64,000 bases of DNA from Eledone cirrhosa (taxonomy: Eukaryota): NCBI GenBank assembly GCA_964016885.1, contig OZ024741.1, positions 406,596,001 through 406,660,000 of the forward strand. The letters run 5' to 3'. Every line of letters begins with the position of its first letter. Position 1 is the stretch's first letter. Position numbers and translations under genes: made by a program. This document shows positions 1 through 64,000 of this stretch, piece by piece. Under the pieces are notes generated by a model. It did no database searches, was not told the origin of the DNA, and saw only the letters and a program-made list of their open reading frames with translations.

Positions 1-36
1 TTTTGTGTTGAAATTCACACACGCATACATACATAC

Positions 37-150
<114 letters not shown>

Positions 151-253
151 TTCAACACAACAAAGCCATTGAAAAAGATAGATTGAGGCGACGGGCGGGT
201 TGGAATTGGAAAAAATGTCTTTTGATAAAAAATATCAGGTCCATATATATATA

Positions 254-403
254 CATTATTTCTGAAGACGGCGTATATATGAGTTGGTATGTATATTTAA
301 TTTTGATAGTTTGTATAATTTTGTATAATTTTGTACATAGATCTGTTAAATATACATGCCAATTCTAACACATATATATCCCAGAAACGATCGTTAAATA
401 ATG
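254..403 (+). ncRNA. Type I hammerhead ribozyme motif with a long stem II
   Basis: Stem I cattattt(254-261)/aaataatg(396-403); core CTGAAGA (262-268); stem II includes gagttggtatgtatatttaa(281-300)/ttaaatatacatgccaattc(346-365); GAAAC (384-388); palindromic stem III AACGATCGTT; cleavage triplet GTT (393-395). Confidence 0.72.
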
Positions 404-602
404 AACTTTTTTTGTTTAATATAAGGAACTGTTTCATTGTTTTATTCATTATTTTTTTAATATTTTATCTTGACTCTGTATTCCGTTTATCTTTCACCGA
501 AAGTGATTTTTCATTGCATCTCTTCTTTCCATGATATCCGGATTACATTGAGTTCTTCATACGGATTGGACACTACCGTAAACTCTTGGTAGATTTATCT
601 AC

Positions 603-626
603 ATATATATATATATATATATATAT
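603..626. repeat. (AT)n microsatellite
   Basis: Read directly. Confidence 0.95.
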
Positions 627-705
627 GGACCTGTTATTTTTATCGAAAGACATTTTTTTCAATTCCAACCCGCCCGTCCCCTCAATCTATCTTATTTCTC
701 ATTCT

Positions 706-743
706 TTCTTCTGATGAAGGACTAGCGTCCAAAACGTTAAGGC
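706..743 (+). ncRNA. Degenerate minimal hammerhead ribozyme motif
   Basis: CTGATGA (711-717), A, stem II ggac-tagc-gtcc (719-730), AAAAC in place of GAAAC (G>A at a CpG), palindromic AACGTT, TTA triplet; stem I is weak. Confidence 0.5.
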
Positions 744-831
744 CCACTTCCAGCTATATCAAGCGTTAACCTAATATATCCCTTTCATATACTGTACCGA
801 TTGTGTTGTTATTTCTGTTTACCTTTTACAT

Positions 832-838
<7 letters not shown>

Positions 839-906
<68 letters not shown>
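839..906. repeat. (TA)n microsatellite
   Basis: Read directly. Confidence 0.97.
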
Positions 907-911
<5 letters not shown>

Positions 912-989
912 GGATAGTCCTGGCTTCTTACTCTATTTTTTAATTCATATGTATCACATTCGCAACAACGCAGCACGCCATTTTTCATT

Positions 990-991
<2 letters not shown>

Positions 992-1051
<60 letters not shown>
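992..1051. repeat. (TA)n microsatellite
   Basis: Read directly. Confidence 0.97.
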
Positions 1052-1052
<1 letters not shown>

Positions 1053-1096
1053 CGCACTAGAGTACTCAATACTTAGGGTAGTATAGTGGGTAATAG

Positions 1097-1218
1097 GAAA
1101 ATGTATGACCCCGACGGCAGAGCTCAAGCCGTTTCGACGGTTACTTCTGGACTAAAATTTTAGTCCAGAAATAGCCGTTGAAACGGCTTGAGCTCTGCTG
1201 TCGGGGTCATACTTTTTC
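1097..1218. repeat. Spacerless palindrome with 61-bp arms, centre at 1157/1158
   Basis: gaaaatgtatgaccccgac...ctggactaaaa|ttttagtccag...gtcggggtcatactttttc; 5 mismatched pairs counted by hand. Confidence 0.95.
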
Positions 1219-1231
1219 ATATATATATATA

Positions 1232-1420
1232 TTACCCTTGTCTATATTTTTTCTAAATTACCTGCCCCTGCGTGAACTCTCTTGTTATATCCCCAAAGGG
1301 AAAGCACAATCAACCATAGGCAGCTAACTTGGTTATCCATTTTTCTCATGACAGGCTGAAGAAATTGGGGCCCAGAACCCAACGAAACTTGAGTACCTGT
1401 TTATGTCACTGTTGTAATTA
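1232..1420 (+). mobile_element. Penelope-like pLTR copy (plus strand) containing a hammerhead
   Basis: 1232-1362 is the reverse complement of 1543-1667, which lies 3' of the GIY-YIG-type fragment; continues into a complete hammerhead motif. Confidence 0.75.
1351..1400 (+). ncRNA. Minimal type I hammerhead ribozyme
   Basis: Stem I acagg(1351-1355)/cctgt(1396-1400); CTGAAGA (1356-1362); stem II ttggg/cccaa around the loop gcccagaa; CGAAAC (1383-1388); short stem III AC-ttga-GT; GTA cleavage triplet (1393-1395). Confidence 0.82.
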
Positions 1421-1476
1421 TATATACTAAACTCGTCCTATGGAGTGTTCTTACCCTTGGATATTTCCACTAAACA

Positions 1477-1479
1477 TTT

Positions 1480-1511
<32 letters not shown>

Positions 1512-1529
1512 ATACGTTTACTACAGTAT
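1477..1529. repeat. (TA)n tract flanked by a 13-bp direct repeat tttactacagtat (1477-1489, 1517-1529)
   Basis: Read directly; lies in the spacer between the inverted pLTR copies. Confidence 0.85.
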
Positions 1530-1542
1530 TACAGTATAATCC

Positions 1543-2059
1543 TCTTCAGCCTGTCATGAGAAAAATTGAAAACCAAGTTGACTGCTATGGTTGATTGTGC
1601 TTTCCCTTTGGGGATATAACAAGAGAGTTCACGCAGGTAATTTAGCAAAAAATATAGACAGGGGTAAGATCTAAGGGAGGTAACTCTTGAGAGACCATGG
1701 TCAATTCAGAATGGAAATAGAAGCACAATAATTTCTACTAGCTGACTCCAGGGATCACATTTCACTGAAATACAATATAGTCAGTAACTCCAAAGATACT
1801 TCTGGACCGGTTAGTCAGGCCTAAGCCATTTTTCCAAAATATATTTCTGTACATGTGGACAACCGCCAAAGCAATTGAGTCGTGTGTTTAGGCAGTGCTT
1901 ATCCGAAGCTAATTGTGAGAGTATCCACCATTTTTCGGAATTACAAAGCCGACAAAATTTCGACCCATTTACATAGGCGGTAGATCTTTCCAATATACGC
2001 CATTTGATGGGAAAAGGTGTGTCATTGCTCTTAAAGTCCCTTACGCGGTTTGCGAGCTG
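1543..2059 (-). mobile_element. 5'-truncated Penelope-like retroelement remnant (endonuclease C-terminus, 3' UTR and pLTR truncated inside the hammerhead)
   Basis: Protein fragment with a PLE endonuclease-like motif, followed on the same strand by sequence ending ...catgacaggCTGAAGA. Confidence 0.78.
1811..2059 (-). pseudogene. C-terminal fragment of a Penelope-like GIY-YIG endonuclease ORF
   Basis: The frame is open upstream of the listed ORF: QLANRVRDFKSNDTPFPIKWRILERSTAYVNGSKFCRLCNSEKWWIL...CLNTR...CPH. This fits the IxWxIL-Y-CxLCxxEK-LNxR-CxH pattern of PLE ORF ends. The GIY and YIG motifs and the RT are absent. Confidence 0.75.
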
Positions 2060-2061
2060 GG

Positions 2062-2245
2062 CTCCGTTAGATCTTACCCTTTTTTTAAAATAACCCCTTC
2101 TTTTCTATATTTTTTTACACATATATATATATCTACACACACACACACACACACCACACACACACATACGAGTTGTTTCCCACAACCCTAACCCTAACAA
2201 CCCAACGAAACTTAAGTACCTGATTATGTCATTGCTGAAACTAAA
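2062..2245 (+). mobile_element. Third, disrupted pLTR-like copy, inverted relative to the ORF
   Basis: 2062-2079 is the reverse complement of 1662-1679 (17/18). 2199-2237 is a direct copy of 1376-1414 (hammerhead 3' half). The middle is occupied by (TA)n, (CA)n and CCCTAA units. Confidence 0.6.
2120..2167. repeat. Compound (TA)n/(CA)n microsatellite
   Basis: Read directly. Confidence 0.9.
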
Positions 2246-5200
2246 TATATATGTGTATGTGTGTGTGTGTGGTCTGTTGGCTTGTGTGTGTGTTATGTGT
2301 GTGTGTGTGGTCTATTTGCTTGTGTGTGTGGTCTGTTGGCTTGTGTGTGTGTTATGTGTGTGTGTGGACTGTTGGCTTCTGTGTGTGGTCTGTTGGCTTG
2401 TGTGTGTGTTGTCTGTTGGCTGTGTGTGTGTTGTCTGTTGGCTGTATGTGTGTTGTCTGTTGGCTGTGTGTGTGTTGTCTGTGTGTGTGTTGTCTGTTGG
2501 CTGTGTGTGTGTTGTATGTTGGCTGTGTGTGTGTTGTCTGTTGGCTGTGTGTGTGTTGTCTGTTGGCTGTGTGTGTGTTGTCTGTTGGCTGTGTGTGTGT
2601 TGTCTGTTGGCTGTGTGTGTGTTGTCTGTTGGCTGTGTGTGTGTTGTCTGTTGGCTGTGTGTGTGTTGTCTGTTGGCTGTGTGTGTGTTGTCTGTTGGCT
2701 GTGTGTGTGTTGTCTGTTGGCTGTGTGTGTGTTGTCTGTTGGCTGTATGTGTGTTGTCTGTGTGTGTGTTGTCTGTTGGCTGTGTGTGTTGTCTGTTGGC
2801 TGTGTGTGTGTTGTCTGTTGGCTGTATGTGTGTTGTCTGTTGGCTGTGTGTGCGTTGTCTGTTGGCTGTGTGTGTTGTCTGTTGTCTGTGTGTGTGTTGT
2901 CTGTTGGCTGTATGTGTGTTGTCTGTTGGCTGTATGTGTGTTGTATGTTGGCTGTGTGTGTGTTGTCTGTTGGCTGTGTGTGTGTTGTCTGTTGGCTGTG
3001 TGTGTGTTGTCTGTTGGCTGTGTGTGTGTTGTCTGTTGGCTGTGTGTGTGTTGTCTGTTGGCTGTATGTGTGTTGTCTGTTGGCTGTGTATGTTTTGTCT
3101 GTTGGCTGTGTGTGTGTTGTCTGTTGGCTGTGTGTGTGTTGTCTGTTGGCTGTGTGTGTGTTGTCTGTTAGCTGTGTATGTGTTGTCTGTTGGCTGTGTA
3201 TGTTTTGTCTGTTGGCTGTGTGTGTGTTGTCTGTTGGCTGTGTGTGTGTTGTCTGTTGGCTGTGTGTTGTGTTGTCTGTTGGCTGTGTGTGTGTTGTCTG
3301 TTGGCTGTATGTGTGTTGTCTGTTGGCTGTGTGTGTGTTGTCTGTTGGCTGTGTGTGTGTTGTCTGTTGGCTGTGTGTATGTTGTCTGTTGGCTGTATCT
3401 GTGTTGTCTGTTGGCTGTGTGTGTGTTGTCTGTTGGCTGTATGTGTGTTGTCTGTTGGCTGTGTGTGTGTTGTCTGTTGGCTGTGTGTGTGTTGTCTGTT
3501 GGCTGTGTGTGTGTTGTCTGTTGGCTGTGTGTGTGTGTTGTCTGTTGGCTGTGTGTGTGTTGTCTGTTGGCTGTGTGTGTGTTGTCTGTTAGCTGTGTAT
3601 GTGTTGTCTGTTGGCTGTGTATGTTTTGTCTGTTGGCTGTGTGTGTGTTGTCTGTTGGCTGTGTGTGTGTTGTCTGTTGGCTGTGTGTTGTGTTGTCTGT
3701 TGGCTGTGTGTGTGTTGTCTGTTGGCTGTATGTGTGTTGTCTGTTGGCTGTGTGTGTTGTCTGTTGGCTGTGTGTGTGTTGTCTGTTGGCTGTGTGTATG
3801 TTGTCTGTTGGCTGTGTGTGTGTTGTCTGTTGGCTGTGTGTGTGTTGTCTGTTGGCTGTGTGTGTGTGTTGTCTGTTGGCTGTGTGTGTGTTGTCTGTTG
3901 GCTGTGTGTATGTTGTCTGTTGGCTGTATATGTGTTGTCTGTTGGCTGTGTGTGTGTTGTCTGTTGGCTGTGTGTGTGTTGTCTGTTGGCTGTATGTGTG
4001 TTGTCTGTTGGCTGTGTGTATGTTGTCTGTTGGCTGTATCTGTGTTGTCTGTTGGCTGTATGTGTGTTGTCCGTTGGCTGTGTGTGTGTTGTCTGTATGT
4101 GTGTTGTCTGTTGGCTGTGTGTATCTTGTCTGTTGGCTGTGTGTGTGTTGTCTGTTGGCTGTATGTGTGTTGTCTGTTGGCTGTGTGTATGTTGTCTGTT
4201 GGCTGTGTGTGTGTTGTCTGTTGGCTGTGTGTGTGTTGTCTGTTGGCTGTGTGTGTGTTGTCTGTTGGCTGTGTATGTTTTGTCTGTTGGCTGTGTGTGT
4301 GTTGTCTGTTGGCTGTGTGTGTGTTGTCTGTTGGCTGTGTGTGTGTTGTCTGTTGGCTGTGTGTGTGTTGTCTGTTGGCTGTATGTGTTGTCTGTTGGCT
4401 GTGTGTGTGTTGTCTGTTGGCTGTGTGTGTGTTGTCTGTTGGCTGTGTGTGTGTTGGCTGTGTGTGTGTTGTCTGTTGGCTGTATCTGTATTGTCTGTTG
4501 GCTGTGTGTGTGTTGTCTGTTGGCTGTGTGTGTGTTGTCTGTTGGCTGTATGTGTGTTGTCTGTTGGCTGTGTGTATGTTGTCTGTTGGCTGTGTGTGTG
4601 TTGTCTGTTGGCTGTATTTGTGTTGTCTGTTGGCTGTGTGTATGTTGTCTGTTGGCTGTGTGTGTGTTGTCTGTTGGCTGTGTGTGTGTTGTCTGTTGGC
4701 TGTGTGTGTGTTGTCTGTTGGCTGTGTATGTTTTGTCTGTTGGCTGTGTGTGTGTTGTCTGTTGGCTGTGTGTGTGTTGTCTGTTGGCTGTATGTGTTGT
4801 CTGTTGGCTGTGTGTGTGTTGTCTGCTGGCTGTGTGTGTGTTGTCTGTTGGCTGTGTGTGTGTTGGCTATATGTGTGTTGTCTGTTGGCTGTGTGTGTGT
4901 TGTCTGTTGGCTGTGTGTGTGTTGGCTGTATGTGTGTTGTCTGTTGGCTGTGTGTGTGTTGTCTGTTGGCTGTGTGTGTGTTGTCTGTTGGCTGTGTGTG
5001 TGTTGGCTATATGTGTGTTGTCTGTTGGCTGTGTGTGTGTTGTCTGTTGGCTGTATGTGTTGTCTGTTGGCTGTGTGTGTGTTGTCTGTTGGCTGTGTGT
5101 GTGTTGTCTGTTGGCTGTGTGTGTGTTGGCTATATGTGTGTTGTCTGTTGGCTGTGTGTGTGTTGTCTGTTGGCTGTATGTGTTGTCTGTTGGCTGTATG

Positions 5201-8200
5201 TGTGTTGTCTGTTGGCTGTATGTGTGTTGTCTGTTGGCTGTGTGTGTGTTGTCTGTTGGCTGTGTGTGTGTTGTCTGTTGGCTGTATGTGTGTTGTCTGT
5301 TGGCTGTATGTGTGTTGTCTGTTGGCTGTATGTGTGTTGTCTGTTGGCTGTATGTGTGTTGTCTGTTGGCTGTGTGTGTGTTGTCTGTTGGCTGTGTGTG
5401 TGTTGTCTGTTGGCTGTATGTGTGTTGTCTGTTGGCTGTGTGTGTGTTGTCTGTTGGCTGTGTGTGTGTTGTCTGTTGGCTGTGTGTGTGTTGTCTGTTG
5501 GCTGTGTGTGTGGTGTCTGTTGGCTGTGTGTGTGTTGTCTGTTGGCTGTATGTGTGTTGCCTGTTGGCTGTATGTGTGTTGTCTGTTGGCTGTGTGTGTG
5601 TTGTCTGTTGGCTGTGTGTGTGTTGTCTGTTGGCTGTATGTGTGTTGTCTGTTGGCTGTATGTGTGTTGTCTGTTGGCTGTGTGTGTTGTCTGTTGGCTA
5701 TATGTGTGTTGTCTGTTGGCTGTGTGTGTTGTCTGTTGGCTATATGTGTGTTGTCTGTTGGCTGTGTATGTGTTGTCTGTTGGCTATGTGTGCGTTGTCT
5801 GTTGGCTGTATGTGTGTTGTCTGTTGGCTGTGTGTGTGTTGTCTGTTGGCTGTATGTGTGTTGTCTGTTGGCTGTGTGTGTTGTCTGTTGGCTGTATGTG
5901 TGTTGTCTGTTGGCTGTGTGTGTGTTGTCTTTTGGCTGTGTGTGTGTTGCTGTTGGCTGTGTGTGTGTTGTCTGTTGGCTGTGTGTGTGTTGGCTATATG
6001 TGTGTTGTCTGTTGGCTGTGTGTGTGTTGTCTGTTGGCTGTGTGTGTGTTGTCTGTTGGCTGTGTGTGTGTGTTGTCTGTTGGCTGTATGTGTGATGTCT
6101 GTTGGCTATATGTGTGTTGTCTGTTGGTTGTGTGTGTTGTCTGTTGGCTGTGTGTGTTGTCTGTTGGCTGTGTGTGTGTTGTCTGTTGGCTGTATGTGTG
6201 TTGTCTGTTGGCTGTGTGTGTGTTGGCTATATGTGTGTTGTCTGTTGGTTGTGTGTGTTGTCTGTTGGCTGTGTGTGTTGTCTGTTGGCTGTATGTGTGT
6301 TGTCTGTTGGCTGTGTGTGTGTTGGCTATATGTGTGTTGTCTGTTGGCTGTGTGTGTGTTGTCTGTTGGCTGTGTGTGTGTTGTCTGTTGGCTGTGTATG
6401 TGTTGTCTGTTGGCTGTATGTGTGTTGTCTGTTGGCTGTGTGTGTGTTGTCTGTTGGCTGTATGTGTGTTGTCTGTTGGCTGTGTATGTGTTGTCTGTTG
6501 GCTGTATGTGTGTTGTCTGTTGGCTGTATGTGTGTTGTCTGTTGGCTGTATGTGTGTTGTCTGTTGGCTATATGTGTGTTGTCTGTTGGCTGTGTGTTTG
6601 TTGTCTGTTGGCTGTATGTGTGTTGTCTGTTGGCTGTGTGTGTGTTGTCTGTTGGCTGTGTGTGTGTTATATGTTGGCTGTGTGTTTGTTGTCTGTTGGC
6701 TGTGTGTGTGTTGTCTGTTGGCTGTATGTGTGTTGTCTGTTGGCTGTGTGTGTGTTGTCTGTTGGCTGTGTGTGTGTTGTCTGTTGGCTGTGTGTGTGTT
6801 GTCTGTTGGCTGTATGTGTGTTGTCTGTTGGCTGTGTGTGTGTTGTCTGATGGCTGTGTGTGTGTTATCTGTTGGCTGTATGTGTGTTGTCTGTTGGCTG
6901 AGTGTGTGTTGTCTGTTGGCTGTGTGTGTGTTGTCTGTTGGCTGTGTGTGTGTTGTCTGTTGGCTGTATGTGTGTTGTCAGTTGGCTGTGTGTGTGTTGT
7001 CTGTTGGCTGTATGTGTTGTCTGTTGGCTGTGTGTGTGTTGTCTGTTGGCTGTGTGTGTGTTGTCTGTTGGCTGTATGTGTGTTGTCTGTTGTCTGTGTG
7101 TGTGTTGTCTGTTGGCTGTGTGTGTTGTCTGTTGGCTGTATGTGTGTTGTCTGTTGGCTGTATGTGTGTTGTCTGTTGGCTGTGTGTGTTGTCTGTTGGC
7201 TGTGTGTGTTATCTGTTGGCTGTGTGTGTGTTGTCTGTTGGCTGTATGTGTGTTGTCTGTTGGCTGTGTGTGTGTTGTCTGTTGGCTGTGTGTGTGTTGT
7301 CTGTTGGCTGTGTGTGTTGTCTGTTGGCTGTGTGTGTTATCTGTTGGCTGTGTGTGTGTTGTCTGTTGGCTGTATGTGTGTTGTCTGTTGGCTGTGTATG
7401 TGTTGTCTGTTGGCTGTATGTGTGTTGTCTGTTGGCTGTATGTGTGTTGTCTGTTGGCTGTATGTGTGTTGTCTGTTGGCTATATGTGTGTTGTCTGTTG
7501 GCTGTGTGTTTGTTGTCTGTTGGCTGTATGTGTGTTGTCTGTTGGCTGTGTGTGTGTTGTCTGTTGGCTGTGTGTGTGTTATATGTTGGCTGTGTGTTTG
7601 TTGTCTGTTGGCTGTGTGTGTGTTGTCTGTTGGCTGTATGTGTGTTGTCTGTTGGCTGTGTGTGTGTTGTCTGTTGGCTGTGTGTGTGTTGTCTGTTGGC
7701 TGTGTGTGTGTTGTCTGTTGGCTGTATGTGTGTTGTCTGTTGGCTGTGTGTGTGTTGTCTGATGGCTGTGTGTGTGTTATCTGTTGGCTGTATGTGTGTT
7801 GTCTGTTGGCTGAGTGTGTGTTGTCTGTTGGCTGTGTGTGTGTTGTCTGTTGGCTGTGTGTGTGTTGTCTGTTGGCTGTATGTGTGTTGTCAGTTGGCTG
7901 TGTGTGTGTTGTCTGTTGGCTGTATGTGTTGTCTGTTGGCTGTGTGTGTGTTGTCTGTTGGCTGTGTGTGTGTTGTCTGTTGGCTGTATGTGTGTTGTCT
8001 GTTGTCTGTGTGTGTGTTGTCTGTTGGCTGTGTGTGTTGTCTGTTGGCTGTATGTGTGTTGTCTGTTGGCTGTATGTGTGTTGTCTGTTGGCTGTGTGTG
8101 TTGTCTGTTGGCTGTGTGTGTTATCTGTTGGCTGTGTGTGTGTTGTCTGTTGGCTGTATGTGTGTTGTCTGTTGGCTGTGTGTGTGTTGTCTGTTGGCTG

Positions 8201-10874
8201 TGTGTGTGTTGTCTGTTGGCTGTGTGTGTTGTCTGTTGGCTGTGTGTGTTATCTGTTGGCTGTGTGTGTGTTGTCTGTTGGCTGTATGTGTGTTGTCTGT
8301 TGGCTGTGTGTGTTGTCTGTTGGCTGTGTGTGTTATCTGTTGGCTGTGTGTGTGTTGTCTGTTGGCTGTATGTGTGTTGTCTGTTGGCTGTGTGTGTTGT
8401 CTGTTGGCTGTATGTGTGTTGTCTGTTGGCTGTATGTGTGTTGTCTGTTGGCTGTATGTGTTGTCTGTTGGCTGTGTGTGTGTTGTCTGTTGGCTGTATG
8501 TGTGTTGTCTGTTGGCTGTGTGTGTTGTCTGTTGGCTGTATGTGTGTTGTCTGTTGGCTGTGTGTGTTATCTGTTGGCTGTGTGTGTGTTGTCTGTTGGC
8601 TGTATGTGTGTTGTCTGTTGGCTGTGTGTGTTGTCTGTTGGCTGTGTGTGTTATCTGTTGGCTGTGTGTGTGTTGTCTGTTGGCTGTATGTGTGTTGTCT
8701 GTTGGCTGTGTGTGTTGTCTGTTGGCTGTGTGTGTTGTCTGTTGGCTGTGTGTGTGTTGTCTGTTGGCTGTATGTGTGTTGTCTGTTGGCTGTGTGTGTT
8801 GTCTGTTGGCTGTGTGTGTTATCTGTTGTCATGTGTGTGTTGTCTGTTGGCTGTATGTGTGTTGTCTGTTGGCTGTGTGTGTTGTCTGTTGGCTGTGTGT
8901 GTTATCTGTTGGCTGTATGTGTGTTGTCTGTTGGCTGTGTGTGTTGTCTGTTGGCTGTGTGTGTTATCTGTTGGCTGTGTGTGTGTTGTCTGTTGGCTGT
9001 ATGTGTGTTGTCTGTTGGCTGTATGTGTGTTGTCTGTTGGCTGTGTGTGTGTTGTCTGTTGGCTGTGTGTGTTGTCTGTTGGCTGTGTGTGTTATCTGTT
9101 GGCTGTGTGTGTGTTGTCTGTTGGCTGTATGTGTGTTGTCTGTTGGCTGTGTGTGTTGTCTGTTGGCTGTGTGTGTTATCTGTTGGCTGTGTGTGTGTTG
9201 TCTGTTGGCTGTATGTGTGTTGTCTGTTGGCTGTGTGTGTTGTCTGTTGGCTGTATGTGTGTTGTCTGTTGGCTGTGTGTGTTGTCTGTTGGCTGTGTGT
9301 GTTATCTGTTGGCTGTGTGTGTGTTGTCTGTTGGCTGTATGTGTGTTGTCTGTTGGCTGTATGTGTGTTGTCTGTTGGCTGTGTGTGTGTTGTCTGTTGG
9401 CTGTGTGTGTTGTCTGTTGGCTGTGTGTGTTATCTGTTGGCTGTGTGTGTGTTGTCTGTTGGCTGTATGTGTGTTGTCTGTTGGCTGTGTGTGTTGTCTG
9501 TTGGCTGTGTGTGTTATCTGTTGGCTGTGTGTGTGTTGTCTGTTGGCTGTATGTGTGTTGTCTGTTGGCTGTGTGTGTTGTCTGTTGGCTGTGTGTGTTG
9601 TCTGTTGGCTGTGTGTGTGTTGTCTGTTGGCTGTATGTGTGTTGTCTGTTGGCTGTGTGTGTTGTCTGTTGGCTGTGTGTGTTATCTGTTGTCATGTGTG
9701 TGTTGTCTGTTGGCTGTATGTGTGTTGTCTGTTGGCTGTGTGTGTTGTCTGTTGGCTGTGTGTGTTATCTGTTGGGTGTGTGTGTGTTGTCTGTTGGCTG
9801 TGTGTGTGTTGTCTGTGTGTGTGTTGTCTGTTGACTGTGTGTGTGTTGTTTGTTGGCTGTATGTGTGTTGTCTGTTGGCTGTGTGTGTGTTGTCTGTTGG
9901 CTGTGTGTGTTGTCTGTTGGCTGTGTGTGTTATCTGTTGGCTGTGTGTGTGTTGTCTGTTGGCTGTATGTGTGTTGTCTGTTGGCTGTGTGTGTTGTCTG
10001 TTGGCTGTGTGTGTTATCTGTTGGCTGTGTGTGTGTTGTCTGTTGGCTGTATGTGTGTTGTCTGTTGGCTGTGTGTGTTGTCTGTTGGCTGTGTGTGTTA
10101 TCTGTTGGGTGTGTGTGTGTTGTCTGTTGGCTGTGTGTGTGTTGTCTGTTGGCTGTATGTGTGTTGTCTGTTGGCTGTGTGTGTTGTCTGTTGGCTGTGT
10201 GTGTTATCTGTTGGCTGTGTGTGTGTTGTCTGTTGGCTGTATGTGTGTTGTCTGTTGGCTGTATGTGTGTTGTCTGTTGGCTGTGTGTGTTGTCTGTTGG
10301 CTGTGTGTGTTATCTGTTGGCTGTGTGTGTGTTGTCTGTTGGCTGTATGTGTGTTGTCTGTTGGCTGTATGTGTGTTGTCTGTTGGCTGTGTGTGTTGTC
10401 TGTTGGCTGTGTGTGTTATCTGTTGGCTGTGTGTGTGTTGTCTGTTGGCTGTATGTGTGTTGTCTGTTGGCTGTGTGTGTTGTCTGTTGGCTGTGTGTGT
10501 TATCTGTTGGGTGTGTGTGTGTTGTCTGTTGGCTGTGTGTGTGTTGTCTGTGTGTGTGTTGTCTGTTGACTGTGTGTGTGTTGTCTGTTGGCTGTGTGTC
10601 TTGTCTGTTGACTGTATGTGTGTTGTCTGTTGGCTGTGTGTGTTGTCTGTTGGCTGTGTGTGTTATCTGTTGGCTGTGTATGTGTTGTCTGTTGGCTGTG
10701 TGTGTGTTGTCTGTGTGTTGTCTGTTGGCTGTGTGTGTGTTGTCTGTTGGCTGTATGTGTGTTGTCTGTTGGCTGTGTGTGTGTTGTCTGTTGGCTGTAT
10801 GTGTGTTGTCTGTTGGCTGTATGTGTGTTGTCTGTTGGCTGTGTGTGTTGTCTGTTGGCTGTGTGTGTTGTCTG

Positions 10875-13800
10875 TTGGCTGTGTGTGTGTTGTCTGTTGG
10901 CTGTATGTGTGTTGTCTGTTGGCTGTATGTGTGTTGTCTGTTGGCTGTGTGTGTGTTGTCTGTTGGCTGTATGTGTGTTGTCTGTTGGCTGTGTGTGTGT
11001 TGTCTGTGTGTGTGTTGTCTGTTGGCTGTGTGTGTGTTGTCTGTTGGCTGTATGTGTGTTGTCTGTTGGCTGTGTGTGTGTTGTCTGTTGGCTGTGTGTG
11101 TGTTGTCTGTTGGCTGTATGTGTGTTGTCTGTTGGCTGTGTGTGTGTTGTCTGTGTGTGTGTTGTCTGTTGGCTGTGTGTGTGTTGTCTGTTGGCTGTAT
11201 GTGTGTTGTCTGTTGGCTGTGTGTGTGTTGTCTGTTGGCTGTGTGTGTGTTGTCTGTTGGCTGTATGTGTGTTGTCTGTTGGCTGTATGTGTGTTGTCTG
11301 TTGGCTGTGTGTGTTGTCTGTTGGCTGTGTGTGTTATCTGTTGGCTGTGTGTGTGTTGTCTGTTGGCTGTATGTGTGTTGTCTGTTGGCTGTGTGTGTTG
11401 TCTGTTGGCTGTGTGTGTTATCTGTTGGCTGTGTGTGTGTTGTCTGTTGGCTGTATGTGTGTTGTCTGTTGGCTGTGTGTGTTGTCTGTTGGCTGTGTGT
11501 GTTGTCTGTTGGCTGTGTGTGTGTTGTCTGTTGGCTGTATGTGTGTTGTCTGTTGGCTGTGTGTGTTGTCTGTTGGCTGTGTGTGTTATCTGTTGTCATG
11601 TGTGTGTTGTCTGTTGGCTGTATGTGTGTTGTCTGTTGGCTGTGTGTGTTGTCTGTTGGCTGTGTGTGTTATCTGTTGGGTGTGTGTGTGTTGTCTGTTG
11701 GCTGTGTGTGTGTTGTCTGTGTGTGTGTTGTCTGTTGACTGTGTGTGTGTTGTTTGTTGGCTGTATGTGTGTTGTCTGTTGGCTGTGTGTGTGTTGTCTG
11801 TTGGCTGTGTGTGTTGTCTGTTGGCTGTGTGTGTTATCTGTTGGCTGTGTGTGTGTTGTCTGTTGGCTGTATGTGTGTTGTCTGTTGGCTGTGTGTGTTG
11901 TCTGTTGGCTGTGTGTGTTATCTGTTGGCTGTGTGTGTGTTGTCTGTTGGCTGTATGTGTGTTGTCTGTTGGCTGTGTGTGTTGTCTGTTGGCTGTGTGT
12001 GTTATCTGTTGGGTGTGTGTGTGTTGTCTGTTGGCTGTGTGTGTGTTATCTGTTGGCTGTATGTGTGTTGTCTGTTGGCTGTGTGTGTTGTCTGTTGGCT
12101 GTGTGTGTTATCTGTTGGCTGTGTGTGTGTTGTCTGTTGGCTGTATGTGTGTTGTCTGTTGGCTGTATGTGTGTTGTCTGTTGGCTGTGTGTGTTGTCTG
12201 TTGGCTGTGTGTGTTATCTGTTGGCTGTGTGTGTGTTGTCTGTTGGCTGTATGTGTGTTGTCTGTTGGCTGTATGTGTGTTGTCTGTTGGCTGTGTGTGT
12301 TGTCTGTTGGCTGTGTGTGTTATCTGTTGGCTGTGTGTGTGTTGTCTGTTGGCTGTATGTGTGTTGTCTGTTGGCTGTGTGTGTGTTGTCTGTGTGTTGT
12401 CTGTTGGCTGTGTGTGTGTTGTTTGTTGGCTGTATGTGTGTTGTCTGTTGGCTGTGTGTGTGTTGTCTGTTGGCTGTATGTGTGTTGTCTGTTGGCTGTA
12501 TGTGTGTTGTCTGTTGGCTGTGTGTGTTGTCTGTTGGCTGTGTGTGTTGTCTGTTGGCTGTGTGTGTGTTGTCTGTTGGCTGTATGTGTGTTGTCTGTTG
12601 GCTGTATGTGTGTTGTCTGTTGGCTGTGTGTGTGTTGTCTGTTGGCTGTATGTGTGTTGTCTGTTGGCTGTGTGTGTGTTGTCTGTGTGTGTGTTGTCTG
12701 TTGGCTGTGTGTGTGTTGTCTGTTGGCTGTATGTGTGTTGTCTGTTGGCTGTGTGTGTGTTGTCTGTTGGCTGTGTGTGTGTTGTCTGTTGGCTGTATGT
12801 GTGTTGTCTGTTGGCTGTGTGTGTGTTGTCTGTGTGTGTGTTGTCTGTTGGCTGTGTGTGTGTTGTCTGTTGGCTGTATGTGTGTTGTCTGTTGGCTGTG
12901 TGTGTGTTGTCTGTTGGCTGTGTGTGTGTTGTCTGTTGGCTGTATGTGTGTTGTCTGTTGGCTGTATGTGTGTTGTCTGTTGGCTATGTGTGTGTTGTCT
13001 GTTGGCTGTGTGTGTGTTGTCTGTTGGCTGTGTGTGTGTTGTCTGTTGGCTGTGTGTGTGTTGTCTGTTGTCTGTGTGTGTGTTGTCTGTTGGCTGTATG
13101 TGTGTTGTCTGTTGGCTGTGTGTGTGTTGTCTGTTGGCTGTGTGTGTGTTGTCTGTTGGCTGTATGTGTGTTGTCTGTTGGCTATGTGTGTGTTGTCTGT
13201 TGGCTGTGTGTGTGTTGTCTGTTGGCTGTATGTGTGTTGTCTGTTGGCTGTGTGTGTGTTGTCTGTTGGCTGTCTGTGTGTTGTCTGTTGGCTGTATGTG
13301 TGTTGTCTGTTGGCTGTGTGTGTGTTGTCTGTTGGCTGTGTGTGTGTTGTCTGTTGGCTGTATGTGTGTTGTCTGTTGTCTGTGTGTGTGTTGTCTGTTG
13401 GCTGTATGTGTGTTGTCTGTTGGCTGTATGTGTGTTGTCTGTTGGCTGTGTGTGTGTTGTCTGTTGGCTGTGTGTGTGTTGTCTGTGTGTGTGTTGTCTG
13501 TTGACTGTGTGTGTGTTGTTTGTTGGCTGTATGTGTGTTGTCTGTTGGCTGTGTGTGTGTTGTCTGTTGGCTGTATGTGTGTTGTCTGTTGGCTGTATGT
13601 GTGTTGTCTGTTGGCTGTGTGTGTTGTCTGTTGGCTGTGTGTGTTATCTGTTGGCTGTGTGTGTGTTGTCTGTTGGCTGTATGTATGTTGTCTGTTGGCT
13701 GTGTGTGTTGTCTGTTGGCTGTGTGTGTTATCTGTTGGGTGTGTGTGTGTTGTCTGTTGGCTGTGTGTGTGTTGTCTGTGTGTGTGTTGTCTGTTGACTG

Positions 13801-16800
13801 TGTGTGTGTTGTCTGTTGGCTGTGTGTCTTGTCTGTTGACTGTATGTGTGTTGTCTGTTGGCTGTGTGTGTTTTCTGTTGGCTGTGTGTGTTATCTGTTG
13901 GCTGTGTATGTGTTGTCTGTTGGCTGTGTGTGTGTTGTCTGTGTGTGTGTTGTCTGTTGGCTGTGTGTGTGTTGTCTGTTGGCTGTATGTGTGTTGTCTG
14001 TTGGCTGTGTGTGTGTTGTCTGTGTGTGTGTTGTCTGTTGGCTGTGTGTGTGTTGTCTGTTGGCTGTATGTGTGTTGTCTGTTGGCTGTGTGTGTGTTGT
14101 CTGTGTGTGTGTTGTCTGTTGGCTGTGTGTGTGTTGTCTGTTGGCTGTATGTGTGTTGTCTGTTGGCTGTGTGTGTGTTGTCTGTTGGCTGTGTGTGTGT
14201 TGTCTGTTGGCTGTATGTGTGTTGTCTGTTGGCTGTATGTGTGTTGTCTGTTGGCTATGTGTGTGTTGTCTGTTGGCTGTGTGTGTGTTGTCTGTTGGCT
14301 GTGTGTGTGTTGTCTGTTGGCTGTGTGTGTGTTGTCTGTTGTCTGTGTGTGTGTTGTCTGTTGGCTGTATGTGTGTTGTCTGTTGGCTGTGTGTGTGTTG
14401 TCTGTTGGCTGTGTGTGTGTTGTCTGTTGGCTGTATGTGTGTTGTCTGTTGGCTATGTGTGTGTTGTCTGTTGGCTGTGTGTGTGTTGTCTGTTGGCTGT
14501 GTGTGTGTTGTCTGTTGGCTGTGTGTGTGTTGTCTGTTGGCTGTATGTGTGTTGTCTGTTGGCTGTGTGTGTGTTGTCTGTTGGCTGTGTGTGTGTTATC
14601 TGTTGGCTGTATGTGTGTTGTCTGTTGGCTGAGTGTGTGTTGTCTGTTGGCTGTATGTGTGTTGTCTGTTGGCTGTGTGTGTGTTGTCTGTTGGCTGTAT
14701 GTGTGTTGTCTGTTGGCTGTGTGTGTGTTGTCTGTTGGCTGTGTGTGTGTTGTCTGTTGGCTGTGTGTGTGTTGTCTGTTGGCTGTATGTGTGTTGTCTG
14801 TTGGCTGTGTGTGTGTTGTCTGTTGGCTGTGTGTGTGTTATCTGTTGGCTGTATGTGTGTTGTCTGTTGGCAGAGTGTCTGTTGTCTGTTGGCTGTATGT
14901 GTGTTGTCTGTTGGCGGTATGTGTGTTGTCTGTTGGCTGTGTGTGTGTTGTCTGTTGGCTGTGTGTGTGTTGTCTGTTGGCTGTATGTGTGTTGTCTGTT
15001 GGCTATATGTGTGTTGTCTGTTGGCTGTGTGTGTTGTCTGTTGGCTGTGTGTGTTGTCTGTTGGCTGTGTGTGTGTTGTCTGTTGGCTGTATGTGTGTTG
15101 TCTGTTGGCTGTGTGTGTTGTCTGTTGGCTGTGTGTGTTATCTGTCGGCTGTGTGTGTGTTGTCTGTTGGCTGTGTGTGTTGTCTGTTGGCTGTGTGTGT
15201 TATCTGTTGGCTGTGTGTGTGTTGTCTGTTGGCTGTATGTGTGTTGTCTGTTGGCTGTGTGTGTTGTCTGTTGGCTGTGTGTGTTGTCTGTTGGCTGTGT
15301 GTGTGTTGTCTGTTGGCTGTATGTGTGTTGTCTGTTGGCTGTGTGTGTTATCTGTCGGCTGTGTGTGTGTTGTCTGTTGGCTGTGTGTGTGTTGTCTGTT
15401 GGCTGTATGTGTGTTGTCTGTTGGCTGTGTGTGTGTTGTCTGTTGGCTGTATGTGTGTTGTCTGTTGGCTATATGTGTGTTGTCTGTTGGCTGTGTGTGT
15501 TGTCTGTTGGCTGTGTGTGTTATCTGTTGGCTGTGTGTGTGTTGTCTGTTGGCTGTATGTGTGTTGTCTGTTGGCTGTGTGTGTTGTCTGTTGGCTGTGT
15601 GTGTTGTCTGTTGGCTGTGTGTGTGTTGTCTGTTGGCTGTATGTGTGTTGTCTGTTGGCTGTGTGTGTTGTCTGTTGGCTGTGTGTGTTATCTGTTGTCA
15701 TGTGTGTGTTGTCTGTTGGCTGTATGTGTGTTGTCTGTTGGCTGTGTGTGTTGTCTGTTGGCTGTGTGTGTTATCTGTTGGGTGTGTGTGTGTTGTCTGT
15801 TGGCTGTGTGTGTGTTGTCTGTGTGTGTGTTGTCTGTTGACTGTGTGTGTGTTGTTTGTTGGCTGTATGTGTGTTGTCTGTTGGCTGTGTGTGTGTTGTC
15901 TGTTGGCTGTGTGTGTTGTCTGTTGGCTGTGTGTGTTATCTGTTGGCTGTGTGTGTGTTGTCTGTTGGCTGTGTGTGTGTTGTCTGTGTGTGTGTTGTCT
16001 GTTGACTGTGTGTGTGTTGTTTGTTGGCTGTATGTGTGTTGTCTGTTGGCTGTGTGTGTGTTGTCTGTTGGCTGTATGTGTGTTGTCTGTTGGCTGTATG
16101 TGTGTTGTCTGTTGGCTGTGTGTGTTGTCTGTTGGCTGTGTGTGTTATCTGTTGGCTGTGTGTGTGTTGTCTGTTGGCTGTATGTGTGTTGTCTGTTGGC
16201 TGTGTGTGTTGTCTGTTGGCTGTGTGTGTTATCTGTTGGGTGTGTGTGTGTTGTCTTTTGGCTGTGTGTGTGTTGTCTGTGTGTGTGTTGTCTGTTGACT
16301 GTGTGTGTGTTGTCTGTTGGCTGTGTGTCTTGTCTGTTGACTGTATGTGTGTTGTCTGTTGGCTGTGTGTGTTGTCTGTTGGCTGTGTGTGTTATCTGTT
16401 GGCTGTGTATGTGTTGTCTGTTGGCTGTGTGTGTGTTGTCTGTGTGTTGTCTGTTGTCTGTGTGTGTGTTGTTTGTTGGCTGTATGTGTGTTGTCTGTTG
16501 GCTGTGTGTGTGTTGTCTGTTGGCTGTATGTGTGTTGTCTGTTGGCTGTATGTGTGTTGTCTGTTGGCTGTGTGTGTTGTCTGTTGGCTGTGTGTGTTGT
16601 CTGTTGGCTGTGTGTGTGTTGTCTGTTGGCTGTATGTGTGTTGTCTGTTGGCTGTATGTGTGTTGTCTGTTGGCTGTGTGTGTGTTGTCTGTTGGCTGTA
16701 TGTGTGTTGTCTGTTGGCTGTGTGTGTGTTGTCTGTGTGTGTGTTGTCTGTTGGCTGTGTGTGTGTTGTCTGTTGGCTGTATGTGTGTTGTCTGTTGGCT

Positions 16801-19800
16801 GTGTGTGTGTTGTCTGTTGGCTGTGTGTGTGTTGTCTGTTGGCTGTGTGTGTGTTGTCTGTTGGCTGTGTGTGTGTTGTCTGTTGGCTGTATGTGTGTTG
16901 TCTGTTGGCTGTGTGTGTGTTGTCTGTGTGTGTGTTGTCTGTTGGCTGTGTGTGTGTTGTCTGTTGGCTGTATGTGTGTTGTCTGTTGGCTGTGTGTGTG
17001 TTGTCTGTTGGCTGTGTGTGTGTTGTCTGTTGGCTGTATGTGTGTTGTCTGTTGGCTGTATGTGTGTTGTCTGTTGGCTATGTGTGTGTTGTCTGTTGGC
17101 TGTGTGTGTGTTGTCTGTTGGCTGTGTGTGTGTTGTCTGTTGGCTGTGTGTGTGTTGTCTGTTGTCTGTGTGTGTGTTGTCTGTTGGCTGTATGTGTGTT
17201 GTCTGTTGGCTGCGTGTGTGTTGTCTGTTGGCTGTGTGTGTGTTGTCTGTTGGCTGTATGTGTGTTGTCTGTTGGCTATGTGTGTGTTGTCTGTTGGCTG
17301 TGTGTGTGTTGTCTGTTGGCTGTGTGTGTGTTGTCTGTTGGCTGTGTGTGTGTTGTCTGTTGGCTGTATGTGTGTTGTCTGTTGGCTGTCTGTGTGTTGT
17401 CTGTTGGCTGTATGTGTGTTGTCTGTTGGCTGTGTGTGTGTTGTCTGTTGGCTGTGTGTGTGTTGTCTGTTGGCTGTATGTGTGTTGTCTGTTGTCTGTG
17501 TGTGTGTTGTCTGTTGGCTGTATGTGTGTTGTCTGTTGGCTGTGTGTGTGTTGTCTGTTGGCTATATGTGTGTTGTCTGTTGTCTGTGTGTGTGTTGTCT
17601 GTTGGCTGTATGTGTGTTGTCTGTTGGCTGTATGTGTGTTGTCTGTTGGCTGTATGTGTGTTGTCTGTTGGCTGTGTGTGTGTTGTCTGTTGGCTGTATG
17701 TGTGTTGTCTGTTGGCTGTGTGTGTGTTGTCTGTTGGCTGTATGTGTGCTGTCTGTTGGCTGTGTGTGTGTTGTCTTTTGGCTGTGTGTGTTGTCTGTTG
17801 GCTGTGTGTGTGTTGTCTGTTGGCTGTGTGTGTGTTGTCTGTGTGTGTGTTGTCTTTTGGCTGTGTGTGTGTTGTTTGTTGGCTGTGTGTGTGTTGTCTG
17901 TTGGCTGTATGTGTGTTGTCTGTTGGCTGTATGTGTGTTGTCTGTTGGCTGTGTGTGTGTTGTCTGTTGGCTGTATGTGTGTTGTCTGTTGGCTGTGTGT
18001 GTGTTGTCTGTGTGTGTGTTGTCTGTTGGCTGTGTGTGTGTTGTCTGTTGGCTGTATGTGTGTTGTCTGTTGGCTGTGTGTGTGTTGTCTGTTGGCTGTG
18101 TGTGTGTTGTCTGTTGGCTGTATGTGTGTTGTCTGTTGGCTGTGTGTGTGTTGTCTGTGTGTGTGTTGTCTGTTGGCTGTGTGTGTGTTGTCTGTTGGCT
18201 GTATGTGTGTTGTCTGTTGGCTGTGTGTGTGTTGTCTGTTGGCTGTGTGTGTGTTGTCTGTTGGCTGTATGTGTGTTGTCTGTTGGCTGTATGTGTGTTG
18301 TCTGTTGGCTGTGTGTGTTGTCTGTTGGCTGTGTGTGTTATCTGTTGGCTGTGTGTGTGTTGTCTGTTGGCTGTATGTGTGTTGTCTGTTGGCTGTGTGT
18401 GTTGTCTGTTGGCTGTGTGTGTTATCTGTTGGCTGTGTGTGTGTTGTCTGTTGGCTGTATGTGTGTTGTCTGTTGGCTGTGTGTGTTGTCTGTTGGCTGT
18501 GTGTGTTGTCTGTTGGCTGTGTGTGTGTTGTCTGTTGGCTGTATGTGTGTTGTCTGTTGGCTGTGTGTGTTGTCTGTTGGCTGTGTGTGTTATCTGTTGT
18601 CATGTGTGTGTTGTCTGTTGGCTGTATGTGTGTTGTCTGTTGGCTGTGTGTGTTGTCTGTTGGCTGTGTGTGTTATCTGTTGGGTGTGTGTGTGTTGTCT
18701 GTTGGCTGTGTGTGTGTTGTCTGTGTGTGTGTTGTCTGTTGACTGTGTGTGTGTTGTTTGTTGGCTGTATGTGTGTTGTCTGTTGGCTGTGTGTGTGTTG
18801 TCTGTTGGCTGTGTGTGTTGTCTGTTGGCTGTGTGTGTTATCTGTTGGCTGTGTGTGTGTTGTCTGTTGGCTGTATGTGTGTTGTCTGTTGGCTGTGTGT
18901 GTTGTCTGTTGGCTGTGTGTGTTATCTGTTGGCTGTGTGTGTGTTGTCTGTTGGCTGTATGTGTGTTGTCTGTTGGCTGTGTGTGTTGTCTGTTGGCTGT
19001 GTGTGTTATCTGTTGGGTGTGTGTGTGTTGTCTGTTGGCTGTGTGTGTGTTATCTGTTGGCTGTATGTGTGTTGTCTGTTGGCTGTGTGTGTTGTCTGTT
19101 GGCTGTGTGTGTTATCTGTTGGCTGTGTGTGTGTTGTCTGTTGGCTGTATGTGTGTTGTCTGTTGGCTGTATGTGTGTTGTCTGTTGGCTGTGTGTGTTG
19201 TCTGTTGGCTGTGTGTGTTATCTGTTGGCTGTGTGTGTGTTGTCTGTTGGCTGTATGTGTGTTGTCTGTTGGCTGTATGTGTGTTGTCTGTTGGCTGTGT
19301 GTGTTGTCTGTTGGCTGTGTGTGTTATCTGTTGGCTGTGTGTGTGTTGTCTGTTGGCTGTATGTGTGTTGTCTGTTGGCTGTGTGTGTGTTGTCTGTGTG
19401 TTGTCTGTTGGCTGTGTGTGTGTTGTTTGTTGGCTGTATGTGTGTTGTCTGTTGGCTGTGTGTGTGTTGTCTGTTGGCTGTATGTGTGTTGTCTGTTGGC
19501 TGTATGTGTGTTGTCTGTTGGCTGTGTGTGTTGTCTGTTGGCTGTGTGTGTTGTCTGTTGGCTGTGTGTGTGTTGTCTGTTGGCTGTATGTGTGTTGTCT
19601 GTTGGCTGTATGTGTGTTGTCTGTTGGCTGTGTGTGTGTTGTCTGTTGGCTGTATGTGTGTTGTCTGTTGGCTGTGTGTGTGTTGTCTGTGTGTGTGTTG
19701 TCTGTTGGCTGTGTGTGTGTTGTCTGTTGGCTGTATGTGTGTTGTCTGTTGGCTGTGTGTGTGTTGTCTGTTGGCTGTGTGTGTGTTGTCTGTTGGCTGT

Positions 19801-22800
19801 ATGTGTGTTGTCTGTTGGCTGTGTGTGTGTTGTCTGTGTGTGTGTTGTCTGTTGGCTGTGTGTGTGTTGTCTGTTGGCTGTATGTGTGTTGTCTGTTGGC
19901 TGTGTGTGTGTTGTCTGTTGGCTGTGTGTGTGTTGTCTGTTGGCTGTATGTGTGTTGTCTGTTGGCTGTATGTGTGTTGTCTGTTGGCTATGTGTGTGTT
20001 GTCTGTTGGCTGTGTGTGTGTTGTCTGTTGGCTGTGTGTGTGTTGTCTGTTGGCTGTGTGTGTGTTGTCTGTTGTCTGTGTGTGTGTTGTCTGTTGGCTG
20101 TATGTGTGTTGTCTGTTGGCTGTGTGTGTGTTGTCTGTTGGCTGTGTGTGTGTTGTCTGTTGGCTGTATGTGTGTTGTCTGTTGGCTATGTGTGTGTTGT
20201 CTGTTGGCTGTGTGTGTGTTGTCTGTTGGCTGTATGTGTGTTGTCTGTTGGCTGTGTGTGTGTTGTCTGTTGGCTGTCTGTGTGTTGTCTGTTGGCTGTA
20301 TGTGTGTTGTCTGTTGGCTGTGTGTGTGTTGTCTGTTGGCTGTGTGTGTGTTGTCTGTTGGCTGTATGTGTGTTGTCTGTTGTCTGTGTGTGTGTTGTCT
20401 GTTGGCTGTATGTGTGTTGTCTGTTGGCTGTATGTGTGTTGTCTGTTGGCTGTGTGTGTGTTGTCTGTTGGCTGTGTGTGTGTTGTCTGTGTGTGTGTTG
20501 TCTGTTGACTGTGTGTGTGTTGTTTGTTGGCTGTATGTGTGTTGTCTGTTGGCTGTGTGTGTGTTGTCTGTTGGCTGTATGTGTGTTGTCTGTTGGCTGT
20601 ATGTGTGTTGTCTGTTGGCTGTGTGTGTTGTCTGTTGGCTGTGTGTGATATCTGTTGGCTGTGTGTGTGTTGTCTGTTGGCTGTATGTATGTTGTCTGTT
20701 GGCTGTGTGTGTTGTCTGTTGGCTGTGTGTGTTATCTGTTGGGTGTGTGTGTGTTGTCTGTTGGCTGTGTGTGTGTTGTCTGTGTGTGTGTTGTCTGTTG
20801 ACTGTGTGTGTGTTGTCTGTTGGCTGTGTGTCTTGTCTGTTGACTGTATGTGTGTTGTCTGTTGGCTGTGTGTGTTTTCTGTTGGCTGTGTGTGTTATCT
20901 GTTGGCTGTGTATGTGTTGTCTGTTGGCTGTGTGTGTGTTGTCTGTGTGTGTGTTGTCTGTTGGCTGTGTGTGTGTTGTCTGTTGGCTGTATGTGTGTTG
21001 TCTGTTGGCTGTGTGTGTGTTGTCTGTGTGTGTGTTGTCTGTTGGCTGTGTGTGTGTTGTCTGTTGGCTGTATGTGTGTTGTCTGTTGGCTGTGTGTGTG
21101 TTGTCTGTGTGTGTGTTGTCTGTTGGCTGTGTGTGTGTTGTCTGTTGGCTGTATGTGTGTTGTCTGTTGGCTGTGTGTGTGTTGTCTGTTGGCTGTGTGT
21201 GTGTTGTCTGTTGGCTGTATGTGTGTTGTCTGTTGGCTGTATGTGTGTTGTCTGTTGGCTATGTGTGTGTTGTCTGTTGGCTGTGTGTGTGTTGTCTGTT
21301 GGCTGTGTGTGTGTTGTCTGTTGGCTGTGTGTGTGTTGTCTGTTGTCTGTGTGTGTGTTGTCTGTTGGCTGTATGTGTGTTGTCTGTTGGCTGTGTGTGT
21401 GTTGTCTGTTGGCTGTGTGTGTGTTGTCTGTTGGCTGTATGTGTGTTGTCTGTTGGCTATGTGTGTGTTGTCTGTTGGCTGTGTGTGTGTTGTCTGTTGG
21501 CTGTGTGTGTGTTGTCTGTTGGCTGTGTGTGTGTTGTCTGTTGGCTGTATGTGTGTTGTCTGTTGGCTGTGTGTGTGTTGTCTGTTGGCTGTGTGTGTGT
21601 TATCTGTTGGCTGTATGTGTGTTGTCTGTTGGCTGAGTGTGTGTTGTCTGTTGGCTGTATGTGTGTTGTCTGTTGGCTGTGTGTGTGTTGTCTGTTGGCT
21701 GTATGTGTGTTGTCTGTTGGCTGTGTGTGTGTTGTCTGTTGGCTGTGTGTGTGTTGTCTGTTGGCTGTGTGTGTGTTGTCTGTTGGCTGTATGTGTGTTG
21801 TCTGTTGGCTGTGTGTGTGTTGTCTGTTGGCTGTGTGTGTGTTATCTGTTGGCTGTATGTGTGTTGTCTGTTGGCAGAGTGTCTGTTGTCTGTTGGCTGT
21901 ATGTGTGTTGTCTGTTGGCGGTATGTGTGTTGTCTGTTGGCTGTGTGTGTGTTGTCTGTTGGCTGTGTGTGTGTTGTCTGTTGGCTGTATGTGTGTTGTC
22001 TGTTGGCTATATGTGTGTTGTCTGTTGGCTGTGTGTGTTGTCTGTTGGCTGTGTGTGTTGTCTGTTGGCTGTGTGTGTGTTGTCTGTTGGCTGTATGTGT
22101 GTTGTCTGTTGGCTGTGTGTGTTGTCTGTTGGCTGTGTGTGTTATCTGTCGGCTGTGTGTGTGTTGTCTGTTGGCTGTGTGTGTTGTCTGTTGGCTGTGT
22201 GTGTTATCTGTTGGCTGTGTGTGTGTTGTCTGTTGGCTGTATGTGTGTTGTCTGTTGGCTGTGTGTGTTGTCTGTTGGCTGTGTGTGTTGTCTGTTGGCT
22301 GTGTGTGTGTTGTCTGTTGGCTGTATGTGTGTTGTCTGTTGGCTGTGTGTGTTATCTGTCGGCTGTGTGTGTGTTGTCTGTTGGCTGTGTGTGTGTTGTC
22401 TGTTGGCTGTATGTGTGTTGTCTGTTGGCTGTGTGTGTGTTGTCTGTTGGCTGTATGTGTGTTGTCTGTTGGCTATATGTGTGTTGTCTGTTGGCTGTGT
22501 GTGTTGTCTGTTGGCTGTGTGTGTTATCTGTTGGCTGTGTGTGTGTTGTCTGTTGGCTGTATGTGTGTTGTCTGTTGGCTGTGTGTGTTGTCTGTTGGCT
22601 GTGTGTGTTGTCTGTTGGCTGTGTGTGTGTTGTCTGTTGGCTGTATGTGTGTTGTCTGTTGGCTGTGTGTGTTGTCTGTTGGCTGTGTGTGTTATCTGTT
22701 GTCATGTGTGTGTTGTCTGTTGGCTGTATGTGTGTTGTCTGTTGGCTGTGTGTGTTGTCTGTTGGCTGTGTGTGTTATCTGTTGGGTGTGTGTGTGTTGT

Positions 22801-24930
22801 CTGTTGGCTGTGTGTGTGTTGTCTGTGTGTGTGTTGTCTGTTGACTGTGTGTGTGTTGTTTGTTGGCTGTATGTGTGTTGTCTGTTGGCTGTGTGTGTGT
22901 TGTCTGTTGGCTGTGTGTGTTGTCTGTTGGCTGTGTGTGTTATCTGTTGGCTGTGTGTGTGTTGTCTGTTGGCTGTGTGTGTGTTGTCTGTGTGTGTGTT
23001 GTCTGTTGACTGTGTGTGTGTTGTTTGTTGGCTGTATGTGTGTTGTCTGTTGGCTGTGTGTGTGTTGTCTGTTGGCTGTATGTGTGTTGTCTGTTGGCTG
23101 TATGTGTGTTGTCTGTTGGCTGTGTGGGTTGTCTGTTGGCTGTGTGTGTTATCTGTTGGCTGTGTGTGTGTTGTCTGTTGGCTGTATGTGTGTTGTCTGT
23201 TGGCTGTGTGTGTTGTCTGTTGGCTGTGTGTGTTATCTGTTGGGTGTGTGTGTGTTGTCTTTTGGCTGTGTGTGTGTTGTCTGTGTGTGTGTTGTCTGTT
23301 GACTGTGTGTGTGTTGTCTGTTGGCTGTGTGTCTTGTCTGTTGACTGTATGTGTGTTGTCTGTTGGCTGTGTGTGTTGTCTGTTGGCTGTGTGTGTTATC
23401 TGTTGGCTGTGTATGTGTTGTCTGTTGGCTGTGTGTGTGTTGTCTGTGTGTTGTCTGTTGTCTGTGTGTGTGTTGTTTGTTGGCTGTATGTGTGTTGTCT
23501 GTTGGCTGTGTGTGTGTTGTCTGTTGGCTGTATGTGTGTTGTCTGTTGGCTGTATGTGTGTTGTCTGTTGGCTGTGTGTGTTGTCTGTTGGCTGTGTGTG
23601 TTGTCTGTTGGCTGTGTGTGTGTTGTCTGTTGGCTGTATGTGTGTTGTCTGTTGGCTGTATGTGTGTTGTCTGTTGGCTGTGTGTGTGTTGTCTGTTGGC
23701 TGTATGTGTGTTGTCTGTTGGCTGTGTGTGTGTTGTCTGTGTGTGTGTTGTCTGTTGGCTGTGTGTGTGTTGTCTGTTGGCTGTATGTGTGTTGTCTGTT
23801 GGCTGTGTGTGTGTTGTCTGTTGGCTGTGTGTGTGTTGTCTGTTGGCTGTGTGTGTGTTGTCTGTTGGCTGTGTGTGTGTTGTCTGTTGGCTGTATGTGT
23901 GTTGTCTGTTGGCTGTGTGTGTGTTGTCTGTGTGTGTGTTGTCTGTTGGCTGTGTGTGTGTTGTCTGTTGGCTGTATGTGTGTTGTCTGTTGGCTGTGTG
24001 TGTGTTGTCTGTTGGCTGTGTGTGTGTTGTCTGTTGGCTGTATGTGTGTTGTCTGTTGGCTGTATGTGTGTTGTCTGTTGGCTATGTGTGTGTTGTCTGT
24101 TGGCTGTGTGTGTGTTGTCTGTTGGCTGTGTGTGTGTTGTCTGTTGGCTGTGTGTGTGTTGTCTGTTGTCTGTGTGTGTGTTGTCTGTTGGCTGTATGTG
24201 TGTTGTCTGTTGGCTGCGTGTGTGTTGTCTGTTGGCTGTGTGTGTGTTGTCTGTTGGCTGTATGTGTGTTGTCTGTTGGCTATGTGTGTGTTGTCTGTTG
24301 GCTGTGTGTGTGTTGTCTGTTGGCTGTGTGTGTGTTGTCTGTTGGCTGTGTGTGTGTTGTCTGTTGGCTGTATGTGTGTTGTCTGTTGGCTGTCTGTGTG
24401 TTGTCTGTTGGCTGTATGTGTGTTGTCTGTTGGCTGTGTGTGTGTTGTCTGTTGGCTGTGTGTGTGTTGTCTGTTGGCTGTATGTGTGTTGTCTGTTGTC
24501 TGTGTGTGTGTTGTCTGTTGGCTGTATGTGTGTTGTCTGTTGGCTGTGTGTGTGTTGTCTGTTGGCTATATGTGTGTTGTCTGTTGTCTGTGTGTGTGTT
24601 GTCTGTTGGCTGTATGTGTGTTGTCTGTTGGCTGTATGTGTGTTGTCTGTTGGCTGTATGTGTGTTGTCTGTTGGCTGTGTGTGTGTTGTCTGTTGGCTG
24701 TATGTGTGTTGTCTGTTGGCTGTGTGTGTGTTGTCTGTTGGCTGTATGTGTGCTGTCTGTTGGCTGTGTGTGTGTTGTCTTTTGGCTGTGTGTGTTGTCT
24801 GTTGGCTGTGTGTGTGTTGTCTGTTGGCTGTGTGTGTGTTGTCTGTGTGTGTGTTGTCTTTTGGCTGTGTGTGTGTTGTTTGTTGGCTGTGTGTGTGTTG
24901 TCTGTTGGCTGTATGTGTGTTGTCTGTTGG
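10875..24930. repeat. 7004-bp higher-order tandem duplication inside the satellite (boundaries approximate)
   Basis: Rare variants and ORF boundaries recur at +7004: 11599/18603, 11745/18749, 13511/20515, 14633/21637, 15701/22705, 16347/23351. Confidence 0.92.
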
Positions 24931-27900
24931 CTGTGTGTGTTGTCTGTTGGCTGTGTGTGTTATCTGTTGGCTGTGTGTGTGTTGTCTGTTGGCTGTATGT
25001 ATGTTGTCTGTTGGCTGTGTGTGTGTTGTCTGTTGGCTGTATGTGTGTTGTCTGTTGGCTGTGTGTGTTGTCTGTTGGCTGTGTGTGTTATCTGTTGGCT
25101 GTGTGTGTGTTGTCTGTTGGCTGTATGTATGTTGTCTGTTGGCTGTGTGTGTTGTCTGTTGGCTGTGTGTGTTATCTGTTGGGTGTGTGTGTGTTGTCTG
25201 TTGGCTGTGTGTGTGTTGTCTGTGTGTGTGTTGTCTGTTGACTGTGTGTGTGTTGTCTGTTGGCTGTATGTGTGTTGTCTTTTGGCTGTATGTGTTGTCT
25301 GTTGGCTGTGTGTGTGTTGTCTGTTGGCTGTATGTGTGTTGTCTTTTGGCTGTATGTGTTGTCTGTTGGCTGTGTGTGTGTTGTCTGTTGGCTGTGTGTG
25401 TGTTGTCTGTGTGTGTGTTGTCTGTTGACTGTGTGTGTGTTGTTTGTTGGCTGTATGTGTGTTGTCTGTTGGCTGTGTGTGTGTTGTCTGTTGGCTGTGT
25501 GTGTTGTCTGTTGGCTGTGTGTGTTATCTGTTGGCTGTGTGTGTGTTGTCTGTTGGCTGTATGTATGTTGTCTGTTGGCTGTGTGTGTTGTCTGTTGGCT
25601 GTGTGTGTTATCTGTTGGGTGTGTGTGTGTTGTCTGTTGGCTGTGTGTGTGTTGTCTGTGTGTGTGTTGTCTGTTGACTGTGTGTGTGTTGTCTGTTGGC
25701 TGTGTGTCTTGTCTGTTGACTGTATGTGTGTTGTCTGTTGGCTGTGTGTGTTTTCTGTTGGCTGTGTGTGTTATCTGTTGGCTGTGTATGTGTTGTCTGT
25801 TGGCTGTGTGTGTGTTGTCTGTGTGTGTGTTGTCTGTTGGCTGTGTGTGTGTTGTTTGTTGGCTGTATGTGTGTTGTCTGTTGGCTGTGTGTGTGTTGTC
25901 TGTTGGCTGTATGTGTGTTGTCTGTTGGCTGTATGTGTGTTGTCTGTTGGCTGTGTGTGTTGTCTGTTGGCTGTGTGTGTTGTCTGTTGGCTGTGTGTGT
26001 GTTGTCTGTTGGCTGTATGTGTGTTGTCTGTTGGCTGTATGTGTGTTGTCTGTTGGCTGTGTGTGTGTTGTCTGTTGGCTGTATGTGTGTTGTCTGTTGG
26101 CTGTGTGTGTGTTGTCTGTGTGTGTGTTGTCTGTTGGCTGTGTGTGTGTTGTCTGTGTGTGTGTTGTCTGTTGGCTGTGTGTGTGTTGTCTGTTGGCTGT
26201 ATGTGTGTTGTCTGTTGGCTGTGTGTGTGTTGTCTGTTGGCTGTGTGTGTGTTGTCTGTTGGCTGTGTGTGTGTTGTCTGTTGGCTGTGTGTGTGTTGTC
26301 TGTTGGCTGTATGTGTGTTGTCTGTTGGCTGTGTGTGTGTTGTCTGTGTGTGTGTTGTCTGTTGGCTGCGTGTGTGTTGTCTGTTGGCTGTATGTGTGTT
26401 GTCTGTTGGCTGTTTGTGTGTTGTCTGTTGGCTGTGCGTGTGTTGTCTGTTGGCTGTATGTGTGTTGTCTGTTGGCTGTATGTGTGTTGTCTGTTGGCTG
26501 TGTGTGTGTTGTCTGTTGGCTGTGTGTGTGTTGTCTGTTGGATGTGTGTGTGTTGTCTGTTGGCTGTGTGTGTGTTGTCTGTTGGCTGTGTGTGTGTTGT
26601 CTGTTGTCTGTGTGTGTGTTGTCTGTTGGCTGTATGTGTGTTGTCTGTTGGCTGTGTGTGTGTTGTCTGTTGGCTGTGTGTGTGTTGTCTGTTGGCTGTA
26701 TGTGTGTTGTCTGTTGGCTATGTGTGTGTTGTCTGTTGGCTGTATGTGTGTTGTCTGTTGGCTGTGTGTGTGTTGTCTGTGTGTGTGTTGTCTGTTGGCT
26801 GTGTGTGTGTTGTCTGTTGGCTGTATGTGTGTTGTCTGTTGGCTGTGTGTGTGTTGTCTGTTGGCTGTGTGTGTGTTGTCTGTTGGCTGTGTGTGTGTTG
26901 TCTGTTGGCTGTGTGTGTGTTGTCTGTTGGCTGTATGTGTGTTGTCTGTTGGCTGTGTGTGTGTTGTCTGTGTGTGTGTTGTCTGTTGGCTGTGTGTGTG
27001 TTGTCTGTTGGCTGTATGTGTGTTGTCTGTTGGCTGTGTGTGTGTTGTCTGTTGGCTGTGTGTGTGTTGTCTGTTGGCTGTATGTGTGTTGTCTGTTGGC
27101 TGTATGTGTGTTGTCTGTTGGCTATGTGTGTGTTGTCTGTTGGCTGTGTGTGTGTTGTCTGTTGGCTGTGTGTGTGTTGTCTGTTGGCTGTGTGTGTGTT
27201 GTCTGTTGTCTGTGTGTGTGTTGTCTGTTGGCTGTATGTGTGTTGTCTGTTGGCTGTGTGTGTGTTGTCTGTTGGCTGTGTGTGTGTTGTCTGTTGGCTG
27301 TATGTGTGTTGTCTGTTGGCTATGTGTGTGTTGTCTGTTGGCTGTGTGTGTGTTGTCTGTTGGCTGTGTGTGTGTTGTCTGTTGGCTGTGTGTGTGTTGT
27401 CTGTTGGCTGTATGTGTGTTGTCTGTTGGCTGTCTGTGTGTTGTCTGTTGGCTGTATGTGTGTTGTCTGTTGGCTGTGTGTGTGTTGTCTGTTGGCTGTG
27501 TGTGTGTTGTCTGTTGGCTGTATGTGTGTTGTCTGTTGTCTGTGTGTGTGTTGTCTGTTGGCTGTATGTGTGTTGTCTGTTGGCTGTGTGTGTGTTGTCT
27601 GTTGGCTATATGTGTGTTGTCTGTTGTCTGTGTGTGTGTTGTCTGTTGGCTGTATGTGTGTTGTCTGTTGGCTGTATGTGTGTTGTCTGTTGGCTGTATG
27701 TGTGTTGTCTGTTGGCTGTGTGTGTGTTGTCTGTTGGCTGTATGTGTGTTGTCTGTTGGCTGTGTGTGTGTTGTCTGTTGGCTGTATGTGTGCTGTCTGT
27801 TGGCTGTGTGTGTGTTGTCTTTTGGCTGTGTGTGTTGTCTGTTGGCTGTGTGTGTGTTGTCTGTTGGCTGTGTGTGTGTTGTCTGTGTGTGTGTTGTCTT

Positions 27901-29780
27901 TTGGCTGTGTGTGTGTTGTTTGTTGGCTGTGTGTGTGTTGTCTGTTGGCTGTATGTGTGTTGTCTGTTGGCTGTGTGTGTTGTCTGTTGGCTGTGTGTGT
28001 TATCTGTTGGCTGTGTGTGTGTTGTCTGTTGGCTGTATGTATGTTGTCTGTTGGCTGTGTGTGTGTTGTCTGTTGGCTGTATGTGTGTTGTCTGTTGGCT
28101 GTGTGTGTTGTCTGTTGGCTGTGTGTGTTATCTGTTGGCTGTGTGTGTGTTGTCTGTTGGCTGTATGTATGTTGTCTGTTGGCTGTGTGTGTTGTCTGTT
28201 GGCTGTGTGTGTTATCTGTTGGGTGTGTGTGTGTTGTCTGTTGGCTGTGTGTGTGTTGTCTGTGTGTGTGTTGTCTGTTGACTGTGTGTGTGTTGTCTGT
28301 TGGCTGTATGTGTGTTGTCTTTTGGCTGTATGTGTTGTCTGTTGGCTGTGTGTGTGTTGTCTGTTGGCTGTATGTGTGTTGTCTTTTGGCTGTATGTGTT
28401 GTCTGTTGGCTGTGTGTGTGTTGTCTGTTGGCTGTGTGTGTGTTGTCTGTGTGTGTGTTGTCTGTTGACTGTGTGTGTGTTGTTTGTTGGCTGTATGTGT
28501 GTTGTCTGTTGGCTGTGTGTGTGTTGTCTGTTGGCTGTGTGTGTTGTCTGTTGGCTGTGTGTGTTATCTGTTGGCTGTGTGTGTGTTGTCTGTTGGCTGT
28601 ATGTATGTTGTCTGTTGGCTGTGTGTGTTGTCTGTTGGCTGTGTGTGTTATCTGTTGGGTGTGTGTGTGTTGTCTGTTGGCTGTGTGTGTGTTGTCTGTG
28701 TGTGTGTTGTCTGTTGACTGTGTGTGTGTTGTCTGTTGGCTGTGTGTCTTGTCTGTTGACTGTATGTGTGTTGTCTGTTGGCTGTGTGTGTTTTCTGTTG
28801 GCTGTGTGTGTTATCTGTTGGCTGTGTATGTGTTGTCTGTTGGCTGTGTGTGTGTTGTCTGTGTGTGTGTTGTCTGTTGGCTGTGTGTGTGTTGTTTGTT
28901 GGCTGTATGTGTGTTGTCTGTTGGCTGTGTGTGTGTTGTCTGTTGGCTGTATGTGTGTTGTCTGTTGGCTGTATGTGTGTTGTCTGTTGGCTGTGTGTGT
29001 TGTCTGTTGGCTGTGTGTGTTGTCTGTTGGCTGTGTGTGTGTTGTCTGTTGGCTGTATGTGTGTTGTCTGTTGGCTGTATGTGTGTTGTCTGTTGGCTGT
29101 GTGTGTGTTGTCTGTTGGCTGTATGTGTGTTGTCTGTTGGCTGTGTGTGTGTTGTCTGTGTGTGTGTTGTCTGTTGGCTGTGTGTGTGTTGTCTGTGTGT
29201 GTGTTGTCTGTTGGCTGTGTGTGTGTTGTCTGTTGGCTGTATGTGTGTTGTCTGTTGGCTGTGTGTGTGTTGTCTGTTGGCTGTGTGTGTGTTGTCTGTT
29301 GGCTGTGTGTGTGTTGTCTGTTGGCTGTGTGTGTGTTGTCTGTTGGCTGTATGTGTGTTGTCTGTTGGCTGTGTGTGTGTTGTCTGTGTGTGTGTTGTCT
29401 GTTGGCTGCGTGTGTGTTGTCTGTTGGCTGTATGTGTGTTGTCTGTTGGCTGTGTGTGTGTTGTCTGTTGGCTGTGCGTGTGTTGTCTGTTGGCTGTATG
29501 TGTGTTGTCTGTTGGCTGTATGTGTGTTGTCTGTTGGCTGTGTGTGTGTTGTCTGTTGGCTGTGTGTGTGTTGTCTGTTGGATGTGTGTGTGTTGTCTGT
29601 TGGCTGTGTGTGTGTTGTCTGTTGGCTGTGTGTGTGTTGTCTGTTGTCTGTGTGTGTGTTGTCTGTTGGCTGTATGTGTGTTGTCTGTTGGCTGTGTGTG
29701 TGTTGTCTGTTGGCTGTGTGTGTGTTGTCTGTTGGCTGTATGTGTGTTGTCTGTTGGCTATGTGTGTGTTGTCTGTTGGC
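23700..29780. repeat. 3040-bp higher-order tandem duplication inside the satellite (boundaries approximate)
   Basis: Markers recur at +3040: ORF starts 25248/28288, 25435/28475, 25726/28766; ggatgt variant 26541/29581; tgctgtc variant ~24752/27792. Confidence 0.9.
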
Positions 29781-32700
29781 TGTGTGTGTGTTGTCTGTTG
29801 GCTGTGTGTGTGTTGTCTGTTGGCTGTGTGTGTGTTGTCTGTTGGCTGTATGTGTGTTGTCTGTTGGCTGTGTGTGTGTTGTCTGTTGGCTGTGTGTGTG
29901 TTGGCTATATGTGTGTTGTCTGTTGGCTGTGTGTATGTTGTCTGTTGGCTATGTGTGTGTTGTCTGTTGGCTGTGTGTGTGTTGTCTGTTGGCTGTATGT
30001 GTGTTGTCTGTTGGCTGTATGTGTGTTGTCTGTTGGCTGTGTGTGTGTTGTCTGTTGGCTGTATGTGTGTTGTCTGTTGGCTGTATGTGTGTTGTCTGTT
30101 GTCTGTGTGTGTGTTGTCTGTTGGCTGTATGTGTGTTGTCTGTTGGCTGTGTGTGTGTTGTCTTTTGGCTGTGTGTGTGTTGTCTGTTGGCTGTGTTTGT
30201 GTTGTCTGTTGGCTGTGTGTGTGTTGGCTATATGTGTGTTGTCTGTTGGCTGTGTGTATGTTGTCTGTTGGCTATGTGTGTGTTGTCTGTTGGCTGTGTG
30301 TGTGTTGTCTGTTGGCTGTGTGTGTGTTGTCTGTTGGCTGTATGTGTGTTGTCTGTTGGATATATGTGTGTTGTCAGTTGGCTGTGTGTTTTGTCTGTTG
30401 GCTGTGTGTGTTGTCTGTTGGCTGTGTGTGTGTTGTCTGTTGGCTGTATGTGTGTTGGCTATATGTGTGTTGTCTGTTGGCTGTGTGTATGTTGTCTGTT
30501 GGCTGTGTGTGTTGTCTGTTGGCAGTGTGTGTTGTCTGTTGGCTGTGTGTGTGTTGTCTGTTGGCTGTATCTGTGTTGTCTGTTGGCTATATGTGTGTTG
30601 GTTGTCTGTTGGCTGTGTGTGTTGTCTGTTGGCTGTGTGTGTTGTCTGTTGGCTGAATTTGTGTTGTCTGTTGGCTGTATGTGTGTTGTCTGTTGGCTGT
30701 ATGTGTGTTGTCAGTTGGCTGTGTGTGTGTTGTCTGTTGGCTGTGTGTGTGTTGTCTGTTGGCTGTGTGTGTGTTGTCTGTTGGCTGTATGTGTGTTGTC
30801 TGTTGGCTGTGTGTGTGTTGTCTGTTGGCTGTGTGTGTGTTATCTGTTGGCTGTATGTGTGTTGTCTGTTGGCTGAGTGTGTGTTGTCTGTTGGCTGTAT
30901 GTGTGTTGTCTGTTGGCTGAGTGTGTGTTGTCTGTTGGCTGAGTGTGTGTTGTCTGTTGGCTGTATGTGTGTTGTCTGTTGGCTGTATGTGTTGTCTGTT
31001 GGCTGTATGTGTGTTGTCCGTTGGCTGTGTGTGTGTTGTCTGTTGGCTGTATGTGTGTTGTCTGTTGGCTGTGTGTGTGTTGTCTGTTGGCTGTGTGTGT
31101 GTTGTCTGTTGGCTGTATGTGTGTTGTCTGTTGGCTGTGTGTATTGTCTGTTGGCTGTGTGTGTTATCTGTCGGCTGTGTGTGTGTTGTCTGTTGGCTGT
31201 ATGTGTGTTGTCTGTTGGCTGTGTGTGTTGTCTGTTGGCTGTGTGTGTTATCTGTTGGCTGTGTGTGTGTTGTCTGTTGGCTGTATGTGTGTTGTCTGTT
31301 GGCTGTGTGTGTTGTCTGTTGGCTCTGTGTGTTGTCTGTTGGCTGTGTGTGTGTTGTCTGTTGGCTGTGTGTGTTATCTGTTGTCTGTGTGTGTGTTGTC
31401 TGTTGGCTGTATGTGTGTTGTCTGTTGGCTGTGTGTGTTGTCTGTTGGCTGTGTGTGTTATCTGTTGGGTGTGTGTGTGTTGTCTGTTGGCTGTGTGTGT
31501 GTTGTCTGTGAGTGTGTTGTCTGTTGACTGTGTGTGTGTTGTTTGTTGGCTGTATGTGTGTTGTCTGTTGGCTGTGTGTGTGTTGTCTGTTGGCTGTGTG
31601 TGTTGTCTGTTGGCTGTGTGTGTTATCTGTTGGCTGTGTGTGTGTTGTCTGTTGGCTGTGTGTGAGTTGTCTGTGTGTGTGTTGTCTGTTGGCTGTGTGT
31701 GTGTTGTCTGTTGGCTGTATGTGTGTTGTCTGTTGGCTGTGTGTGTGTTGTCTGTTGGCTGTGTGTGTGTTGTCTGTTGGCTGTATGTGTGTTGTCTGTT
31801 GGCTGTGTGTGTGTTGTCTGTTGGCTGTATGTGTGTTGTCTGTTGGCTGTGTGTATGTTGTCTGTTGGCTGTGTGTGTTGTCTATTGGCAGTGTGTGTTG
31901 TCTGTTGGCTGTGTGTGTGTTGTCTGTTGGCTGTATCTGTGTTGTCTGTTGGCTATATGTGTGTTGTCTGTTGGCTGTGTGTGTGTTGTCTGTTGGCTGT
32001 GTGTGTTGTCTGTTGGCTGTGTGTGTGTTGTCTGTTGGCTGTGTGTGTGTTGTCTGTTGGCTGTGTGTGTTGTCTGTTGGCTATATGTGTGTTGTCTGTT
32101 GGCTGTGTGTGTGTTGTCTGTTGGCTCTGTGTGTTGTCTGTTGGCTGTGTGTGTGTTGTCTGTTGGCTGTGTGTGTTATCTGTTGTCTGTGTGTGTGTTG
32201 TCTGTTGGCTGTATGTGTGTTGTCTGTTGGCTGTGTGTGTTGTCTGTTGGCTGTGTGTGTTATCTGTTGGGTGTGTGTGTGTTGTCTGTTGGCTGTGTGT
32301 GTGTTGTCTGTGAGTGTGTTGTCTGTTGACTGTGTGTGTGTTGTTTGTTGGCTGTATGTGTGTTGTCTGTTGGCTGTGTGTGTGTTGTCTGTTGGCTGTG
32401 TGTGTTGTCTGTTGGCTATATGTGTGTTGTCTGTTGGCTGTGTGTGTGTTGTCTGTTGGCTGTGTGTGTTGTCTGTTGGCTATATGTGTGTTGTCTGTTG
32501 GCTGTATGTGTGTTGTCTGTTGGCTGTGTGTGTGTTGTCTGTTGGCTGTGTGTGTGTTGTCTGTTGGCTGTATGTGTGTTGTCTGTTGGCTGTGTGTGTG
32601 TTGTCTGTTGGCTGTATGTGTGTTGTCTGTTGGCTGTGTGTATGTTGTCTGTTGGCTGTGTGTGTTGTCTATTGGCAGTGTGTGTTGTCTGTTGGCTGTG

Positions 32701-35700
32701 TGTGTGTTGTCTGTTGGCTGTATCTGTGTTGTCTGTTGGCTATATGTGTGTTGTCTGTTGGCTGTGTGTGTGTTGTCTGTTGGCTGTGTGTGTTGTCTGT
32801 TGGCTGTGTGTGTGTTGTCTGTTGGCTGTGTGTGTGTTGTCTGTTGGCTGTGTGTGTTGTCTGTTGGCTATATGTGTGTTGTCTGTTGGCTGTGTGTGTG
32901 TTGTCTGTTGGCTCTGTGTGTTGTCTGTTGGCTGTGTGTGTGTTGTCTGTTGGCTGTGTGTGTTATCTGTTGTCTGTGTGTGTGTTGTCTGTTGGCTGTA
33001 TGTGTGTTGTCTGTTGGCTGTGTGTGTTGTCTGTTGGCTGTGTGTGTTATCTGTTGGGTGTGTGTGTGTTGTCTGTTGGCTGTGTGTGTGTTGTCTGTGA
33101 GTGTGTTGTCTGTTGACTGTGTGTGTGTTGTTTGTTGGCTGTATGTGTGTTGTCTGTTGGCTGTGTGTGTGTTGTCTGTTGGCTGTGTGTGTTGTCTGTT
33201 GGCTGTGTGTGTTATCTGTTGGCTGTGTGTGTGTTGTCTGTTGGCTGTGTGTGAGTTGTCTGTGTGTGTGTTGTCTGTTGGCTGTGTGTGTGTTGTCTGT
33301 TGGCTGTATGTGTGTTGTCTGTTGGCTTTATGTGTGTTGTCTGTTGGCTGTGTGCGTGTTGTCTGTTGGCTGTATGTGTGTTGTCTGTTGGCTGTGTGTG
33401 TGTTGTCTGTTGGCTGTATGTGTGTTGTCTGTTGGCTGTGTGTATGTTGTCTGTTGGCTGTGTGTGTTGTCTATTGGCAGTGTGTGTTGTCTGTTGGCTG
33501 TGTGTGTGTTGTCTGTTGGCTGTATCTGTGTTGTCTGTTGGCTATATGTGTGTTGTCTGTTGGCTGTGTGTGTGTTGTCTGTTGGCTGTGTGTGTTGTCT
33601 GTTGGCTGTGTGTGTTGTCTGTTGGCTGTGTGTGTTATCTGTTGGCTGTGTGTGTGTTGTCTGTTGGCTGTGTGTGAGTTGTCTGTGTGTGTGTTGTCTG
33701 TTGGCTGTGTGTGTGTTGTCTGTTGGCTGTGTGTGTGTTGTCTGTTGGCTGTATGTGTGTTGTCTGTTGGCTATATGTGTGTTGTCTGTTGGCTGTGTGT
33801 GTTGTCTGTTGGCTGTGTGTGTTGTCTGTTGGCTGTGTGTGTGTTGTCTGTTGGCTGTATGTGTGTTGTCTGTTGGCTGTATGTGTGTTGTCAGTTGGCT
33901 GTGTGTGTGTTGTCTGTTGGCTGTGTGTGTGTTGTCTGTTGGCTGTGTGTGTGTTGTCTGTTGGCTATATGTGTGTTGTCTGTTGGCTGTGTGTGTTGTC
34001 TGTTGGCTGTGTGTGTTATCTGTTGTCTGTGTGTGTGTTGTCTGTTGGCTGTATGTGTGTTGTCTGTTGGCTGTGTGTGTTGTCTGTTGGCTGTGTGTGT
34101 TGTCTGTTGGCTGTATGTGTGTTGTCTGTTGGCTGTGTGTGTTGTCTGTTGGCTGTCTGTGTTGTCTGTTGGCTGTGTGTGTGTTGTCTGTTGGCTGTAT
34201 GTGTGTTGTCTGTTGGCTGTGTGTGTTGTCTGTTGGCTGTGTGTGTTATCTGTTGTCTGTGTGTGTGTTGTCTGTTGGCTGTATGTGTGTTGTCTGTTGG
34301 CTGTGTGTGTTGTCTGTTGGCTGTGTGTGTTATCTGTTGGGTGTGTGTGTGTTGTCTGTTGGCTGTGTGTGTGTTGTCTGTGAGTGTGTTGTCTGTTGAC
34401 TGTGTGTGTGTTGTTTGTTGGCTGTATGTGTGTTGTCTGTTGGCTGTGTGTGTGTTGTCTGTTGGCTGTGTGTGTTGTCTGTTGGCTGTGTGTGTTATCT
34501 GTTGGCTGTGTGTGTGTTGTCTGTTGGCTGTGTGTGAGTTGTCTGTGTGTGTGTTGTCTGTTGGCTGTGTGTGTGTTGTCTGTTGGCTGTATGTGTGTTG
34601 TCTGTTGGCTTTATGTGTGTTGTCTGTTGGCTGTGTGTGTTGTCTGTTGGCTGTGTGTGTGTTGTCTGTTGGCTGTATGTGTGTTGTCTGTTGGCTGTGT
34701 GTGTGTTGGCTGTTGGCTGTGTGTGTGTTGGCTATATGTGTGTTGTCTGTTGGCTGTGTGTATGTTGTCTGTTGGCTGTGTGTGTTGTCTATTGGCAGTG
34801 TGTGTTGTCTGTTGGCTGTGTGTGTGTTGTCTGTTGGCTGTATCTGTGTTGTCTGTTGGCTATATGTGTGTTGTCTGTTGGCTGTGTGTGTGTTGTCTGT
34901 TGGCTGTATGTGTGTTGTCTGTTGGCTATATGTGTGTTGTCTGTTGGCTGTGTGTGTTGTCTGTTGGCTGTGTGTGTTGTCTGTTGGCTGTGTGTGTGTT
35001 GTCTGTTGGCTGTATGTGTGTTGTCTGTTGGCTGTATGTGTGTTGTCAGTTGGCTGTGTGTGTGTTGTCTGTTGGCTGTGTGTGTGTTGTCTGTTGGCTG
35101 TGTGTGTGTTGTCTGTTGGCTGTATGTGTGTTGTCTGTTGGCTGTGTGTGTGTTGTCTGTTGGCTGTGTGTGTGTTATCTGTTGGCTGTATGTGTGTTGT
35201 CTGTTGGCTGAGTGTGTGTTGTCTGTTGGCTGTATGTGTGTTGTCTGTTGGCTGTGTGTGTGTTGTCTGTTGGCTGTATGTGTGTTGTCTGTTGGCTGTG
35301 TGTATGTTGTCTGTTGGCTGTGTGTGTGTTGTCTGTTGGCTGTGTGTGTGTTGTCTGTTGGCTGTGTGTGTGTTGTCTGTTGGCTGTATGTGTGTTGTCT
35401 GTTGGCTGTGTGTGTGTTGTCTGTTGGCTGTGTGTGTGTTATCTGTTGGCTGTATGTGTGTTGTCTGTTGGCTGAGTGTCTGTTGTCTGTTGGCTGTATG
35501 TGTGTTGTCTGTTGGCTGTGTGTGTGTTGTCTGTTGGCTGTATGTGTGTTGTCTGTTGGCTGTGTGTGTTGTCTGTTGGCTCTGTGTGTTGTCTGTTGGC
35601 TATGTGTGTGTTGTCTGTTGGCTGTATGTGTGTTGTCTGTTGGCTGTGTGTGTTGTCTGTTGGCTGTGTGTGTTATCTGTCGGCTGTGTGTGTGTTGTCT

Positions 35701-38700
35701 GTTGGCTGTATGTGTGTTGTCTGTTGGCTGTGTGTGTTGTCTGTTGGCTGTGTGTGTTATCTGTTGGCTGTGTGTGTGTTGTCTGTTGGCTGTATGTGTG
35801 TTGTCTGTTGGCTGTGTGTGTTGTCTGTTGGCTGTGTGTGTTGTCTGTTGGCTGTGTGTGTGTTGTCTGTTGGCTGTATGTGTGTTGTCCGTTGGCTGTG
35901 TGTGTGTTGTCTGTTGGCTATGTGTGTGTTGTCTGTTGGCTGTGTGTGTGTTGTCTGTTGGCTGTGTGTGTGTTGTCTGTTGGCTGTGTGTGTGTTGTCT
36001 GTTGGCTGTGTGTGTGTTGTCTGTTGGCTATATGTGTGTTGTCTGTTGGCTGTGTGTGTGTTGTCTGTTGGCTGTGTGTATGTTGTCTGTTGGCTGTAGG
36101 TGTGTTGTCTGTTGGCTGTGTGTGTGTTGTCTGTTGGCTGTTTGTGTGTTGTCTGTTGGCTATATGTGTGTTGTCTGTTGGCTGTGTGTGTGTTGTCTGT
36201 TGGCTGTGTGTGTGTTGTCTGTTGGCTATATGTGTGTTGTCTGTTGGCTGTGTGTGTGTTGTCTGTTGGCTGTGTGTGTGTTGTCTGTTGGCTGTGTGTG
36301 TGTTGTCTGTTGGCTGTGTGTGTGTTGTCTGTTGGCTGTGTGTGTGTTGTCTGTTGGCTATATGTGTGTTGTCTGTTGGCTGTGTGTGTGTTGTATGTTG
36401 GCTGTGTGTGTGTTGTCTGTTGGCTGTGTGTGTGTTGTCTGTTGGCTGTGTGTGTGTTGTCTGTTGGCTATATGTGTGTTGTCTGTTGGCTGTATGTGTG
36501 TTGTCTGTTGGCTGTGTGTGTGTTGTCTGTTGGCTGTGTGTGTGTTGGCTATATGTGTGTTGTCTGTTGGCTATGTGTGTGTTGTCTGTTGGCTGTGTGT
36601 GTGTTGTCTGTTGGCTGTGTGTGTGTTGTCTGTTGGCTGTATGTGTGTTGTCTGTTGGATATATGTGTGTTGTCTGTTGGCTGTGTGTGTTGTCTGTTGG
36701 CTGTGTGTGTTGTCTGTTGGCTGTGTCTGTGTTGTCTGTTGGCTGTATGTGTGTTGTCTGTTGGCTGTGTGTGTGTTGTCTGTTCGCTGTGTGTGTGTTG
36801 GCTATATGTGTGTTGTCTGTTGGCTGTGTGTATGTTGTCTGTTGGCTGTGTGTGTTGTCTGTTGGCTGTGTGTGTTGTCTGTTGGCTGTGTGTGTGTTGT
36901 CTGTTGGCTGTATCTGTGTTGTCTGTTGGCTATATGTGTGTTGTCTCTTGGCTGTGTGTGTTGTCTGTTGGCTGTGTGTGTGTTGTCTGTTGGCTGTATC
37001 TGTGTTGTCTGTTGGCTATATGTGTGTTGTCTGTTGGCTGTGTGTGTGTTGTCTGTTGGCTGTGTGTGTGTTGTCTGTTGGCTATATGTGTGTTGTCTGT
37101 TGGCTGTGTGTGTGTTGTCTGTTGGCTGTATGTGTGTTGTCTGTTGGCTGTATGTGTGTTGTCAGTTGGCTGTGTGTGTGTTGTCTGTTGGCTGTGTGTG
37201 TGTTGTCTGTTGGCTGTGTGTGTGTTGTCTGTTGGCTGTATGTGTGTTGTCTGTTGGCTGTGTGTGTGTTGTCTGTTGGCTGTGTGTGTGTTATCTGTTG
37301 GCTGTATGTGTGTTGTCTGTTGGCTGAGTGTGTGTTGTCTGTTGGCTGTATGTGTGTTGTCTGTTGGCTGTGTGTGTGTTGTCTGTTGGCTGTATGTGTG
37401 TTGTCTGTTGGCTGTGTGTATGTTGTCTGTTGGCTGTGTGTGTGTTGTCTGTTGGCTGTGTGTGTGTTGTCTGTTGGCTGTGTGTGTGTTGTCTGTTGGC
37501 TGTATGTGTGTTGTCTGTTGGCTGTGTGTGTGTTGTCTGTTGGCTGTGTGTGTGTTATCTGTTGGCTGTATGTGTGTTGTCTGTTGGCTGAGTGTCTGTT
37601 GTCTGTTGGCTGTATGTGTGTTGTCTGTTGGCTGTATGTGTGTTGTCTGTTGGCTGTGTGTGTGTTGTCTAATGGCTGTGTGTGTGTTGTCTGTTGGCTG
37701 TATGTGTGTTGTCTGTTGGCTGTGTGTGTTGTCTGTTGGCTCTGTGTGTTGTCTGTTGGCTATGTGTGTGTTGTCTGTTGGCTGTATGTGTGTTGTCTGT
37801 TGGCTGTGTGTGTTGTCTGTTGGCTGTGTGTGTTATCTGTCGGCTGTGTGTGTGTTGTCTGTTGGCTGTATGTGTGTTGTCTGTTGGCTGTGTGTGTTGT
37901 CTGTTGGCTGTGTGTGTTATCTGTTGGCTGTGTGTGTGTTGTCTGTTGGCTGTATGTGTGTTGTCTGTTGGCTGTGTGTGTTGTCTGTTGGCTGTGTGTG
38001 TTGTCTGTTGGCTGTGTGTGTGTTGTCTGTTGGCTGTATGTGTGTTGTCCGTTGGCTGTGTGTGTGTTGTCTGTTGGCTATGTGTGTGTTGTCTGTTGGC
38101 TGTGTGTGTGTTGTCTGTTGGCTGTGTGTGTGTTGTCTGTTGGCGGTGTGTGTGTTGTCTGTTGGCTGTGTGTGTGTTGTCTGTTGGCTATATGTGTGTT
38201 GTCTGTTGGCTGTGTGTGTGTTGTCTGTTGGCTGTGTGTATGTTGTCTGTTGGCTGTAGGTGTGTTGTCTGTTGGCTGTGTGTGTGTTGTCTGTTGGCTG
38301 TTTGTGTGTTGTCTGTTGGCTATATGTGTGTTGTCTGTTGGCTGTGTGTGTGTTGTCTGTTGGCTGTGTGTGTGTTGTCTGTTGGCTATATGTGTGTTGT
38401 CTGTTGGCTGTGTGTGTGTTGTCTGTTGGCTATGTGTGTGTTGTCTGTTGGCTGTGTGTGTGTTGTCTGTTGGCTGTGTGTGTGTTGTCTGTTGGCTGTG
38501 TGTGTGTTGTCTGTTGGCTATATGTGTGTTGTCTGTTGGCTGTGTGTGTGTTGTATGTTGGCTGTGTGTGTGTTGTCTGTTGGCTGTGTGTGTGTTGTCT
38601 GTTGGCTGTGTGTGTGTTGTCTGTTGGCTATATGTGTGTTGTCTGTTGGCTGTATGTGTGTTGTCTGTTGGCTGTGTGTGTGTTGTCTGTTGGCTGTGTG

Positions 38701-41700
38701 TGTGTTGGCTATATGTGTGTTGTCTGTTGGCTATGTGTGTGTTGTCTGTTGGCTGTGTGTGTGTTGTCTGTTGGCTGTGTGTGTGTTGTCTGTTGGCTGT
38801 ATGTGTGTTGTCTGTTGGATATATGTGTGTTGTCTGTTGGCTGTGTGTGTTGTCTGTTGGCTGTGTGTGTTGTCTGTTGGCTGTGTCTGTGTTGTCTGTT
38901 GGCTGTATGTGTGTTGTCTGTTGGCTGTGTGTGTGTTGTCTGTTCGCTGTGTGTGTGTTGGCTATATGTGTGTTGTCTGTTGGCTGTGTGTATGTTGTCT
39001 GTTGGCTGTGTGTGTTGTCTGTTGGCTGTGTGTGTTGTCTGTTGGCTGTGTGTGTGTTGTCTGTTGGCTGTATCTGTGTTGTCTGTTGGCTATATGTGTG
39101 TTGTCTGTTGGCTGTGTGTGTTGTCTGTTGGCTGTGTGTGTGTTGTCTGTTGGCTGTATCTGTGTTGTCTGTTGGCTATATGTGTGTTGTCTGTTGGCTG
39201 TGTGTGTGTTGTCTGTTGGCTGTGTGTGTGTTGTCTGTTGGCTGTATGTGTGTTGTCTGTTGGCTATATGTGTGTTGTCTGTTGGCTGTGTGTGTTGTCT
39301 GTTGGCTGTGTGTGTTGTCTGTTGGCTGTGTGTGTGTTGTCTGTTGGCTGTGTGTGTGTTGTCTGTGTGTGTGTTGTCTGTTGGCTGTGTGTGTGTTGTC
39401 TGTTGGCTGTATGTGTGTTGTCTGTTGGCTGTATGTGTGTTGTCTGTTGGCTGTATGTGTGTTGTCTGTTGGCTGTATGTGTGTTGTCTGTTGGCTGTGT
39501 GTGTTGTCTGTTGGCTGTATGTGTGTTGTCTGTTGGCTGTGTGTGTTGTCTGTTGGCTGTATGTGTGTTGTCTGTTGGCTGTGTGTGTGTTGTCTGTTGG
39601 CTGTATGTGTGTTGTCTGTTGGCTGTGGGTGTGTTGTCTGTTGGCTGTATGTGTGTTGTCTGTTGGCTGTGTGTGTGTTGTCTGTTGGCTGTGTGTGTGT
39701 TGTCTGTGTGTGTGTTGTCTGTTGGCTGTGTGTGTGTTGTCTGTTGGCTGTGTGTGTTGTCTGTTGGCTGTGTGTGTTGTCTGTTGGCTGTGTGTGTGTT
39801 GTCTGTTGGCTGTATGTGTGTTGTCTGTTGGCTGTGTGTGTGTTGTCTGTTGGCTGTGTGTGTGTTGTCTGTTGGCTGTATGTGTGTTGTCTGTTGGCTG
39901 TGTGTGTGTTGTCTGTGTGTGTGTTGTCTGTTGGCTGTGTGTGTGTTGTCTGTTGGCTGTATGTGTGTTGTCTGTTGGCTGTGTGTGTGTTGTCTGTTGG
40001 CTGTATGTGTGTTGTATGTTGGCTGTGGGTGTGTTGTCTGTTGGCTGTATGTGTGTTGTCTGTTGGCTGTGTGTGTGTTGTCTGTTGGCTGTGTGTGTAT
40101 TGTCTGTATGTGTGTTGTCTGTTGGCTGTATGTGTGTTGTCTGTTGGCTGTGTGTGTTGTCTGTTGGCTGTGTGTGTTGTCTGTTGGCTGTGTGTGTGTT
40201 GTCTGTTGGCTGTATGTGTGTTGTCTGTTGGCTGTGTGTGTGTTGTCTGTTGGCTGTGTGTGTTTTGTCTGTTGGCTGTATGTGTGTTGTCTGTTGGCTG
40301 TGTGTGTGTTGTCTGTGTGTGTGTTGTCTGTTGGCTGTGTGTGTGTTGTCTGTTGGCTGTATGTGTGTTGTCTGTTGGCTGTGTGTGTGTTGTCTGTTGG
40401 CTGTATGTGTGTTGTATGTTGGCTGTGGGTGTGTTGTCTGTTGGCTGTATGTGTGTTGTCTGTTGGCTGTGTGTGTGTTGTCTGTTGGCTGTGTGTGTGT
40501 TGTCTGTGTGTGTGTTGTCTGTTGGCTGTGTGTGTGTTGTTTGTTGGCTCTGTGTGTGTTGTCTGTTGGCTGTGTGTGTGTTGTCTGTTGGCTGTGTGTT
40601 TGTTGTCTGTTGGCTGTATGTGTGTTGTCTGTTGGCTGTGTGTGTGTTGTCTGTGTATGTGTTGTCTGTTGGCTGTGTGTGTGTTGTCTGTTGGCTGTAT
40701 GTGTGTTGTCTGTTGGCTGTGTGTGTGTTGTCTGTTGGCTGTGTGTGTGTTGTCTGTTGGCTGTGTGTGTGTTGTCTGTTGGCTGTGTGTGTGTTGTCTG
40801 TTGGCTGTGTGTATGTTGTCTGTTGGCTGTATGTGTGTTGTCTGTTGGCTGTGTGTGTGTTGTCTGTTGGCTATGTGTGTGTTGTCTGTTGGCTGTGTGT
40901 GTGTTGTCTGTTGGCTGTGTGTGTGTTGTCTGTTGGCTGTGTGTGTGTTGTCTGTTGGCTGTGTGTGTGTTGTCTGTTGGCTATATGTGTGTTGTCTGTT
41001 GGCTGTGTGCGTGTTGTCTGTTGGCTGTGTGTATGTTGTCTGTTGGCTGTATGTGTGTTGTCTGTTGGCTGTGTGTGTGTTGGCTGTGTGTGTGTTGTCT
41101 GTTGGCTATATGTGTGTTGTCTGTTGGCTGTGTGTGTGTTGTCTGTTGGCTGTGTGTGTGTTGTCTGTTGGCTATATGTGTGTTGTCTATTGGCTGTGTG
41201 TGTGTTGTCTGTTGGCTGTGTGTGTGTTGTCTGTTGGCTGTGTGTGTGTTGTCTGTTGGCTGTGTGTGTGTTGTCTGTTGGCTGTGTGTGTGTTGTCTGT
41301 TGGCTGTGTGTGTGTTGTCTGTTGGCTATATGTGTGTTGTCTGTTGGCTGTGTGTGTGTTGTCTGTTGGCAGTGTGTGTGTTGTCTGTTGGCTGTGCGTG
41401 TGTTGTCTGTTGGCTGTGTGTGTGTTGTCTGTTGGCTATATGTGTGTTGTCTGTTGGCTGTGTGTGTGTTGTCTGTTGGCTGTGTGTATGTTGTCTGTTG
41501 GCTGTATGTGTGTTGTCTGTTGGCTGTGTGTGTGTTGTCTGTTGGCTGTGTGTGTGTGTGTTGTTTGTTGGCTATATGTGTGTTGTCTGTTGGCTGTGTG
41601 TGTGTTGTCTGTTGGCTGTGTGTGTTGCTGTTGGCTATATGTGTGTTGTCTGTTGGCTGTGTGTGTGTTGTCTGTTGGCTATATGTGTGTTGTCTGTTGG

Positions 41701-44700
41701 CTGTATGTGTGTTGTCTGTTGGCTGTGTGTGTGTTGTCTGTTGGCTGTGTGTGTGTTGGCTATATGTGTGTTGTCTGTTGGCTATGTGTGTGTTGTCTGT
41801 TGGCTGTGTGTGTGTTGTCTGTTGGCTGTGTGTGTGTTGTCTGTTGGCTGTATGTGTGTTGTCTGTTGGATATATGTGTGTTGTCTGTTGGCTGTGTGTG
41901 TTGTCTGTTGGCTGTGTGTGTTGTCTGTTGGCTGTGTCTGTGTTGTCTGTTGGCTGTATGTGTGTTGTCTGTTGGCTGTGTGTGTGTTGTCTGTTCGCTG
42001 TGTGTGTGTTGGCTATATGTGTGTTGTCTGTTGGCTGTGTGTATGTTGTCTGTTGGCTGTGTGTGTTGTCTGTTGGCTGTGTGTGTTGTCTGTTGGCTGT
42101 GTGTGTGTTGTCTGTTGGCTGTATCTGTGTTGTCTGTTGGCTATATGTGTGTTGTCTGTTGGCTGTGTGTGTTGTCTGTTGGCTGTGTGTGTGTTGTCTG
42201 TTGGCTGTATCTGTGTTGTCTGTTGGCTATATGTGTGTTGTCTGTTGGCTGTGTGTGTGTTGTCTGTTGGCTGTGTGTGTGTTGTCTGTTGGCTGTATGT
42301 GTGTTGTCTGTTGGCTATATGTGTGTTGTCTGTTGGCTGTGTGTGTTGTCTGTTGGCTGTGTGTGTTGTCTGTTGGCTGTGTGTGTGTTGTCTGTTGTCT
42401 GTGTGTGTGTTGTCTGTGTGTGTGTTGTCTGTTGGCTGTGTGTGTGTTGTCTGTTGGCTGTATGTGTGTTGTCTGTTGGCTGTATGTGTGTTGTCTGTTG
42501 GCTGTATGTGTGTTGTCTGTTGGCTGTATGTGTGTTGTCTGTTGGCTGTGTGTGTTGTCTGTTGGCTGTATGTGTGTTGTCTGTTGGCTGTGTGTGTTGT
42601 CTGTTGGCTGTATGTGTGTTGTCTGTTGGCTGTGTGTGTGTTGTCTGTTGGCTGTATGTGTGTTGTCTGTTGGCTGTGGGTGTGTTGTCTGTTGGCTGTA
42701 TGTGTGTTGTCTGTTGGCTGTGTGTGTGTTGTCTGTTGGCTGTGTGTGTGTTGTCTGTTGGCTGTGTGTGTGTTGTCTGTTGGCTGTGTGTGTGTTGTCT
42801 GTTGGCTGTATGTGTGTTGTCTGTTGGCTGTGTGTGTGTTGTCTGTTGGCTGTGTGTGTGTTGTCTGTTGGCTGTATGTGTGTTGTCTGTTGGCTGTGTG
42901 TGTGTTGTCTGTGTGTGTGTTGTCTGTTGGCTGTGTGTGTGTTGTCTGTTGGCTGTATGTGTGTTGTCTGTTGGCTGTGTGTGTGTTGTCTGTTGGCTGT
43001 ATGTGTGTTGTATGTTGGCTGTGGGTGTGTTGTCTGTTGGCTGTATGTGTGTTGTCTGTTGGCTGTGTGTGTGTTGTCTGTTGGCTGTGTGTGTGTTGTC
43101 TGTGTGTGTGTTGTCTGTTGGCTGTGTGTGTGTTGTTTGTTGGCTGTGTGTGTGTTGTCTGTTGGCTGTGTGTGTGTTGTCTGTTGGCTGTGTGTTTGTT
43201 GTCTGTTGGCTGTGTGTGTGTTGTCTGTTGGCTGTATGTGTGTTGTCTGTTGGCTGTATGTGTGTTGTCTGTTGGCTGTGTGTGTGTTGTCTGTTGGCTG
43301 TGTGTGTGTTGTCTGTTGGCTGTGTGTGTGTTGTCTGTTGGCTGTGTGTGTGTTGTCTGTTGGCTGTGTGTATGTTGTCTGTTGGCTGTATGTGTGTTGT
43401 CTGTTGGCTGTGTGTGTGTTGTCTGTGTATGTGTTGTCTGTTGGCTGTGTGTGTGTTGTCTGTTGGCTGTATGTGTGTTGTCTGTTGGCTGTGTGTGTGT
43501 TGTCTGTGTATGTGTTGTCTGTTGGCTGTGTGTGTGTTGTCTGTTGGCTGTGTGTGTGTTGTCTGTTGGCTGTGTGTGTGTTGTCTGTTGGCTGTGTGTG
43601 TGTTGTCTGTTGGCTGTGTGTATGTTGTCTGTTGGCTGTATGTGTGTTGTCTGTTGGCTGTGTGTGTGTTGCCTGTTGGCTGTGTGTATGTTGTCTGTTG
43701 GCTGTATGTGTGTTGTCTGTTGGCTGTGTGTGTGTTGTCTGTGTATGTGTTGTCTGTTGGCTGTGTGTGTGTTGTCTGTTGGCTGTGTGTGTGTTGTCTG
43801 TTGGCTGTGTGTGTGTTGTCTGTTGGCTGTGTGTGTGTTGTCTGTTGGCTGTGTGTGTGTTGTCTGTTGGCTGTGTGTATGTTGTCTGTTGGCTGTATGT
43901 GTGTTGTCTGTTGGCTGTGTGTGTGTTGTCTGTGTATGTGTTGTCTGTTGGCTGTGTGTGTGTTGTCTGTTGGCTGTATGTGTGTTGTCTGTTGGCTGTG
44001 TGTGTGTTGTCTGTTGGCTGTGTGTGTGTTGTCTGTTGGCTGTGTGTGTGTTGTCTGTTGGCTGTGTGTGTGTTGTCTGTTGGCTATGTGTGTGTTGTCT
44101 GTTGGCTGTGTGTGTGTTGTCTGTTGGCTGTGTGTGTGTTGTCTGTTGGCTGTGTGTGTGTTGTCAGTTGGCTGTGTGTGTGTTGTCTGTTGGCTATATG
44201 TGTGTTGTCTGTTGGCTGTGTGCGTGTTGTCTGTTGGCTGTGTGTATGTTGTCTGTTGGCTGTATGTGTGTTGTCTGTTGGCTGTGTGTGTGTTGTCTGT
44301 TGGCTGTGTGTGTGTTGTCTGTTGGCTATATGTGTGTTGTCTGTTGGCTGTGTGTGTGTTGTCTGTTGGCTGTGTGTGTGTTGTCTGTTGGCTATATGTG
44401 TGTTGTCTATTGGCTGTGTGTGTGTTGTCTGTTGGCTGTGTGTGTGTTGTCTGTTGGCTGTGTGTGTGTTGTCTGTTGGCTGTGTGTGTGTTGTCTGTTG
44501 GCTGTGTGTGTGTTGTCTGTTGGCTGTGTGTGTTGTCTGTTGGCTATATGTGTGTTGTCTGTTAGCTGTGTGTGTGTTGTCTGTTGGCAGTGTGTGTGTT
44601 GTCTGTTGGCTGTGCGTGTGTTGTCTGTTGGCTGTGTGTGTGTTGTCTGTTGGCTATATGTGTGTTGTCTGTTGGCTGTGTGTGTGTTGTCTGTTGGCTG

Positions 44701-47700
44701 TGTGTATGTTGTCTGTTGGCTGTATGTGTGTTGTCTGTTGGCTGTGTGTGTGTTGTCTGTTGGCTGTGTGTGTGTGTGTTGTTTGTTGGCTATATGTGTG
44801 TTGTCTGTTGGCTGTGTGTGTGTTGTCTGTTGGCTGTGTGTGTTGCTGTTGGCTATATGTGTGTTGTCTGTTGGCTGTGTGTGTGTTGTCTGTTGGCAGT
44901 GTGTGTGTTGTCTGTTGGCTGTGCGTGTGTTGTCTGTTGGCTGTGTGTGTGTTGTCTGTTGGCTATATGTGTGTTGTCTGTTGGCTGTGTGTGTGTTGTC
45001 TGTTGGCTGTGTGTATGTTGTCTGTTGGCTGTGTGTGTGTTGTCTGTTGGCTGTGTGTGTGTTGTCTGTTGGCTGTATGTGTGTTGTCTGTTGGCTGTGT
45101 GTGTGTTGTCTGTTGGCTGTATGTGTGTTGTCTGTTGGCTGTGTGTGTGTTGTCTGTTGGTTGTGTGTGTTGTCTGTTGGCTGTATGTGTGTTGTCTGTT
45201 GGCTGTATGTCTGTTGTCTGTTGTCTGTGTGTGTGTTGTCTGTTGGCTGTGTGTGTGTTGTCTGTTGGCTGTGTGTGTGTTGTCTGTTGGCTGTGTGTGT
45301 TTTGTCTGTTGGCTGTATGTGTGTTGTCTGTTGGCTGTGTGTGTTGTCTGTTGGCTGTATGTGTGTTGTCTGTTGGCTGTGTGTGTGTTGCCTGTTGGCT
45401 GTGTGTGTGTTGTCTGTTGGCTGTGTGTGTGTTGTCTGTTGGCTGTGTGTGTGTTGTCTGTTGGCTATATGTGTGTTGTCTGTTGGCTGTGTGTGTGTTG
45501 TCTGTTGGCTGTGTGTATGTTGTCTGTTGGCTGTAGGTGTGTTGTCTGTTGGCTGTGTGTGTGTTGTCTGTTGGCTGTGTGTGTGTTGTCTGTTGGCTAT
45601 ATGTGTGTTGTCTGTTGGCTGTGTGTGTGTTGTCTGTTGGCTGTGTGTGTGTTGTCTGTTGGCTATATGTGTGTTGTCTGTTGGCTGTTTGTGTGTTGTC
45701 TGTTGGCTGTGTGTGTATTGTCTGTTGGCTGTGTGTGTGTTGTCTGTTGGCTGTGTGTGTGTTGTCTGTTGGCTATATGTGTGTTGTCTGTTGGCTGTGT
45801 GTGTGTTATATGTTGGCTGTGTGTGTGTTGTCTGTTGGCTGTGTGTGTGTTGTCTGTTGGCTGTGTGTGTGTTGTCTGTTGGCTATATGTGTGTTGTCTG
45901 TTGGCTGTGTGTGTGTTGTCTGTTGGCTGTGTGTATGTTGTCTGTTGGCTGTATGTGTGTTGTTTGTTGGCTGTGTGTGTGTTGTCTGTTGGCTGTGTGT
46001 GTGTGTGTTGTCTGTTGGCTATATGTGTGTTGTCTGTTGGCTGTGTGTGTGTTGTCTGTTGGCTGTGTGTGTGTTGTCTGTTGGCTATATGTATGTTGTC
46101 TGTTGGCTGTGTGTGTGTTGTCTGTTGGCTGTGTGTGTGTTGTCTGTTGGCTGTGTGTGTGTTGTCTCTTGGCTGTGTGTGTGTTGTCTGTTGGCTGTAT
46201 GTGTGTTGTCTGTTGGCTGTGTGTATGTTGTCTGTTGGCTGTATGTGTGTTGTCTGTTGGCTGTGTGTGTGTTGTCTGTTGGCTGTGTGTGTGTTGTCTG
46301 TTGGCTGTGTGTGTGTTGTCTGTTGGCTGTATGTGTGTTGTCTGTTGGCTGTGTGTGTGTTGTCTGTTGGCTGTATGTGTGTTGTCTGTTGGCTGTGGGT
46401 GTGTTGTCTGTTGGCTGTATGTGTGTTGTCTGTTGGCTGTGTGTGTGTTGTCTGTTGGCTGTGTGTGTGTTGTCTGTGTGTGTGTTGTCTGTTGGCTGTG
46501 TGTGTGTTGTTTGTTGGCTGTGTGTGTGTTGTCTGTTGGCTGTGTATGTGTTGTCTGTTGGCTGTGTGTTTGTTGTCTGTTGGCTGTATGTGTGTTGTCT
46601 GTTGGCTGTGTGTGTGTTGTCTGTGTATGTGTTGTCTGTTGGCTGTGTGTGTGTTGTCTGTTGGCTGTATGTGTGTTGTCTGTTGGCTGTGTGTGTGTTG
46701 TCTGTTGGCTGTGTGTGTGTTGTCTGTTGGCTGTGTGTGTGTTGTCTGTTGGCTGTGTGTGTGTTGTCTGTTGGCTGTGTGTATGTTGTCTGTTGGCTGT
46801 ATGTGTGTTGTCTGTTAGCTGTGTGTGTGTTGTCTGTTGGCTATGTGTGTGTTGTCTGTTGGCTGTGTGTGTGTTGTCTGTTGGCTGTGTGTGTGTTGTC
46901 TGTTGGCTGTGTGTGTGTTGTCTGTTGGCTGTGTGTGTGTTGTCTGTTGGCTATATGTGTGTTGTCTGTTGGCTGTGTGCGTGTTGTCTGTTGGCTGTGT
47001 GTATGTTGTCTGTTGGCTGTATGTGTGTTGTCTGTTGGCTGTGTGTGTGTTGTCTGTTGGCTGTGTGTGTGTTGTCTGTTGGCTATATGCGTGTTGTCTG
47101 TTAGCTGTGTGTGTGTTGTCTGTTGGCTGTGTGTGTGTTGTCTGTTGGCTTTATGTGTGTTGTCTGTTGACTGTGTGTGTGTTGTCTGTTGGCTGTGTGT
47201 GTGTTGTCTGTTGGCTGTGTGTGTGTTGTCTGTTGGCTGTGTGTGTGTTGTCTGTTGGCTGTGTGTGTGTTGTCTGTTGGCTGTGTGTGTGTTGTCTGTT
47301 GGCTATATGCGTGTTGTCTGTTGGCTGTGTGTGTGTTGTCTGTTAGCTGTGTGTGTGTTGTCTGTTGGCTGTGTGTGTGTTGTCTGTTGGCTGTGTGTGT
47401 GTTGTCTGTTGGCTATATGTGTGTTGTCTGTTGGCTGTGTGTGTGTTGTCTGTTGGCTGTGTGTATGTTGTCTGTTGGCTGTATGTGTGTTGTCTGTTGG
47501 CTGTGTGTGTGTTGTCTGTTGGCTGTGTGTGTGTGTGTTGTTTGTTGGCTATATGTGTGTTGTCTGTTGGCTGTGTGTGTGTTGTCTGTTGGCTGTGTGT
47601 GTTGCTGTTGGCTGCGTGTGTGTTGTCTGTTGGCTGTGTGTGTGTTGTCTGTTGGCTGTGTGTGTGTTGTCTGTTGGCTGTATGTGTGTTGTCTGTTGGC

Positions 47701-50700
47701 TGTGTGTGTTGTCTGTTGGCTGTATGTGTGTTGTCTGTTGGCTGTGTGTGTGTTGTCTGTTGGCTGTGTGTGTTGTCTGTTGGCTGTATGTGTGTTGTCT
47801 GTTGGCTGTATGTATGTTGTCTGTTGGCTGTGTGTGTGTTGTCTGTTGGCTATATGTGTGTTGTCTGTTGGCTGTGTGTGTGTTGTCTGTTGGCTGTGTG
47901 TGTGTTGTCTGTTGGCTGTATGTGTGTTGTCAGTTGGCTGTGTGTGTGTTGTCTGTTGGCTGTGTATGTTGTCTGTTGTCTGTTGGCTGTATGTGTGTTG
48001 TCTGTTGTCTGTGTGTATGTTGTCTGTTGGCTGTGTGTGTGTTGTCTGTTGGCTGTGTGTGTGTTGTCTGTTGGCTGTATGTGTGTTGTCTGTTGGCTGT
48101 GTGTGTGTTGTCTGTTGGCTGTGTGTGTGTTGTCTGTTGGCTGTGTGTGTGTTGTCTGTTGGCTGTATGTGTGTTGTCTGTTGGCTGTGTGTGTTGTCTG
48201 TTGGCTGTATGTGTGTTGTCTGTTGGCTGTGTGTGTGTTGTCTGTTGGCTGTGTGTGTTGTCTGTTGGCTGTATGTGTGTTGTCTGTTGGCTGTATGTAT
48301 GTTGTCTGTTGGCTGTGTGTGTGTGTGTGTGTTGTCTGTTGGCTATATGTGTGTTGTCTGTTGGCTGTGTGTGTGTTGTCTGTTGGCTGTGTGTGTGTTG
48401 TCTGTTGGCTGTATGTGTGTTGTCAGTTGGCTGTGTGTGTGTTGTCTGTTGCCTGTGTATGTTGTCTGTTGTCTGTTGGCTGTATGTGTGTTGTCTGTTG
48501 TCTGTGTGTGTGTTGTCTGTTGGCTGTGTGTGTGTTGTCTGTTGGCTGTGTGTGTGTTGTCTGTTGGCTGTATGTGTGTTGTCAGTTGGCTGTGTGTGTG
48601 TTGTCTGTTGGCTGTATGTGTGTTGTCTGTTGGCTGTATGTGTGTTGTCTGTTGGCTGTATGTGTGTTGTCTGTTGGCTGTGTGTGTGTTGTCTGTTGGC
48701 TGTGTGTGTGTTGTCTGTTGGCTGTATGTGTGTTGTCTGTTGGCTGTATGTGTGTTGTCTGTTGGCTGTATGTGTGTTGTCTGTTGGCTGTGTGTGTGTT
48801 GTCTGTTGGCTGTATGTGTGTTGTCTGTTGGCTGTATGTGTGTTGTCTGTTGGCTGTGTGTGTGTTGTCTGTTGGCTGTATGTGTGTTGTCTGTTGGCTG
48901 TATGTGTGTTGTCTGTTGGCTGTGTGTGTGTTGTCTGTTGGCTGTGTGTGTGTTGTCTGTTGGCTGTATGTGTGTTGTCTGTTGGCTGTATGTGTGTTGT
49001 CTGTTGGCTGTATGTGTGTTGTCTGTTGGCTGTGTGTGTTGTCTGTTGGCTGTATGTGTGTTGTCTGTTGGCTGTGTGTGTGTTGTCTGTTGGCTGTATG
49101 TGTGTTGTCTGTTGGCTGTGTGTGTGTTGTCTGTTGGCTGTATGTGTGTTGTCTGTTGGCTGTATGTGTGTTGTCTGTTGGCTGTGTGTGTGTTGTCTGT
49201 TGGCTGTGTGTGTGTTGTCTGTTGGCTGTGTGTGTTGTCTGTTGGCTGTATGTGTGTTGTCTGTTGGCTGTGTGTGTTGTCTGTTGGCTGTGTGTGTTGT
49301 CTGTTGGCTGTATGTGTGTTGTCTGTTGGCTGTATGTGTGTTGTCTGTTGGCTGTGTGTGTGTTGTCTGTTGGCTGTGTGTGTGTTGTCTGTTGGCTGTG
49401 TGTGTTGTCTGTTGGCTGTATGTGTGTTGTCTGTTGGCTGTATGTGTGTTGTCTGTTGGCTGTGTGTGTTGTCTGTTGGCTGTGTGTGTGTTGTCTGTTG
49501 GCTGTGTGTGTTGTCTGTTGGCTGTATGTGTGTTGTCTGTTGGCTGTATGTGTGTTGTCTGTTGGCTGTGTGTGTGTTGTCTGTTGGCTGTATGTGTGTT
49601 GTCTGTTGGCTGTGTGTGTTGTCTGTTGGCTGTGTGTGTTGTCTGTTGGCTGTATGTGTGTTGTCTGTTGGCTGTATGTGTGTTGTCTGTTGGCTGTGTG
49701 TGTGTTGTCTGTTGGCTGTATGTGTGTTGTCTGTTGGCTGTATGTGTGTTGTCTGTTGGCTGTATGTGTGTTGTCTGTTGGCTGTGTGTGTGTTGTCTGT
49801 TGGCTGTATGTGTGTTGTCTGTTGGCTGTATGTGTGTTGTCTGTTGGCTGTATGTGTGTTGTCTGTTGGCTGTGTGTGTGTTGTCTGTTGGCTGTATGTG
49901 TTGTCTGTTGGCTGTATGTGTGTTGTCTGTTGGCTGTGTGTGTGTTGTCTGTTGGCTGTGTGTGTTGTCTGTTGGCTGTATGTGTGTTGTCTGTTGGCTG
50001 TGTGTGTTGTCTGTTGGCTGTGTGTGTTGTCTGTTGGCTGTATGTGTGTTGTCTGTTGGCTGTATGTGTGTTGTCTGTTGGCTGTGTGTGTGTTGTCTGT
50101 TGGCTGTGTGTGTGTTGTCTGTTGGCTGTATGTGTGTTGTCTGTTGGCTGTATGTGTGTTGTCTGTTGGCTGTATGTGTGTTGTCTGTTGGCTGTGTGTG
50201 TGTTGTCTGTTGGCTGTATGTGTGTTGTCTGTTGGCTGTATGTGTTGTCTGTTGGCTGTATGTGTGTTGTCTGTTGGCTGTATGTGTGTTGTCTGTTGGC
50301 TGTGTGTGTGTTGTCTGTTGGCTGTGTGTGTGTTGTCTGTTGGCTGTATGTGTTGTCTGTTGGCTGTATGTGTGTTGTCTGTTGGCTGTGTGTGTGTTGT
50401 CTGTTGGCTGTGTGTGTTGTCTGTTGGCTGTGTGTGTTGTCTGTTGGCTGTGTGTGTTGTCTGTTGGCTGTATGTGTGTTGTCTGTTGGCTGTGTGTGTT
50501 GTCTGTTGGCTGTATGTGTGTTGTCTGTGTGTGTGTTGTCTGTTGGCTGTGTGTGTTGTCTGTTGGCTGTGTGTGTTGTCTGTTGGCTGTGTGTGTTGTC
50601 TGTTGGCTGTGTGTGTTGTCTGTTGGCTGTATGTGTGTTGTCTGTTGGCTGTGTGTGTTGTCTGTTGGCTGTATGTGTGTTGTCTGTGTGTGTGTTGTCT

Positions 50701-53700
50701 GTTGGCTGTGTGTGTTGTCTGTTGGCTGTATGTGTGTTGTCTGTTGGCTGTGTGTGTTGTCTGTTGGCTGTGTGTGTGTTGTCTGTTGGCTGTGTGTGTG
50801 TTGTCTGTTGGCTGTGTGTGTTGTCTGTTGGCTGTATGTGTGTTGTCTGTGTGTGTGTTGTCTGTTGGCTGTGTGTGTGTTGTCTGTTGGCTGTGTGTGT
50901 TGTCTGTTGGCTGTATGTGTGTTGTCTGTTGGCTGTGTGTGTTGTCTGTTGGCTGTGTGTGTGTTGTCTGTTGGCTGTATGTGTGTTGTCTGTTGGCTGT
51001 ATGTGTGTTGTCTGTTGGCTGTATGTGTGTTGTCTGTTGGCTGTATGTGTGTTGTCTGTTGGCTGTATGTGTTGTCTGTTGGCTGTATGTGTGTTGTCTG
51101 TTGGCTGTGTGTGTGTTGTCTGTTGGCTGTGTGTGTTGTCTGTTGGCTGTATGTGTGTTGTCTGTGTGTGTGTTGTCTGTTGGCTGTGTGTGTGTTGTCT
51201 GTTGGCTGTGTGTGTTGTCTGTTGGCTGTATGTGTGTTGTCTGTTGGCTGTGTGTGTTGTCTGTTGGCTGTGTGTGTTGTCTGTTGGCTGTATGTGTGTT
51301 GTCTGTTGGCTGTATGTGTGTTGTCTGTTGGCTGTGTGTGTGTTGTCTGTTGGCTGTGTGTGTGTTGTCTGTTGGCTGTGTGTGTTGTCTGTTGGCTGTA
51401 TGTGTGTTGTCTGTTGGCTGTATGTGTGTTGTCTGTTGGCTGTGTGTGTGTTGTCTGTTGGCTGTGTGTGTGTTGTCTGTTGGCTGTGTGTGTGTTGTCT
51501 GTTGGCTGTATGTGTGTTGTCTGTTGGCTGTATGTGTGTTGTCTGTTGGCTGTGTGTGTGTTGTCTGTTGGCTGTGTGTGTTGTCTGTTGGCTGTATGTG
51601 TGTTGTCTGTTGGCTGTGTGTGTTGTCTGTTGGCTGTATGTGTGTTGTCTGTATGTGTGTTGTCTGTTGGCTGTGTGTGTTGTCTGTTGGCTGTATGTGT
51701 GTTGTCTGTTGGCTGTGTGTGTGTTGTCTGTTGGCTGTATGTGTGTTGTCTGTTGGCTGTGTGTGTTGTCTGTTGGCTGTATGTGTGTTGTCTGTTGGCT
51801 GTGTGTGTGTTGTCTGTTGGCTGTGTGTGTGTTGTCTGTTGGCTGTGTGTGTTGTCTGTTGGCTGTATGTGTGTTGTCTGTGTGTGTGTTGTCTGTTGGC
51901 TGTATGTGTGTTGTCTGTTGGCTGTGTGTGTGTTGTCTGTTGGCTGTATGTGTGTTGTCTGTTGGCTGTGTGTGTGTTGTCTGTTGGCTGTGTGTGTGTT
52001 GTCTGTTGGCTGTATGTGTGTTGTCTGTTGGCTGTGTGTGTGTTGTCTGTTGGCTGTGTGTGTGTTGTTTGTGTGTGTGTTGTCTGTTGGCTGTATGTGT
52101 GTTGTCTGTTGGCTGTGTGTGTGTTGTCTGTTGGCTGTGTGTGTGTTGTTTGTGTGTGTGTTGTCTGTTGGCTGTGTGTGTGTTATCTGTTGGCTGTATG
52201 TGTGTTGTCTGTTGGCTGTGTGTGTGTTGTCTGTTGGCTGTATGTGTGTTGTCTGTGTGTGTGTTGTCTGTTGGCTGTATGTGTGTTGTCTGTGTGTGTG
52301 TTGTCTGTTGGCTGTATGTGTGTTGTCTGTTGGCTGTGTGTGTGTTGTCTGTTGGCTGTGTGTGTGTTGTCTGTTGGCTGTATGTGTGTTGTCTGTGTGT
52401 GTGTTGTCTGTTGGCTGTATGTGTGTTGTCTGTGTGTGTGTTGTCTGTTGGCTGTATGTGTGTTGTCTGTTGGCTGTGTGTGTGTTGTCTGTTGGCTGTG
52501 TGTGTGTTGTTTGTGTGTGTGTTGTCTGTTGGCTGTGTGTGTGTTATCTGTTGGCTGTATGTGTGTTGTCTGTTGGCTGTGTGTGTGTTGTCTGTTGGCT
52601 GTGTGTGTGTTGTCTGTTGGCTGTATGTGTGTTGTCTGTTGGCTGTGTGTGTGTTGTCTGTTGGCTGTGTGTGTGTTGTCTGTTGGCTGTATGTGTGTTG
52701 TCTGTTGGCTGTGTGTGTGTTGTCTGTTGGCTGTGTGTGTGTTGTCTGTTGGCTGTGTGTGTGTTGTCTGTTGGCTGTGTGTGTGTTGTCTGTGTGTGTG
52801 TTGTCTGTTGGCTGTGTGTGTGTTGTCTGTTGGCTGTGTGTGTGTTGTCTGTTGGCTGTGTGTGTGTTGTCTGTTGGCTGTGTGTGTGTTGTCTGTTGGC
52901 TGTGTGTATGTTGTCTGTTGGCTGTATGTGTGTTGTCTGTTGGCTGTGTGTGTGTTGTCTGTTGGCTGTGTGTGTGTTGTCTGTTGGCTGTGTGTGTGTT
53001 GTCTGTTGGCTGTGTGTGTGTTGTCTGTTGGCTGTGTGTGTGTTGTCTGTGTGTGTGTTGTCTGTTGGCTGTGTGTGTGTTGTCTGTTGGCTGTGTGTGT
53101 GTTGTCTGTTGGCTGTGTGTGTGTTGTCTGTTGGCTGTGTGTGTGTTGTCTGTTGGCTGTGTGTATGTTGTCTGTTGGCTGTATGTGTGTTGTCTGTTGG
53201 CTGTGTGTGTGTTGTCTGTTGGCTGTGTGTGTGTTGTCTGTTGGCTGTGTGTGTGTTGTCTGTTGGCTGTGTGTGTGTTGTCTGTTGGCTATGTGTGTGT
53301 TGTCTGTTGGCTGTGTGTGTGTTCTCTGTTGGCTGTGTGTGTGTTGTCTGTTGGCTGTGTGTGTGTTGTCTGTTGGCTATATGTGTGTTGTCTGTTGGCT
53401 GTGTGTGTGTTGTCTGTTGGCTGTGTGTATGTTGTCTGTTGTCTGTATGTGTGTTGTCTGTTGGCTGTGTGTGTGTTGTCTGTTGGCTGTGTGTGTGTTG
53501 TCTGTTGGCTATATGTGTGTTGTCTGTTGGCTGTGTGTGTGTTGTCTGTTGGCTGTGTGTGTGTTGTCTGTTGGCTATATGTGTGTTGTCTGTTGGCTGT
53601 GTGTGTGTTGTCTGTTGGCTGTGTGTGTGTTGTCTGTTGGCTGTGTGTGTGTTGTCTGTTGGCTGTGTATGTGTTGTCTGTTGGCTGTATGTGTGTTGTC

Positions 53701-56700
53701 TGTTGGCTGTGTGTATGTTGTCTGTTGGCTGTATGTGTGTTGTCTGTTGGCTGTGTGTGTGTTGTCTGTTGGCTGTGTGTGTGTTGTCTGTTGGCTATAT
53801 GTGTGTTGTCTGTTGGCTGTGTGTGTGTTGTCTATTGGCTGTGTGTGTGTTGTCTGTTGGCTGTGTGTGTGTTGTCTGTTGGCTGTGTGTGTGTTGTCTG
53901 TTGGCTGTATGTGTGTTGTCTGTTGGCTGTGTGTGTGTTGTCTGTTGGCTATATGTGTGTTGTCTGTTGGCTGTGTGTGTGTTGTCTGTTGGCTGTGTGT
54001 GTGTTGTCTGTTGGCTGTGTGTGTGTTGTCTGTTGGCTGTGTGTGTGTTGTCTGTTGGCTGTATGTGTGTTGTCTGTTGGCTGTATGTGTGTTGTCTGTT
54101 GGCTGTGTGTGTGTTGTCTGTTGGCTGTATGTGTGTTGTCTGTTGTCTGTGTGTGTGTTGTCTGTTGGCTGTGTGTGTGTTGTCTGTTGGCTGTATGTGT
54201 GTTGTCTGTTGGCTGTGTGTGTGTTGTCTGTTGGCTGTGTGTGTGTTGTCTGTTGGCTGTATGTGTGTTGTCTGTTGGCTGTGTGTGTGTTGTCTGTTGG
54301 CTGTGTGTGTGTTGTCTGTTGGCTGTATGTGTGTTGTCTGTTGGCTGTGTGTGTGTTGTCTGTTGGCTGTGTGTGTGTTGTCTGTTGGCTGTATGTGTGT
54401 TGTCTGTTGGCTGTGTGTGTGTTGTCTGTTGGCTATATGTGTGTTGTCTGTTGGCTGTGTGTGTGTTGTCTGTTGGCTGTGTGTGTGTTGTCTGTTGGCT
54501 GTGTGTGTGTTGTCTGTTGGCTGTGTGTGTGTTGTCTGTTGGCTGTATGTGTGTTGTCTGTTGGCTGTATGTGTGTTGTCTGTTGGCTGTGTGTGTGTTG
54601 TCTGTTGGCTGTATGTGTGTTGTCTGTTGTCTGTGTGTGTGTTGTCTGTTGGCTGTGTGCGTGTTGTCTGTTGGCTGTGTGTGTGTTGTCTGTTGGCTAT
54701 ATGTGTGTTGTCTGTTGGCTGTGTGTGTGTTGTCTGTTGGCTGTGTGTGTGTTGTCTGTTGGCTGTGTGTGTGTTGTCTGTTGGCTGTGTGTGTGTTGTC
54801 TGTTGGCTGTGTGTGTGTTGTCTGTTGGCTGTGTGTGTGTTGTCTGTTGGCTGTGTGTGTGTTGTCTGTTGGCTGTGTGTGTGTTGTCAGTTGGCTGTGT
54901 GTGTGTTGTCTGTTGGCTGTGTGTGTGTTGTCTGTTGGCTGTGTGTGTGTTGTCTGTTGGCTGTGTGTGTGTTGTCTGTTGGCTATATGTGTGTTGTCTG
55001 TTGGCTGTGTGTGTGTTGTCTGTTGGCTGTGTGTGTGTTGTCTGTTGGCTGTATGTGTGTTGTCTGTTGGCTGTATGTGTGTTGTCTGTTGGCTGTATGT
55101 GTGTTGTCTGTTGGCTGTGTGTGTGTTGTCTGTTGGCTGTATGTGTGTTGTCTGTTGTCTGTGTGTGTGTTGTCTGTTGGCTGTGTGTGTGTTGTCTGTT
55201 GGCTGTGTGTGTGTTGTCTGTTGGCTGTATGTGTGTTGTCAGTTGGCTGTGTGTGTGTTGTCTGTTGGCTGTGTGTGTGTTGTCTGTTGGCTGTGTGTGT
55301 GTTGTCTGTTGGCTGTGTGTGTGTTGTCTGTTGGCTATATGTGTGTTGTCTGTTGGCTGTGTGTGTGTTGTCTGTTGGCTGTATGTGTGTTGTCTGTTGG
55401 CTGTATGTGTGTTGTCTGTTGGCTGTATGTGTGTTGTCTGTTGGCTATATGTGTGTTGTCTGTTGGCTGTGTGTGTGTTGTCTGTTGGCTATATGTGTGT
55501 TGTCTGTTGGCTGTGTGTGTGTTGTCTGTTGGCTGTGTGTGTGTTGTCTGTTGGCTGTATGTGTGTTGTCTGTTGGCTGTATGTGTGTTGTCTGTTGGCT
55601 GTATGTGTGTTGTCTGTTGGCTGTGTGTGTGTTGTCTGTTGGCTGTATGTGTGTTGTCTGTTGTCTGTGTGTGTGTTGTCTGTTGGCTGTGTGTGTGTTG
55701 TCTGTTGGCTGTGTGTGTGTTGTCTGTTGGCTGTATGTGTGTTGTCAGTTGGCTGTGTGTGTGTTGTCTGTTGGCTGTGTGTGTGTTGTCTGTTGGCTGT
55801 ATGTGTGTTGTCTGTTGTCTGTGTGTGTGTTGTCTGTTGGCTGTGTGTGTGTTGTCTGTTGGCTGTGTGTGTGTTGTCTGTTGGCTGTGTGTGTGTTGTC
55901 TGTTGGCTGTATGTGTGTTGTCTGTTGGCTGTATGTGTGTTGTCTGTTGGCTGTGTGTGTGTTGTCTGTTGGCTGTGTGTGTGTTGTCTGTTGGCTGTGT
56001 GTGTGTTGTCTGTTGGCTGTGTGTGTGTTGTCTGTTGGCTGTGTGTGTGTTGTCTGTTGGCTGTATGTGTGTTGTCTGTTGGCTGTATGTGTGTTGTCTG
56101 TTGGCTGTGTGTGTGTTGTCTGTTGGCTGTATGTGTGTTGTCTGTTGTCTGTGTGTGTGTTGTCTGTTGGCTGTGTGTGTGTTGTCTGTTGGCTGTGTGT
56201 GTGTTGTCTGTTGGCTGTGTGTGTGTTGTCTGTTGGCTGTGTGTGTGTTGTCTGTTGGCTGTATGTGTGTTGTCTGTTGTCTGTGTGTGTGTTGTCTGTT
56301 GGCTGTGTGTGTGTTGTCTGTTGGCTGTGTGTGTGTTGTCTGTTGGCTGTGTGTGTGTTGTCTGTTGGCTGTATGTGTGTTGTCTGTTGGCTGTGTGTGT
56401 GTTGTCTGTTGGCTGTATGTGTGTTGTCTGTTGTCTGTGTGTGTGTTGTCTGTTGGCTGTGTGTGTGTTGTCTGTTGGCTGTGTGTGTGTTGTCTGTTGG
56501 CTGTGTGTGTGTTGTCTGTTGGCTGTGTGTGTGTTGTCTGTTGGCTGTGTGTGTGTTGTCTGTTGGCTGTATGTGTGTTGTCTGTTGTCTGTGTGTGTGT
56601 TGTCTGTTGTCTGTGTGTGTGTTGTCTGTTGGCTGTGTGTGTGTTGTCTGTTGGCTGTGTGTGTGTTGTCTGTTGGCTGTGTGTGTGTTGTCTGTTGGCT

Positions 56701-59700
56701 GTATGTGTGTTGTCTGTTGGCTGTATGTGTGTTGTCTGTTGGCTGTGTGTGTGTTGTCTGTTGGCTGTATGTGTGTTGTCTGTTGTCTGTGTGTGTGTTG
56801 TCTGTTGGCTGTGTGTGTGTTGTCTGTTGGCTGTGTGTGTGTTGTCTGTTGGCTGTGTGTGTGTTGTCTGTTGGCTGTATGTACGTTGTCTGTTGGCTGT
56901 GTGTGTGTTGTCTGTTGGCTGTATGTGTGTTGTCTGTTGTCTGTGTGTGTGTTGTCTGTTGGCTGTGTGTGTGTTGTCTGTTGGCTGTGTGTGTGTTGTC
57001 TGTTGGCTGTGTGTGTGTTGTCTGTTGGCTGTGTGTGTGTTGTCTGTTGGCTGTTGTGTCTGGTGTTGTCTGTTGGCTGTATGTGTGTTGTCTGTTGTCT
57101 GTGTGTGTGTTGTCTGTTGGCTGTATGTGTGTTGTCTGTTGGCTGTGTGTGTGTTGTCTGTTGGCTGTGTGTGTGTTGTCTGTTGGCTGTGTGTGTGTTG
57201 TCTGTTGGCTGTATGTGTGTTGTCTGTTGGCTGTATGTGTGTTGTCTGTTGGCTGTGTGTGTGTTGTCTGTTGGCTGTATGTGTGTTGTCTGTTGTCTGT
57301 GTGTGTGTTGTCTGTTGGCTGTGTGTGTGTTGTCTGGTGGCTGTGTGTGTGTTGTCTGTTGGCTGTGTGTGTGTTGTCTGTTGGCTGTATGTGTGTTGTC
57401 TGTTGGCTGTATGTGTGTTGTCTGTTGGCTGTATGTGTGTTGTCTGTTGGCTGTGTGTGTGTTGTCTGTTGGCTGTATGTGTGTTGTCTGTTGTCTGTGT
57501 GTGTGTTGTCTGTTGGCTGTGTGTGTGTTGTCTGTTGGCTGTGTGTGTGTTGTCTGTTGGCTGTATGTGTGTTGTCTGTTGGCTGTGTGTGTGTTGTCTG
57601 TTGGCTGTGTGTGTGTTGTCTGTTGGCTGTGTGTGTGTTGTCTGTTGGCTGTGTGTGTGTTGTCTGTTGGCTATATGTGTGTTGTCTGTTGGGCTGTGTG
57701 TGTGTTGTCTGTTGGCTGTGTGTGTGTTGTCTGTTGGCTGTATGTGTGTTGTCTGTTGGCTGTATGTGTGTTGTCTGTTGGCTGTATGTGTGTTGTCTGT
57801 TGGCTGTGTGTGTGTTGTCTGTTGGCTGTATGTGTGTTGTCTGTTGTCTGTGTGTGTGTTGTCTGTTGGCTGTGTGTGTGTTGTCTGTTGGCTGTGTGTG
57901 TGTTGTCTGTTGGCTGTATGTGTGTTGTCTGTTGGCTGTGTGTGTGTTGTCTGTTGGCTGTGTGTGTGTTGTCTGTTGGCTGTGTGTGTGTTGTCTGTTG
58001 GCTGTGTGTGTGTTGTCTGTTGGCTATATGTGTGTTGTCTGTTGGCTGTGTGTGTGTTGTCTGTTGGCTGTGTGTGTGTTGTCTGTTGGCTGTGTGTGTG
58101 TTGTCTGTTGGCTGTATGTGTGTTGTCTGTTGGCTGTATGTGTGTTGTCTGTTGGCTGTATGTGTGTTGTCTGTTGGCTGTATGTGTGTTGTCTGTTGGC
58201 TGTGTGTGTGTTGTCTGTTGGCTGTATGTGTGTTGTCTGTTGGCTGTATGTGTGTTGTCTGTTGGCTGTGTGTGTGTTGTCTGTTGGCTATGGTGTGTGT
58301 TGTCTGTTGGCTGTGTGTGTGTTGTCTGTTGGCTGTGTGTGTGTTGTCTGTTGGCTGTATGTGTTGTCTGTTGGCTGTGTGTGTGTTGTCTGTTGGCTGT
58401 ATGTGTTGTCTGTTGGCTGTGTGTGTGTTGTTTGTTGGCTGTGTGTGTGTTGTCTGTTGGCTGTGTGTGTTGTCTGTTGGCTGTGTGTGTGTTGTCTGTT
58501 GGCTGTGTGTGTGTTGTCTGTTGGCTGTATGTGTGTTGTCTGTTGGCTATGTGTGTGTTGTCTGTTGGCTGTGTGTGTGTTGTCTGTTGGCTGTGTGTGT
58601 TGTCTGTTGGCTGTGTGTGTGTTGTCTGTTGGCTGTATGTGTTGTCTGTTGGCTGTGTGTGTGTTGTCTGTTGGCTGTGTGTGTGTTGTCTGTTGGCTGT
58701 GTGTGTGTTGTCTGTTGGCTGTGTGTGTGTTGTCTGTTGGCTGTGTGTGTGTTGTCTGTTGGCTATATGTGTGTTGTCTGTTGGCTGTGTGTGTGTTGTC
58801 TGTTGGCTGTGTGTGTGTTGTCTGTTGGCTGTGTGTGTGTTGTCTGTTGGCTGTATGTGTGTTGTCTGTTGGCTGTGTGTGTGTTGTCTGTTGGCTGTGT
58901 GTGTGTTGTCTGTTGGCTGTGTGTGTGTTGTCTGTTGGCTGTGTGTGTGTTGTCTGTTGGCTGTGTGTGTGTTGTCTGTTGGCTGTATGTGTGTTGTCTG
59001 TTGGCTGTGTGTGTGTTGTCTGTTGGCTGTGTGTGTGTTGTCTGTTGGCTGTGTGTGTGTTGTCTGTTGGCTGTATGTGTGTTGTCTGTTGGCTGTGTGT
59101 GTGTTGTCTGTTGGCTGTGTGTGTGTTGTCTGTTGGCTGTGTGTGTGTTGTCTGTTGGCTGTATGTGTGTTGTCTGTTGGCTGTATGTGTGTTGTCTGTT
59201 GGCTGTATGTGTGTTGTCTGTTGGCTGTATGTGTGTTGTCTGTTGGCTGTGTGTGTGTTGTCTGTTGGCTGTATGTGTGTTGTCTGTTGGCTGTATGTGT
59301 GTTGTCTGTTGGCTGTGTGTGTGTTGTCTGTTGGCTGTATGTGTGTTGTCTGTTGGCTGTGTGTGTGTTGTCTGTTGGCTGTGTGTGTGTTGTCTGTTGG
59401 CTGTATGTGTTGTCTGTTGGCTGTGTGTGTGTTGTCTGTTGGCTGTATGTGTTGTCTGTTGGCTGTGTGTGTGTTGTCTGTTGGCTGTGTGTGTGTTGTC
59501 TGTTGGCTGTGTGTGTGTTGTCTGTTGGCTGTATGTGTGTTGTCTGTTGGCTGTGTGTGTGTTGTCTGTTGGCTGTGTGTGTGTTGTCTGTTGGCTGTGT
59601 GTGTTGTCTGTTGGCTGTGTGTGTGTTGTCTGTTGGCTGTATGTGTTGTCTGTTGGCTGTGTGTGTGTTGTCTGTTGGCTGTGTGTGTTGTCTGTTGGCT

Positions 59701-61554
59701 GTGTGTGTGTTGTCTGTTGGCTGTGTGTGTGTTGTCTGTTGGCTGTGTGTGTGTTGTCTGTTGGCTGTGTGTGTGTTGTCTGTTGGCTGTGTGTGTTGTC
59801 TGTTGGCTGTGTGTGTGTTGTCTGTTGGCTGTGTGTGTGTTGTCTGTTGGCTGTGTGTGTGTTGTCTGTTGGCTGTGTGTGTGTTGTCTGTTGGCTGTGT
59901 GTGTGTTGTCTGTTGGCTGTGTGTGTGTTGTCTGTTGGCTGTGTGTGTTGTCTGTTGGCTGTGTGTGTGTTGTCTGTTGGCTGTGTGTGTGTTGTCTGTT
60001 GGCTGTGTGTGTGTTGTCTGTTGGCTGTGTGTGTGTTGTCTGTTGGCTGTGTGTGTGTTGTCTGTTGGCTGTGTGTGTGTTGTCTGTTGGCTGTGTGTGT
60101 GTTGTCTGTTGGCTGTGTGTGTGTTGTCTGTTGGCTGTATGTGTGTTGTCTGTTGGCTGTGTGTGTGTTGTCTGTTGGCTGTATGTGTGTTGTCTGTTGG
60201 CTGTATGTGTGTTGTCTGTTGGCTGTATGTGTGTTGTCTGTTGGCTGTGTGTGTGTTGTCTGTTGGCTGTATGTGTGTTGTCTGTTGGCTGTATCTGTGT
60301 TGTCTGTTGGCTGTATGTGTGTTGTCTGTTGGCTGTGTGTGTTGTCTGTTGGCTGTGTGTGTGTTGTCTGTTGGCTGTATGTGTGTTGTCTGTTGGCTGT
60401 ATGTGTTGTCTGTTGGCTGTGTGTGTGTTGTCTGTTGGCTGTATGTGTTGTCTGTTGGCTGTGTGTGTGTTGTCTGTTGGCTGTATGTGTGTTGTCTGTT
60501 GGCTGTATGTGTTGTCTGTTGGCTGTGTGTGTGTTGTCTGTTGGCTGTATGTGTGTTGTCTGTTGGCTGTATGTGTTGTCTGTTGGCTGTGTGTGTGTTG
60601 TCTGTTGGCTGTATGTGTTGTCTGTTGGCTGTGTCTGTGTTGTCTGTTGGCTGTGTGTGTGTTGTCTGTTGGCTGTATGTGTGTTGTCTGTTGGCTGTGT
60701 GTGTGTTGTCTGTTGGCTGTATGTGTGTTGTCTGTTGGCTGTGTGTGTGTTGTCTGTTGGCTGTTGTGTTGTCTGTTGGCTGTATGTGTTGTCTGTTGGC
60801 TGTGTGTGTGTTGTCTGTTGGCTGTGTGTTGTCTGTTGGCTGTATGTGTGTTGTCTGTTGGCTGTATGTGTTGTCTGTTGGCTGTGTGTGTGTTGTCTGT
60901 TGGCTGTGTGTGTGTTGTCTGTTGGCTGTATGTGTGTTGTCTGTTGGCTGTGTGTGTGTTGTCTGTTGGCTGTATGTGTGTTGTCTGTTGGCTGTGTGTG
61001 TGTTGTCTGTTGGCTGTATGTGTTGTCTGTTGGCTGTGTGTGTGTTGTCTGTTGGCTGTGTGTTGTCTGTTGGCTGTATGTGTGTTGTCTGTTGGCTGTA
61101 TGTGTTGTCTGTTGGCTGTGTGTGTGTTGTCTGTTGGCTGTGTGTGTGTTGTCTGTTGGCTGTATGTGTGTTGTCTGTTGGCTGTGTGTGTGTTGTCTGT
61201 TGGCTGTATGTGTGTTGTCTGTTGGCTGTGTGTGTGTTGTCTGTTGGCTGTATGTGTTGTCTGTTGGCTGTGTGTGTGTTGTCTGTTGGCTGTGTGTTGT
61301 CTGTTGGCTGTATGTGTGTTGTCTGTTGGCTGTATGTGTGTTGTCTGTTGGCTGTGTGTGTGTTCGTGTTCAAAAGGCTAAAAGAAGTAACAATATATAT
61401 TCCCAGCTGTTGTGTATAAAGACCAGGTGGTTTTATAGGTTTTTAGTACTATAAGAATGATGTCTGCTACCTGGGATCTTTAACCAAACTAATAAATGTA
61501 ATTAATTCAATATGATTTGAACAAATAACTCTGATCTTCTGAAACATATTCAGG

Positions 61555-62343
61555 TCTATATCTATGTCTATGTCTATATCTATATCTATGTCTATATCTA
61601 TGTCTATATCTATATCTATATCTATATCTATGTCTATATCTATATCTATGTCTATGTCTATATCTATATCTATGTCTATATCTATGTCTATATCTATGTC
61701 TATATCTATATCTATATCTATATCTATGTCTATATCTATATCTATGTCTATGTCTATATCTATATCCATGTCTATATCTATATCCATGTCTATATCTATG
61801 TCTATGTCTATGTCTATATCTATATCTATATCTATATCTATATCTATATCTATGTCTATATCTATGTCTATATCTATATCTATGTCTATATCTATATCTA
61901 TATATATATCTATGTCTATATCTATATCTATGTCTATATCTATGTCTATATCTATATCTATATCTATGTCTATATCTATATCTATGTCTATATCTATGTC
62001 TATATCTATATCTATATCTATATCTATGTCTATATCTATATCTATATCTATGTCTATATCTATGTCTATATCTATATCTATATCTATATCTATGTCTATA
62101 TCTATGTCTATATCTATATCTATGTCTATATCTATGTCTATATCTATATCTATATCTATATCTATGTCTATATCTATGTCTATATCTATATCTATATCTA
62201 TATCTATGTCTATATCTATGTCTATATCTATGTCTATATCTATGTCTATATCTATATCTATGTCTATATCTATGTCTATATCTATGTCTATATCTATATC
62301 TATGTCTATATCTATATCTATATCTATGTCTATATCTATATCT
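61555..62343. repeat. (TCTATA/TCTATG)n hexamer array, about 130 units
   Basis: Read directly; two interspersed unit types with rare TCCATG variants. Confidence 0.98.
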
Positions 62344-63482
62344 GGGCGGAGGTTACGAACAGGGTGTTTACACTGACCCAGAAGTGGGCCAGTTGCAAAC
62401 TATCCCTGAAAGGTTGGGCGGAGGTGGCGAACACCTATATAGCGTCCGTCATCTACTACCGCCTGACCGTAGTGCCCTGCCCAAGGGAAACCCTCACCAA
62501 GATGGAGCGCGCGCTCTTCCAATTCCTTTGGAAGAGGCGGGCGCCTATGGTGAGGAGATCCATCTGCTGTCAACACCCTTCGAAAGGAGGGCTGGGGATG
62601 CCGTGGCTAATGATGCGTAAACACGCATTAAGGCTACGGCACCTCTACGTATTCCTCACCGGTCAACCGGTGTGGGCCTCGTTTGTGAGACGAACCTTTC
62701 CCAGACTCGTCTCACTCACCGAGCTGCAATCCTGGGTCAAGCAAAGACCGAGAAAACTGGGCGCCTGGCACACTGAGTGTGCCCAGGCGCTCACCGCCCT
62801 CTGGCAGGCGGATCCGGTTATCAGTGGAGACTCCACCGCAACATTCTATAGAGGGCTGGTACGCAGCAGGTGCGACGACGCCCTCGGAGAAGCCCTAGAC
62901 ATGGAGGAGGACGAACTGGCCAGCCTGTTCGGTAGGACATTCAGCCCGGGACCTATGGACAACTTCCAGAAGTCCCTGGCCTGGCAGTGCTACCGAGGGG
63001 CTCTGCCCGTTCGAGAAAAGCTCTACAGACACGGGCGCCCGGGTAGGGACCCCGCCAAAAAGATCTGTTCCAGATGCGTGTGCGACGAGGAAACCGTTGC
63101 ACACGCATTGGTACACTGCTCGGGCGTAGCCGATCTGTGGGGCTATGTCGAACAACTGCTGTCAATGGCGGGACCGATCCGGTTGACCACTGAGTCTATT
63201 GTAATGATCAAGCCGCCTCCCCCCTTCAAAGATGAAGGGGAGGCGGTGTTTCTGTGCGTAATAGCCATGGCGAAAGAGGTTGTATGTTGGACGCGTCTGA
63301 AAGGACTGAGGTCAGGCACCTTTCTCTCTGGCCAACAACTGGTCCGTTTCTTCCGATATCATTTCGGAAGAAGGATCAGGATGGAGAGAGAGGTGCTCCA
63401 CCCCAGTCGTTTTTATGAAAGGTGGGTGAAAGTGGCGAGAATGGCCCGTGTGAATGGGCCTTCTCTTTACATCAGACTATAG
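62343..63482 (+). pseudogene. C-terminal ~380 aa of a Tx1/L1-type ORF2 (post-RT region plus zf-RVT-type zinc finger); no endonuclease or RT core
   Basis: The frame is open from the junction: [15 protein letters not shown]...LSLKG(W)AEVAN...FQFLWK...[10 protein letters not shown]...[14 protein letters not shown]...CSRC-x8-H-x4-C (63066-63119). The listed start at 62364 is an internal GTG. Confidence 0.9.
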
Positions 63483-63733
63483 GTGAGGAAGATGAAAGAC
63501 CAAGGGAGCACCCCTTCTCTGTGCACCTGAGGAAAAGGGTTGCACACTTTTTTCGGGGGTGTGTGCGACCCCCCAAGGCGCCTCCTCTCTATTGAGGATT
63601 TTGTTATAAATTTTATTTTTTGTTATATTTTATTTTATTTTTATACATTGTTATTGCCTCCTCCTTATTGAGGACGCCTTGTTGTGTAAACTCCCCCCTT
63701 TGTACTTGTCCCACTTTTGATGCCCTGGTGGCA

Positions 63734-63739
63734 AATAAA
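63734..63739 (+). promoter_or_regulatory. Polyadenylation-like signal AATAAA at the element 3' end
   Basis: gcAAATAAAAgaaac followed directly by the hexamer array. Confidence 0.6.
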
Positions 63740-63745
63740 AGAAAC

Positions 63746-63926
63746 ATATCTATGTCTATATCTATATCTATCCCTATGTCTATATCTATATCTATATCTA
63801 TGTGTATATCTATGTCTATATCTATATCTATGTCTATATCTATATCTATATCTATGTCTATATCTATATCTATATCTATGTCTATATCTATATCTATGTC
63901 TATATCTATATCTATGTCTATATCTA
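63746..63926. repeat. Second (TCTATA/TCTATG)n array, about 30 units
   Basis: Read directly; same two unit types as 61555-62343. Confidence 0.97.
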
Positions 63927-63931
63927 CCAAC

Positions 63932-64000
63932 ATGGCTGTGCTAAGAGTAGGGTGTCTAAATGCGCGTGGCCTGGGCTCGTCTTGGAAGCAAGCAATGCTT
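63932..64000 (+). CDS. N-terminus of an APE-type endonuclease ORF of a Tx1/L1-like retrotransposon, running off the window edge
   Basis: ccaacATGG context; translates [23 protein letters not shown], matching the (L/I)xxxxxN(V/A)xGL motif I of LINE APE domains. Too short to appear in the ORF track. Confidence 0.78.

Follow-up and report, generated by a model that had tools for sequence, protein, structure and literature searches.

At its 3′ end, the window, i.e. the entire 64,000-nucleotide stretch of Eledone cirrhosa DNA analysed here, carries two retroelement pieces that alternate with arrays of the hexamer (TCTATR)n. This arrangement raises the question whether a LINE inserts specifically into the hexamer, or whether the element itself produces the repeat as a 3′ tail that replaces poly(A), each copy thereby seeding the target for the next.

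Two copies of one LINE family between hexamer arrays

The first (TCTATR)n array, located by TRF at 61555..62343 on the + strand, consists of 85 TCTATA and 43 TCTATG units by unit count and offers 83 TATCT words. It is followed by copy A, a 5′-truncated element whose ORF2 (62344..63482, + strand) retains the last 378 of 1145 residues in a frame that stays open until the stop at 63482 and includes the zf-RVT domain. The 3′ UTR of copy A (63483..63746, + strand) ends in AATAAA-AGAAA-CA without poly(A) and borders the second array (63747..63926, + strand; 18 TCTATA and 8 TCTATG units), in which TATCT is the first word. Copy B starts at 63927, truncated 5 nt ahead of its ORF2 start codon (ATG at 63932), and occupies the remainder of the window up to 64000 on the same strand. 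The original prediction of array, truncated ORF2, array, and APE ORF on the + strand is thus borne out, and its three junctions read as quoted, while the 3′ end of the element has to be moved by one base. TRF places array 2 at 63746-63926, but comparison with other copies and the junction alignment assign GAAA-CA, up to 63746, to the element and let TATCT begin at 63747.

The next 10 kb, fetched beyond the window, extend the order to array, copy A, array, copy B, array, and the head-to-tail chain that had been proposed indeed continues. As a whole, copy B measures 3.7 kb (L031 2928-6634) and encodes an open 1145-aa ORF2 with APE, RT, and zinc finger domains but no ORF1; downstream of it lies a third hexamer array (680 bp, L031 6635-7314). 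Relative to the 5,792-bp reference copy, copy A starts at position 4391, where a CT microhomology of 2 nt is present, and it is 97.6% identical to copy B over 1401 bp. As the downstream APE ORF belongs to the family of copy A, one family flanks array 2 on both sides, and the concern that the two pieces might be unrelated falls away. The locus hence contains two separate 5′-truncated copies of one LINE family. The ORF2 of copy B (L031 2933-6370) differs from that of the full-length copy L074 at 23 residues, 16 of which lie in the APE domain; one of the changes adjoins the catalytic D-x-N motif and is seen in 1 of 40 copies. As it lacks ORF1, copy B is probably not a source copy. Upstream of the chain, positions 2355-61364 of the window are filled by a TG-rich satellite with a 22-bp unit (59 kb, ~2,750 copies, 90% matches; TRF).

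Copies that reach further 5′ share ~2.1 kb more than copy B covers, and the full element comprises 5,792 bp with two ORFs, a 616-aa CCHC ORF1 and a 1145-aa ORF2. The separate upstream ORF1 is missing from both copies at the window; in L074, it displays one CCHC knuckle and a weak Pfam match (E 0.0034). In ORF2, Pfam recognizes Exo_endo_phos, RVT_1, and, slightly below the cut-off, zf-RVT, and the best PDB match is human L1 ORF2 (residues 7-856), with which the APE motifs align. The family is represented by 3,402 exact matches to a 30-mer of its 3′ end in the 3.0-Gb genome. Both 5′ truncation and target-site duplication occur among its copies. The 119 fetched copies include 45 of full length; by a crude ORF test, 32 of the latter have retained an ORF2 of at least 1140 aa, and 22 of these a long ORF1 in addition. 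Nearest neighbours are up to 99.98% identical, by which measure the family is young.

Several features of the untranslated regions are worth recording. In full-length copies such as L074 and L069, a TC-rich stretch of ~15 nt lies between the duplication and the head of the element, and TCTCT precedes 23 of 45 full-length vs 4 of 73 truncated copies; this stretch may stem from a donor flank that was transcribed, or it may constitute a variable leader. Moreover, L074 contains donor-like GTAAG words in the 5′ UTR and directly after ORF1 (1913-2130, 3975-4005) as well as an acceptor-like TTTTGTAG in the 5′ UTR, so that splicing of the element RNA is possible. The predicted fold of the 3′ UTR does not clearly exceed that of shuffled sequences (z -1.78), and contigs of four sequencing runs, compared with the family 3′ end, revealed nothing on transcript ends.

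The junction word and the targeted repeat

To define the junction, we took 80 of the 3,402 3′ ends, namely the first ones among 100 listed for contig C1, and hence without regard to similarity; a further 39 copies chosen by likeness in the APE region bring the set to 119. In the 80 copies, AAAAGAAA is followed by two subfamily-linked bases (CA 50, TA 16, CT 13, TC 1) and then, always at the same position, by TAT[C/A/T]T, which is TATCT in 68, TATAT in 11, and TATTT in a single copy. The preference continues beyond this word as ATCTATC, with 45-78 of 80 copies agreeing per position, and spans ~12 positions in all. Genome-wide, CWTA adjoins 2,453 of the 3,402 ends, a pattern that omits the TA subfamily. 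None of the 119 copies contains A6 within 40 nt of its 3′ end, and the family thus has no poly(A). The orientation is equally uniform, as GATAGATA is found on the sense strand in the flanks of 0 of 119 copies, while TATCTATC occurs in 77 3′ flanks and 66 5′ flanks. The family is therefore site-specific for TATCT and, less often, TATAT, which upholds the central proposal of an APE/RT LINE with a microsatellite-type target.

The repeat offering this word is mostly a different one from that at the window. Among the 80 3′ flanks, (TATC)n dominates in 36, (TA)n in 12, the hexamer and (TC)n in 2 each, and TACC and TCTG in 1 each, while 26 show no 3′ microsatellite; arrays are thus strongly preferred but not obligatory. 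In the whole genome, TATCTATCTAT, representing (TATC)n, follows 1,314 ends, and TATCTATRTCT, representing the hexamer, follows 17. The supply of these repeats is similarly uneven, with 174,303 matches to (TATC)6 vs 2,000 to (TCTATR)4. This corresponds to ~7.5 and ~8.5 junctions per 1,000 units, respectively, a rough ratio, as the junction patterns require ~2 units and the denominators 4-6 and as the hexamer pattern misses 3 of 4 copies located in long hexamer arrays. Since the ratio of junctions resembles that of repeat abundance, the hexamer is used in proportion to its rarity. It offers TATCT in most of its units, and is thus a rare array and one landing site among others. Other copies share the target word, but most of them do not lie in the hexamer.

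Specificity for (TCTATR)n, which every junction in the window would suggest, is consequently very improbable, although a second locus looks alike at first sight: at G000:C1:12,327,500-12,340,100 (L153, L154, L241, L242), a (TCTATR)n array of more than 5 kb carries two copies in the same orientation, and the two loci together account for 118 of 140 matches to a mixed-hexamer 34-mer (93 listed and 25 counted). Against such specificity speak, in addition to the counts of flanks and junctions given above, two hexamer arrays of 2.85 kb and 0.32 kb with no family copy in the 9 kb fetched, and the four hexamer-array copies, which are no nearer to one another than to copies in (TATC)n. As these four do not group, we also rejected a hexamer-preferring subfamily. 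A common origin of both hexamer chains was rejected as well, since their truncation points differ and their copies are not specially close. Even less credible, to the point of being negligible, is the notion that the element inserts at random and merely survives passively in microsatellites. Microsatellites abound in this genome, and passive accumulation has been described for Waldo-A/B (PMC3812793), but the junction word, fixed in all 80 copies, and the single orientation (0 of 119 reversed) refute this explanation. Copies up to 99.98% identical argue in the same direction, as does the use of (TA)n, which, with 17.7 million (TA)12 matches per strand, is ~600-fold lower per site than that of (TATC)n.

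The site is shared by relatives of the family. Another type of 3′ end yields 12,109 matches, of which 10,192 are followed by NN-TAT[C/A]T, and several related families with differing 3′ UTRs and 5′ heads are likewise located at TATCT, nested within the arrays that house the family (loci L064-L224); in the fetched loci, 38 of 43 related-family ends lie on it. At least 13,000 3′ ends in the genome are thus positioned on the target word (~3,400 of the family and 10,192 of related elements), an abundance that is relevant both to microsatellite markers and to the annotation of repeats in this group of animals.

Target duplication, tail, and priming

If the repeat is a target rather than a tail, it should be present on both sides of the copies. 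We found that the 5′ and 3′ flanks agree in repeat class in 30 of 80 copies vs 15.3 in 10,000 shuffles, none of which attained the observed number. After 5′ boundaries had been corrected for internal deletions, duplications of at least 10 bp flank 46 of 80 copies vs 23.9 in shuffles (maximum 31), and 11 of these 80 copies show non-simple duplications vs 0.48 in shuffles (maximum 4). The duplications begin at TAT and extend over ~11-20 bp. Of 18 non-periodic duplications in the 119 copies, 11 start at offset 0, i.e. at the first base past the element, and the other 7 are situated in minisatellite arrays, as judged by inspection of the flanks. No duplication of at least 10 bp was found in 34 of 80 copies; some 5′ boundaries are uncertain owing to internal deletions and mosaic subfamilies.

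These flanks argue against the second proposal of the original prediction, that of a self-made repeat tail replacing poly(A). The missing A6 is compatible with a repeat tail, and 9 of 42 copies with at least 4 TATC units on the 3′ side lack TATCTATC on the 5′ side; further, the TC-rich stretch ahead of full-length copies gives the impression that target-like sequence travels at the 5′ end. The asymmetry is small, however, as the reverse case applies to 9 of 53 copies, and the 3′ flank varies with the local repeat, be it TA, hexamer, or minisatellite, which it matches on both sides. Moreover, the offset-0 duplications start directly after the element without an extra repeat unit, and none of 100 tract-bearing copies displays an added tract followed by a duplication; the 4 hits of this search are ordinary duplications or minisatellite units. 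We therefore consider a self-made tail improbable, and seeding of the target repeat by the element is occasional at most and not the rule.

Elements with an APE-RT ORF2 integrate by target-primed reverse transcription. We estimate a probability of about 80% that the family is a young two-ORF LINE whose 3′ ends are placed on TATCT, mostly within (TATC)n, that is (GATA)n, likely via a nick in the GATA strand and priming by read-through RNA. The endonuclease would nick the GATA (bottom) strand at 5′-AGATA^G-3′, a position suggested by the C that precedes the duplication in 7 of the 11 offset-0 cases. Element RNA would be read past AATAAA into the donor flank and thereby gain UAUCU; in the pairing model, such read-through RNA would carry UAUCUAUC ahead of poly(A). 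UAUCU could then pair with the freed end of the GATA strand and prime reverse transcription, and a second nick would follow ~11-20 bp from the first. As each insertion leaves target on both sides, chains of head-to-tail copies would be likely to grow.

Within this scheme, we lean towards actual pairing of the read-through RNA with the freed target end, which would explain both the exact junction and the loss of poly(A). A less favoured but serious alternative is that the site is determined solely by the endonuclease, with an RNA that stops at a fixed base and no contribution from pairing. The preference over ~12 positions would suit an enzyme of this kind, as the endonucleases of Tx1L, TRAS1, and R1Bm are described as recognizing ~10 bp (PMC1919474). 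An exact junction 7 nt past AATAAA without a run of A is more easily reconciled with pairing, if only indirectly, and an equally indirect argument comes from a second lineage, which is found at (ATT)n.

This (ATT)n lineage (L245-L284, G000:C1) has 7,621 exact 3′ ends, a length of ~6.0 kb, and an ORF2 of 1139 aa that is 67-68% identical to that of the TATCT family (61% in the APE domain). It likewise forms head-to-tail chains with open ORFs. All 30 ends read have TT at +4 and +5, and most run into (ATT)n, which is also present on the 5′ side in 3 of 14 short copies with uncertain boundaries. The endonuclease hairpin plays a role in target specificity. In the stretch aligned with the hairpin region of L1, only three positions differ between the two lineages; the hairpin, which PMC1919474 also connects to specificity, would thus be nearly identical in elements with different flanks, which speaks indirectly against the endonuclease as the sole determinant. 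A stronger version of the pairing model, in which target choice would rest mainly on the read-through RNA, helped by its TC-rich 5′ end, and in which the lineages, as a young radiation of Tx1-like LINEs, would have split into (TATC)n and (ATT)n users and a changed flank would retarget an element, appears rather unlikely to us. If it were true, each copy would inherit its address from its own flank, and a change of flank could retarget a lineage. The close pair of apparently intact lineages, TATC vs ATT, would allow the roles of enzyme and RNA to be separated.

Relation to known elements

With an N-terminal APE, an RT, a C-terminal zinc finger, and a separate ORF1, the family has the predicted architecture of an APE-type non-LTR element of the L1 group, and it likely belongs to the Tx1 clade. 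In phmmer, ORF2 scores 309 bits to a catfish 'transposon TX1 149 kDa' protein and the zebrafish pol-like BAC82609.1 and 168 bits to human L1; the fish Tx1-like proteins are 28-29% identical to the family in the best ORF2 alignment. In a quick tree, which comprised no L1 row and no protein labelled Kibi, Koshi, or Tx1L, the family ORF2, an Argonauta protein, and unnamed proteins form a clade separate from the fish Tx1-like proteins (SH-aLRT 100). From this separation and the low identity, an independent origin of the microsatellite preference is possible. Among named proteins, the nearest comes from Argonauta hians (67% over the RT region), and four ORF2 proteins from public assemblies (P0006, P0007, P0017, P0027; 51-54% RT identity) are placed as sister group of the octopod-like elements in the quick tree. 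Protein searches with ORF2 contained no protein named Tx1L, Kibi, or Koshi among their matches, and a search of the ESM Atlas returned unnamed clusters only. Among metagenome relatives at 16 loci, mostly with 24-33% best-segment identity, the 3′ ends of 7 were read; none is flanked by TATC, and one ends in poly(A). Relatives as remote as these carry no information on the target.

Full-text searches of open papers yielded no LINE that targets (GATA)n or (TATC)n, although Repbase, Dfam, subscription papers, or supplements may record one. The target lists of PMC3812793, PMC4494074, and PMC4640811 do not include these repeats in the text of the papers, and their supplements may list further Tx1 targets. 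Targeting of microsatellites by LINEs is already known, and the family is hence no new kind of system.

Waldo and Mino belong to the R1 clade, and Dong to R4 with a restriction-like nuclease. These microsatellite-specific non-LTR elements differ from the TATCT family in clade and repeat unit, with Waldo at (ACAY)n, MinoAg1 at (AC)n, and Dong at (TAA)n, the last repeat also being found next to the related (ATT)n lineage (PMC3812793). For R1Bm, the I factor, and R2Ol, it has been proposed that priming is helped when the 3′ end of the RNA pairs with the target, as we suggest here, while RTE elements with microsatellite-like 3′ ends have the repeat as their own tail with an overlap of 1-2 bases, unlike the TATCT family with no tail and at least 5 fixed target bases (PMC6007223).

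Human L1 shares the two ORFs, the APE-RT-zinc finger order of ORF2, and a similar duplication length with the TATCT family, but uses poly(A) where the latter has no A tail. It primes on poly(A) at TT/AAAA. Closer in host is Octopus vulgaris, for which 421 insertions of 13 L1-Tx1 families with recent activity are described in a paper whose main text does not contain the word 'target' (PMC13282606); the nearest named protein of the TATCT family likewise comes from an octopod.

In its mode of insertion, the family resembles Kibi at (TC)n, Koshi at (TTC)n, and crocodilian Tx1 elements at (TTCC)n and (TTTC)n, all of them Tx1-clade LINEs of the APE type that insert into microsatellites (PMC4494074, PMC3812793). 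The target preference characteristic of Tx1-type elements is evident in the TATCT family, and both TATC (36 of 80 flanks) and the junction word (80 of 80) lie well above the 20% of flanks that constitute Kojima's criterion. In contrast to these pure-pyrimidine targets in vertebrate hosts, the family uses TATC/GATA in an invertebrate, and with (TC)n dominant in only 2 of 80 3′ flanks, it is outside the Kibi/Koshi lineage by target. The choice of microsatellites by APE elements has been called not well understood (PMC3812793), and with the family described here, (GATA)n, a common animal microsatellite, joins their targets.
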